DNA of 64,000 bases from assembly GCA_963924565.1 (NCBI GenBank), contig OZ004608.1:34472001-34536000 (forward strand), given 5' to 3'. Under the pieces are notes generated by a model that did not search any database, was not told the DNA's origin, and saw only the letters and a program-made list of their open reading frames with translations. A program made the position numbers and the translations under genes. The stretch comes from Ascidiella aspersa. Taxonomy: Eukaryota. Below are positions 1-64,000 of this stretch, one piece after another. How positions within the stretch are numbered: position 1 is the stretch's first letter; every line of letters starts with the position of its first letter.

Positions 1-401
1 TGATTATATTCGTGTTTTGGAGCAGAATGGTTGGAGGTTTAGTTTATGAAGTTTAGATTAGAATATCTTAGCCTAGCCTACTATTTTTTAAACTTTTTTA
101 CGAAATCGCATATAAAGCGAATGGTGAATCATTTTTTGGGGGTTCAAGGTTCTTCATTTACCTAGTCTGCTGATTTATTTACATTTACTGCTAGACGTAT
201 ATTGTTATAACTCTCTAATGTAAATACCTGCGATAAGTTCTATTAATCTGAACCGCCGGCAAAAGGTAGGGACTTTCAAAGTGAAAGACTACATAGCGCC
301 ATGAGAACTTATGGTAAAATCATTGTTAACTGTTATAAAAGTTTTCTATTTTTTTTTTATTTTAAACAAAGCTTTTCAAATCAGCCCTTTTTACTTTTCA
401 G

Positions 402-505
402 AAACGCTTCCAAGAGATTAGCAACCGGAAAACCTTTGCGCCCTCAGTACAACCCTTACCCGCTGAGACCAGTCGTGCCTTCCAAGTCCAACAATAACAA
501 AATAG
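402..505 (+). CDS. Membrane-protein gene, internal exon (juxtamembrane ectodomain)
   Basis: ttacttttcag acceptor and G|gtgag donor; open frame. Confidence 0.7.
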
Positions 506-3500
506 GTGAGTTTTTTGGAGTAATGATAAAAAAAAATGTTCCAGTTTATTTTAAAAAATCCTTAAGGCGAGGGGCAGGTAGTTGCCGAAAATATCGTATC
601 ATAACCGATGCCCAATGTTCAAAAAATAAATTAAATCAATCAATTTAAATTAAATATTTTTTTAAAACGCTTTTTAACCCAAGTCATTTTGGTCAAATGA
701 TCTAGGTCAAGTTAAGTTATTTAAAAACAGTGAAGTTCACTTTAGTTAAGTCATGAACTTAAGCCATGCTAATATAGGCTACTTGCAGTCGTGCAATATG
801 CCGCTAATTAAGTCTTGTGTTTTTTACCTATGCTAAGCAAGACTTTCCGGCAACGGTTTTTCAACCTTTCAAATGTCTTATTTGATTTTCATGTTTAAAA
901 TCAAGATCGAAAAATTGCGTAGTTTGGGAAAGGGAAATGCTTCGGGCAATTTAAAGACAGCCACAAAAGCGGTAAACGCGTACAGCGGAGCTCCAATACG
1001 CAACTTAACGGGTTATTACTTTTTTGAAGTGATAAAGCTGGCAGACGACGAAAACGACGACCCTGAGTTGAATCTCTACCTGATCATTGGGGTGCCAGCC
1101 GGCGGTTTGCTGCTACTTGCGATTATCTGCATCATGATCAAAAAGTAAGCTCAACTCTTGCTTGAATAAATAAACGTGATTTTGTCTTAACTGATCGTGA
1201 ATCATATTTAAGTACGACCTTTGTAGTAAGCACACCTGCAGGCTAAATAAATAAACATACAACTAATAATGTATAGGCCTAGACCAAGGCTGGTGAGTCG
1301 GAGTCGGACTCGGGACTCGACGGAGTCGGTTTATTTAGCTGGAGTCGGAGTTCGGACTCGAGTAAGACCACGTAAGACTACCCGAGTCCCAAGTCCGACG
1401 TGGGCAGTACGAAATTTCGAAACTGATAATGCCGCGATCTGTAAATTGTAAAGGTGGAATAGAATATATGGTTGAATATATTTAACCATATATTGTGGGT
1501 GGATATATCATATGGCTAGCCTACCTTATAAGTAGATTGCTGTATATCTATATTAACTAACTTACGTAAATGGGAAAAATCAGACTGTAGAGTCGGACTC
1601 GATAAAATAGCACATTTGGCCTCGGATTATTTTTAACCGACTCCGCAGCCCTGGCCTACACTTGCAGTGGCGATACAATGGCCATTAAAAATGGAAAATA
1701 ATATAAAAGTTTTGTGTAGATTTGAAAACAGCCACCTTCACTTTAGGAAATCCTTTCTTCTAATGTTTGTTTTGCGTTTTTGGAGCTTGTAGGTGGGATC
1801 TTTTATAGTTCGACGTAGAATAAATATTTAAAACTGTATACAAAATAGGTGGCATTTTGTGGACTCTTAAAACACATGTTAAGGTAATGGCTGGGGGTTA
1901 TAGTTAGACGTGAAACGAATACAAAGCCCATACAGAACTATAAGCAGCGTTTTGTAAAGATTTCGAATAAATCGTAATATAATGGCTGGAGGTTGTAGTT
2001 AGACGTAAACGAATTTTAAATCCCAAAGATTTGTGTTGATTGTTTCAAATAACTTTTTATTTGTTTTTAATATCATTTCCCTTTTTTCAATGTTAAGCAA
2101 GCTGGGTTGTTTACTGCGCAGTTTGGGTGCCTTAAACACGAATCATGTCGATCTTTATCGAAAAATCTCAACATTTACTGAGCGGATGTAGCTCAAATGC
2201 CAAATTGCGATCACGGTTCGCGATAAAGAATTCAGGAACGCACCGAATACACATAAGGCACTGTTCAGTGACGTACAAAGTAACCACGCTAAACCTACCC
2301 TGGCAGGTGCAATAAGTTTATGACAAGGTAGCACATACATTAGCCGAACACGAACGATTTTTAAACATTAAATTACCTTGCACCAAGGCGGATTATGAAA
2401 CCGCTAAGTACTCTATAGCAGTGATTCCCGCACTGTTTTGCCCCTATATAGCATTTTCCAAACATAATTTGTCGTGTGTTGAGGGCGATTATAAAATTAC
2501 TCTATTGTTTTGGAGCATAATGGTTGGAGGTTGTAGTAAGACGTAATAAGAATGTCAAAGCCCATACAGAAGTAGGTATCATTTTGGACGTTTCGAATAA
2601 CTCTGTTGAAAATGAATAAAGAGTTATTCGAAACGTACAGAATGATACCTACTCTATTGTTGTTCTGTTAAAAGTTTGCCGTGAAATAGATAAGATTTTG
2701 TTTTGTGGACCGCGAGCCAAAAAGTTCGGGAACGACTGCTCTATAGAGACGAGTTCGTATCGAAAGGTCTTGGTCAAGATGATGTCGAGTTACTCGAACT
2801 TTTGGCTTTGCAATTGATTATATCAAACCTGCTAATTTCACAATGATTCTTTTTGTTAAGGTTTGTATGCGACGCAAGGAAAAAACACAAGTTTGTGGAC
2901 GCTAATCAAAACGCGACAACCCAATCTCCCCTACAGACATACGTAAGTGATTAAATGAGCCTGCATTGCTCAGTTGGTAGAGCGACGGTCCCCGGCTTGA
3001 CCGGAGGTCGTGAGTTCGAACCTCAGTGCAGGCCAGTTGTTTTTCTGGCTTGCTCTGCTTGCATCATAGATCGACAGATTCGGCGAGTCTGCGATGGCTT
3101 TTCGGTGTACTATTGATACGGAAGCCGTAATCGTTGGTCATAAAGCAACTTCCGAGGGGCTAGATCACAGATGTTATTAAACACATATGTTTGTGCGTGT
3201 CTTTCATTGATTGATACGGACTGATCCCCCAGTGTGAAGTTGCTTGTACTAACAAAATGTGCAAGTATTGGCGCATGGTTGTTTCTCGACTCGCTCCTCT
3301 CTGAGCCTGCATAGCTCAGTTGGTAGAGCGACAGTCCCGGCTTGACCGGAGGTCGTGAGTTCGAACCTCACTGCAGGCCAGTTGTTTTTCTAGCCTGCTC
3401 TGCTTGCATGATTGATTGACAGATTCGGCGAGTCTGCAATGGCTTTTCGGTGTACTATTGATACGGAAGCCGTAATCGTTGGTCATAAAGCAACTTCCGA

Positions 3501-4760
3501 GGGGCTAGATCACAGATGTTATTAAACACATATGTTTGTGTGTGTCTTTCATTAAGTGATTAAACTACTTCTTTTTTGGATATATTGATTAATTAGGGTT
3601 TTAGTTAGGCGTAGTAAGAAGGTCGAATCCCGCATGGAAGTATAGGGTTTACTTTTTTGGACGTTTCGAATTTATATTCATTCATTTTCAACATGCTAAG
3701 AAAGCACTGATTGACTATATATTTTGTTGGGAGATGGCGGACTACAAATTGATTCAAGTTAGAAGATAGCTCTTTTTGCTAGTTAGGTTACGGAGTGGGA
3801 AAGTAGAATATTCTGTGATTCTTAAATCGCTGGATTACAAATTCATAACAGTTTAAGAATCACTGCTATATCTTGCCATGGATTTGTTAAATGATTGCAA
3901 GTCATAATTTATTACTATTTCATATGGAGTTAGAAATAAAATTATTTTCTAGAATCACCCGATCCAGCGCTTGCACGACCTTAGAACAATAGCTCTCTTT
4001 TTGACGATTATGGCACGAAGTGGGAACGTAAAATATTCTGTGATTATTTGAATCACTGTAGAGCTTATCCTTAAAGGCACAACTTTATGCACAGTATCAG
4101 TGCGTATTCGTGGCTACTTTGCCTTGCCTTGTTTTTTTTAGTCAATGATTGCAAGTCGTTGATTACTATTTCATATGTAGTAAAAAATAATAATATTTTC
4201 AGAATCACCCGATCCAGCGCTTGCACGACCTCCCAGGCATGATGACGTCACAACCAGTTGCCCCCCAACTCATGCACCCCCAACAACGCCAACAGCAACA
4301 CCCCCAACAGCAGCAACACCAACACCCCCAACAGCAGCAGCAGATGCACTACGCAGGGGGAAACCTCCCTCACCCTCACCCGTCATCTCACAGCAGCGGT
4401 GACGCGCCCCCTCGACGCGCCAACAACGTCACTAAGAGCACGCTTGACGTCATCAACGATGACGTCATCACCAGCACGAACTGCGGGATGCAGGGCACTA
4501 TGATGCCGGTCAACGGCGGCTACATGTTCTACTCTCCCGGAGGGGGCGAATTGACGTCACAGGGTAAATTGATGACGTTGGGCAGGCAGGGCGAAGTGAC
4601 GTCACCGTTTGATGACGAAGGCTACGGTACGTCACGGACTCTGGGCAAGAGGACGAGGTCCGGGAAGAGCGCGAAGAGTAAGAAGAAGGTTCCGACCTTA
4701 AAGAGGAAGTTGAGCGAATGGGAGAAACAGCAGATCAGGAGAAATAGCAGGAAGATGTGA
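402..4760 (+). CDS. Partial (3' end) gene for an uncharacterised single-pass membrane protein; exons 402-505, 1030-1144, 2861-2942, 4203-4760
   Basis: Four AG/GT-bounded exons join in frame (intron phases 1,2,0): NASKRLATGKPLRPQYNPYPLRPVVPSKSNNNKI-VIKLADDENDDPELNLYLIIGVPAGGLLLLAIICIMIKK-FVCDARKKHKFVDANQNATTQSPLQTY-NHPIQRLHDLPG...RRNSRKM*. A hydrophobic TM segment is followed by a basic stop-transfer stretch. The 5' exons lie outside the window. Confidence 0.8.
1030..1144 (+). CDS. Membrane-protein gene, transmembrane exon
   Basis: tttttgaag acceptor and AA|gtaagc donor; encodes LYLIIGVPAGGLLLLAIICIMI. Confidence 0.8.
1285..1653. mobile_element. hAT-like MITE with subterminal GAGTCG/CGACTC repeats
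   Basis: Imperfect TIRs caaggctggtgagtcgg / ccgactccgcagccctg; 7/8 TSD gcctagac (1277-1284) / gcctacac (1654-1661); related fragments near 63105-63412. Confidence 0.7.
2419..2738. mobile_element. hAT-like MITE containing a nested foldback-family fragment
   Basis: TIRs cagtgattcccg / cgggaacgactg; exact 8-bp TSD ctctatag at 2411-2418 and 2739-2746. Confidence 0.75.
2861..2942 (+). CDS. Membrane-protein gene, cytoplasmic juxtamembrane exon
   Basis: ttttgttaag acceptor and TAC|gtaagt donor; phases match both neighbouring exons. Confidence 0.8.
2959..3035 (+). tRNA. tRNA-like sequence (SINE head/pseudo-tRNA), copy 1, non-canonical anticodon arm
   Basis: Acceptor stem GCCTGCA/TGCAGGC; A box (GCTCAGTTGGTAGAGC); B box (GAGTTCGAACC); anticodon stem CGGTC/GACCG with an 8-nt loop lacking U33. 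Confidence 0.55.
3305..3380 (+). tRNA. tRNA-like sequence (SINE head/pseudo-tRNA), copy 2
   Basis: GCCTGCA TA GCTC AGTTGGTA GAGC ... AGGTC GTGAG TTCGAAC CTCAC TGCAGGC; perfect acceptor, D and T stems; TTTTT just downstream. Confidence 0.6.
3760..4231 (+). repeat. Degenerate tandem duplication spanning the last intron/exon junction
   Basis: agaatcacccgatccagcgcttgcacgacct occurs at both 3951 and 4201, with homologous upstream intron sequence. Confidence 0.85.
4203..4760 (+). CDS. Membrane-protein gene, last exon (Q/H/P-rich cytoplasmic tail)
   Basis: attttcag acceptor at 4201-4202, in frame with ORF 4221..4760; GC-rich coding-like composition. Confidence 0.85.
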   Translation, partial: NHPIQRLHDLPGMMTSQPVAPQLMHPQQRQQQHPQQQQHQHPQQQQQMHYAGGNLPHPHPSSHSSGDAPPRRANNVTKSTLDVINDDVITSTNCGMQGTMMPVNGGYMFYSPGGGELTSQGKLMTLGRQGEVTSPFDDEGYGTSRTLGKRTRSGKSAKSKKKVPTLKRKLSEWEKQQIRRNSRKM

Positions 4761-7700
4761 TCCTAATCGTCTTCCTTTTTCTCCTCATTTTAAAGTATTC
4801 CTGCTCCTGCTATTTTTATTTTTGTGGCTGGACGTTGAGGCGATGATATCTTGCCGGAAAACGATGATATCTTTGCCAGAATTTGCTCCTGCCGTGCGAT
4901 TCGTGAAGACGAACGATCTTGGTTTGAATTGCAATTGAAACAAATCAGAGAAATCTGTTTTCTATTTTCGTTTTTCATAATCATCATGCCTTACTCAGCT
5001 TTTTGTTTTATTTTTATGCTAAGAAGATTATAGGCTGTCCATAGTTGTTTTTTCATTCATTGTTTGCCATTCGACAGTGCGTTTTTACATGGAAAGGGTA
5101 AGATCATTGTATTTAATAATAATAATCGAATGTTGAATAACTTTCTAAATACTTTGCTGAAAAAAACAATCTGATGATTTTAGGACAAAACAAACTTGGC
5201 TAACTTGTAACAGGCCAAAAGAATCAGTTGGAAAACAAATTTATTTTTTCCTCCACCACGTCATTTTCTCTTCCTGGTTTTGAATTTTTTGTTTTGGGGG
5301 TGGGGGTATATCTTACCAGAATACGAATCTGCAGCGCTTATTTGCTGATTAAATGGCTTATTGTGATCAGTTGGTGTTCCGATTATTTCAATTTACTTAC
5401 TAAAATATTGCCACCTAATTTTGTTTTAACGAAAGTTATAGATTTTTCTCCGTTTGATAACTGAAAATTGTTCTTCGGCTTTTTTGCTCATAAATGTCCA
5501 TATTTACAAAGTTGTAAATCACTCAAGAGCCGGTAAAATGACGTTATCCGAAGGTTTTATTTCATATTAAAATGTTCCTTTTAATGAAACAGGGTAAGTT
5601 TCCTTAAACACATGCCGCTTTTAAGAGTTAAATTTAATCTTTTTAAAAATAAAAAAAATGTTGCCAATTTTAAAAACATACGTGTTTTTTAGTAAGAATA
5701 AGTGCAATTGTTTGTTTGAACCGAATCTAAACCAGGGGGTAGATGATGTAATGAACTTTACGGTCTTTCGCAGCACCCTGCTAGCGTCAAATATTGCAAA
5801 ACGTTTCCATTTAGTCGGTTTGGTTTTAATGTTCAGAATAAAGTCATATCTACATATGACGAAATGTTTTTTTTCAATGAATTCAAGGAAATTTTTAGCT
5901 GAACAGCTGAATAGTAGCCTGAAACAAAATAGAACTTTAGTTCTGTTGGTGCAAGATAAGCTTTGATCTGCTGATATGAGTAAACTGCTGACTTTCCGTG
6001 CCGCTTTTCCTATATTTGTTATGTAAATTTGCACAATAAAAAAGAGCACTTTTCCGAGCCTCGACAAAGTCGTTTTGTTTCATTTTTTGGCCTGTAACGG
6101 ATACATTATAAATTTAGCTAGTTCAAAAGGCAGTTTAGTATAGCAGACTTCAACCAGTCAGCCTACTAATTTGAATGCAAGCAAGGTAAAACTATATAAC
6201 TTGCTCGGAGATTCAAACTCACGACCTAGTAAATGACGTTTGACAGGTTTTAGCCAGTACGACTTCATACGAGGTAAGACCACACACATTTTAACTAACA
6301 ATAAGAGCAGGGCGTATACAAGGGGGCCGCCTGGCCTCGACTTTATGGGATTTTTTTTAAATTATTTTTTTTAGTCTACCTTATTTCAAGCGGTAGAACG
6401 ATAACCCTTTTTACAAGTATAAATACAAATTTTTCATAATTCCCAACTGTTTTATCTAGCACACAACAGAATGGTCTTGCAACGCTCGTATTAATGTCAG
6501 CACTTTAGTAGACATGTTTTACCGCTAAGACTTAATTTTTACCGCTAAAGAATTTTTTACCGCTAAGACTTCGTCAGATGGTCTGATGTTAAATATCACA
6601 CGTTTACAGCAACACTTATGTTGAAAATTAAAACATTTGAGTCATTCGAAACGTTCAAAATGCTACCCACTTCTGTGTGGGTTTAATGTTCTTACTACAA
6701 CCTTCAACCATTATGCTCCAAAAAACAGCAACGCTGTTTTATCCAGATTCTAAAATACAATTCTCTGGATTTCTTTGGAAACTGAAATCAAAACCGCCGC
6801 GAGTTCGTTCACCAAGTCTCTCGGCTGTAAGTTTTAATCGGAAACTCGGAACCACGAAGATAAGGAAAAAGTGGGGGAGGGAATAACACAGGCCTTTGTG
6901 TGTTACGTCACAAAGGTAGCGAAGGAGCAGAAAGAAAAAAAAAGGCGACGATAGAAAAAAAAGAACGAAACAAAAAGATGGCGGCCGGCGACTAGAACAC
7001 CCGCGTCGAGTCGTTTTTTAGCCTAGTTTTCAAATCTTCACACTTATTTTGAGGCATTTGTCAAATAGGTACAACAACAACAACATTGACATAATAGCAA
7101 CCCCGCACTCACGCTCGCACGCAAACACGCACGTCGTTCTTACGTTGGGACGCAAAAATATGACGTTTGACGCCGTTTCAATGATCGCGGTGTCGCAAAT
7201 CGTGACGTCATTTCATGACGTATAGATTGAGGAAAGCGATATTTCATTGTTGGCGTGGTAGCGGGTCGACGCTAGTGGGCGTCGTTGTGGTTGGTTGAAA
7301 ATCAATGATTTGTCGACTTTTCCGCTCTTGGGTTGTTTTATTTAAAAATAAACTTGATTTTTATAAGTTTCTCACCAACTTAATTTTCTATTGAGCCCAG
7401 AAATTAAATAAAATTATTAAAATTTGGATGCAGCTATTTGCTGAGATTATAGTTACAATTTAGGAAAATCTAAAACTAGTATAATAATCGCGAAAAAATG
7501 TTTTCGCTTAGCATATTAAACATAATTTTTTTTTCAAATTAAAATATTTCCAAATTCCAATCCGATTAGTGAGAAGTTACGTATGATTCAGGCACATTTA
7601 TCGCAATTACGTCATCAATCTGTTCCAAACGACGTCATCTTTTCCTAAAAAATCAACTTTCGCGAAACACAATTCCCAACATTTAAAGCCGTAGACGGGG

Positions 7701-7952
7701 AATCACCATTATTTACGCCGTTAGCGTTTATTGCGTTCGGGATGACGTCATCGTATTGTTCCCGGTTTGGTGGTGACGTCATCGTCCAACAACATGCGAG
7801 GAGTTGCGTCATTTTTTCACGATGACAGCATCAGCTTCGACGCTCGTGCGACGACTTGTTAATGACGTCACTCCCGACTTGCTCGACGACGATCTATTGC
7901 GCTCAATGACGTCATCATTTTCTTTCGTGTTAAGATGGTAGACGTGACGTCA

Positions 7953-7979
7953 TCACTTTCGCAAATCAAGAACGCAAAC
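7953..7979 (-). CDS. TBL1XR1: TBL1 last coding exon (VCVLDLRK*)
   Basis: ccttcgccag acceptor; TGA at 7955-7953; candidate AATAAA on the minus strand near 7337-7342. Confidence 0.93.
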   Translation of the reverse strand, partial: VCVLDLRK

Positions 7980-10900
7980 CTGGCGAAGGTTACAAAGTGA
8001 AAATGTTAATGATCATGGCAGAAAGATTTTGGGACTCGATCCTTTGGTGAGGACTTGTTACGTCACAGAGACACCAGTGTTACGTTCCAGATGCAAAAAA
8101 AAAATCGGACAAAAACAGCACAATTTTTTTAGGGAGGGGGCACATAATAATGGTACGCTCCAAATAATTGCATGAATCGGTTTAAACTTAGAACCACAGG
8201 CGATGGATTTTTTTAGGAAATACTTGATCAAACTGCAGCAAAAATTATATTTTAGTTCAGCTTATAATTGAAACGATGTTAATTTAAACCGTAACACTAA
8301 GCTAGCTACTATAAACTTTCGAAACTTGTTTTAGAAAAAGAACAGATAGCCTATTTTCTTTCCCGTTTTGGCCATCGCTTCCAAACTTTTTTCCTAATTT
8401 TTTTTCTCACCGTGCCATCGGACGCACTTGCACCAACTTTGTTTCCGGCAGAATTCCAGCAAACCTCGAATATTCCGCCCGTTCCCTCGTAACTGTGAAC
8501 CAACTGACCCGTCTGCAACATTTACAAAAGCGGGGTTATACTGACGTCTAGCGGTGGAGACGGGTTACGGTTTCACGCCACTAGTAGGACGGACAACAGT
8601 GTTTTTTTAAAGCAACTAAAACATTGGATTGGACTTCCAGTTAAAAGAATAAAAATAACGGAAAGGTTCAATTAAAACAAAATCCTTGAGATCGTTAAAA
8701 CGCCAAAAAAAAACTGTGTAGAAATATTTAGATTAAAATTACATAATAATTAATATGTAGCAAAAAAAATTTAACACTAATTTTACTTTTTTGTCTGCTT
8801 CTGAATTAAAAAGCGATTTTTCTGCTTCTGAATTAAAATATGAAAAATCCTAAAAATGTTACTTCTGAAAACTATTTTTTAAACGTTTTCAGTTGGTCCA
8901 AACAATTCCACTCACATCTGTACAATAAGCTCTTAATCAAAAAAAGTTTTTATCCCCAAAAATAGGACTCATTTTTCATAAGTGAATAAGAACTAAAGAA
9001 TAACATGTATATAAAAATACAATACTTTGAATCTAAATCAAATATCTGCAATTATTTTTCTTGCAATTGAAAAAATCCTGTAGATATACAATTCTGAAAA
9101 CTACTTTTAAAAAATTTCAGTTCCTCCAAACAATACCAGTCCCACGTATGCAACGTTGCCACGCTTTTAATAAAAAAAACTTCCAAAATCATACATCCAC
9201 AAAGTTTCAGTAAATGATCGAGTCAAAACGTTTCAAAACTTAAATAATTTACCTGCGTGCTCCAAATGTGAACGCATTTGTCGAAGGACCCACTTGCCAG
9301 TAGTCTACCATCTGGACTGAAGGCGACAGAGTAAACTGGCTCGTGGTGCTTTGTTAGAGTGTGAAGGCAAGCTCCCTTCTCCAACTCCCAAAGTCGAACC
9401 GTCGAATCGAACGAAGCGCTGAATGCGACAGAAAGGATTATTATACGTTCGTTTGAGACTAGTTTTTTTTAAATACGTGTTTAGTGATTTTAAACTTTAA
9501 ATTCGTGTATTTACTGTTTTTCGGCTTTCGTGATGCTTCCTACATTTTTGGCTTCAATCTCAGTAAACAGTTCAACAAAAAAGCTCTTTGGTTAGTATTT
9601 GAAATTATTTTTTAGAGAAATGTGTGGTAACCCTATAGAAATACTCGGGATTCTTTACCAAGACAGTCAACATAGTTGTTAAGTTGAAACACTAGGTTGT
9701 CAAAAGTTTGCGAAAACGAACAAGTTCTTAAAAATGCACTGACAAATATATGTGGCGACGATGTAAAAAGCATGAGCAAACATAACATCGGGTATTTATA
9801 GATAGAAAAAAACGCTCTTCTGGTGTACAACAAGAAACGTCGGTCTATAACTTGGTTTACACCAGAGAGCGACTTTCCATCTATTGGTATAGTGTACCTT
9901 ATGGAACTAATTCTATCGGGTATTCATGTTGAAATAAACTAGAAAAAAACGAGATATGTCCCGAAAATAAATTTTCGGCCCATATAATTAGTAGCCAGTA
10001 TATGGTTGCTAAAAATGTTCTAAGTGATTGAAAGTGACCATTTTAGCATAATGTTACCTTGCCAGCATGAGGTTGCTGTTTGGGTTGTTTGAGCCAGGAC
10101 CGGCCGGACTCCACTTTATCGTGTATATCTCCTTGTTATGAGCTCGCAAATCGTGGACGAAAGTGTCGTGTTTCATCGACCAAACCTGGAACAATATAGC
10201 AGGTTCTTTTTACTTTGAATTCAATTTGAAAACAAAAATGTGCCGAATTAAAAAAGTGTTTTCTGCCAGGTCTGAAGGATTAGCGTTTGTTGAGTGTAAG
10301 AATATTGCTTTATGTGAATTTGCATTTTCTTACTGGTCTTAGTTTGAAAATGTTGCTATAAGTTACAGACCTAAAACGAAAAAGTAGTAAAAGATTTGTC
10401 ACATTTTCAACACTTTATAGTCGTATTACAACGAAAAAAATTGTTATTCCCAATTTTTGTGTTTATTCATTATAATATCGCTTCGTCGCTTCATTGCATT
10501 CTAGTCTTTCAAACGAGAAAAGAAATGTCGAACAAAGGTAAGGGGGGAATCACCTACCTTTAGCGTCATGTCGTCTGAGCAGGAAGCCAGTAAAGAACCC
10601 GAAGGATCCCACTTAATTGCGTTCACCTCGTTCTGGTAATATGAAAAGTTAAGGGTTCAAGGTAAAATTTGTTACAGTTTAATGTTGAGAAAATATGGAA
10701 ACATTTTAGAAATATATCCATAAAAAAATATGGAGGTTTATGTAAAACCATTCTTAAATTTGTAAAAAATATACCAAAACAAAAAAAAAAGTTTACAATT
10801 GTATAAAATCCAACTTAAACTTTTAATTTCCTATAGCCAGCCAACAGTGTAAAATTATATTTAGAAATAGATGCAAAACAAAAAACTACAAATGTTCCCT

Positions 10901-13900
10901 TCCAATTAAAACTATTTAATTTACTCCTAAAATCGTTATCTCACCTGAAAATGCCCGTTATTCTTATTTCGCAATTCTTTAATGAAGAAAAATTTTAATA
11001 AAAACTGAAACTGTTATTTTAACTGCATTTTGCTAAAAAAATACAATTTTTTTAAGAAAAAAAGGAAGTCACATTGCATTATGCTTACCGAGTGTCCGTC
11101 AAATGTCTTTACAGGTCGGTCATGCCCTAACTGACAGACGTGGATGCTCATATCGGTCGAACAAGAAGCAAAGCACGTGTTGTTCTGCCAGTCGACATCT
11201 AGCGCCGGGGCTGAGAGAAAAAAAGCAATCGCTAGATGGTGCGCACGAGCAAAACTGTGTTTCGCGAATAAAGTTATACAGGGAAAGCCATATGTATTGA
11301 AAGGCTGGGTCGTCTGTAGGATGGTTAATTCAAATTGCATATGCTAGAAGTAGAACTGAGATTACCTATTGAACTGGTAAAGGTTTGAACAGTTTTTAAC
11401 TGTTGTGAACAAGGCAATTAGAAGTCATTTGCAAAAATAACAAGTCAAGTCCCAGACCAATGCCTCAATTGCCCAAGGCAAGTTATTATTAGAGCAAGTC
11501 AACTAGAAGTCAAGTCAATGACATAAAAAAACAAATATTAAACTATTAAAATTGGTGAACATGTTCAGTTAAGAGTAATATCTCAACAAAAAACTAACAA
11601 AAACGCAGCATACAGCAAGCAAGTGGTTTTATGTGCAAAACAACAAAATACCAATTGTCCATAAACCTTGGTCAAGTCATTAAATAAACTATTAGTCAAA
11701 ATAGTGACTTGAATAAGGTTATTGACTAAAGTCATTAACAATAATGGTTTGTTGTTGCACATACTTTACTTGCTTTAACGCAAAGCGTTTCAAACGAATC
11801 TTGCCCAGTCATAGCGTGCGCTTTTTTTCCAATGTACAATATCGCATGTCTAGGGTAAACCCATTTTATTTGAGCTTCTAACAATGGATAGGCCTCAAAC
11901 AGCGCACACAAATACTGGACTTGAAAGTTACGTCATCCAGCATTAACTCAAATACACAAAGGGCCAGTTTACAATAAATAGAGAGGAGCCGGGATATTTT
12001 TATTGCCTTTACAGCGTCAGAAAGAACAGTTTGTAAAAAGGGACACTTTAGGTAACCTTTTAAACCGGCTAATGGATGTAAAGAAACCTCAAAAAGGGTG
12101 ATAAATTTTTAAGATATCCTTAAAACAGCGGAAAACAGGAACTACAAAGTACTTCACTTGGGGCAAAACTAATTTAACTCAAACCTTTGTGGCGCAAAAA
12201 GAATACAATAAAACAAAAACAGGCCTAATTATAAAGCGGCTTGAATCCCTTTTTTACTAGTTCAGCATTGTTTTACAGTGCACAAAAGGACACTGCAGAA
12301 AAAGTATTGGCTGTTTGACAGACAGTTTTTTAATCCGCCTAATGTGCGTAAAAACATGAAGTAAGAATGGTAAAAAGCCTTTAAAATGGCCACAAAAACA
12401 GCTGGATATCTTGCTGTAATTTAAAACCAATAAAACACACAAAGTTCATTCAGTTCATTTCCGCATTCTGCCAGATCAGCAAAACAGCCCGCCCGCATTT
12501 ACGATGAACGGAAACTCATTATCAAGTCGAGACGAGACCCATTTTGGCCGTTGGGTGGCGCGCCAGAGCGCAAAAACGACTTTTACTTTTGACTCGGGGG
12601 ATTTCGCCTACGTGTTTCGCCTTCAGTTTAAGTTCCGGACGAGTTGACACAACTATGCGGCTGCTATTGATTTTTCTGGCCTGAACGCTTCGCTAGTTGG
12701 TGTATCGTCACGGCGGCGTTTCGAAAGGTCAAAAAATATGCCTGTGGTGACTCACCAACGTGTTTAATTCCTCCTTCAAAATATTGTTTTTTGCACGTCA
12801 GACGTTTCATAACAAGTCGTAAGTTATTAGTCTTAAAATGCCACTCTTTGCAAAGGCTTCCATATTTGGACTGAAAGTTCGTTTGCTTTAAATAGAAAGA
12901 AAATGACATTTGCCAGTTGATCAGGAAATAAATTGATCCACTTTACCATTTAACGACCGACGTTTCAAACGTTTAAACCTGGTTAACAGAACAACAAGGA
13001 ATTTACTTTACCCCCCTTTGAATATTTCAAGACGTAAATCCATAAAGGAGGTTATATTTTTGGAGCATAATGGTTGGGGGTTTCAGTTTGACGAACTAAG
13101 AATAGCAAAGCCCATAGAGAAGTAGGCAAGATTTTTTATTGTTGAAAATAAATAGAGAGATAACCGAAGCCTAAAAATTTACCTACTTCTATATGGGCTT
13201 TGTTATTTCTATTAGATCAAGGTTGTAACCAGTTTAACACTAAAGCAGTAGAATTTTTTTCAAAACGCAGTCAAATTTATACACCACGAAAATAGACCAA
13301 GCCACAAAGCAAACAGCATTTGAAAAACTGATTGTAGAAAATCCGTGGCTAAAAAGCCTTAGGTATCCAAAGCATATGAGCAATAGAGACAAATCGCTGT
13401 ACAACAAGCAACAGGCCAAGTAAGTGGGTGACAGGCTTAAGCATCCGGGCTACCTCCGACAACAGAAACAGTTTCCCAGAACCAGGTCGACCGACAGAAT
13501 CGCTCAAGCGTGAACAGAGTGGCTGCTCGTCGCCTGATTGGTCGGCTTGACTTTGGTTGCGCCAGTCAGACAAGTTAATAGGGCTGGTTTAAAAGGTCTC
13601 GTTTTTCATGTTTTTTGTCTTTCAATCGGTTGCAATTTTCTACCTTGTTTTGTGTTTTAATCCTGTCCATTTGAAAGCTTGCAAGTATATTGGTACTTAC
13701 AGTAGGTACACTTAACCAATTTTACCAGTTTAACGTTTTATTTTTATGACAAAGACTTGATGACTTGACTGAGGCTTGACTTGGGCAAGTGATGACTTGT
13801 TATTCACCCAAAACTGACTTGGACTTCATTCATTTATTTTTTTTCGAAAACGCTTTTGCATCTTTTTCTCTTTTAGCCATTTTAAGCATTTTGTATTTTT

Positions 13901-16900
13901 TCTTTGGCACAAAAATGGCAGAAGACCAGACTGTTGCACGTTGGGCAAAATGCTTTTCAAACAACCATGAAAAATAAAAAAAAGTCCAAAACAAAAAGCA
14001 GACTGCATTTAAAATTAATTAAGGGCCGAACCTAACGCATAAGTTTGTAGAAAAAAACAGGCCAAGTGACGTTAAACCGGCTATGAACAATAAGATGAAG
14101 GCACCAAACAGGCGATTTCCGAAGCGGAAATGTAACTGACGTGTTTTTAAGTATTTTTCCGCTTTGTCAGTCAATCAAGCGTTTTTCATAAGCTTTGAAG
14201 TTTCATATTGTCGTGTGTTTTATTTTTGCCTCATATTTTGAGCGGATCCAATTTGTCCAACTTACGTTGACTGATTTGTCTCGATAGCACGGTGTCTGAT
14301 CATACCGACGCGAGCAGAAAAGCACGATTGGAAGACTTTTCTGGTAAATTAGTCGAAAAAATCTCAGTAAAAAAACACAAAAATAAGTCAAAAACGATTG
14401 AACAAGACCCCAAATAAGAATAGACCAAAGCATAATAAAGCCTATTAAATCTTTGTAGCATAATGGTTACAGGTTGTACTAAGACGTAATAAGAATATCA
14501 AAGCCCATACAGAAGTAGGTATCATTTTGAACGTTTCGAATATCTCTTGTTTAAAATGATGTTGAAAGTTATTCGAAAAGTACAAAATAACACCTACTTC
14601 TGTATAGGCTTTGATATTCTTACTACATCCTATTAAATCCTTAAGAAAAAAAGGGCAATTTGAAAGGCCAAAGCGTGAAGTGAAATTTGAGCTTACTCGA
14701 ATACCCACTTAGTGACGTATACAAGTACACACGTCATACATAGACACCCGCTGCAATTTTCAAAGCCAGGGCCAAGAGCTACAGTGAAACGTAAGCTTAT
14801 CAGCCGCATACAATTTCTTTGTTTAGCAGGTGCCAAAGCTGATTGGAGCGTGCGGGTTTAGTTGCTGGTAAATAGACGAACGTCATTTGAGACGTGCTTG
14901 AAATTTTTTGTGCGAGTATTACTGTTCAAGGCCAACTATGAAAACGCTAACCGTTTACTAACTGTATACAAGCGCAACGCTTAAATACTTTCTCAATTTT
15001 AAAGCTGTTTTTTACGACTGTCACTGAAGGTGTTTAAAAAATGAAATCGTAAATAAATATATTTCAAAGCACGGTGAACTTAATTTAAACTAGTATATTT
15101 TAACTGTGGTGCTTTACAAAAAAAATAATAGGGATGTCACTCCGAATGAGAAAGCACAAAAACAACACACAAGGTAAAAATTTAAAAATTGTTGCTTTCA
15201 TACAATGATTTCCAATACATCGTATTCTATTCCTACACCGATACGCGATATTTTTAGGAAAAGTATCGCGATACGATCCAAATAACGGAGCCCAATATAA
15301 ACCCTTCTACTGCTTTGAAAATATTTCCATTCCAACCGTTTTCTTAATCGTGCGTCATATGTTCATGACCTCTTTAAAATCAATCGTCCTTAACGGCCAT
15401 GTTACAAACCCGGCCGAGTTTATCAGAGTTCTTTGAGCGTCGCAAATCAAATCGTAAAACGAAGCGACGTCGCTTAATGGTTTGTTTACCAGTGCAGGGC
15501 GCTTTACTGGGCAACGCAAACAGCAAAGGGCGAACACCATGGCGTTATAGGCAAGGGGAAGTAGTGGCTAATGTGGTGTTGTATCGTGCGTAATGCAGCT
15601 GCTAAATAAGGCACAGCGTTGGCCGCCTAACGCCAGTTATAAGCTTCTGTCTACCCGCGCTTTCCGACCACGGTTATGTAACGCGTTCTAAGTGTTAGGT
15701 TGGATTCATTTTTGTTCGGTAAGATGAAAATAGCTTGTAGGGTTGCCACCAAATGTTTTGGAAAACAAATTCAAAAATTTTTGAATAAAATTTGACGGCT
15801 TACTAAACATCTAAAATTCGATTGCTTGAAGTTTTTTGACAATATCTCCTAAACGAAACAGTATATTGCTATGGTCAACACAAAAAAAGTCTTTTTTTAA
15901 TGTTAGTGACAGCACTTTCTAAGAACATAACCACGAGCTAGAATAAAATAAATTTAAAGACTCTTAAAAAAGTCATAGTCTTCTCAATATGTAAATCATA
16001 ACCAGTAGGGCACAACTTGAGATTACGTGACAACAAAGGCAGATGGTTTGAACTTTTTAAAGGTTGTTTTAAAGGGTTTATGCAAAGGACGTCGCAATAC
16101 AAACAACAGCATTCGCCACTTAGTATGATACCACTCATGGGTAATTCGTTTTTCATGCCTAGTTTAAAGTTTGTGGAAAAATTAACACCAGAAGCAGAAA
16201 CGCATTGAGATACAGTTGGAAAGGATATCTTCCTATCAGACTGTATGTTTATTAAAATTGCAAAACCGCAACTAGCTTTAGATTACGTCACAACATAAGC
16301 GGTATATTTGAATGCTGATAAAAATGTTGAACGATCCGGAAAAATAAAAAACTAGTCCATCGCAAAGAAATCATTGTATTAGAAGCTCTTATCAAAAAAT
16401 AAAAAAATAAACTGGCAACAAATCTAACAACTATAGGTAAAGTCTCAAGAAAGAATAGTTGTTGAACACACAACACTTTTAAGACAACATAGACAACCTT
16501 GTTATTAGTGGCCTGTTAGATGATAGGGGTCAGTTTTCACTAGGCTGTTTGAATCAACTATACAAGGCAATACAAAGAAGCTATAGAGGGTTTATTGTCG
16601 GAACAAGCTACACTATCGGCTGAGAACCCTAAGGTTAATTTGCATCACAATGGGGTCTTCGGGATAATGGAACAACAAACCCATTTGGGAAAAGCCATTT
16701 TTGTGGAATCAGTTAAGAAATGGCGGAAAAACAACAATTCAACCTTGCTTTGAAAAGTGTTGAATCTGTCTTAACCGAAAAAGTTGCGGAGCCGCTGACA
16801 GATGGAAAAGGAAATGTGTAGAGTTTAAAATGCCCATTCAACACAAGCGCCCATAAATGGAGAACGTGGCCTGCGTGGGTTAAAGCAATTGTTCTCAAAA

Positions 16901-19900
16901 CTTTTTTTTTTTTGCGACGCCTTTGGAAACGTTTGTTGTATTTGCGACGCACCAAGCGATATGAAAGTTTACTAGCGTTTTATTGTATATGTTGATAAAG
17001 AATATTTCAAAGCCTATACAGAAGTAGGTATCATTTTGAACGTTTCGAATAACTCTTCATTTACAACACGATTTTGATACCTACTTCTGTATGTGCTTTG
17101 ATATTGTTACCACGTCCTACTACAACCTCCAACCATTGTGCTGCAAAGTTGATCGACGCCCTTAGTAAATTAAAGCGATGCACCAGAGCGTCGCAACGCA
17201 CATTTTAAAAACCACTGGGTTAAACGATGCTTCAACGCTAACGCACAAAATGACAGTCTGTCTGTGCTGTGTGGTTAAGGCATTTGTCTCGGTTTTTGAC
17301 AGTTTGGCTTTGGACAACGCTAAACAATTTTAAAATACCTAAACACAAAAAACTGCCAATTGTCTACTGTAGTTATAGATGTAGGGTACACTTTTAAACG
17401 ACGGTTACTAGTTATTAAAACACATTAACAAACCAGTGTTTAAGTTTAAAAGTAGTGAGAATATCAACGCCCATATAGAAGTTGGTACCATTTTGAACGT
17501 TTCAAATATATTTTGATTCATTTTCAACATGGTGAGAAGGCACTGATTCTATGTGTTTAGTGTATAGTACTGAGGCAGAGTGCAGAAAAGAAGGACACAG
17601 GGGGAAATCTAACAAGAGATGTTTCAAACGTTTAAAATGCTACCTACCTCTGTATGGGCTTTGATATTTCTCCTACGCCTAACTATAACATACAAACATT
17701 ATGCTCCAATGTGTAGTTTTAGTTTGAGCAAGTTTATAGATACGCTGCGTGTTTCGAAACCGAAAAACAACATAATGCATTCAACAACAAATCGCAGTTT
17801 GTTTCCTCCCAGACAACAACTGTGGGATCTAAAACGCGCTCCCAGAGTTAAACACGAGCACACACGCGCACACACGCGCACACACTCACACACACACACG
17901 CGCGAGGCAAATTCCACAGCACTATGCAAACAGCATTTTGGCAAGTAAAAGACCAAAGGCCCGACTAGAAGCGTGTTGGTATTTACCCTGATGGAAAGGA
18001 AATTGTTGCTTAGCGTCTCCTGTGTTGGCGTCCCATATTATGGTAGTCTTGTCAACGCCAGCGCTCAGGATGTAGTTGCCCTTTTTGTTCCATTTCAAGG
18101 CGAAAATAGGCCCTTTGTGCTGGCCGAGGACGTTTTCGAGACGGCCTGAAAAAATGACATAAAAATATTTTTTTCTTAGACGGATTTTTTTATAACATCA
18201 CAAAGGTTTAGATTAAAAACTTAAAAAAAAAACTTTTTTGGTTTAAAATTATTTGAAATTGTAATTGCATTGGATGAGTAATTTTGGAAAAGTCCATTAA
18301 AATTGCAAGTTATACACTTGAATTCCAGCTTTTAGCAGATTTCAATAGTGGGTTTACTTTAATTAGGGTGTTTTAAATAAAGCAATGAGTATTTTTAATA
18401 AATTTCACCATAGGTGACAAAAATTAATTGAGACTTACAATTATAACAAAACATCATGCCACAAAACCTCCAAGTTAGTTTTAAAAAACAACCATAAAAT
18501 CATGCAGTTGTATAACCACAACATAGATTTTTTCAGAATGGTTGATCAATTAAAAAATGGTTGTAAAGCTAACAGGCCAACACACAAAATAATGCTGATT
18601 GCTTGTAATGTGTAAGTGTGATTTGCAATTTTGTTGGGTACTTGATGACATTATTCTACTTGCTTATATTCTGATGTATAGCATCCTAATTTAATATTCA
18701 AAATCTTCTGGCTATGAATCATAGTATTAATCAATAAATAATAATCTATATTTAAAATTCAGTCTAACGTTCATTATTTTTTTCAGAAATATAGCACAAA
18801 CATATTTATTATTTTGTTCTATAAACCTATATTATAAATGTACAATTAACAGGAGAATTCCACAAACAAATAACTTACCATTGGTGCCCCAAAGTCTTGC
18901 ATAACCATCGTAAGAGCCGGTAGCAAGAAGGGTTCCATTGCACTAAATACAAATATGAATAGAATCAATCATGTATGAAGGGCTTTCATGGGTAAATTTG
19001 GTTTGGGAATTGACGATACCAATACAAGATGCTGATGATGAAATGCCCTTTATTCAATATTTAACCCTTATAATCAAAAACTAATATATTCCAGGCAAAA
19101 AGTGACAGTCTGATATAAATTCTGGCATATAAAAATAATAATTGATAGATTAAGCATGGGGTATGTTGCATAAAACAATCACAATTAATCATATTTTTTT
19201 TATGGATTTCAGTGAGTTTATGGCCTAAAATGTCTACAAATAAATTGCTTTAAATCAAAATTAAAACCAAGCAATTTTAAACAAGTCATATGTCGGAAAA
19301 TATATGTCTTTTTTTTCTTACTTATTCGCAAATTAATTTCTATAGCAGTTAATTGTCGGTGGTAGTACTGCGTAAGTGGCACGTGCCACTTTTGCCAAGG
19401 CCTTGTAAATTAAACCATCAAACGATGAACAAAGGACTTGTATTTATCAAGTGCTAATCTAGCTCGAGAGTTTAAGAGCAAGTACATAGGTTGCCAGTCC
19501 AGATCATCGGCCGGAGCCGGAAAACAGCCCCAGGCAAAGACAGCTGACTCTTTCAAGTCTCTGAGCATCATTTCAGGTTAATCTTTAACTGGCCAAGTAA
19601 GGTTCTAGTCAGAATTCCAAACTTGGGCGTCTACATGGCACGACTAAGATCTCAATACTTACCTAAACCAGTACGTAAAATAAACAAAGCTTCATCTATT
19701 TTTTGGCTTAAAAAAATTACAATTTCCATACCTAAAGAAAGCTGCTTTGGCTAACAATAACAACAAAGTTTTATTAGCACAACAAAATTTTGCTCAAATG
19801 CACATGGGTAAAAATGGACTAAATTTGATTATTTATTTGAATGATGGGGTGTATAACAGTGTTGTAAATGTTTTTATAGAAATTGACTTGCCTCAATGGA

Positions 19901-22900
19901 TAAAATAGCTTGACTATACTAAATTGTTTTGACTCACTTTTTAGAAAAATTCAAGTAATTTTAAAATAACTTGTTACAACAGTGACACACACTAAGTTAA
20001 TGGAAAAAACTTCTCAAAATCTTGCTAAAAAAGTCCTTTGAGAAGGTTTGACAAACACAGACTAACTTGTTACAACAGTGACACACACTAAGTTAATGGA
20101 AAAAACTTCTCAAAATCTTGCTAAAAAAGTCCTTTGAGAAGGTTTGACAAACACAGACAGTCAACAAACTCACGTTCCAGTCGAGTGAGGTTACGTCTTT
20201 GTTGCTGGGCACTTCTTGATTCCCGTCCTTGATGCAATGCCTTAGCACAAGTTGCTGGGGGGTCGAGGAGGGGGTTGAGGTCGACGTTACCGTGTCCTCT
20301 TTGAGGTTCCAAATGCGGGCCGTTGAATCACCCGACCTGATTTAATAAAAAAAATTGAAAATCGTTTTTTTTTATAAATTATGCATTTTTAAGTGGAATA
20401 CACTTATAAAAATTGGATAATTTATTTTTTTTAAATGCAAGCCGTCAAATCATCCGACCTTATTTTAAAAAAATATTTAAATAAGTTTTTACAATGATAA
20501 ATATGCAGCATTTATCAGTGACACATTGCATGTAAAATTTTGATGTGATTTTAAGAGATTTTTGCCCCCAACCCTGATGATATTTAACAAACACATTATT
20601 AATGTTAAAGTTAGAACAATGTAACTGGATTTTATGTTAGGATAACCACTTCTAACCTCAACGAAAAAAATTGTGTGAGTATTTTTCAATTCGTTTTTTT
20701 CTTATTCAGTACTAACAAAAAAAACTAAAAATAAGAATAAAAACCTTCTTTGGCATCTTGCTGGTGTATTGCACATTTTTTTTTAGCTTTTTCAAACATA
20801 TTAGGATTAAAATTAACAATTTACTGAATATATATAGAAATAAACTAAAATCTCAACCAGAATTCCTTTCAAAAAATGTCACAAAAATGTGTAAACTACA
20901 TATCTGCTACCAATCTAGGGCATTTTTACCCAGAAGCCAGAAGGTCTTGCGTTGGGTTCCAGGCACAAATAAACACCTCGGAATCATGTCCTCGGAGAAC
21001 GGTTGCGTTGTTAAAAGACACTTTAACATCACTGTTCGTTGTGTCCACTTCCATTGGCTCGTTAACGTCGACCCGTGAATTGGGGACACCGCCTACACCT
21101 AAATGTAACAGTGAGAATTACTTTACAAGATAGAAATTAATTGCAGGCTGGCAGAATCTTGCCAGCCTTCTGGTGACAAGCATTTTTGGCGAAAATTCTT
21201 CGGTTTTTGGTCGCCCCCTAAACTTAAATGATGTGTTCACCTGAGGATCTATGAACCTTGCCATGTTTTGGCGATAAACAAAGTTATTAACAAGTAAATT
21301 AGACAACAAAACGTAGCGCCGAAGGCGCAAACATTTTTGTGACATTAAGTCATTAACAAGTACATAAAAAAAAATAAGGGACATGTAAAGGTACAACCAT
21401 GGGCCTGGGTATGTACGTACATGTCTAGCCTGGTAGATCCTTAATATGCTGATGCGAAGGTTATACCTGTACATTTAACAGGGATGGGGAATTCAACTGA
21501 ATAAACAGGAAATCAACTCAATATAGAAGTACTTGCCAATTTAAAGTAAAACTGCCAACACGTCACAATTGTATGATAAAAAGCGTGTACTTTTCAAATA
21601 ACAAACAGTCTATATGCCTTACACTGGCTTTTTCTCACCAAACAATGTGCTTCACACTACCGTAACTTTTTTCAAAATGACACAACAAAATTAATTTCTG
21701 CCAATTGTAGTGTGTAATGTTATTACATATTTCCAGTGTTAAAAAATGGATGTAATTAAATTTTTGTGGAAACAACCACAGTGTATTTTGTAAATTGGAT
21801 GTTGGAAAAAAAATTTAAAACATTTTTTTTTATTTTTTTTTTTACTTGAATTTTTTTTTTGCACCAATTTCTTCGGTTTTCTGGCTGATTCTTCGGCCGA
21901 CATAGTCGCCAAGTCGCCAGCATTCTGCCATACTGATTAATTGATATCATTTTTTATGGTTTCTGTCGCAAACTAGGTCGGGACACAATCCCCAAAATAG
22001 CAGCTAAGGATAAGGATTGACTTTACGTTCTCGAGCTTAACAGTTGTTGGACATTATAAGGTCTACCATCATTAAATATGTGACAATTTCCTAAGTTTTT
22101 TGTTTTGTGTTTGTACAGCTGAGGTAATTTTTTTAAGTTCTTATGTTTAAAATATAACAAAGTGTAGGTTTTAGTGGACGATAAAAGCCATAGTTTTCAA
22201 AATTAGAAGGGCGATCATCTGATTTCATCCACAGACATTGATAACAACAATTTTTCTTTTAGCCACACTAAAGATAAAGCATAAAGGCACTACCGTGCAA
22301 CGTATGATCACCGCCGTTGGTCTGGGGTTCCTGTTTAAGGTTGGTTGTGGATGTGGCAGCGGTAACAACTGTGGTTATCGCCGCGCTGATGCCAGTGTTT
22401 GGCGCCGTACAAACGACAGTGGGTGCCACCGACACCATCGGCACTGGCGTGTTATTGGTGGCGGGAACGTTTGTGGCGGCACTGTCACCATTGTTTTGCG
22501 TCGCGTTATCTTCGTTGATTTGTTGCTGCTTCTCAGCTTGCTCTTTTTTGATGGTCGCCATTTTTTCACGAAGTTGTTGCTGCTTGGCAAGGACAACGTC
22601 CGGCATGACAGCGTCGACCAGAGACAGGCTTTCACTGAATCTACCCTCGAACATCATTCCGTCCTAGTAAAATTTGAAAAAATAAAATAAACTGTGGAGC
22701 ACAACGGTTGGATGTTGTAGTAAGACGTAATAAGAATAACAAAGCCCATAAAGAAGTAGGTAGCATTTTAAAATTTCAAATATCTCTTTATTTATTTACA
22801 ACATCTAAAGAGTTATTTGAAACGTTCAAAATGATACCTACTTTTGTATGGGCTTTAATATTCCTATTCTAAAATAAATTGTATTAAAAAAATATTAAAA

Positions 22901-24823
22901 TTATTTTAAATAATCAGATGTGCCACTAAAATCAAAATTGTAGTATAACTCAATATGAAAACTGTTTTCAAGCAAACCAAACATCAAAAAAATAACAATA
23001 TCCAAAAATATTTTTCAGTACATCGTGAACCTTCAGAGGGGCTAACCGAAATCAGTTTATCAATCAATTAATGTGTTCAGTTTAGAAAAAGTTTGAGAGT
23101 AATATGTTACAGCATACCTAATTTCCATAGCAAGGTGTACTACTTTTCCAAAAAATATTGTGTCACTTCACTTAAGAGCACTGTACATAAGCACGCCATA
23201 AATGATAATAAAAACATGTTTTATGAAAAGTGAAACTCCAGTTTAATATATTCGGGTTATCTATATTTCCATTTTTACAAAGAGCTCTACAACTGGCAGC
23301 AAAAAGTACAGTGTCATGTTCATTTAAGACCGCTGTATAAGGCTAGCCATAAATGTAGCAACAAAATTTAAGTGCAGAGAACAATGTGATGTTGATTGCA
23401 TTTTCTAATGTCAGGTAAGCCCCTAGCAATACTACATCCATGCATTATGTCCTATCGATTAAAATTTGCATGCAAGAAATATTATCCATCTAAATGTCAT
23501 AGTGGTCTCCCTAGTGTCTGGTATGGGGAGTCTGTGGTCTACATTAAGCTTGAGGCAGCAGTTTTTCACTGAATTAACAGCAAAACAAATTTAACATCTG
23601 GCATTACTTGAATCATATATAAAGAGATACAGAAAGGCAGATTAATAGTTGAATTTCAGGTTTTTTTAACAAAGCTGGGAAACGGTGCACTTTTAAACCT
23701 GTTTACCTCGTTTATGCTAATTTCAGCCTCCACGTATTGCAGGCCTTTTTGAATGATGGAAATGAGGGCAGCTGGTGGCACCAGGGCTCCATTGATGTTC
23801 GATTGGCTGATGTGGGATTCCAAACCAAACACAAAGGCACTATGCTGAAAACCTGAAGAAAAAATGGTTCTTAAAACGAAACCAACTTTAAATGGCAAAC
23901 AATTCATACTTTTTTTTAGTACACTATTCATCAATCTTTAATGTAGCTTGATAATGAATCAAAAAGCCAAAAAGGTCGAGTAGATCGACATCATCTAAAT
24001 GAATAAAACGCTTCATTCAAATTTGTATCATCTTTAGAAATTACTTCTCAGTCGCATTAACTAAAGATGACACAAGTTCGTATCGAAACGTCTTTATCAA
24101 GTAGATGTCAATCTACTCAACCTTTTTGGCTTTGCAATTCATTATCTTATTGTTTTTTTTTAAATATGATATTTCAGATATTAAATTGATATGTTGTCTG
24201 GTGAGAATAACTTAGTTTTAAAGCATATGAGCCCAACAAGTGAAAGTCATGTAAGGTCAATTTGGCAACTCAATGGGTAGGATGTGGAATATTTGACTTT
24301 GAAATGATGTAGCCTGTTCAAGTGTATTAATTGAAATGGCAAGATTGGGTTCCCATTTAGAACATGTGTTTTCTAATCCAGACATAAGAGGATCTTTGTT
24401 AACTTTAAAGTTATAAGCTGTGAAGTTCCAAATATAGTTTAACTTTACCCATCCTGCGCTAGATTGAAAGGCACACACAAATCTTTCACACTGGTGCCAT
24501 GCAAACAGAGTGCCTAAGAGGTATTGGAAAATCAATGTACGTTCAATATTTTATTTGTCATTTAGGTTTGCATTTGCCCACATCGTATTTCACAGAATTT
24601 TACAAAATATAATATGTCTCGATTTCAAATCACAAATAAAATCAGATTTCTTTGAAGATGGTTTCTGTTATGGTGTTGCTTAAATAGTTCTATAAAATGT
24701 GGTGTAAAACGGTTAATTTAGGCTAGAGTTAAAAAAACAACAAAGAAAGAAAAAATATAACTTACCAGATTCCTGAAGGTAGCGGTACACCAGAAAGTTG
24801 ACTTCATCTGATGTTATACTCAT
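7953..24823 (-). CDS. TBL1XR1: F-box-like/WD repeat-containing protein TBL1X/TBL1XR1 (ebi) homolog, NCoR/SMRT-HDAC3 corepressor subunit; 13 coding exons, 1749 nt, 582 aa
   Basis: N-terminus [68 protein letters not shown] (LisH/F-box-like); WD40 repeats [51 protein letters not shown]; C-terminus VCVLDLRK*. All junctions are GT-AG and in frame. Confidence 0.97.
8411..8512 (-). CDS. TBL1XR1: TBL1 coding exon 12 ([20 protein letters not shown]...ASDGT)
   Basis: gttgcag / gtgag boundaries; 102 nt. Confidence 0.95.
9253..9418 (-). CDS. TBL1XR1: TBL1 coding exon 11 ([10 protein letters not shown]...CVHIWSTQ)
   Basis: gcattcag / gtaaa boundaries; 166 nt. Confidence 0.95.
9798..9885. repeat. Imperfect inverted repeat (small MITE-like hairpin) in a TBL1 intron
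   Basis: atagatagaaa..cgctcttctggtgtacaacaag ... cttggtttacaccagagagcgactttccatctat. Confidence 0.55.
10058..10185 (-). CDS. TBL1XR1: TBL1 coding exon 10 (VWSMKHD...NLMLAS)
   Basis: gttccag / gtaac boundaries; 128 nt. Confidence 0.95.
10558..10632 (-). CDS. TBL1XR1: TBL1 coding exon 9 ([25 protein letters not shown])
   Basis: attaccag / gtaggt boundaries; 75 nt. Confidence 0.95.
11089..11210 (-). CDS. TBL1XR1: TBL1 coding exon 8 ([11 protein letters not shown]...KTFDGHS)
   Basis: tttctctcag / gtaagc boundaries; 122 nt. Confidence 0.95.
14455..14630. mobile_element. Abundant foldback/MITE family copy (ggagcataatggttggaggttgtag...cccatacagaagtaggtatcattttgaacgtttcgaata)
   Basis: Self-complementary arms; related copies near 15, 1790-2060, 2510-2650, 3590, 6640, 13060, 17000, 17460-17710, 22695, 36600 and 62070. 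Confidence 0.7.
17000..17147. mobile_element. Foldback/MITE family copy
   Basis: Same consensus as 14455-14630, with inverted arms (cagaagtaggtatc / gatacctacttctg). Confidence 0.65.
17987..18145 (-). CDS. TBL1XR1: TBL1 coding exon 7 ([19 protein letters not shown]...QQFPFHQ)
   Basis: ttttttcag / gtaaat boundaries; 159 nt. Confidence 0.95.
18879..18942 (-). CDS. TBL1XR1: TBL1 coding exon 6 ([21 protein letters not shown])
   Basis: gtatttag / gtaagt boundaries; 64 nt. Confidence 0.95.
19968..20158. repeat. Near-perfect ~95-bp tandem duplication in TBL1 intron 5
   Basis: aacttgttacaacagtgacacacactaag...gtttgacaaacacagac appears twice head-to-tail. Confidence 0.9.
20174..20336 (-). CDS. TBL1XR1: TBL1 coding exon 5 ([10 protein letters not shown]...[10 protein letters not shown])
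   Basis: aaatcag / gtgagt boundaries; 163 nt. Confidence 0.95.
20930..21098 (-). CDS. TBL1XR1: TBL1 coding exon 4 (...[24 protein letters not shown])
   Basis: acatttag / gtaaaa boundaries; 169 nt. Confidence 0.92.
22294..22663 (-). CDS. TBL1XR1: TBL1 coding exon 3 ([24 protein letters not shown]...GDHTLH)
   Basis: ttttactag / gtagtg boundaries; 370 nt; overlaps ORF 22268..22657. Confidence 0.9.
22696..22870. mobile_element. Foldback/MITE family copy about 30 bp from the TBL1 exon 3 acceptor
   Basis: Same consensus with inverted arms. Confidence 0.65.
23707..23852 (-). CDS. TBL1XR1: TBL1 coding exon 2 (GFQHSAF...EISINE)
   Basis: ttcttcag / gtaaac boundaries; 146 nt. Confidence 0.95.
23946..24147. 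mobile_element. Inverted-repeat MITE (second family)
   Basis: gataatgaatcaaaaagccaaaaaggtcgagtagat ... atctactcaacctttttggctttgcaattcattatc; half-copies at ~2750-2826 and ~28640-28710. Confidence 0.65.
24766..24823 (-). CDS. TBL1XR1: TBL1 coding exon 1 ([19 protein letters not shown])
   Basis: ATG at 24823; G|gtaag donor; probable UTR acceptor ttcacag at 24934-24935. Confidence 0.95.
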
Positions 24824-25479
24824 TGTTTTGTGGAAATACAAACAGCATTTATTGAGTCCTTTACAGTAGGTTAAAAGTTACATCCACTAATATGTCCACT
24901 TCATCCGACTTTTCTGACTGTATGTAACATATCCTGTGAAGCTTATGAAAAAATTTTCGGGATAAATCCAAGAAAACAGATTGTTGAAAACCAGCCTATT
25001 CACAAATTTACCAGCTAAACATGTGAAAAAGCTTTGAACTATAAAAGAATGATTATTTTAAACATAAGATCAAACAGTAAACAGATGTCTGAAGTCTAGA
25101 CATCTCTGGGAATTAGTTTTTGAAAAGTATCATAGAATAAATCAGCATGACCAGCCAAAATGCAGTGCAAAGCTTACGTGAAATAGTTGCCATGAGAGTT
25201 ACATAATTCTAAAAGCAGCGAAATATATATAATAAAAAGCACTGGACTACCAGTATTATTAATTCAAAGACAGTTAGCGATTGTGAAAAGAATAAGTCCA
25301 TTGTGGTCTATGATGGAGTTGGTAATTATATTTCATAAAAATACAATGCCCAGCAATTTACCCACTGTTATTAATTAAACAAAATTAAAGGGTAAGCATT
25401 GTTAGTTGTAAAAAGGAAATTGCACCCCGCACTACAACCAGGTATTTATACAATCGATATTCTGAATGTGCACAGGAAG

Positions 25480-26130
25480 TTACGGGCTTAAAACCGCGGC
25501 AGGCTTTCGCCGAAAAGATTTGTTGACACAAGTTCGGCGGTTTTTTGTGCCATTTCCATATTAGAAGTTTTGGGCCCGGGCGAAAAAGCAGCCTCAAAAA
25601 ATCTTAGGCGGGCCCCGGAATTCGGCTGCAAGGTCACATGGTACACGGGAATCGTCCAAAAAGCAATTGTGTGTGCCCGCACGGCGCGAGGCGAGCGTGT
25701 GTGCTTTTAACTTGTGCGCAACGCCGCTGAAGAAACACTCATGTACGCAACTATACCATTATGACCTCCGAAGCGTCAATATTTCCTTCGCTAGGCGAGC
25801 GGCGGGCGCGACCATTCGACCCAAGCGGGGTGCCGCCGAAGCGCGCTCGCACACCCGCGTTTTTAAATCAAAACAAAAGCGCCGCATGCCAACCGGGTCC
25901 GACCATTTTTCCTACCCGCCAATGAATCTACTTATTCCACTCGGCGCGCCCGTTGTCTCTTTGTAGGCGCTTTTCGCACGGGTTACAACATGAGCACATG
26001 CCTCCCCGCTTTTTTTTACTTCTTTCTTCGCGTCTTGGCCACCGCCTCGGCAGTCTAGGGCCTGAATATCCTGTCTCTTTCATACTCCCAAACAGCTGGT
26101 ACAGGCTGGATTTGTCTGCTGCCCTCAACC
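25480..26130. promoter_or_regulatory. CpG/GC-rich island upstream of TBL1, probable promoter or 5' regulatory region
   Basis: Sharp rise in GC/CpG content in an AT-rich background, 0.6-1.3 kb upstream of the ATG; no credible ORF. Confidence 0.5.
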
Positions 26131-29100
26131 ACCAAACAACCTAGTCCCCCTATTAACCATTATATTTATAATGAAAAAAGGTATACACCCTATAGACCTG
26201 CCCGTGTTGGCCAACAACGTATTCAATCAAAAATAACACAGCGAAACTACGTTTGGGGTGTTTAACTTCAAACGTTTTCCTGGTAGATTAATGGTGCAAC
26301 ATGTCAGTCGACAGCCATTATATCAATGCAAATTAACTGCTATTCCCACAACGGTACAATTTGACATTGAAACAGCATTAAAAGCGTAAGTGATTACCTT
26401 TAATATGCAGCAAAGTGTTTGAAAAACAGCATGCTCACATCGATAACATTACGTAGTCTAATTTTCCGCAAATTTACCTAAAGTTGCTAAATATGTTACC
26501 CTATTTGCAAAATTGTAAACAACACGCAAAACTTAATTCGTCATAGTGGTATGATTGTAGTCTACTATTATCACAACATACAAGCACTCTTAGCACTGCT
26601 TTATGCTCAGTAAAGGATCAATTAGTACATTATCTCTAAAAGGCAGCCATCGTATAGTGAACCGTTTCGAAACGGGAAAGAAAACGACCTTCCAAAACCA
26701 ACGTAATACAGCACATACATTCATACAATCATACATTACCTTGCACAACACAACACATCTTGTTGTTCAGTCTATTATGTTAGCCACTTCTTGCTTCTAC
26801 AGCACAACCACAAATAATAACCTGTCAAACTATTGCAAGCAACTACCAATGCCAGATCTTTGTAAGATGGGACAGAAGGGGTGCCTTCCGTGGAACGTAC
26901 TCCACTCCTAATAACTGCTCAACGACCGACCAACCATTACGATCCCATTGAAACGATGAGAAAGCTATCGAGTGACTGCTACGGGCTTCAATGCTAAATT
27001 TTACTGCAGTTTTCTACAAGTTACAGTCGACATTTTCCACAGCAGAATTCAAAAAGTACGTTTAGCGCCTGAAATTGCTAGGTTGAATTATAAAGTCACC
27101 GAAAAGGCAATGTGGACAACTGCTCCTGCCATTTAAAATAAAGAGAATAAAAAGAGGAGCTCTCCTTAACTCTGTAAAGAGTCGGCTGTAAGATGGAGAT
27201 AAACACAGCGGCGGACACGGCGCGCGCGCACATACACGGGTGGGATTGCATTCAAACGTGGCGCGGCATGCACACGCAAACGCACACGCGCAAAAGCACT
27301 ATTGCGTCACTGCGTTTTTCAGGCCTTTTTCACTACGAAGAACGAGCCAGGGCGTCCCGGCTTTGTCCATGTAAAAGCGGGCGCGACCATTGGCGCACGA
27401 TTGCGGGGTGTCGCGGCAAACAAGCAAAGAAAACAAATACGAGCGCTGCCGGCACCCTGCCGCCCTCAGTAGTAGTCGGGCCCGTTTCACAACAGCTTTT
27501 GCGACTGACGTGTTACAGACGGCTGGCTTCTGGCTACGGGGCCTGACAGCGCACTTTTTCCTTAGCCTTCTGAAACGACTGAATTACCTCGCAGCTCTCC
27601 GGCCTATGCGAACGAATTCCGGTGCTGAATAGTCTTTGTTTTCGTCGAATTGAAATCTATGACCTTGCATAAGTTTATTCCCCTGCTATTGGTGCATTTA
27701 TTTAAGGGAGGCATATCTCTTAGTGTATTGGGCTGCAATAACACAGTGCCATGTTATTGGAAAGAGGGCATGGTCTAACAATCTTGGCGTACCTCAGTGT
27801 CCACCTATTTTATTTCCTAAGCACAGAAAACGAAAAAAACGTTGTTAACTAACACAAAACGACCCAACTTTGAACTGTAAATTACCCGAAATATACATTT
27901 GAATAGCAACCAGAGAACATGGTGTCACCAAGATTCAATCTATTTTGTGCAACTTCAAAACGTCAAAAAGCACAAAAAACACAGCACAAATATATAAATA
28001 CAACATACAAATTTGGAGGCACATAACTATGAAGGTTTTCATTACAACGACTACAGTATGTACATTGTACAGAAATTGTATTGCTCGTTCAGAACTGGAT
28101 TTCCTGATAAGTAAAGTATCTCATTTCGTACCCTCTAATGACAAAAAAACACTTAAGACAGTTTCTGGCACGCACTGATTAGCTTGGCCTATGGCTAAAT
28201 GCAGCCATGTGCTCCACAAAAAAATGAAATTTTGCCTGGCTTTTTTTGATTTAAAATAACCAAGAGACGGCCATTATTTTCGTCAGCGCTATCCGGCATT
28301 GTCTTGGATTGTCGGTGTTCTGTTTCTCAATCACAAAAGCCACCCATACACACAAATCAATGGAATGGTGCAATAGAATACGTTGGCGAAAATTCTTCGA
28401 AAAACAGTTGTTTACCTGGATGTGATAAATGGGACATTTTTCACATCTATAAATGGGACAGCCTTCTACTGTGAGATACTGTATGTAGTTAAAAACGTTA
28501 TGTTTGTTTATCACACGTCCATATAATTAAGTTAAAAGCAAAAACTTCACCACCAAGGAATTGAGAGGCAGTCGAAATTCTTATAAAGGTAAAATCTCAT
28601 TTTTTTAACTATGGTAGACTATGCACAGATCTGTAATGTATCTTGATAATGAACTTCAAATCCAAAAAGATTGAGTCGTTATCAGTAGGAGGTTTCGATA
28701 CGAACTTGAATCCTTTTTCAGTTGATGTTTTTTAAACTAGTTTTACAGCTAGAGAGTAGGTCCGGTCGCCTACAAGTTGTGTGAAAATTTGTGTTTATTT
28801 TGTCAAATTCAGCAAAGCTTCGTCCAAAAATAGCAACCCGGACAAAGTAGCTTCAGCAGGACTCAAAGAGCCGAGCTGACAAAACCGCTTCAGCTCAGCA
28901 CTGTATTGTGTGTTGCCAGCAGTTGGTCTATTGCCACGTTGGAACGCGTGTTTCTCGCGCGCAAACGTGCATGTGCGCGCACACGGCAGTTCAATTCGAT
29001 AAAGTACAACGCGCCAAAGGTGCGGCTCGCACACACGCGTGCGCTCGTCTGCCACAATTGGAACCGTAACAAAGAGTGGGTGCTGTTTACTCTTCGAACG

Positions 29101-30107
29101 TTTCGCCTTTTGTTAAGTACTCATCCCCAAAACACCATAAAAAACAGTGTGTTGGCGTTTTTTTGCGTTTTGTGGGTAACCTAGACACTTAGACAGCAAC
29201 AGGAGACCTGACAGCCTTTCGCAGTGCTTTTTTTATGCAAAATTGCGAGTTTACAACTCGTCTTCTTGCATCTTCACAAAACTTGTTTCTTGAGCAAAAC
29301 CACTGGACGCGTATATTCTAGAACTCTGCATTGACTACCTACAGTTTTAAGTCGTGTGTTTCAGTTGGCGCGGGTGCTTTTTGCTCTGATAACAAAATCG
29401 TTACCGGAATTCACCCTCTTAAGCGGCTGGCGAATTGGCTTGCTGACTGTACTGTGTATGAGCATGTTCATAAGCAAACCGTGTTTTAATACATTTTTCA
29501 TCAGCAAATGATTTTAACCCATACAAACAGCCATATGGGACAACAAACCATAAAAAGCAGGTATTTTTAAGAAAAATTTAGTGTTAAAATTTGGGTAAAA
29601 ATTGTCAAAAACTTGTTTGCCTGTTTTTTATATGGTGTGAAATGAATGTTTTGACAACCAAACTCAGTCATTTCTGCTGCAAAAACAGTGCAATTAGGGC
29701 GGTAAACAACTTGTAAAAGTCCCGGTGTCAGCGACAGCACGTTCTGTGTGATTTAGTCGTGTCAAGGGCCTCGTGGCTAGCAAATTTAATTTAGTACATT
29801 CGGAAGTCTGTCACTTCAGCATGACAACTAGTAATATAAAAGCGCTTCGTCACCAAACCGCATTGATAGGTCTTGTGACTTTAACATAACAATTTGACAC
29901 AGTGCTGTGGCATTCGGTGAAGCGTAAAGTACCAAGCCGCGAAACTGCACAGAAATCAAGCGAAACTTTTAATTGAAATCCTAAACCGTTTTAAGGAGTA
30001 GCTTTTAGCGCTTTGTGGTGTTTGTAGTGACTAACGCACAGCCCGAGGCCACGTCTGTTTTTGACGGGCGCTGTACACTTGCTGTACAGTCAGAGGAAAC
30101 TAGCTTC

Positions 30108-30525
30108 TGAATCCTGAAGCTTGAAAAACAAACTAACAGTTTATTCACCATTTAGGCAAGCAGGGTGTGTTGGTTGACATTGAATGTTGAAGCATTGAAA
30201 ACAAGGGTTTGGGAAAATAAGTCAAAACTACACATACTTATGAATCCTGTATCCTGAAAAACACAAACCAACAGTTTTATCCCCCATTTTTAGCAATCAG
30301 GAAATATTCATTGAATTTTTTTTTTAATCTAACAACAAGCTATGAAAACAAGGGTTTGGGAAAATAAGTTACTAAGCAACCTTCCGAATCCTTTTTACTT
30401 AGACAAATGAACAACCAGTTTTATTCGCCCCTTTAAACAAGCAGTCACTGTGTAATGAATTAGCAGTTTTAAAGTTTAACCATTGCAACAGAAAACTGTG
30501 ATAAATAAGTTTGGGAAAATAATTG
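30108..30525. repeat. Degenerate tandem repeat, ~135-145-bp unit x3
   Basis: gaatcct...aacagttt(t)att... and tttgggaaaataa recur three times. Confidence 0.7.
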
Positions 30526-33192
30526 TTTTTAAGCAGGAGTAAAAACTGAACAGGGGTCACAAGACGTCAGAAAAACAATTTTTAATGGATTTGGGCCTCA
30601 CGACAACCATGCAGCCTGAGCGCAAAATGTAGCATGCTGTGGCGTGAATTTGGTGCGAGCTGAACTTGTTCTGTTCAACTTTGTCATACAGGCAGGAAGC
30701 GGGCAGAAACCTCGTTACACGACACAAAACGATTCGAAAAAAGCAAACCAGGGGCAAAAATCACTGTGTTTTGTCGCGATTCAAAACCGAAGCGTGAGAT
30801 CTCAAGTTTAGCCCGCGTTTCTGGCCTTTGTAGGTAAATATGTAACACAGTGTGAACGCCCCGCACCGCTGAGCATTCAGTTCCTTCCTGCCTCAAAGTC
30901 CAAAGCAGCGTTGCTGAGCGCGCAAACCTATTATCTCCAGTCCTCCCGGTTTCTCTTTCATTCTCCTTTCTTTCTCTCTATCGTTCTAATCCCGACCGCT
31001 GTTTGCCTTTTTCTTTCGCTTTTCGACTGCGGCGCAGTTGTACCAGTCGGGAGTCACGCCACAGCCTGTCGATATGGGCTGCTCGACTGTTTGATGGCCG
31101 AGTCTATAAATAAACGGCTGCTGCTGGGTTGGTGGTGGAATGCCACCGTCCGCCCTCGCCCCCTTTTTGCTGTGTAGGTTACAACACAACACGACACTTT
31201 TTTGATGTTATGTAATGTTTTGCGTTGCCGTAAAATGCTTTTTGGTGTGATGCAGTAAAAAAAAACGATGCAAAGTAGCCAATCCAACACTATAAAACAC
31301 TGTTCTGACTTGTTTTTTGTTTAATAATACATTTTTAACATTGGGCATTAAAATATATTTAGCAACACTATTCGGTGCAGATACATTTACATTAGATAGA
31401 GTTACTCTCGCCATTGAGACCGGCTTTCAATTTGAGTAAGTTGCCTTTTGGGCTCTCAAACTGTTTGCCTGCGGCACCAGCACACCTCTTCCAGATTTAC
31501 GCATTTGTAAAAAATAACCTGTTTGTATCACAAATAGACTTGCAGGTAAGCCTGCAGAAAAGCACACCAGTTAACAGATATCTGATGTTATTATGGTAGG
31601 CGTATTTTGCATTGTCGTGAAGTAAGGTTTATAGCCAAGTCGTAATTGTGTTGGGTTATGTTTAATGTGTGGCGCATTTCATGTAACATTGTTAGATCTC
31701 CGCAAGCTAAAAAAAGTTTGAGAACTAACCGTGTTCAACTGAACATGTTTTTCCCCTATACAAGTTCCCTTAGTGATTCCATTGCAGTGTAAAAAATATA
31801 TAAAGAAAGAAGTAAAGGTCTTAGTATTTATTTTTTTGGTCAAAGTAAATCCCTTTCCGTAATATTTCAGCAGCACGTGATTTCCCAAATGGCGGCAGCA
31901 TTCAAAAGTCGAGCCTATATTGATTTTTGTGGCTTGGCTGCCCCTATTAATACTTCTGATGTTGTTATAAGCTTTACGTGTAACTGTAAGGCATGCTTTC
32001 TTTAGTTGTTTGAGCATAGTAATGACGTTGATTGATATCACATCGCTATCGAACTTCGGTTTTTAAACATCCACTTGCATTGGATTTTTGTTGTTGATTT
32101 GTTTCCCAAATCTAGTAAGGCGTTCATTTTCTCCAGGGCGGCTTTCGGGCTGTACAGTTATCGGATATCAAACGTGTCCGTTTTGACGACTCTTGTCGAC
32201 TCAATAGCGGATGGTGTCCTATGGCAGGCGTACACAAAAGCGACGCTTCTCTTATCGCGCAGTAAACAACGGATTCTTGCCCTGTTAAGCCACACAACTA
32301 TGGCAACTCGCTAAAAGGCTAAACGACTGCTACTTCCGCTCAGGAAGCGTAGTAAAATCACGTGTTTTAGCAGCAAAAATCAAACGGCGGAACAGCTGTA
32401 TAGGCCTACTGCTGATAACTGTATTTTTGCCACAACAATATTGCAACAACTGCAAACTGGGTATTGTAATAAGAAAATTGCTGTAAGGCAGTTTAGATCA
32501 CATTTTTTAACTCGGGATCTGTACGGAAATTGAGATAGTTTTGTCCTATGATTATACCAAGTTTTGATGGATTTCGCGAAACGGCAAAGTTAAAATTTTG
32601 CTAGCTGTTTAAAGAGGATTTATCGCTGATCCAATGTGAGTTCAATGGAATCTATTTTTACACGTTGCCGTGACATACCCTTAAATTTTGTACGAAAAAT
32701 GATTGTCTCGGTCGCCTTTTCGTGCAACAATAAAATACAACATTTTGTCAATCAACAATCCTTGGAATTTGCAAATACGGATCAAAACCTATGTTCCTGG
32801 TAATATTTTGGCATAAAATATGCCTATTAACGTTTATCAAACCAAGCATCCGACTGAAGGTTGCATATCTTGTCTCACACTATTTCTTGACGACTATCTC
32901 CTGAATTTCGTTCTAATCGATTAAAATTTTGACACTGAGTGTTGTACCAGGGGAATATAGCCGTCAGGTCAAACCCAATTGCGGTAAGTTTCAATGTTTT
33001 ATGCAACGAATTAGATAAAGGTAGGGAACTCTTGACGACGAGGGCATTGCCGCCAACCAAAGTGGCTTGAACGATAAGCAATGTTATAGCGACACCTGAC
33101 GGAACACATTTGTTCAATGTTTGACCACTATGTGGCATTCAAGAAAAACGTAACTACCCAAGTAAACTGTCTACAAAATAGGTTTGAAATAG

Positions 33193-33542
33193 CAGTGTTG
33201 GTGTAAACCAGTGTTTTTGAAATGACTTACGTCCAATTCAAGTCATTTGTAAAAAAAAATTAGTCCAAATTAAATCATTTGTGAATAACTTAAGTCCAAG
33301 TCAAGTCATTTTGAATAAATAACAAGTAACAAAGTCAATTTCAATACAGCAAGAAAATTGTTTTGTGCAAATCTTAAGATGAATAACTCAAATTTGTAAT
33401 GAAAACAATTGATTTCAACCCAAGTCATATGTACCAAAGACTTAAGTCAAGTCAAGTCATAATGTCCAAGAGCCGCTAAAGTGAAGTCGTTTGAAAACAG
33501 TGACTTAAGTCAAGTCATTAACTTAAGTCATTACAACAATGT
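33193..33542. mobile_element. hAT-like MITE, (gactt/aagtc)-repeat family
   Basis: cagtgttg...ttacaacaatg ends and internal aagtcaagtca arrays; same family as 57879-58414. Confidence 0.65.
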
Positions 33543-34243
33543 GAAATACCCTTGAATCTTTTAAAAATGCCGTTCAGTGGCGTTAAAAACCATCTGCTGT
33601 TTTTAAGAATCAAAACTATGGATGGACCCAAATTTTGCAAACATGTAATTTCGCAAAGACACATTCCAAGCCTCGTGTTCGCAAAAAACTGAATTCCAAG
33701 TCATTGTCAACAAAAACAAAGAAATTTTCATTCCGAGTCAGCGGCATCAAAAATGTTAAATAGATAAATTGGTTAACACTTTCGATTTGAAGTATTATTT
33801 TACGTAATGCCAATACCAAAAAAAAAATAATAACTAGAAAGCAAACTGAACTATTTTTTTAAATTGAGGCAAACCTATTTCTAACAAAAATAGCATTTAC
33901 ACAGAATAGTTAAAGTAAAGCCAGAGAAAAGTTGCACTGAAGTCAAGTCGTTAAATGATTTTTTTGACACGATTGGGAGTCAGAAGTTTTTCAACAAATA
34001 AAATGTCAAGTACTAATTTATTCCGTAGTAAAAAATTCTTTGTCATCCGTCAAACGTTTAGTAAACTTGGTCGATTTTCTAGTGCGTTATTGGTTAATAT
34101 TAGTTTATAAATTTACATAAAGTGTAGCTATAGTAGCGATTGTGGCTCAAACAATTTATCGTAACCGACACCCCAGCAAAGTTAATTGTGATAAATTTAC
34201 TTGAAAATGCCGTTATGTCAAACAATTTTGTGGTTAGCCCAGG

Positions 34244-34629
34244 CAGTGGCGTAGCCAGCCGAAAAATTTGGAGGGGATCAAAAAGTTTGGATTTTTTTGT
34301 TTAGCTTTGGCATATTAACTCCTGTAACGAACAGAATAACAATGCTAGCAAACCTTTTCTAGCAGCAACTGACTGGGTGTTAAACGCAATACCCAAAACC
34401 ATTAAAAGAGCAAAAACTGTCAAAAAGTAGTAAAACTACATTAATGTATAGCAAACGTAATATTAACTATATCGTTTGTTACGTAACAATGCATGACAAT
34501 TAAAGGTGTTGTATGTGTGTGATCGAATGTTGCAGTACTGCTCATAAATGCTAAAAAAACAAATTATTAAGAATAAATTTTTTGGGGGGGCTATGGCCCC
34601 TTAGCCCTCCCCCCCTGGCTACGCCTATG
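34244..34629. mobile_element. hAT-like MITE
   Basis: TIRs cagtggcgtagccag / ctggctacgcctatg; exact 8-bp TSD agcccagg at 34236-34243 and 34630-34637. Confidence 0.85.
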
Positions 34630-36286
34630 AGCCCAGGGGTTGTTTTTCTACCGCGTACCCCTAAAAATTTGTACTGATTCGCGTGGACCACGTTAGGCAA
34701 GACGTTTTTTTGAATGACGTCATAAACTTACGTCACTATCAAATATACTTCAGAAATATGCTGATATATTCATAAATTTAGTTTAAGAAACCCTTGATTA
34801 GCCTAACCAACTTATTGACTCCCAGTACGCCAAACTATAAATAAAGTAATCCCAGTAGTAGCACAGCGCCTGGCCACAACTGTCACCAATGTGAAAGCAA
34901 GCTAAAGCGAATTAGAGCAATATGCACAAGATAGAATGATAAGAGTTACGTTTATTGGATAATATTGAACAAGATATACTGACGATGCCTTGCCGGCGAA
35001 ATAAATGTATATCTTAGTAAACAACTGAAGTTTCTGACCTTATTACTGGATTGCTAGAATATTTTGCAGTGACTTATGATAAGTTAAGGCCGACATTTGT
35101 TTTGCAAGGGTCAAGGTGATTTTAAATATCACACATTCAGCACAACATCGAAATTAAAGGTTGTATTTTTATTGTATCTCGCTCAGTTGATCTGCTAGAG
35201 TTTTGATACGTAAGTATTTACTCGAAACGATTTTTTGATGATAAAATTATGTTGACATAAATTTAATAAATTCGGATTGTACGACCTGAATAGAGCCAAC
35301 ATTTTTATTTGACTTACGACACTGGTTTTATCCATTGTGAGCGAATAGAGAGCAAAGTCACGCTTCAATGGACGTAACTATGCCTGATTCTTTCTTTGCG
35401 ACATGCACGAATGACTGTAGCGAGAAAAATAGGCTTAAACACTTCGGACTGAGGGAAGTTGTTATTACAGCAGAGACGCAGCGGGCAGTGTAGTACCTTT
35501 GTGCTGCTAAGTTTGTAAAACTTAAAAATAATGCTAAAAAGTTAGAAAGGTTTGCGTTTATCTTACATTTGGCTTTGTAAGATAAAAGTTTGAAACCCTT
35601 TCTAACAATTTTTAATGAGCTTTGTAGTTGTATTGTTGTTTTAGTCACATTTGTTCGATGTAATAATAGGCCTTTATCGAATTAGAAATAAGTAAATCTT
35701 TTTTTGACAGGATATTTTCAATTGGTGTGGCGCAGTTTTATCTTGTTTTAGTTATGTATTCTCCGTATTTTCAGCGACATTATTTTGCAAAAAATGACTA
35801 AATTAAAAAAAGGGGACCTTGGTCTTCATTCATATCACATTTTCGTCCGGGGGTTTATATTGCTAACATTATTTGGATTATGGTGCCAGTTAGCCTTTAG
35901 ATTCGGGTGGGTCAAGCAATATTAATATATTTATTAATAATACTCCCGTATTTAGTTATTTCTAATTTCAATTTTGACAACTCGTTTTTTTACAGTGTAA
36001 AAAAATTGTAGGATTCTAGATCATCGCCAAAAAAAGGCATTAACGCTTTTGCTTTTCAGATGAAAGTACAAAGTGATACCAGTGGTTTTGCAAGTGCAGA
36101 AAAAAGCAGTCACTCTTATTCAGCAGTCACGTATATGTTTAAACTTTAGCATGATCGTTTGTCAATCAAAATATCTTTCGTGTCTGACTTGACGCAATAA
36201 CGTCACAGGAAGTGTCAGAACTTAAAAGCAAGATCGCTTTATTGAGCAACAAATATGTGACGCAGTTGCGTAGGAAATGACCAAAC

Positions 36287-36383
36287 AAACGGTTGTTGTA
36301 GAGTCTACGCAGTTAAGCCTGTACTGTGTGCTTCTGCCATACGCAGTACAGGCTTAACTGCGTAGACTCTACAACAACCGTTT
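36287..36383. repeat. Perfect 40-bp inverted repeat with a 17-nt spacer
   Basis: 36287-36326 is the exact reverse complement of 36344-36383. Confidence 0.95.
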
Positions 36384-39300
36384 TACTTACAAAATTCCCT
36401 TCAATTTTTGGACGTCAGAGTATTACGACATGGAAAAGTTTTAGCCAGAATTTGACCGGTCTATAACTTACAAGCAGCAGAGTTGAGGCGAAAGCCAGAT
36501 ATCGTTGTATTTGTCAGTAATTGAAAATAAAATTCGACAACTATACAAAAATACAGTAGAAGTTAACGTAAAATAAATATTTCGAGTATAATGCCAGGAT
36601 GCTATGGTTAGACGTATAATGAGCATCATAGCGCATACAGAAGTAGATAGCGTTTCTTGAACGTTTTTATAAGAATCCTATGTAACTTTCACGAATACCT
36701 ACCTACTTCTGTAAGTGGTTTTATACTTATTGTGTGTCTTAAAGATGGTTAACTCTATTTGAATTGAGTCATTGTATATTCAAAAGGTTTCGTGGTAACT
36801 TTATTGTTGATTCGCACTGTATACCCTTTGGGTATGACGTCAGTTATTACGTCATGGTAAATTAACCCAGTAAGGTCAAGACAAAAAAGAAGCATAGCTA
36901 AATACCTTTTAAAATGTAGCTGGAAGTACAACTATGTTTTTCACATGCTTAAGGTGTAAGCTGCGGTCACTTATAATACTTCAACAGTCGCCAAAGGCAA
37001 ATCGTAAAAACAACTGGGCTTGTTTGGTAATGGCTTCGGTATAATTTACGTTTTTTTTTTATTTTTATCTAAGTGATTAACTAACTTGGTATTTAGCTAT
37101 TCCTCTTTAAGGAACGGTTGGAGAAATTTGCAAAACCGTTTCGGTTCTTAAAAACACTTTAAAAACTGAAAATTAATGTTTGAAAAACGTTTCTACCCTA
37201 TTGATTTTGTTTTCATTAGACTTTCGTTACAGTGTTATTGTTGTTTTTCACCATGGTAACAATCATTTAATATCAGTTAAAACACGTTTCACTTTAAACA
37301 TGTAATAGGTTAGAGAGCACGCTGTTTTGCAACGTCATAAATGCCAAATGCCTGTTGTAAAATGTGGTGAACGTTGATTGATTTTACAATTCTCTGGAAA
37401 ACGTCAACTGTGATCAAACAGTTACCCAAAATATCTGCGTACAGTGTACACTGTAAAGCTCTAGCCTTAACCACAAAATAACCTCGCAGTCGGTGTCAGT
37501 CGGATATGTTCGTTGTAGCATTAATCACAATCACGTGATGGAACCTAAATCAGTCACGCGTCGACGTCATAAACGTTTGGGCGTTCATCAAGGCTCGCTT
37601 GCTAACCAAGGTAACCGGAGACAATAAGCAGCTTTTTTTTTTTGAGTTGTAAAGATTCGTTGTGTTTGGACAATGCACTCCCTCGAATGAACGTTCTATT
37701 GCTCAGTGTTTTTCTGGACAGCATTTCTCGTTGAGGCAGTCAATTCAGTATGCTTTTTAGAGTTTAGACAAAATTTGCAACTTGTGAATACAGAAATATA
37801 GCTTGAATTACTGGCGCTCTTTCACTTTTGTACGTAAAAATTAATAAAAAATTTTTTTTCTTAAAATGCCGCTTACCACAACACATATTGTTTGGGTTAG
37901 GGTGCGGGTTAGCATTTGGTTGAGGGTGGGTCAAGTTATTATTATTAATAAACATAATATTACTTGACCCAAGTAATAAAAAAAAATTTTTTCTTTTGAC
38001 TAATTTTGTGCGTTGGTGTATAATGTTTACGTTTTGTGATGGCAGTAGCAACGGATATATTATGTTTATTCTACGTAGCTGCTGAACTGTCAGTTGTTTT
38101 AGGGCTGTGCCTTTTCATAGTATGGTTTACTTTAGAAAAATGCTTGATGGCTTACAAGTTCATTTGAAACAGGGTTACTTTGAATTTCTTGTAAAACAGT
38201 GTTTCTCATCGTTTTAGCTGCGATATTAATACTAAGCGTAACTATAAGAGCGAAACTTTTGCGACCTAATTCCGTTCGCATAACTTTTGTAAGCTGAAAG
38301 TGAACGAAATACAAATACGACAAGAGCATTAATGAATTCGAATTTAATGAAGATAAGCCATCTCTTTGTATTGCTTAATCATTATGCTGCTGTGCGTAGG
38401 GTAACGCCTTAATTTGCAGTTTATGAATTAAGTGCACGTTTAGTGAGTCATAGAGATAACGTTTAAATCGTTTACCGCTTACGCTTATTAGTTTTAGAAA
38501 GCCTCAAAAGTTTAAGTAACGTCATAAATTAGCGTCGCAAAATAAGTAGACTTAAAAAACCTCTGTTTTCAGGCGAACCCATGAGAAAAAAAAATAAAAT
38601 CGTATCTACATAAACAGAAGACGCAAAAGCCTTCTGTTTTCTTGTGAAAAATTCCTTTAATTCGTTTAAAAATTACAGAAATATTTCAACTATGCCTCCA
38701 TGGACCCCTTAAAATAATTAACGTACCACCAAAGGGCCCAAGGACCACAGTGAGCCCCTGATCTAAAGTCAATTGTCTTAAGACGTTTACTTTTCAGCAA
38801 ACTCATTTATATTGGCATGTTTTAATAGCGACATAGTGCCAAAAGCATCTTTCCAAATGCTGGCTGTTTAAATTCTAAGACTGAGGCATAATATTTTTGT
38901 CGCACAATGGTTATATTAAGTGAGCGAGTTTTCTTATCATATTCCACCTAAATACTTATGTATAATGTATGAGCTGTATAGGCAGTGCATGAAAAGGGTA
39001 CAAATGAGATGGTGTATAACAGTCCTGAATAAAGTGAAACCTTTATGCAGAACAAAACAGTCAAGTGTTTCGCAATCGGGTTACCATAACACTTGTGACG
39101 TCATTGTGCTCGTTTTAACATCATAACGACTGTGAGTACGGAGAAAAGTTACCGCACTTATGTGACGTGATAAGAAGGACTTTTAAAGGATCATCTCTAC
39201 AGACCCAAAATGTATTTACTTTATTGAGGTCGTTTACCTGAAACCTGTAGCGCTGTTTTTGGTACGTTATTAGCTTAATGTATTTCAACTTTAACTTCGA

Positions 39301-39871
39301 CAGCTAAAGGCTTGTAAATTATTAACACACACCTATTCATATCGCTTATTGTGGAAAGGCTACTTTGTTTGTATTGCAAACTGCGTCAATGATGTTTTTG
39401 CCCCGTCAATATTTTTCAGCACGCAAATGCGTAACAATGGTGCTTGGATCACAGAGACTAAAACGCGTAGAAGTACAAAGAAATGATATCTTATAACTCT
39501 TTGAATTTATGATCGTTACGAAGTGGCTTATTGCAGTGCTTCGTAAACATTTTTAGTTTCGTTCACCCCTATGATATGATAAAACTATCTCGTATATATA
39601 TATATATATATATAACAACACAAAATGTCTTATTTTACCCGCGTAATGCAATACTTTCTGTATTATGTTTCTAGAATGCTTAAGTCCATTTTGTAAATTG
39701 GTGTTAGCCCAAAGGCGTGGTGCGTCTCATCGCACTGTCGAAAATGAAAGTTTTGGCAAGGTTTTTGCTTTGCGCGATTTGATTTTTTATAGTGTACAAA
39801 GTAACATTTTGTTTGTATTTTGGTGGCAGATACTTAGAAAACAAGAACAAGTTAAACTAAAAAGTAAAACA

Positions 39872-41446
39872 ATGTCAAAACCGCCGCCACCCCCCGCCTA
39901 CGAACAGCAGCAGCCTGCAGTCCAGTACAGTAGCCAGGCTCAGTACAGCACCCAGGCTGACTTTGGAATGCAAGGGGCCAACAACCCCCCTCCCCCTCCC
40001 CCCGTAACAGGGGGTTATGTTGGTGGCGGTTACGTGCAGCCTGGACCTTACGTGCAACAGCAGCCAGGTGGTGGAGTAGTTGTGGTTCAGCAGCCGATCA
40101 AGCTTCATAGCAGGTTGGTTATATCTACCTTTATAGTATGGTTGGTTATATAGGCCTTTATAGCAGGGTTCATGGCAGGTTGGTTCTAATTTAACAGCAA
40201 TTGGACTTTTATAGATTGTGTTAAAAACGCGGCGCAACATGCTATAATACAGTTCTCCTTAAACTGTTTTAGTTTTGTTCACCCCTAGCATCTATCTCCA
40301 GATTTCATTCACCCTTGACTCATGATATGATAAAACTATCTCGTCTATATATAACAGCACAAAATGACTTAGGTAGTTTCGCAAGCTATCATCGATTTCT
40401 GAAGGTTTACCCTTATTCACCCCTTTTGGTTGGTTCACCCCTGCAAAAATTGTATTCACCTGATTAAGAAACACTGCTATAATATACATAGCGCCTTGAT
40501 AAGAACGGATTTACTTTAACGGACTAAAACACTAAAGAAAGATAGCGCGAAGCGCGAAAAAAATGTATTTTTATAATAGAATTGACGAAAATACATTTTA
40601 GACCTGTTTCAAAGTTCTGATTTGCGAATTAGTTCGACACAGGTTCGTATGAACGTACTGCCGCCAACACTTATTTCCTAAAAGAGCACGAGGTATTTTC
40701 GTAAACAGCACATGCAGTCGTGCTCGACCTCTAAAGTTTTAGTAAACGGCCGCAGGTTATGCGCCTTTGCCTTTATGGAACAGTAATGTAAAACTGTATA
40801 GGGGATATGGGACGGTTGGGGATTGGGGAACACCTGTATGGCATCGGTCCCTTTGCTATCGACTTTTGGCATCTTATGTTTGCACCCTGTTTTGACAACA
40901 GACTGTTTGTCCTTGTTTGGGGTAAGGGGCGGGTAATGGGTGGGGTTGGGTTAGGGTTAGAACTATTAGAGAAGTTAGTGATTGAGTTAGGGGTTGTGCT
41001 CGGGGTTAGGTAAAATGTTGTATTGGTCTTATTATGGCCTGCTAGTTTTGTTATTCTTATTCCGATGGGTTTGGAACTTATCCTGATTTAGACGTTATTA
41101 CGACTATTAGGTATTAGTCCGTTTTTGGTATTAACCTGAACTGTGTTTTCTCCCGACGTTTTTGTTGTTTTCATTTCGCTCTTATGACAGCGTCCATCTC
41201 ATCACATCTTGTTTTCTTACCACCAGGCATCCGGCTGTGGTCACGTGTCAGCACTGTCACCAGACCGTGACGACGTCCACACGTTCTGAGATCGGCACAG
41301 TCACATGGTTGGCTTGTGGAGCCATGATCGTATTTGGGCTCTGGTTAGGGTGCTGCCTTATTCCCTTCTGTATTCCTGATCTTCAAAACACCTTCCACGA
41401 ATGCCCTAATTGTCATAAGACCATCGACGTCTACAAGCCCATGTAG
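39872..41446 (+). CDS. LITAF: LITAF-domain protein (LITAF/CDIP1 family) paralog 1; exons 39872-40113 and 41227-41446; 153 aa
   Basis: MSKPPPPPAYEQQQ... Pro/Gln-rich N-terminus; AG|gttgg...caccag|G junction in ..LHSR/HP..; CQHC - hydrophobic LWLGCCLIPFC - HECPNC zinc-binding LITAF signature. Confidence 0.92.
40250..40476. mobile_element. hAT-like MITE (ttcacccc subterminal repeats) in the LITAF-1 intron
   Basis: Homologous to 45586-46001 and ~39535-39630; ends in ttaagaaacactg. Confidence 0.65.
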
Positions 41447-42229
41447 AAGTTCTACTATCGACGCGATGTACTGTACAGTATTGGATAATGTTTAACATGC
41501 AGCAGTGCTTTTAGAACTTTTAAAACTGGTGTAGAACGTAGTGTTTATACCCAAAAAAACGTATTAACTTTTCTTTTTCTTTGTTTTTTATAGCCTTCGA
41601 ATGCAAACTATTATGTCATCCCTCCGGGTTTTTTTTATTGCGTTTGGTGAAATTGAAATCCATTAATTGCTTTTTTTATGGGAAATATTACTGACTAGTT
41701 TTAAAAAGTAATTGCTTAAATCGTTTTCTGACAACTTTTGAGGTATCGCAGACTCCGCCTTTTTATCGCAAATGGTGTAGTTTGACGATTTAGTAAGCAG
41801 TTTTAACAATGTTAAAAAGAAAAAAAATGAAACTTTTTAGTTTTTAAATTCTTGCACTTACTATGTAACACCCAATCAGGTCGTAATTTGTTAGGTTTGA
41901 AAACGGGCTTTTGAAAAATGATTTATTTCGAATATTTAACAACCGTTGGTTATTTTTTTCAACTCAAAACTTGCTTTAGTCGAATTTATCAGACTGATAT
42001 ATTTTAATTTTAACGTTTTTTTAGCCTAGCAACAAGTTATACCGCTCAGTATTGCATATTAGTAAAAATTCAAAAGTATTTAGTAATTACGTATATAATT
42101 TTCCTCAATGAGCAGGTAAAAACGCTAACCTTGTAAATACGTAGCAATAATTACTACAGTCGATCTCAATTTATGTCTATCCAAATCTGAAACTGTTGCA
42201 GCACTTATTTGGTTAACTAGCGGTTAGAT

Positions 42230-42536
42230 CAGGGGTTCTTGAACTTTTTTCACCACGGACCCCTAAAATTATTTTTTGCTTTGCGTGGACCCCTGTAGGC
42301 AAGAAATTATTAAAAATGATCTCGTCACAATCAAATAGCTTGTCAGAAAAATGCTGATGGTTGAAGTAAGAAGGAGCCTAACATTCAGTGTTAAAACGTT
42401 TTATTTTTAATTAAAATTTTTTTAATTTGATTACTTTTTAAACGTACTCTACTATTTCAATTTGGCCTTCATGGACCCCCTGAAATTAGTTCACGGACCC
42501 CCAAGGGTTCCATGGACCCCAGTTTAAGAACCCCTG
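42230..42536. mobile_element. hAT/Charlie-like MITE (ggacccc subterminal repeats)
   Basis: TIRs caggggttcttgaact / agtttaagaacccctg; degenerate TSD; relatives at ~34634-34797, ~38570-38760 and ~63735. Confidence 0.75.
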
Positions 42537-45500
42537 GATTAAAGTCTCGTATCGGTTTTAAATTTTTTAACATTATTGTATGTGGGTTGTTGTAGCTATA
42601 CTTTTGTATTAAACTTTAAACGTTGTTCTATATATTTCGTATTCATTTTAATTGCACTAACAACTGTTTTCCATTCAATTTTAGTATGTTGCAACAAATA
42701 TGTGTATCGTCGATTAATAGTGTGCCTGAAATTGATTTTTTTAACAACAACAATTGTTCCATTTTGTACCTGTTTCTAAACTACAACTGATTTATTTTAA
42801 TTAGTCTGTCAGTGTCCTATTGTCGTATGAAGGAGATTTGATAAAAATCCCTGAAACAATTTTAAACTAATAAATAATGCTGATAAACAACGTTAATGTC
42901 GCACTAATGTCTAATCTAATCTATTGCGAAAATACAATGTATTATGTTTTGACCTCTATAGTTGAAATTTATACACACTTCGTATTATTCGAGTTATGCA
43001 TTCTAATAAAAACTTATACCTGTGGACTGACCATCGGACAGATTATGTTTTGACAGTTTTATTTTGATAAGGAATAATATTAAAAAAATGTAGCAGTACC
43101 ACGACAGTGAAAGTAGAAAGAATATTTGTACAAAACTTTTTGCAAGGCAAACTATTTAAAATGGATATAAGAGTTAGAGAATGACAGTAAATTTAAATAT
43201 TCGCTCATTTATTTTACAAAGGAATTACAATATTGCTTCGCCGATATAAAAGCGTTTTTCGTTTTGCGCGATGTAGCTTTGGTGTTGACCACTACAACCT
43301 AAAACTCTTACCAAACAAAACAATTGTGTGGTGTTCTTAAAAAAGGTTGTTTCTTTATGAAGGCACGTTTTGACGTACTTTATCAAGCCCGAAAAAAATC
43401 ATGCCACCAAAACAAAAATCCTGGATTCGCGCCTAGATAGTTGGGAATAGTCAAACAGTTGAATAATAGCCACTGTTTGTTTTGTTGGTAGGCGGATATA
43501 ATAAGATTGATTTCCAAAGCCAACGAAACGGTCACAGGACGGTTGCCATACCTTCGGTAATTCTATGCCAATGTTTACCCTATTGCCAGAAACTTAAGTT
43601 GGCCCGTTGGTTTTGCTGTTGATGTTCAGAAAAGAACTGAAGAAATAAAATGGCTAAAAATATCCGGGATTGAATTTGGTGAGAGCAAGGTTAAAAATAC
43701 AACAATGTTTTAAATAGAAAAGGCAAAATTCCAATGTTTTATTGTATGTGCAAAATACAACCAGTGTCGTAATGACTTGTCGTATATGCACTGAAGTAAC
43801 TGCTTGTTTTTGTTCTTTTTTTTATTTGCATTTTACGCAAATGACTGACTCTTTTTTAAGATTCTTTAATTGAATACCATTTGGTAATTTTGATTAAAAA
43901 GTCCATTAAATGTAATGAATTTTAATTCGTAATTGGTTTCGGTTTTTGGTGTCTGCTATTCGAAATATTGCTCAGAAGTGATGGTTGTTACCAATTTCAT
44001 AAGTTTGAAATTTATTTTTTATGCCAATAAGGTAACCTGGATTTTTTCTAGCTTTACAAATAACTAGGACCTGACTTGCTATTTGGTAAAAAATGACTTA
44101 ACTTAAATTTGCGCAATTAGAAAATGACGTTACTGTGACTAAAGTCATTTAATATAGACTTGTTTACAACACTACATATACATCATATTTGAGAAGTTTA
44201 AAAAACGAAAAAACACTAGTCAACAGTATAAAGAGAAAGCCAATCAAACAAGATAAATCATTTGTCGTCATCTGCAGTTTCGCTCCTAATAATCGTAAAA
44301 AGGACCGAGTAAAAATATTCCGATCGCTTTACGGAAAAATACAGAACTTTTACAACTTAACAGCATTGTGACGTCATTCTTTGTTGTTGACTTTTCAGAG
44401 ATCCCAACAGCAGAGAGTTTAGTGTTGTGCTGAGAAAAATAACAAATGGGTGACGTTTCGAGCCACTCGAATTACCGATGTTGAAAGCAGCGATATGAAC
44501 TATGTTTTGTGCTCACATCAACAACAAAAAAATACAAAAATGTGTTTAAAGTTTAACTCTTGTTTTTTCGTCTTAATTTAACCTAATGTTTTCTTTAAAT
44601 ATTTCCATCAAAATCGAAACAAACAAAAAACTAAAATAATGGATAGGCCTACTTAGTTTTAACTAAACTTCGTTAAATACTAACTATTTCTTCGCATTGA
44701 ACTATGTCAGTGGTTTTCAAAGATATTCAACTCTGAAGCATATTTAGCGAACATACCACAGCAGTTCAAGAGAAATACCGGTATACTTAAAAAAATTCTT
44801 CGCTACTCCACGTTTAAAATGTCTCTAGGTTCGCCCTGAAGTAAAAAGGTTTAAGAAACGCTGCTCCAACTAAACAATATTTCGATGTTATATGGCTTGG
44901 TTTAAATCATTAGCATTGAGCTTCATTTTTTATTTTTTGTGCATTTATAATAAAGAGCACCTTAAGCTTTCACAAATATTTGTTAAATTAACCAATAACA
45001 TAATAAGTGATAAAAAGAAGAAATATTGAATGTATTCCAAGGTTAATTATAATGTTGTACATTAAATTTACAATTGAAGCTCGTCCTCAAAGCTGGAATT
45101 ACATTTTCTACACCATAAGCACGTAACCTGAAACGCACAGAATTATTTTCGAAGCAAAGTGGAAAGCTAAAAACACTGAAGTGAATAACTCAGTAGCGCC
45201 ACTAGTGTAAAACAAAATACATGAGAATAAATTAAAGTCTAACTCAAGTTTTTTCTCGATCAGTAGCATGTTTATCTAAATTAAGTTAACTTAAATAAAT
45301 ATTATCATTATAAACCTGTTTTATTTACAGAAACACTCAATAGACAAATATACTTTTCTTTCACTATTTCTGCAAAACCTTTCTTTGTGATAGGACATAT
45401 TTCACGATGACTGCGGAAAAGCACAAAATTGGTGATCTTGTTACTGAAAAAGTAAATATCTCATGTCATGTCTTTTACCGACATCCTGCATATAAAAACT

Positions 45501-45585
45501 AAAAGAAATATCCAAACGGAGTTGGTTACTAAACTTTTAAAACATTGGTCATTTGCCCACCAGTTTATTAACTGATACTTATATC

Positions 45586-46001
45586 AGTGTTTAAACTTTT
45601 TTAGTTTCGTTCACCCCTAGCATCCATCTCCAGATTTATTCACTCTTGTCTAATGATGTGATAAAACTATCTCGTCTATATATAACAGCACAAATGACTT
45701 AGGTTGTTTCGATTTTTGTTAAGATCAACTCAAGCCAAGTTTTACCATTAAAATTCTACAATTTTTCGCGTCCAGAAATGTGAAGCTATAAAAGCAAAAA
45801 ACACAGTCACCAACTTTTTGTACTTAAACAATCAGTGCAAACCAACTTCACTATTACAATAAGCAAAAAAACACCAGTTCAGTAGTCGATTTACTGCAGA
45901 GATATCATACAATTCTGACGGTTCACCCCTTTTGATTGGTTCACCCCTGCAAAACTTTCGTTCACCCTGGGGTGAACCATTCACCAGTTTAAGAAACACT
46001 G
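45586..46001. mobile_element. hAT-like MITE
   Basis: cagtgtttaaact / agtttaagaaacactg ends; ttcacccc repeats. Confidence 0.7.
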
Positions 46002-49000
46002 GTTTATATAAGCTAATATACACTGAAGGTGTTGTACAAAAATGCTTTGGAAAAAGTAGAAAGCATTTAAAACAAAGTATAATTTACCCAACGACATAAA
46101 AGCAGTTTATAATGAGGTAGTTGGTATAAGGTTGGATTGTGGCGTAATAATGCAAATGAGTAAATATATGCGGTGGATTTTTGTGCACGTGAAGCAATCA
46201 AAGTAAAACGACTATAATCAGTTCTTCAATTTTAAGCCTTGGCTTTTTCGTCAATTTTAAGCCTTGATTGACTTTCAGGTAAGCTGTTTATTATTTTTAG
46301 GCCGTAAAGTAACCAAAGTTAAGATTTATTGTATTTACGTTATGTGCATAACTGTATAGCGGCTATAGCCAAACTAAAAATTCCGGAATATGAAAACTGT
46401 TAAGTGCTGCATATACACAATAAACGCTAGAACTTTTGTTTTTGCGTTTCCCCCACTAAGCGTCGTACGTTTGTTCCAACTTAATAGATATAAGGCAAAA
46501 AAATTTAGTCTGTAATAACTAGCCAAGATTGGTTCAAAAGTGCAAAAACAGATAGCGAAGAAAGTGAGCTGAATTCTTTAAAAGCCTTAAACAGTATTGG
46601 TTACCCATCTTAGAACAGTTTGTGAATGTCTATAACAGGGGTGTCCAACTCAAACATGCCGGCGTGCCAATTTTTATCTTCTAACTTCTTCCCGTGCCAA
46701 AGTTTAGCAACTGTTTTTGTTGTTTTATATCCCGTTAGTTAATTTATGTCTGAATTATACCAAAACATCTCGATACTTTAAAATAATCCAGAATGGCATC
46801 TATGGCTAGAGAATTAACCAGGCGATACGGGACTGAGAGATTAAGATTAGTACACAGGTGGAACCATAGTATTTGTGACATCACAATCGATCCAGTTTTA
46901 AAGCAAAGCATTGGCGGGAAATCAGACATTTAAAAAGAATAAGGCCTTTAGCAGACGAACCGGTTGTAATTGTTAGCTGGAAGAACCGCGTGTTGGCCAC
47001 CCCTGTGAATGGTCCGCGACTAAAAAAGTTTGAAAAACATTGGTTTAGATTAAAAATTATCCAGAATGGAAACTATGACTAAAAATAGCCGACCGATCCG
47101 CTTAAAACCGGCCCAAAATTTCACTTCATCTGCCTTGAAGCCGTTCATTGGATGGCCAGTAATCCAGAGCTGGATGTGAGTACCGCTTCATGCGGCTAGG
47201 TTATTCCAACCGCCTGAAACCATCACGAATCTTCGTGAAAGTGATTAACTGGCGAACGGCGATACGGGCCGTGGCGTTTTGGCGCGGTCGCTGTTTCGCC
47301 GATTCGTCGCCTCGCCACGCATGACTGCACATGCGTCAACAAAGCTTACGTCGCCTTTGTAGCGTTGAACACCTCCGAGGCCTGTAACCGTTTTGGAAGC
47401 TCCTTTTTCTCTTCTTTGGCGCTTTTATAATTGCCAGGCCTAGACCTAACGTTTCGCCGCTGCGATTTTCGGCGGCTGGATAATCACGCCAGGGTTCTGG
47501 TTTCGTGTCTGGTTCAGTATTGTTCGGCGGGTTATGTGTTGAAAGGATCGCTACTAAAGTCGTGATGTTTTTTGTTCAAGTGTGTTTGGTTTGGTTTGGT
47601 GCGCTTTCTTAAAGGCGTCACTTTTCAAACGCGGTTATTAAATGTTACATAAACTGTTTAGTTTCGTTATAGGAACATTTATATTTCAACCGTTTTAAAC
47701 TTACAAACTAGATTTCTGAAGTTAAAACGACTTTGTCGTTGTCAAACTTTTAGTGCTTTTTTACTAGGTTTTAAGCAATTGTTTAGTTAGAATATATAAT
47801 TAGTAAAAAAATATAATTTTTGTCCAATTAAAGTGTTTATACTTACTTATAGCCAACAGCAAAGACCATTACACAGCAAATTTCAAAGGGTTATTTCGTT
47901 TATGGTGGGCAAAAACGTATTTGTAACTAGCGAAGTTTATTCCTAACGTCAAATTATTTTTGACTTGCTTTATTTGGCTCCAAAGTTATTATTCAGCTTA
48001 CGTTTTAGGTTAAACATTTACCACGAATTTACTAGATTTAATCAAACCAATATTCGCAGTTTTATTTTTTGTTATCCAGTTTAAAACAGTTAGTTTAAAA
48101 ACGTCAGATTTTTTTTCAGTTTAAAAATTACGTATGCGTCACAAAACAAAATGTTTAACTGCATTCACGCCTGCCTATATTGTGTTGTCAGTATTTCTAA
48201 ACACTAAACCTTTCTATTTACCATATTTTAGATGACGTTTTTGCTAGAGCACCAAAGTTCAACAGCTATTAGGCCCATTAGATTCGCCAACCCGTGAATC
48301 AAAGCCAAAAAAGGGCTTTTTGTGGTCGCTCGTGCGACCAATTGGCTTACAGAACATATGTACCAGTCGTGCTTTGGCGCTTAATAAATAATTCATGCAG
48401 ATTGTATCAGATTTTGGTTTCGCGCCGCATTTCAAGCCGGTCTTAACCCTTTGGTGCCAGTTTATTGCGGTCAGAAGAGGTTGAAAAGTCGATTTTTAAA
48501 TTGCCAGAAAAAGTGAGCGTTCTAAGAACGAAACCAACTGATGTCGTAGTAGCTATAACGTCGTTTACTGTCAAGCTAGGAATACAGTAGGCAAACTTAA
48601 CTCGTCTCTAGGCATAGGCTTGAGGATGTGAATTATTAACATGGTTTATTTAGGCTGAAAACCTTTTTAAGGCCTGTCCCCAACACTCGAGTAATAGCAA
48701 GTGTTTTTAGTCAACTATATTTTATTACTTAAAGCGACCTAATTAAGCGTCAATCGGACAATTATCGAAACTTATATTGAAACATAAATTTTAACACTCA
48801 TGAATATTAATATGCAGCCATATTCGGCTTTAAAACGAAAGCGAACATTGTGTACTGTTACATCGTTGCCACAATGAATGTTTTTATTTAAATTTTTTTT
48901 TTTGTTTTTTTCAACTTTCAATTTTTTTAAGCGTCAAAATGGAGTGGATGTGGTACGAGTAGGTTTTTTTACCGGTCTATATGTTAAAACCCGGTATGGC

Positions 49001-49012
49001 ATACGGTTAGAG

Positions 49013-49441
49013 CAGCGGTTCCCAAACTGGGGTCCGCGGACCAAATGGGGTCCGCAAAGCATTTTCAAAGGGTCCGCGAGGAGAGTTAGTCTTTAAGTTG
49101 CTCTACATTATAGGCTTTATCGAATGTTTTTAAACATTAGTCCAAGTTTTAAACATTATCTGTCATCATGATTGTCTTTAGTTATGCTTAATTATTCGAT
49201 CATATAGCGTATTTTATGATGTCTCTTGTGACATCATAAAGCATCTATTATGCTGTACTACCTGTTATCAGCGAAATCGTTCACATTATAAAGTTGTTAC
49301 ATTAGAATGAATAGTATTGCACTAGTGTACTACAAGAAACATGGGTCAACTGACCCTTGAATTTTTATAGGGCCGCGAAATTTCAAAATGATTGCAACGG
49401 GTCCGCCAAGCAAAATGTTTAGAAAAGTTTGGGAACCGCTG
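49013..49441. mobile_element. hAT/Charlie-like MITE
   Basis: Perfect 16-bp TIR cagcggttcccaaact / agtttgggaaccgctg; exact TSD ggttagag at 49005-49012 and 49442-49449. Confidence 0.9.
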
Positions 49442-50984
49442 GGTTAGAGCAAGACGCAGATTTAAATACAAAACTGTCACAACGTTCAATCTTTACGAGC
49501 ACATTTTTTTGTTTTTCTACGTACAATTTTTTAAGCTGCACTACCTTGGTCCTATGCTACTAATATTGGCCTTGAATTTTTAATACGCAATTATGGTCGA
49601 CAACTCGCAAATATGTCATCTCACACAAACGCAATTGCCGCGATACTATGTATTGTTGTTCTGCATGAAAATATGGCTTACTTTGTCATCTGTTTAATTG
49701 TGCACTGTTGTTATTTTTACTGGCGACGATTCTCCTAGATAAATAACAGGCCACGGTATTTTTATACTGAAATAAGTCGAAATTTCTAAAAACGTGCACC
49801 CGATAAAATCTTTGATACGCTGCCAGTCAGGAGCGCTATCATTGGTTAATCTTTGTGCTGTATTGCCAACACCTGCTGCTCTGTTTACTTAATAAAGTAG
49901 ACCCAATGAGTACTTGCATGGTTACGACCTTTATAAATAACGCCACAACATTAACCGACGTGATTTGAACAAAAATAGAGTACCATAAAAAATTAGTATT
50001 TTCCACTTTAAAAGGCATTTTATTGTTATAAAGATAACTAATAAAGATAACTAATTTTTTATCGGTAAAGCATTTTTTGCTTAACAACCCGAAAATTATT
50101 TTGCTAGTAGGCTTGTCATTTTATTATTATTTGACCAAAGTTATGACGGCATTTAGTATCTTTTTGCCTAAATTAAACGTCTTTATTTGAAGGAACGCTT
50201 AGTGGCGGAAACAAGTTAGTTTGACAATACGTAAGTCTCAGCCAAGTCACAAGTCAAGTCATTTGCGAAAAAACAGCAAGTCAAGTCATTGTCGTAGCAA
50301 GTCAAGTCCAAGTCAGGTCATTTTCATTAAGATAAACCGTTAAGTTATTGAAATTACTAAACTCGTCCGAAATTATGAGTGATGTTTTATTAGCAAATAA
50401 CAAAAACGTAACACATAGCGAGCAAGTTGTTTTGCAAGCTAAATTCGGAATAAAAAAACAAATTTTACTAAAGCTTGGCTAATTAAACCACTGAAGTACC
50501 AAATTAAGTCTTTTGTCCGAAAGACTTTAAGTCAAGTCAAGTCATTCATAACAATGCTCATTGCATTAAGTCATTACAACACTGGCGTGCCCTATTTTGA
50601 GGAGCTATTACCTAACTATAAATGGTCAATAGCTAAACAGAATATCATGCCTTTGTAAGCAAAGAGTTCGAAAATTAATCGACTGGCACCTTCCCTTATC
50701 TAGTTCGTTCGCAATCTGGCTTCCAGCTTGTTTTAGGACTTGGCAAGTTAACACGCCCCTAGCAGTTCGGGCGTTTATTGGATAAACTGGGATCAATAGG
50801 GTTTGCATGCGGCGATACTCAGGAAGTTGTGCTGCCACCTGATACATCACCGCGGGCCCTAGAGCGATTAGAAACCACCACTTTTTTCCTGCAGTATTTA
50901 CCATTACGTAACTGTTTGGAATTTGTTTTGAAAATAAGGTGTTAGCTGCTGGTGGGATTTTCGGTAGCGTAAGGGTTTTTGCTT

Positions 50985-51465
50985 AAAACGACTTTTGTGA
51001 GCTTGTGTGCAAAATACGCTTGTAATTAAACCGGACCGCTATGGAATGTAGAAGTACTATATTAGTTTATTTCATTCAATACTCGTAACAGGACAACTTT
51101 TGTTATGTTGCAAGTGTTGTAACGTTGAAACGACTTTCGTGATTTTGAGTGCAGATATACGCTTGCAATTAAATCCGGTAAAGATTATATACGTACTGTA
51201 TCAGTTAGATTTTATTCAAGACTGGTAGCAGCAGAACTGTTGCTATGTTGCCGAAGTATTGTAACGTTAAATGACCTTTATGATTTCAAGTACAGAAATA
51301 TGCCTTGGACATTACACCGGGCCGCCTAAGATTGTAGAAGTAATGTATTAGTTATATTTTATTCAAGACTATTAACACTAAAACTCATGCTATGTTTCTT
51401 GTCACGTTGAAACGACTTGATTTTGAGTTCAGAAATACGCGGGCCGCGTGGCATTAAACCGGGGC
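50985..51465. repeat. Degenerate tandem repeat, ~141-bp unit x~3.5
   Basis: aaacgactt...gcaaaatacgcttg...attaaaccgg...tattcaagact recurs at ~50986, 51128, 51268 and 51410. Confidence 0.75.
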
Positions 51466-52082
51466 CTTCAATGATCAGCTTTCTCTTGGCTAGATATCAC
51501 GGCAGAATTATCGTACATTTATATCGTCGAGTGTTTATGCCGTGTCCGGTACATTCCAAGAAAGGCTCGTAACACTAGAACTGTTGCGAACTCTGGTAGC
51601 ACAGTGGCTTAGTTTGACAACACGGACCAGCTTGTATTTTCTACTTTAGGGTAGACTACACTGTGTACATTGCACTGAACAGTTAAAGGTCAGTTATGGC
51701 AGGTGCCACTACAGTGTAAAGCATGATTAAACTAATCAAACGTAAATTCCAATTTTACAAACATAAAAAGTTGACGGAATTACAGTTAATGTCCATACGA
51801 CGTAAATCAATGCGGACACATGTCAAGACGTTGGCTTATCAAACTTAGTTAGAACTATAAGACCAGGCGGCGTCGCCAAACAATCAATATTGGACCTACA
51901 CGACAGCTTGTAGTAGGGAGTGAGTGTTGTTTGCATTTAACGAAGGAGTATAAAAGCAGGCGGTCTAATTCCAAGCTTAGAACCAGCATGTTCGATCGAT
52001 TCTGAACTGTAGTTGTTTGTAAAGTTTCGCTCGCGGAGTATTAAGGATAGTTCGCTTTCGCAGCATATGTTAGATTAAATAC

Positions 52083-52400
52083 CAGTGTTGTAAACAAATC
52101 ATTATGAAATGACTTAAGTCCACGACAAGTTATTTGTAAAACAAATTGGTAAACTAGTCTGATTATTATGAGCAGTAACTCAAGTGAATAATAACACAAA
52201 ACGCAACATATAGCAAGAAAAGATAACTAATAATTCATCCGTGTTTATTATAAAAAAAGCTTAATGAAAACACTTCATTTCAACCGAAGTGCTTTGCCAA
52301 AAAGACTTAAGTCAAGTTAAATCATTTGTCCATAAGACTTAAGTCAAGTCAAGTCATTTGAAAACAGTGACTCAAGTTCACTTAAGTCATTACAACACTG
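52083..52400. mobile_element. hAT-like MITE, (gactt/aagtc)-repeat family
   Basis: TIR cagtgttgtaa / ttacaacactg. Confidence 0.75.
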
Positions 52401-54310
52401 GTTGTCGCGATAGCAAACGTTTGGATACATCATTCTATAGGAAGTCATGATATTGCAATTCTAATGCTAATCGAGCAGGAAATTTGTCATTGAAATTCGC
52501 CGCATTCGCCTGCGTTAAGCATATGCGTTTGTCGGTAACGTTACGGCGACGTTTTGTATCGTTACGAAAAATAGCAGATGTTCGGCCGACTGCCGATTCA
52601 AGTTTGCCCTGATTTGTGCTGTGATATGAGAGTAGCGTGAGATGTAGCCGAAATATTGCGCGCATATAAGACCTGAAGGTGTATTTCAACTTCAAAGCTT
52701 TGATAGCAGATAAGTTTCGTTTCAGGGTTCATCGTATCGCTATTTTTCGAGTAGTCGTATAGAGCAGTGCTTTTCAACCCGTGGGATGGTACGCACTTGT
52801 GCGGATGAAAAACATTGTAATGCGGATAACAAACGTTGTGCGGATGAAAATGGTGCATATTATTGTTTTTCATTATGTGTAATACAGTAATCAAATAAAC
52901 TGGTGCGCCCACTTATGCGTTACACTTTACAGGTACAGTAATATAGTCTCTCAGTGGTTCATTGCATCTTAAGCTATCTGTTTTATATCGGTCAAGGCTT
53001 AGGCACAAGGTTTCAATACACAAACCCTTTCATTGTTATTTCACAATTAAAACTAAAGTTTGAAAACTTATTGAGCTTGTTTCGTGCTGATGGAAATTTT
53101 CTGAAATAAAAAAGTGATGAAATAACTAAAATATTTACGACTTTACCCACTATTTAGCACACAAGAAAGGATATTACGCTATCCGTAACACTATTTAGCA
53201 ACATGATGAATTTTACTTTTTCAAATCATCGGCAATAACACGCGGCTCCAGAAATTGACGCAGAGTACAACATAATATGTAATAGTTTTAAGAGGCCAGC
53301 TTGATGGAACCTTACATGTTGTTTAACTTATGCTTGAGAATGATTTGTTCCGGGAAATACGAATTTGTTATGGACACAGCGCTTTTGCCAATATGCACGG
53401 CCTAATATTGTTGCTGCTTTCACAAGGGCCGCATCCTACTTTAACTGTGAGAAATTTTAAAGGTTGGAAAGCACTAGTATGGTGGATTAACTATTCCAGT
53501 AAAAACTGTGTGCCGTAAATAAACATATTTAGTCAAAACTATCAACATTGGTAATGTTAGGAGCAGCTACGCGGTATGGGCATTTGGGCAAACACACAGC
53601 GAGATAAAAAAGTCAAATAAATGGAAAACAAGCAGAAGGTCACGTCTTTATTTAAATCATTTTTACGTGGAGATTCCGAGATTAACAGCTTCTGGTTGCT
53701 GGTCAAATCCAGAATAACTGAACAGAAAAATTATTTTATTAACGTTTTGTGAACGACAGCTTATTCAACTTTATTCACTTCCGTCTAAATTCGCCAGCAT
53801 GGCACTGTGTGTTGCTAGTTTGCGGTGTCTTGTGTATCTTTTTACTTCGGCAAAACGCGGTTAGCGTAAAGTGCTGTCGAGCAGTTCATTTCAAAGCAGA
53901 GCGTTCTCTTATTGCCCGGATACCCCTCTCGATTTTCAATCGATACCAGGCGTGTTTTTGCGCTGAACAAATAAAGCCACGCGACCGCACGATTTGCCAG
54001 CTGTGTATTTGGACAGCAATCCATACTGCGCACTCAAAGCACAGGCTTATTATAGGAATTGAAGGCAGCAAAATGTGACGCAGGAAACGCATAGAAAATG
54101 CGAAGGCGTTATTAAACATTTTAACGCGATCTAAATTGTACAACGAAGTATCCAACTTAAAAGAGACTAACCGTTATCGTTGATCTAGGGAAGACTTCTG
54201 AGCTATTGATCACAGTCATTTTACAGTGACGTATATGTATGTAGGTTTAATATATAATTATAATATATTTTTTTGCTTTCCATTTATTGTACGAGCGTTC
54301 AGTGTCATTC

Positions 54311-54352
54311 ACCCTGACGAAGGCAGCTTGTATAGGTTGCCGAAACGTTGGT
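54311..54352 (+). ncRNA. Minimal type I hammerhead ribozyme (Penelope-like element type)
   Basis: ACC-CTGACGA-A-GGCAGC-ttgtatag-GTTGCC-GAAAC-GTT-GGT: conserved core CUGANGA and GAAA, 6-bp stem II, palindromic AACGTT stem III, ACC/GGT stem I. Confidence 0.75.
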
Positions 54353-55719
54353 TAACAATTACAATTACCAGAGGAGCTGTTTTTGATTTATATGTATGTA
54401 GTTTCTTTATTTTTGCAATATTATGATTATAAAATGTATGTTTCTACTCTGAACTAAAACTCATTAATGAATAAATACAAAGTTTTCCAAAAACAAATTA
54501 AAACGAAACAAGAATATTTGGTGCGTACAATTTTTTTAGGCTTTCGTTCAAAAACGGTAGGTGCTCACTTAAGTTACGATAGTATGAAGAACGTTTGAAT
54601 CTTGTACTGTTGTGAATAGCTATGTTTTAAGAGTTTACTAACCTCCTGATTTTAATGCGGTGTCAATAAACTGTAAGTAGATCTACAAAAATAAACTGTA
54701 GAGTTATATAAAAACTATTCTACTGTTATAGTGATGGAAAGTAAACAAAAGCAAACCGTTCAAAAGCTTTTGCAAGTTGAATTATTTTGTTGTTCAAGAG
54801 GCAGTGAAATAGCCGCAGGGCATGCTTTGATCTCATAACTTAAATCCGCAAATGATTTAAAACGCACTTAAAACACTGGATTATAAGACTATTTTTTGTG
54901 TGCCTTTAGGGCAAAAATTAGTTTTTTTGTTCTACGAGCAATATTGCGTGAATTGGTTAAGTTTTGTTGTCCAATTTTAAACCTATATGTTAGCGTATTG
55001 TATGCAAAAAAGTTTGCGGATCTTAATTATACCGGCGACGTAAATAGGTATTGTAAGTTAAGGCCGACGCCTCCTTTAAGTAAACGAATTTCGAGGTATC
55101 ATGTTTTATTCACGGTCAACTTATGCATTATTGAACAGCAAGTAATGGCACGCCTGCTGCACTGTCATACTGTGGTCGTTTTAATTAACGTTTGGGGTCA
55201 AGGTATTGGTAACCGCCACGCAAACTTATATCAATTTTCTGCAAGATATTATATGGGCATCCAATGGAAATAATGTTTAGTTTTTAATTAAAGCAATCTT
55301 ACAAACGTATGCCGCTTGTAACAAACGTATGCCGCTTTGTCTCTTAAACGATTTTTGTGAAATATTTGTTCATTTAAAACAGGGAATAATCAGTTTTGGT
55401 TTATTTCCCTTTAAAGAGGTTATTTCAAGATTTTTTTTAGAAGAAACTGTACCATTTTTAATTGCTTTTAAAATTGTTGTTGCCATTTGAATGTAAATAA
55501 ATACGAGATTTTTGTGCAGTTTTGTCAAAACTTCTAGTAATTGGTGCAAAATTGGTTGATATACTGTAAATATTTTTCTTTGCCACTAGTAAAAAGATTT
55601 ACGAGCAATTAATTTAGAATTAACACTTCACGATTTATCTAACAGGTTTTGCAAAGTACTAAAACCTATTTTCAAAAACTTCCTGCTTGCAAAAAAACAC
55701 CGAATAACGCAAGAAAAAA

Positions 55720-56196
55720 ATGGACAACAAAGAACAACCAGTTCCCCCACCTTACCCGCCCCAACAGCAGGGGTACGTGGCCCCCGTCCAGTACGGCATG
55801 AACCCCCCGGCGCCCCCATCCTACTCAGCCGTGGTGGGGCAACAGCCCCAATACGCCCCAGTACCCACTCAACCCCACCAAGTAGTCGGAATCCAGCAGC
55901 AGCAGCAGCCTGCTATGGTCGGTGTACAGCAGCCTGTTTATGTCGTCACAAACCAACCTGTGCGCATTCACTCGCGCCACCCTACCGCCCTCACGTGTCC
56001 GCACTGCATGGGCGCCGTCGTAACCTCGACACGGTCTGAAATTGGGGCAGCCGCCTGGCTTAGCTGCTGTTTCATCGCGCTCTTTGGCTTCTGGCTAGGG
56101 TGCTGCCTTATTCCCTTCTGCATTCCTGACCTCCAAGACACCTTCCACGAATGCCCCAACTGCCATAAGGTTATCGACGTCTACAAGCCTCTCTAG
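55720..56196 (+). CDS. LITAF: LITAF-domain protein paralog 2 (158 aa, intronless CDS)
   Basis: PPPPY and PPAPPSY motifs; CPHC...FWLGCCLIPFC...HECPNC. Confidence 0.95.
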   Translation: MDNKEQPVPPPYPPQQQGYVAPVQYGMNPPAPPSYSAVVGQQPQYAPVPTQPHQVVGIQQQQQPAMVGVQQPVYVVTNQPVRIHSRHPTALTCPHCMGAVVTSTRSEIGAAAWLSCCFIALFGFWLGCCLIPFCIPDLQDTFHECPNCHKVIDVYKPL

Positions 56197-57878
56197 GGAC
56201 AAAGGAACGCTGTTTTTTCAGGTTTATTTTTAAGAAACGCCGGCCTGATACTGTTCATCGGACATTTTTAGCTGTATATGTAAAGGCTGATTTAGCAGTT
56301 GGCCTAGATTTTTATCTCTCCGTGATTTACCGCGATTTAAGCTTGCTAGTTGAGTTTCACAGAGCCCTGGAGCCCTGAGAATTCGTCTTGTTAATCTGGC
56401 TAAAATGGCCGTTACCAAGACTAGTTTAAGTCAATTTTATGCAAGTTAATTACATAAAAAATGGGTTAACTCTTAAAATCGCTATTTCCATTGGGTGTCA
56501 AAACGTGTTTTGCATAGAAAACACGCTTAACTTGCCAAACACTTTTACCTACCCAGATAAACTAAAAATGCCCCGAAAATTTGATTTCTGCTTTTACAAA
56601 AGTGGGTTTAACCAGTGGTGAAAGTAATCCGGAACGCTTCGGCTGCTGTTTCGCTAAAATAATTATTGCCGGTACGACGTTCCGCTAAAAACATGTCCTT
56701 TTTTTCACTAGGCCATATCCTAAATCTATTATTGCATCTTTTAGTTGTATATTTGTGCACGACATAGAACGTTTAACATATAGGATTTTTAGGGTTACAT
56801 GCTTTATGAGGTCCATTTATGACGTAACTTTGTGACTTTATTCTCAAAAATTCCATGCGTTTCGTTAAGTAATTTATTTAACTTTCACGTCTGGTTTAAG
56901 CATTTACCACAGCCAAATTAAAGATGATGTCATCATATGTATAAAAGGTGAAATATTAAATTTGCCAAACAAAAAACTGATCATTTAGTAAGCTCGCTTT
57001 TTTACGTGAAGGCCTACAAGTAAATCTAATTAGCCACTTTCGACAAAAACAAACTGGGCTAACAGAGAACTATTATCTGAGCATCGCCATGCTATTCTGC
57101 GATACTAACTACAAAAACACGTTTTTCGCTTTGCCTTTACTATATATAAGCAAAGTACCCATGACCAAATTTCGACGATAACAATCTTGCTGTATTTGCT
57201 GAGCTTTGGCATTTTATAAGTGCTTTTAAATGCTTTAACTGCAAGTGTATGCAACTAAATAACAAGGTACGCTTGTACATAGCATACATACTTACCTTGA
57301 AATTCAGTGACTCGTATAAACATACAAAACCCGCATGATTCACAATTTACAACACTTTTTATCAACAGGATTTCGAAAGAGAAATATTGCATTTTTTAGC
57401 AAGTAGTATAACGTTGCTTTGCCGTTAGGTTTTGTATTTGATATTGAGTGTATGTTTACCTTTATTTTCCCCTTTAGTAAAGACATTCTTGGTGTACTTT
57501 AATCGACGACCTATTTTAACGGCGTCGACTTATTCGTGCCAACATTTTTTCCCGTTTTTCCTCGGATTCGTTACGTTACCCACGAAGCGCTGACAGTTGT
57601 AAATAAAAAGAAATATTATGAACACACGCTATGATATATGTCAAACTGCATCTGAGTTAACTTGGTTTAAAATAAAGTATTTGTTTATAGTTAAAGCATC
57701 AAACTACAGTACGGTACCAAACATGCAAGTGGCAGTATATTCACTTTTTCATCCATGTTTGTTCTATTTCAATCTATGGGCCCGAAGCATATTTCCGTGG
57801 GGAAGACAAAATACAGTTAAAAGCTTGTCGGGTGCCTAAACTAAATTTTGATAAATTTGTTACCCGAAAGAAAATGAA

Positions 57879-58414
57879 CAGTGTTGTAATGACTTAAGTT
57901 AATGACTTGACTTAAGTGCACTTAAATCATTGTTTTGAAATGACTTGACTTGACTTAAGTCATTTGGGCAAAATGACTTGACTTGACTTAAGTCTTTCGG
58001 ACAAATGACTTGACTTGACTTAAGTCTTTTGGGCAAAATGACTTGACTTGACTTAAGTCTTTCGGACAAATGACTTGACTTGAATTAAGTCTTTTGAACA
58101 AATGACTTGGGTTGAAATAAGGCATTTCTTTAGGTATTTTTATAAAATTGAGCTATTTGTCCAAATTTTTGCACAAAAAACAAATTGCTTGCTATATGTT
58201 CCGTTTTCGTTGGTTTTTAGTTTCAGTTATTGTTCATAATCATAGTTTATTGATTTATTTTTATGACCAGGACATGACTTGAAGTATACTTGATTATGAC
58301 TTGACTGGGACTTGACTTGTTATTTATTCGAAAAGACTTGATTGGACTTGGGCTATTTTACAAATAACTTAACTGGGACTTGAGTCATTTAAAAATTACT
58401 TGTTTACAACACTG
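57879..58414. mobile_element. hAT-like MITE with internal (gactt)n tandem arrays
   Basis: TIR cagtgttgtaa / ttacaacactg; exact 8-bp TSD aaaatgaa at 57871-57878 and 58415-58422; ~30-bp internal tandem units. Confidence 0.9.
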
Positions 58415-59498
58415 AAAATGAACGACACTTTCATAAAGCTCTCTAAAGTAAAGATCAGTTATATTTCGTCTAACGAAAGAACCGATCTATTAAAGTTGGA
58501 CAGAAACACAAAATGTTATCCAGTTATTTTAAACAACTATTTTAAGAGTTTCCAATATTCTTACCCGAGAGTTTAACTCGTATTTGCGCGTTTGCGTTTA
58601 AATAGCAGGCTACGGAACTAGCGCCTGACACAAAAATGCACAAATCAAAATTGGATTATCACAGCAAAAATAACGGCGTTGATTGAAAAACAGCACTGAA
58701 GCATATGAAGCAACATGTTTAACCGGCATTGCTATGTAGTTTATGAAATAAGGGCAATGTAGGCTAACTAACGCCTCTATTGTCTTTGATTTGAAATAAT
58801 ATTGTAACCTATTAAAAAGGGATATGACAAAGTTTTTGAAAGTATTCAGACTCTGTATTATTGCTACTAATTTTACGACTTATGTGGTTTGATTTTGAAC
58901 ACACTTTGCAGAATTGTTAAAATTACACGTCATTAGGTCTATCGTTAGTTTATGTTATCCTTTTTTAGGTAGGCTACTTGGTTAGCATTTTTATGTTAAC
59001 AAACCTAAAGTACTACCGGTACGTGCTAACTTAAGCAGTAGCCTAACTGCTGTCTTTTTTAGAAAAAAACTACACTTCAAAATTTCACCGTTTTAAAACA
59101 GTTTTACAAAAACTGAAAACGAAAACGCAAATTTAGTTTAGTGCTATAAAGTTAAAATCGTTGTGGCTACCCTGTAGTCACAAGTGTTCAGCTTTGTACG
59201 ACAAACTATTTGATTTTGGGTTACAAAAAGACAAAAGCGAAGTATCTCGCCTCCATAATATGAAAAGCAATGGTAACTAAGGTTTTTCTGTACAAAATAA
59301 TCACTAAAAATTAAAAGACGTCGATTTATTACCATTTTTCCTTTAAAAGAACAGCAACATTTTACTAGTTTTTAAGTTTTTGAAGTTATCTTAGTGGCTG
59401 TTACTGCCAATACAGTTTTAGAACATTTCGCGATTGAAATATCGTTTATCCACAAAATGTTGTCCATTGCAATTTCGCCAATCATCAAAAATTCCCTC

Positions 59499-59870
59499 TT
59501 ATCCGTCGGTGAGAGGTCTGTAAACGGTAATGGTCGACTTGCAGTTCGGGCACACGTGGTAGGTGTCCTTAAGCCCACCGATGCAGAACGGCAAAAGGCA
59601 GCAGCCAAAAACGAGACCCATAAGACACATAAAGACGCACAAAAGCCAGACTGCAGCCCCAATTTCATGCCTAGTCTGTGTCATGACCGATTGCCCACAG
59701 AAGGGACAGGCAACCATTGCAGACTGGCTTGAGCGTATCATAGCAGCCTGTGGGTTCACTGCCATCATTGGGGGTGGCGGCGGCGGGGCATAGACGGTTT
59801 GAACGTATGTTGGCGGCGGCGACTGCGAATAAACTGGTGGATTGCTTGAAAAACCTCCTGATAAAGCCAT
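59499..59870 (-). CDS. LITAF: LITAF-domain protein paralog 3 (123 aa, intronless CDS)
   Basis: PPVY/PPTY motifs; CPFC...FGCCLLPFC...HVCPNC. Confidence 0.92.
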   Translation of the reverse strand: MALSGGFSSNPPVYSQSPPPTYVQTVYAPPPPPPMMAVNPQAAMIRSSQSAMVACPFCGQSVMTQTRHEIGAAVWLLCVFMCLMGLVFGCCLLPFCIGGLKDTYHVCPNCKSTITVYRPLTDG

Positions 59871-59940
59871 TGTGTTGATTTTTGAAAGTTTCTTTTAACT
59901 CTACTGCTGTTTTAGTTTTGAAATGAACTGTAACAAAACT

Positions 59941-60144
59941 GGGTGCTGGTCTAGAATCCTACCACAGTTATAAAATAAACGCACAATATTTGGGTTAGGG
60001 TGCGAGTTAGCATTTGGGTGTGGGTGGGTCAAGTGTTATTATATTCTTTATTTAATAATAATACTTGACCCACCCTAACCCAAACGCTAACCCGCACCCT
60101 AACCCTAATAATGTGCGTTGTGGTAGGATTCTAGACCAGCGCCC
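59941..60144. mobile_element. Palindromic MITE containing telomere-like TTAGGG/CCCTAA motifs, 6-bp TSD
   Basis: TIR gggtgctggtctagaatcctaccaca / tgtggtaggattctagaccagcgccc; TSD aaaact at 59935-59940 and 60145-60150; relatives at ~37870-37975 and ~35900-36030. Confidence 0.85.
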
Positions 60145-60963
60145 AAAACTGTTAGCCAACACTATATATTTAGTTTTAGAATATAAACCTGCATTTGCCT
60201 GTGAGTTTTAAACTGTTTATTTTTTAAACCAGTGAGTTTTAAACTGTTTTGCTTCCGGTATATAAAAACAAAGTGCACCACACACTTTCTATGAAGTGAA
60301 GCTGCTTTTTTTAACTACAAGGCAAAAAACTAAGTTATCAGTTAATTAAACGAAACTTATGCATTTAATCTTGCATGCTTTTAAAAACAAATAACATATT
60401 TTGCAGCACAGTTAAATGACCGCTGGTTTAAACATTTCTAAATTATACAAATCTTTTAGTTTGCTCTAACCTAAAATGCCTATCGTTATTTTCTTAACTT
60501 TAAAAACCTGTCAAAAATGTTTCAATTAACTGAAAAATATGCAAAAGATTTCCCTTTGTGTGTCACAATATCCTTTGTTAGGTTTAGCTAATTAAAATTG
60601 TAATGGGTAAGATATTAATAAAAAATGGATGACTTTAAAGTAATACCGCCATATTTAGGTCGCACTATCTAGCGAACTATATGTCTTATTAAATATTTTT
60701 TTATAACTGCTACTTATGGCTTTCCGTTAAAAGCTATTAAATCTTTACACAAACGGCTGCAATACATGTGAAAAAGATAGATTTTGTTGAAATATAAAAT
60801 CTTATCTATTTTGGATAAAAATTTAAAACTTTTTTATTATTTAAGCCACACTGAAACACAAACCACTACAGCTTGATTAGTGTTTTGAAACAGATAACTA
60901 CAGATTTATTAGGCGTTAAAACAACCAAAACTTAAATTCAGTTAAAAAGTCAAATCTCTCGGT

Positions 60964-61254
60964 TCAGTTGAGTGGGCTGTACTCGTCGAGAACATTGTTG
61001 CAGTTCGGGCAAGTGTGTACGGTGTCCTTCAGCTGATCAATGCAGAAAGGAATAAGACAACAGCCAAGCCAGCAGCCAAATATGAGCAACATGCCGGCTG
61101 ACATGAAAGTGATGAGACCTGCCTTTGTATGGGTGCTGGTTATTACGTCTTTGTGGCAGAAATGACAGTTCGTAGGGGTCGGAACGGCCGTCTTAATCCG
61201 TGGCGGCTGGGTAATCATCACAGGTGGGGGTGGTGGCGCTATGTAGCTAGCCAT
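60964..61254 (-). CDS. LITAF: LITAF-domain protein paralog 4 (96 aa, short form)
   Basis: CHFC...GCWLGCCLIPFC...HTCPNC; very short N-terminus. Confidence 0.92.
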   Translation of the reverse strand: MASYIAPPPPPVMITQPPRIKTAVPTPTNCHFCHKDVITSTHTKAGLITFMSAGMLLIFGCWLGCCLIPFCIDQLKDTVHTCPNCNNVLDEYSPLN

Positions 61255-61357
61255 TTTCTTTCAATTTTTTTTATTTATTACAACCTTTTGGAACTGGAAA
61301 ATTAAATGAATTAGTGGAGTTGCTGTTCGAATCATAGCCTAGAGAAAACATCTAGGG

Positions 61358-61934
61358 CAGTAGTTCTCAACCTTTTCATGCTTCGTGGGCCCCCTTTGAA
61401 AGGCTCTCGACCCTCGTGGCACCCCTGCTTATAAAAATACCAAGCATGTGTTTAACGTTTTTTACTTGTTTTACTTCTTCACGTTAATAACCAATCAGCC
61501 ATTAATCAACGAATAAATGCACTTACTTTCTAAAATTGAACAAATAAGTCATTTTAATTTAAACTAACTTAGTTGTCAGTACAAATTTTGTTCTTCGACG
61601 CCACCAAGGAATTTTTTATATTCATCTCTGTTTTGTACTGAGCCAAGCGATTTTCAACTTTATATCGTCACAACTTTTGGAGATATTGCCCAAAACCAGT
61701 TCCAGCGCGCCAAGTTCGCCCAGGTCAGTCAAAGCAGGTGTCAGAAAAATGTGTTACAAAACGTTACAAGAAAGGTCATAATATAAACACAAATTAAGTT
61801 AACTGGTAAATTTTGAAAATAGTGACACTTTGGTTTTCGCAATATCTAGATGGAGAGTTATGCCGGTGGCCCCCCAATGACCGCACTGTGGCCCCCCAGG
61901 GGGGCCGAGGGCCACTGTTGAGAAAGAAACCCTG
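61358..61934. mobile_element. hAT/Charlie-like MITE
   Basis: cagtagttctcaac / gttgagaaagaaaccctg ends; exact TSD atctaggg at 61350-61357 and 61935-61942; ggcccc subterminal repeats. Confidence 0.85.
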
Positions 61935-64000
61935 ATCTAGGGTCTAAAAAATTATTCAAGCCAGCGGCAGCTTTACGAAGAATCTTATTTATGTACAGTC
62001 TGCATACAGACAATAAAAACGCTAATCAAATGGATAATTTACAAGTCGAACGAAAATAATCGACAGGCCGAAAATGTTACCCACTTCTATATGAGATTGA
62101 ATATTCGTCTACCTAAGTCCTCCAACATTATACTCAAAAGTTTTTCAATAAAATATTGTTCTTAATTTCATATAGGCCTAGGCTTATTTTGAGAAATAGG
62201 GCTACAATAATACTTTTGAAAGCAAACCAACTTTTCTAACCAGCTGGTCAAAGCAATGCTTTACACAGCTTTCTCTAAAAAATCGTACTTCATTATATGG
62301 GTGGGCTATTTGTGGTTCTATTTTTGGTACCTCCAAAATATTTTCTTATTCTCATGCGGCCAAAAATAATTGCTAATCCTCCGGGTTATAGTATTGCTTC
62401 AAGCTTACATTTTAACCTTGAAAAATAAGCTTCACTGTAAATTGAAAAAACAAATCAGAATTTATTAGTTAAATTTTTTGTCCACTCATGGCTCGCTACC
62501 AGATGGGCGCATCATTGAGTCTTGGCGCACTCTCAGATTTCTGTTGTTTCTCGCGTGTCTCTTTATTATCAGTTAACCCGGGAAAAGTACGAAGGAATGT
62601 TTTGGTGTCGGGTTGCAAATGGAACAACGCTTCAACTGTTTTATTGTTCTGTAAAGTTTACAAAAAACTAGCTCATATGTGATCGACCGTATACCGTTTT
62701 AAAAATGCATATAAATCGACCATAAATTCACATAATTTTACTTTGTTTAGAAGCTTTTCTAGGGTTGATGCACTTTTATCGAAAAAGTTCAACGGACGTA
62801 ACTCTTATATTTCCGTGGTAGATTGCTAAGCTACTTGTACACATTACAGCAAATTTTTTTTATAAACCTTATCTTGTACACTGAAGATATGTATTTTGCC
62901 TGGTTTAAAACTGGTAATTCTTGGAAGATAGCTGATTCTGCTAGGGAGCGTAATACAGATTTTTGCTTGCAAGTGCTATGATCAACTTAAAAAAAACGTG
63001 GCAGGACTCGCTTTAAAATAACTTGAGTTTAACTCCAGTCAAAAATGAGTGCAGTACCTAGACTATGAATCTAAAATCGTCTGAATGAGTTACGCAGTTG
63101 GGAAACCAGGGCAAAGGAGTCGAAAACATAAACTCGGGTCCGACTCAGACTCAGACTTCATAACCATCCCTGTACTCAACTAATGAAGTGTCATGTAACT
63201 TACCCAACCACCACAATACGTGGGTAAAAAAACCCATCCTAAATGTAAAACTTTACGATTTACATTGTCCCTATCGGTTGGTAGCTTGGTACTGGTCATG
63301 CGCACGTCAGACTCGGGGCTCGGGTAATCCTGTGTACTCTACTCGAATCCCGAGTCCGGCTCTAGCAAAACAAACCGACTTCATTACGCCCCGAGTCCGA
63401 CTCTGCAGCCTGTAGTTCTTCACCCATTTAGGCAGCTAAAATGAACTGCTTTTGAGCAAGCCACTCATAGGGGTGTCAAATAACTCATCCACCCACAATA
63501 CATGGTTGGAAAAGATTCAACTGTATGCTACACCGACTCCACAATTTACAGTTTGCCGCCTTTTTCCTTTCGAGATTTCGTACTGCGCATGCGCACGTAG
63601 GACTCGTGATTCGGGTATAGTCTTACGTAATGTTAATTGAGCCAGTCAGGCATAGCCTTAGAATAAACACTGACTGATTTCTACTGTACGTTTTCAAACG
63701 AAACAAAGAAAATTACTACAAAGATAGTTTAGAACAAGGGTTCTTAATCTTTTTTACCGCGGACCCCGTAAACCAGGGATGTCCAACCTGTGGCCAGCGG
63801 GTCGCATTGCGGCCCATCTGATGTTTACGTGCGGCCCACTACTTATTCTCAGTTACGGTAGGCTTTTTTTAAAACAATTGTTTCGACTATCACCAAAACG
63901 TGTAGAACGCGCAGTATTTGATGTCGGCCTCTTATATTTTTTCTGAAACTAGAATCGAGTCTCTTATTTTCAACATCCATCAAACGCTTGTGCACACATC

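Follow-up and report, generated by a model that had tools for sequence, protein, structure and literature searches.

The window analysed here is a stretch of 64,000 nucleotides from contig OZ004608.1 of Ascidiella aspersa, and all features described below read on its forward strand. An 82-nt exon (2861..2942) joins in frame with a transmembrane exon before it and with an exon from 4203 after it, and the frame is open over this three-exon join. The intron that follows the 82-nt exon carries an insert, for which a preliminary description had claimed a repeat-spacer-repeat layout enclosed by an exact 12-bp target-site duplication (TSD). Alignment bears this out: the two copies of the duplication occupy 2944..2955 and 3553..3564, and the direct repeats at 2956..3207 and 3302..3552, which start 346 nt apart, are identical in 241 of 252 columns (95.6%; 11 columns differ). 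The insertion had also been placed at a 5' splice site. The duplication does span intron positions +2 to +13, but the GTAAGT donor (2943..2948) upstream of the insert is unbroken, and because the donor is intact and the targets are AT-rich (75% AT), the splice-site position looks incidental.

The insert consists of one whole monomer of the subfamily-1 type (2956..3301; 346 nt in this copy as against 348 nt in the majority form), whose 5' end is a truncation point, followed by a partial second monomer (3302..3552) in which unit positions 91-137 carry four variants typical of subfamily 2. A tRNA-like module lies near the start of each (2959..3034 and 3305..3379). The segment between two fixed 3'-end sites of the family, called A and B here, is found at 3111..3207 and again as a second tail segment at 3456..3552; site A falls at 3109..3114 (unit about 153-158) in the first monomer, and position 3552 is site B, the presumed RT start of this copy. 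The "spacer" (3208..3301) is the remainder of the monomer, which is predicted to base-pair with the tail and has 3 nt missing near 3221 in this copy. TG and CA ends are present in both repeats, as first described, but they are not boundaries of the family: 5' ends scatter, and the CA is an internal part of the fixed 3' site near unit 252.

The window copy is thus 1.7 turns of a non-coding monomer of 346-354 nt (majority form 348), and it belongs to a family of over a thousand copies. A 32-mer from the tRNA module has 1,141 exact matches in the genome, and the spacer, whose possible restriction to this locus had been raised as a check, gave 1,427 first-look candidate matches and is not specific to the locus. 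The copies do not take the form of simple monomeric SINEs: they include permuted, tandem and inverted ones. Inverted copies and long arrays are both common, the longest arrays having about 12 units, and 72 of the 105 young insertions are shorter than two units. A variant common to every unit was seen in 11 of the 16 subfamily-1 arrays with at least two whole units, such private variants running array-wide up to 11 units deep; one array (L156) is a mosaic. The predicted circular fold of the monomer is stable (z -4.4). The covariation analysis proposed in the preliminary description was carried out and gave weak support, both for the overall fold (5 of 78 pairs, term -1.14) and for the cloverleaf, the score of which was equalled in 113 of 500 shuffles.

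The tRNA-like unit claimed for the head of each repeat is confirmed by Rfam RF00005, with 40.1 bits for the first module and 49.2 bits for the second against a gathering score of 29, and ARAGORN calls both. The TTTTT runs said to follow closely are also there, at 3040..3044 and 3385..3389. The first of these sits in what is predicted to be a hairpin loop, within a trailer that resembles the 3' flank of host tRNA-Met; the module as a whole resembles the host tRNA-Met gene, trailer included. Its A and B boxes are intact, and the cloverleaf is 96.7% paired over 20 copies. The first module has an extra C in its anticodon loop, where the arm (2986..3003) has a self-complementary CCGG core. The module is strongly conserved, differing between subfamilies at 1 of 76 positions vs 52 of 253, and the conserved stretch takes in the anticodon arm, not the promoter boxes alone. 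A Pol III transcript of the whole unit would need to read through both the T5 and a T4.

TSDs were detected in 70 of the 105 young insertions, 48 of these 70 being 12-14 nt long with a mode of 13 nt. The family has two fixed 3' ends, site A (unit about 155) and site B (about 252), and the outer 3' ends of the young insertions are B only in 45 cases, A and B in 39, A only in 8 and other in 13. Every doubly fixed insertion (39/39) pairs one A with one B, and neither A+A nor B+B occurs. The same was seen in a second sample that partly overlaps the first (A+B in 20/58, A+A and B+B again zero). A few B ends bear one additional short repeat. The 5' ends are random, and copying stops cluster at unit 150-155 (15 of 166 vs 2.9 expected), so that site A is also a hot spot for stops of copying from site B. 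There is no excess of stops at either tRNA end (3 vs 1.9 expected at unit 1-4 and 7 vs 4.8 at 78-87, among 166 stops): an apparent excess of 15 ends at the tRNA start was an edge artefact that left 3 once the reference was rotated, and that at the tRNA 3' end is not significant. According to the accessible text of PMC11167929, the tail of Penelope-like elements (PLEs) is defined by two sites inside the RNA at which RT starts. The present family has both the paired fixed 3' ends and the inverted 5' copies expected of a non-autonomous element mobilized by a PLE.

A candidate partner is present in the same genome. Family B, which is Penelope-like, is intact, with RT and GIY-YIG matches and, in a tandem of near-identical units, an open frame of 748 codons; it ends at 353-356 and 429-444. 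Its TSDs are 11-14 nt in 8 of 25 non-edge clusters, similar to those of the element (12-14 nt). The A-to-B segment of the element is homologous to the family B tail at moderate identity, so that the element and an autonomous PLE of one genome have tail sequence in common. Under strict scoring the tails align in register, with 0 of 500 shuffles matching the score for four of seven copies and 1-9 of 500 reaching it for the other three; permissive scoring is uninformative for all families including B. A degenerate tail motif has 267 matches vs 0 with a reversed control, and the 100 matches listed are all of element type or family-B type. Upstream of site A the homology to family B is weak (15/500 and 119/500 shuffles), and comparison of the spacer with family B gave no homology. 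Other PLE families were rejected as helpers: C-F loci have no BLAST match, and the tails of A, C and D have no in-register match under strict scoring, a test that did not include the E and F tails; family D gave a weak tail score under looser scoring only. Tail identity to family B is highest in subfamily 2 and weak in the young subfamily 1 (9/500 shuffles), and therefore a sister family outside the sample may be the actual helper. It is likely that the element borrows the enzyme of a Penelope-like retrotransposon.

The family, its arrays, the TSDs, the two fixed ends and the tail homology are established, and no ribozyme was found. With considerable confidence we read the insert as a 5'-truncated copy of a non-coding, tRNA-bearing tandem unit of 348 nt, likely copied by the enzyme of a PLE (family B here) and probably off circular monomer RNA. 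In the proposed mechanism the GIY-YIG nuclease of the helper would nick both strands 12-14 nt apart; reverse transcription would start internally on the RNA, from one nick at site B and from the other at site A, producing head-to-head inserts, and extension of only one arm would leave a simple insert such as the window copy. The enzyme would then circle round the monomer RNA, making arrays that are homogeneous from the outset, and the tRNA module would serve as a Pol III promoter and probably as a processing signal. The circular template is a probable one and Pol III transcription putative; homogeneous arrays could alternatively reflect expansion at the DNA level or source transcripts that were already multimeric. 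Of the three origins offered in the preliminary description, 1.7 turns of a tandem or circular template in the manner of retrozymes or Penelope pseudo-LTRs is the one favoured by the arrays, TSDs, paired 3' ends and PLE signature, and a chance SINE dimer finds no support.

The third, a TRIM analogue with tRNA-bearing LTRs of the Helenus type, is hardly credible in spite of the window copy reading TG...CA, spacer, TG...CA, and it is refuted by the distributions of TSD lengths and ends: TSDs are 12-14 nt and not the 4-6 bp of TRIMs (4-5 bp with PBS and PPT in Helenus, in the portion of PMC10886601 available), there are no fixed TG...CA LTR ends, the 5' ends fall at random, long arrays and inverted copies are frequent, and the spacer belongs to the repeat unit. 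Judged by eye, the spacer appears to end in pyrimidines rather than in a PPT.

The alternative that survives best, though we hold it to be somewhat improbable, keeps the Penelope-driven insertion but dispenses with the circle: a linear multimeric template made by read-through of Pol III, or else of host Pol II, together with growth or homogenization of the long arrays at the DNA level, would make the element a PLE-dependent SINE in which the tRNA is only a promoter. The unbroken A and B boxes and the abundance of inserts below two units agree with it, and PLEs themselves insert as partial tandems, hammerhead cleavage being unnecessary for insertion in vitro (PMC11167929, available text). Against it stand the array-wide private variants, the lack of a run-off peak where transcription is presumed to begin (unit 1-4) and the conservation of the anticodon arm besides the boxes.

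That arm suggests a route to the circle. The odd anticodon loops of two neighbouring units are predicted to fold together into a bulge-helix-bulge, with a two-arm minimum energy of -19.1 kcal/mol vs -5.1 per hairpin. The predicted fold has the geometry of that motif, namely a 4-bp helix, 3-nt bulges on either side and a C-G proximal pair, but the ruler distance from tRNA body to cut sites departs from it, with 2 extra nt relative to host tRNA-Met and an arm one pair longer. By chance, positions 32-35 would be self-complementary with a probability of 16/256 per family. A TSEN cut of the paired arms and RtcB closure could yield a unit-length circle. The element would then be a ribozyme-free retrozyme, its hammerhead replaced by a captured tRNA gene with a self-complementary loop, from which host TSEN and RtcB excise and circularize an "intron" of one monomer; we put this forward as a rather doubtful model. 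Stops at unit 39-41, the predicted TSEN cut, number five overall, and the excess was not replicated in the later sample, where 1 of 10 new stops fell there (about 0.9 expected). A metagenome search with one 31-nt pattern returned 0 matches. Closed contigs of 378 nt occur in 3 of 4 sequencing runs, none recorded as RNA, and fit an RNA circle or tandem DNA alike; the contigs of the four runs reach neither the host exon nor the flanks of the insertion.

It is unlikely that the circle is made otherwise, for instance by RNase P or RNase Z cutting at one tRNA module after another with subsequent ligation, or by an unrecognized ribozyme. The well-paired cloverleaf speaks for such a route, as does the tRNA 3' end about 75 nt before site A, comparable to the predicted hammerhead cut of family B about 70 nt upstream; yet stops show no excess at the tRNA ends, and the conserved CCGG loop is left unexplained. 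The Rfam ribozyme families have no match to the element, which speaks against this route and also against a retrozyme with a decayed or atypical hammerhead. The hammerhead reading, very improbable on these data, takes CUGAUGA at unit 265 as its core, the sole core-like motif and not the type I hammerhead per unit of retrozymes. In subfamily 1 CTGATGA has a 4-bp stem I and a stem III on its flanks, in type III order. The motif is nevertheless incomplete and unconserved: G15.1-C16.1 replaces the GAAA/NUH pair, in subfamily 2 and in older copies it reads CTG-NN-GA, the two middle letters varying, and 3 nt of it are deleted in the window copy. A hammerhead at this position was rejected on the missing pair, the variable core and the lack of an Rfam match.

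Several known systems share parts of this organization, as far as the available text of the cited papers describes them. Animal non-LTR retrozymes (PMC7229834; 10.64898/2026.07.22.740005) likewise consist of PLE-derived, non-coding tandem units of 150-450 nt dispersed as multimers, with long TSDs, apparently no PBS or PPT, and a stable predicted circular fold, but the present element has a tRNA-like Pol III module in place of the hammerhead. The term "tRNA" has 0 matches in the accessible text of the 2026 preprint, and its 9 matches in that of PMC7229834 concern tRNA ligases and tRNA processing. EN+ PLEs with a two-site tail, among them MRC1 and other non-autonomous Chlamys elements (PMC11167929, PMC8557442), share the two internal RT starts, partial tandems, inverted 5' copies and 3'-end similarity to an autonomous partner; the element differs in having no ORF, a tail of about 97 nt rather than 30-40, and a tRNA module, none being mentioned for non-autonomous Chlamys elements in the available part of PMC8557442. 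Helenus/TRIMp3 (PMC10886601) is likewise short and non-autonomous and has tRNA-like sequence within its direct repeats, but it is integrase-mobilized. With tRNA SINEs (PMC3531059) and SINE-derived satellites (PMC10702118) the element shares a tRNA-related head with A and B boxes, a partner-derived segment and more than 100 copies; unlike them it forms circularly permuted tandem inserts without a fixed 5' head or simple-repeat 3' tail, its partner is a PLE rather than a LINE, and each array is one insertion event within one TSD. The predicted two-unit fold resembles tricRNA substrates of TSEN/RtcB (PMC6614914, PMC10485636) in its 4-bp helix, the 3-nt bulges, the C-G proximal pair and the distance of 6 nt between the proximal C and the 5' cut. 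Here, the arm is one pair longer than in host tRNA-Met, the helix is all G-C, and an entire monomer of a mobile element, lying between two half-tRNAs, would take the part of the "intron". Among the papers listed by the literature searches, no title or opening of an abstract describes a tRNA-bearing, PLE-mobilized tandem element or a TSEN-circularized retroelement; subscription papers, supplements, Repbase and Dfam lie outside this scope, and consensus files there could hold the family.

With this element, the range of PLE-dependent non-autonomous elements comes to include a form with a tRNA head and no ribozyme, one that screens built on the hammerhead necessarily miss. The strict pairing of A and B ends, together with the stop cluster at site A, preserves in the genome a clean trace of insertion from two primers on a single RNA, and this bears on the origin of the inverted structures and tails of PLEs. 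If the bulge-helix-bulge route is true, a mobile element would make its circular template through the tRNA-splicing pathway.

The element copy at 2944..3564 of the window has the layout given in the preliminary description: two repeats, 95.6% identical, lie 346 nt apart, an exact 12-bp duplication flanks the pair, and each carries the tRNA-like unit followed by T5. The exon upstream of the insert joins in frame to neighbouring exons, and its GTAAGT donor survives the insertion, since the duplicated stretch starts no earlier than intron +2. The copy represents 1.7 turns of a non-coding ~348-nt monomer and is a mosaic, with four subfamily-2 variants in repeat 2 (positions 91-137), so that repeat-repeat divergence is unusable for dating the insertion. 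Elsewhere the window holds at least five clustered LITAF-like genes on both strands (39647-61260; Pfam zf-LITAF-like confirmed at 55708-56193), minus-strand exons of a WD40 gene (11014-23937, WD40 domain match) presumably resembling TBL1/ebi, and, spread across it, many copies of one family of palindromic MITE-like repeats of ~80-90% identity (2509-2653, 14446-14644, 16998-17725, 22679-22868).

A search of this 309-Mb eukaryotic genome with the whole insert returned 3,700 candidates and revealed many arrays, in which up to ~12 units follow one another head to tail at a period of 346-350 nt. The spacer (3208..3301), far from being unique to this locus, gave 1,427 candidates when searched alone and is the remainder of the monomer. 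Exact matches genome-wide numbered 497 for a 30-mer near the 3' end and 1,141 for a 32-mer inside the tRNA module. Besides subfamily 1, the window-copy type, there is a second subfamily of 354 nt (~87% identical), and older relatives also exist. Several of these (L376, G000:C4:30091500-30096500; L286, L290, L304, L305, L314) carry 1 to 4 additional 140-nt modules before the body, each a tRNA-like unit plus ~60 nt, resembling a small tandem tRNA-gene array; the CTGG loop variant of L376 is common to all four among the matches listed. Some small contigs of the assembly look bacterial: L081 (G000:C35) presumably contains 16S rRNA-like sequence, and the Rho-like and UvrC-like proteins encoded on L082 (G000:C11) are presumably of bacterial type.

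In a comparison limited to tRNA-Met, the module aligns to host tandem tRNA-Met(CAT) genes, leader and T-rich trailer included, its loop being two nucleotides longer; since the trailer aligns with the gene flank, the T-run directly behind the head is probably a captured tRNA-gene flank. Fixed differences between the subfamilies number 1/76 in the module and 52/253 elsewhere (Fisher p 9e-6), which is likely due to selection on the whole module, while module exchange could produce the same pattern. The host has a large tRNA-Met(CAT) tandem array (L266-L285, G000:C1 from 26,980,001; 154-bp period), with the anticodon mutated in some units; a tRNA-Met(CAT) pattern matched 221 times genome-wide, and among the 100 matches listed all lie in this array.

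Of the origins suggested earlier, a tandem or circular template of retrozyme- or Penelope-like kind is the one supported. A variant is common to all units in 11 of 16 subfamily-1 arrays with at least two whole units each; four agree with the reference, and the remaining array (L156) is a period-2 mosaic, its units alternating between two variant sets as from a dimeric template or dimer duplication. Array-wide variants without a run-off point fit, but do not prove, rolling copying of a monomer circle. The predicted circular fold of the monomer reaches -125.5 kcal/mol (z -4.4 vs 60 shuffles), and a closed 378-nt contig (348 + 30), found in 3/4 public runs, could stem from circular RNA or from tandem DNA.

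Such a circle might arise by tRNA splicing, a route that we regard as rather unlikely: two anticodon arms would form a bulge-helix-bulge (BHB), to be cut by TSEN, the endonuclease of tRNA splicing, and closed by the ligase RtcB. The arm has a 5-bp stem and the loop CCGGCTT; as CCGG is self-complementary, the predicted minimum-energy dimer of two arms has a central 4-bp helix with a 3-nt bulge on either side and a stem beyond each bulge. If each bulge were cut behind its second base, the cuts would share one phase and set free exactly one monomer, whose ends RtcB could join. For a transcript of 1.3 units, a fold forced to contain the BHB is predicted to lie within 0.3-0.8 kcal/mol of the minimum, with a central-pair probability of 0.09-0.12, energetics partly generic to any tandem repeat. 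The CCGGCTT loop is present in 79/92 young entries, and in older relatives selected for the TAT bulge CCGG is kept in 55/100 among the matches listed, another 20/100 of those listed being one CpG-type change away (counted by eye). Against this route, however, 16/256 4-mers are palindromes by chance, the arm exceeds the standard by one pair, and stops were not enriched at the predicted TSEN cut in newly sampled data. The TSEN of eukaryotes measures cut distance from the tRNA body. The textbook BHB, as described in PMC6614914 and PMC10485636, has the layout of the predicted two-arm fold, but the former also relates that tricRNA yield in flies fell with over-strong helices.

To characterize insertion, we clustered 162 insertions and classed as young the 105 whose identity to the majority monomer is 94% or more. 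Selection was by best hits and a motif near site B, which skews this set to site B and arrays. Target-site duplications (TSDs) reach at least 8 nt in 70/105 young insertions, 48 of these having 12-14 nt. Two sites serve as outer 3' ends, ~153-158 (A) and ~251-256 (B). Of the 105, 45 end at B alone and 8 at A alone, 39 combine A and B head-to-head and 13 are of other kinds, with neither A+A nor B+B in this site-B- and array-biased sample; one A+A occurs among 34 copies of 84-94% identity. A second, tRNA-drawn sample (n=58, partly overlapping the first) held 20 A+B and again no A+A or B+B. Reverse-transcription stops fall at 150-155 in 15/166 cases vs 2.9 expected, and neither tRNA end shows an excess among these 166. 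Twin priming is known from L1. The end pairing and stop pile-up would be expected if one RNA were copied from two primers, copying from B stopping where the A primer sits. The experimentally defined Penelope tail likewise has two internal start sites, as described in PMC11167929, resembling the two fixed 3' ends here.

Several Penelope-like element (PLE) families with minimal hammerheads inhabit the same genome: besides family B there are at least five (L083-L094, L196-L215), of which A, C and D have two 3' ends each, with tails of roughly 36-100 nt between them. Family B encodes RT and GIY-YIG by domain matches. At L218/L219 (G000:C2:30626000-30643000) at least three near-identical family-B units of 3,422 bp stand in tandem with an intact 748-codon open frame, a candidate active helper. 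The likely helper is family B or a close sister family: family B has two end sites (~85 nt apart), forms head-to-head inserts and has TSDs of 11-14 nt (8/25 non-edge clusters), and the tail between its end sites lines up in register with the A-B segment of the element. Under strict scoring, the tail score of four subfamily-2 copies was reached by 0/500 shuffles, and that of the other three queries by 1, 7 and 9 of 500; an earlier permissive-scoring test gave no tail homology signal. Families A, C and D gave no comparable tail match, D being weak under looser scoring, and beyond the tail homology to family B is weak or absent. A degenerate motif from the alignment matched 267 times vs 0 in the control, and among the 100 matches listed all are element-type or family-B-type.

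The element works similarly to animal non-LTR retrozymes, which derive from PLEs according to a 2026 preprint (10.64898/2026.07.22.740005), but falls outside them by the hammerhead criterion. Rfam, run on three arrays, returned tRNA and sub-threshold hairpin families and no ribozyme. The CTGATGA of subfamily 1, rejected as a hammerhead core, has no GAAA/NUH partner and varies in other subfamilies; it is explained by its predicted pairing with the tail. The two other suggested origins, a TRIM analogue and a SINE dimer, are not supported; the element is neither a Helenus TRIM nor a standard SINE. Literature searches, with Repbase and Dfam outside their scope, brought up no paper that describes such an element in its title or the opening of its abstract. 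It is a real, young tandem retroelement with a tRNA module and free of a ribozyme and, judged from sequence, is likely dependent on PLEs.
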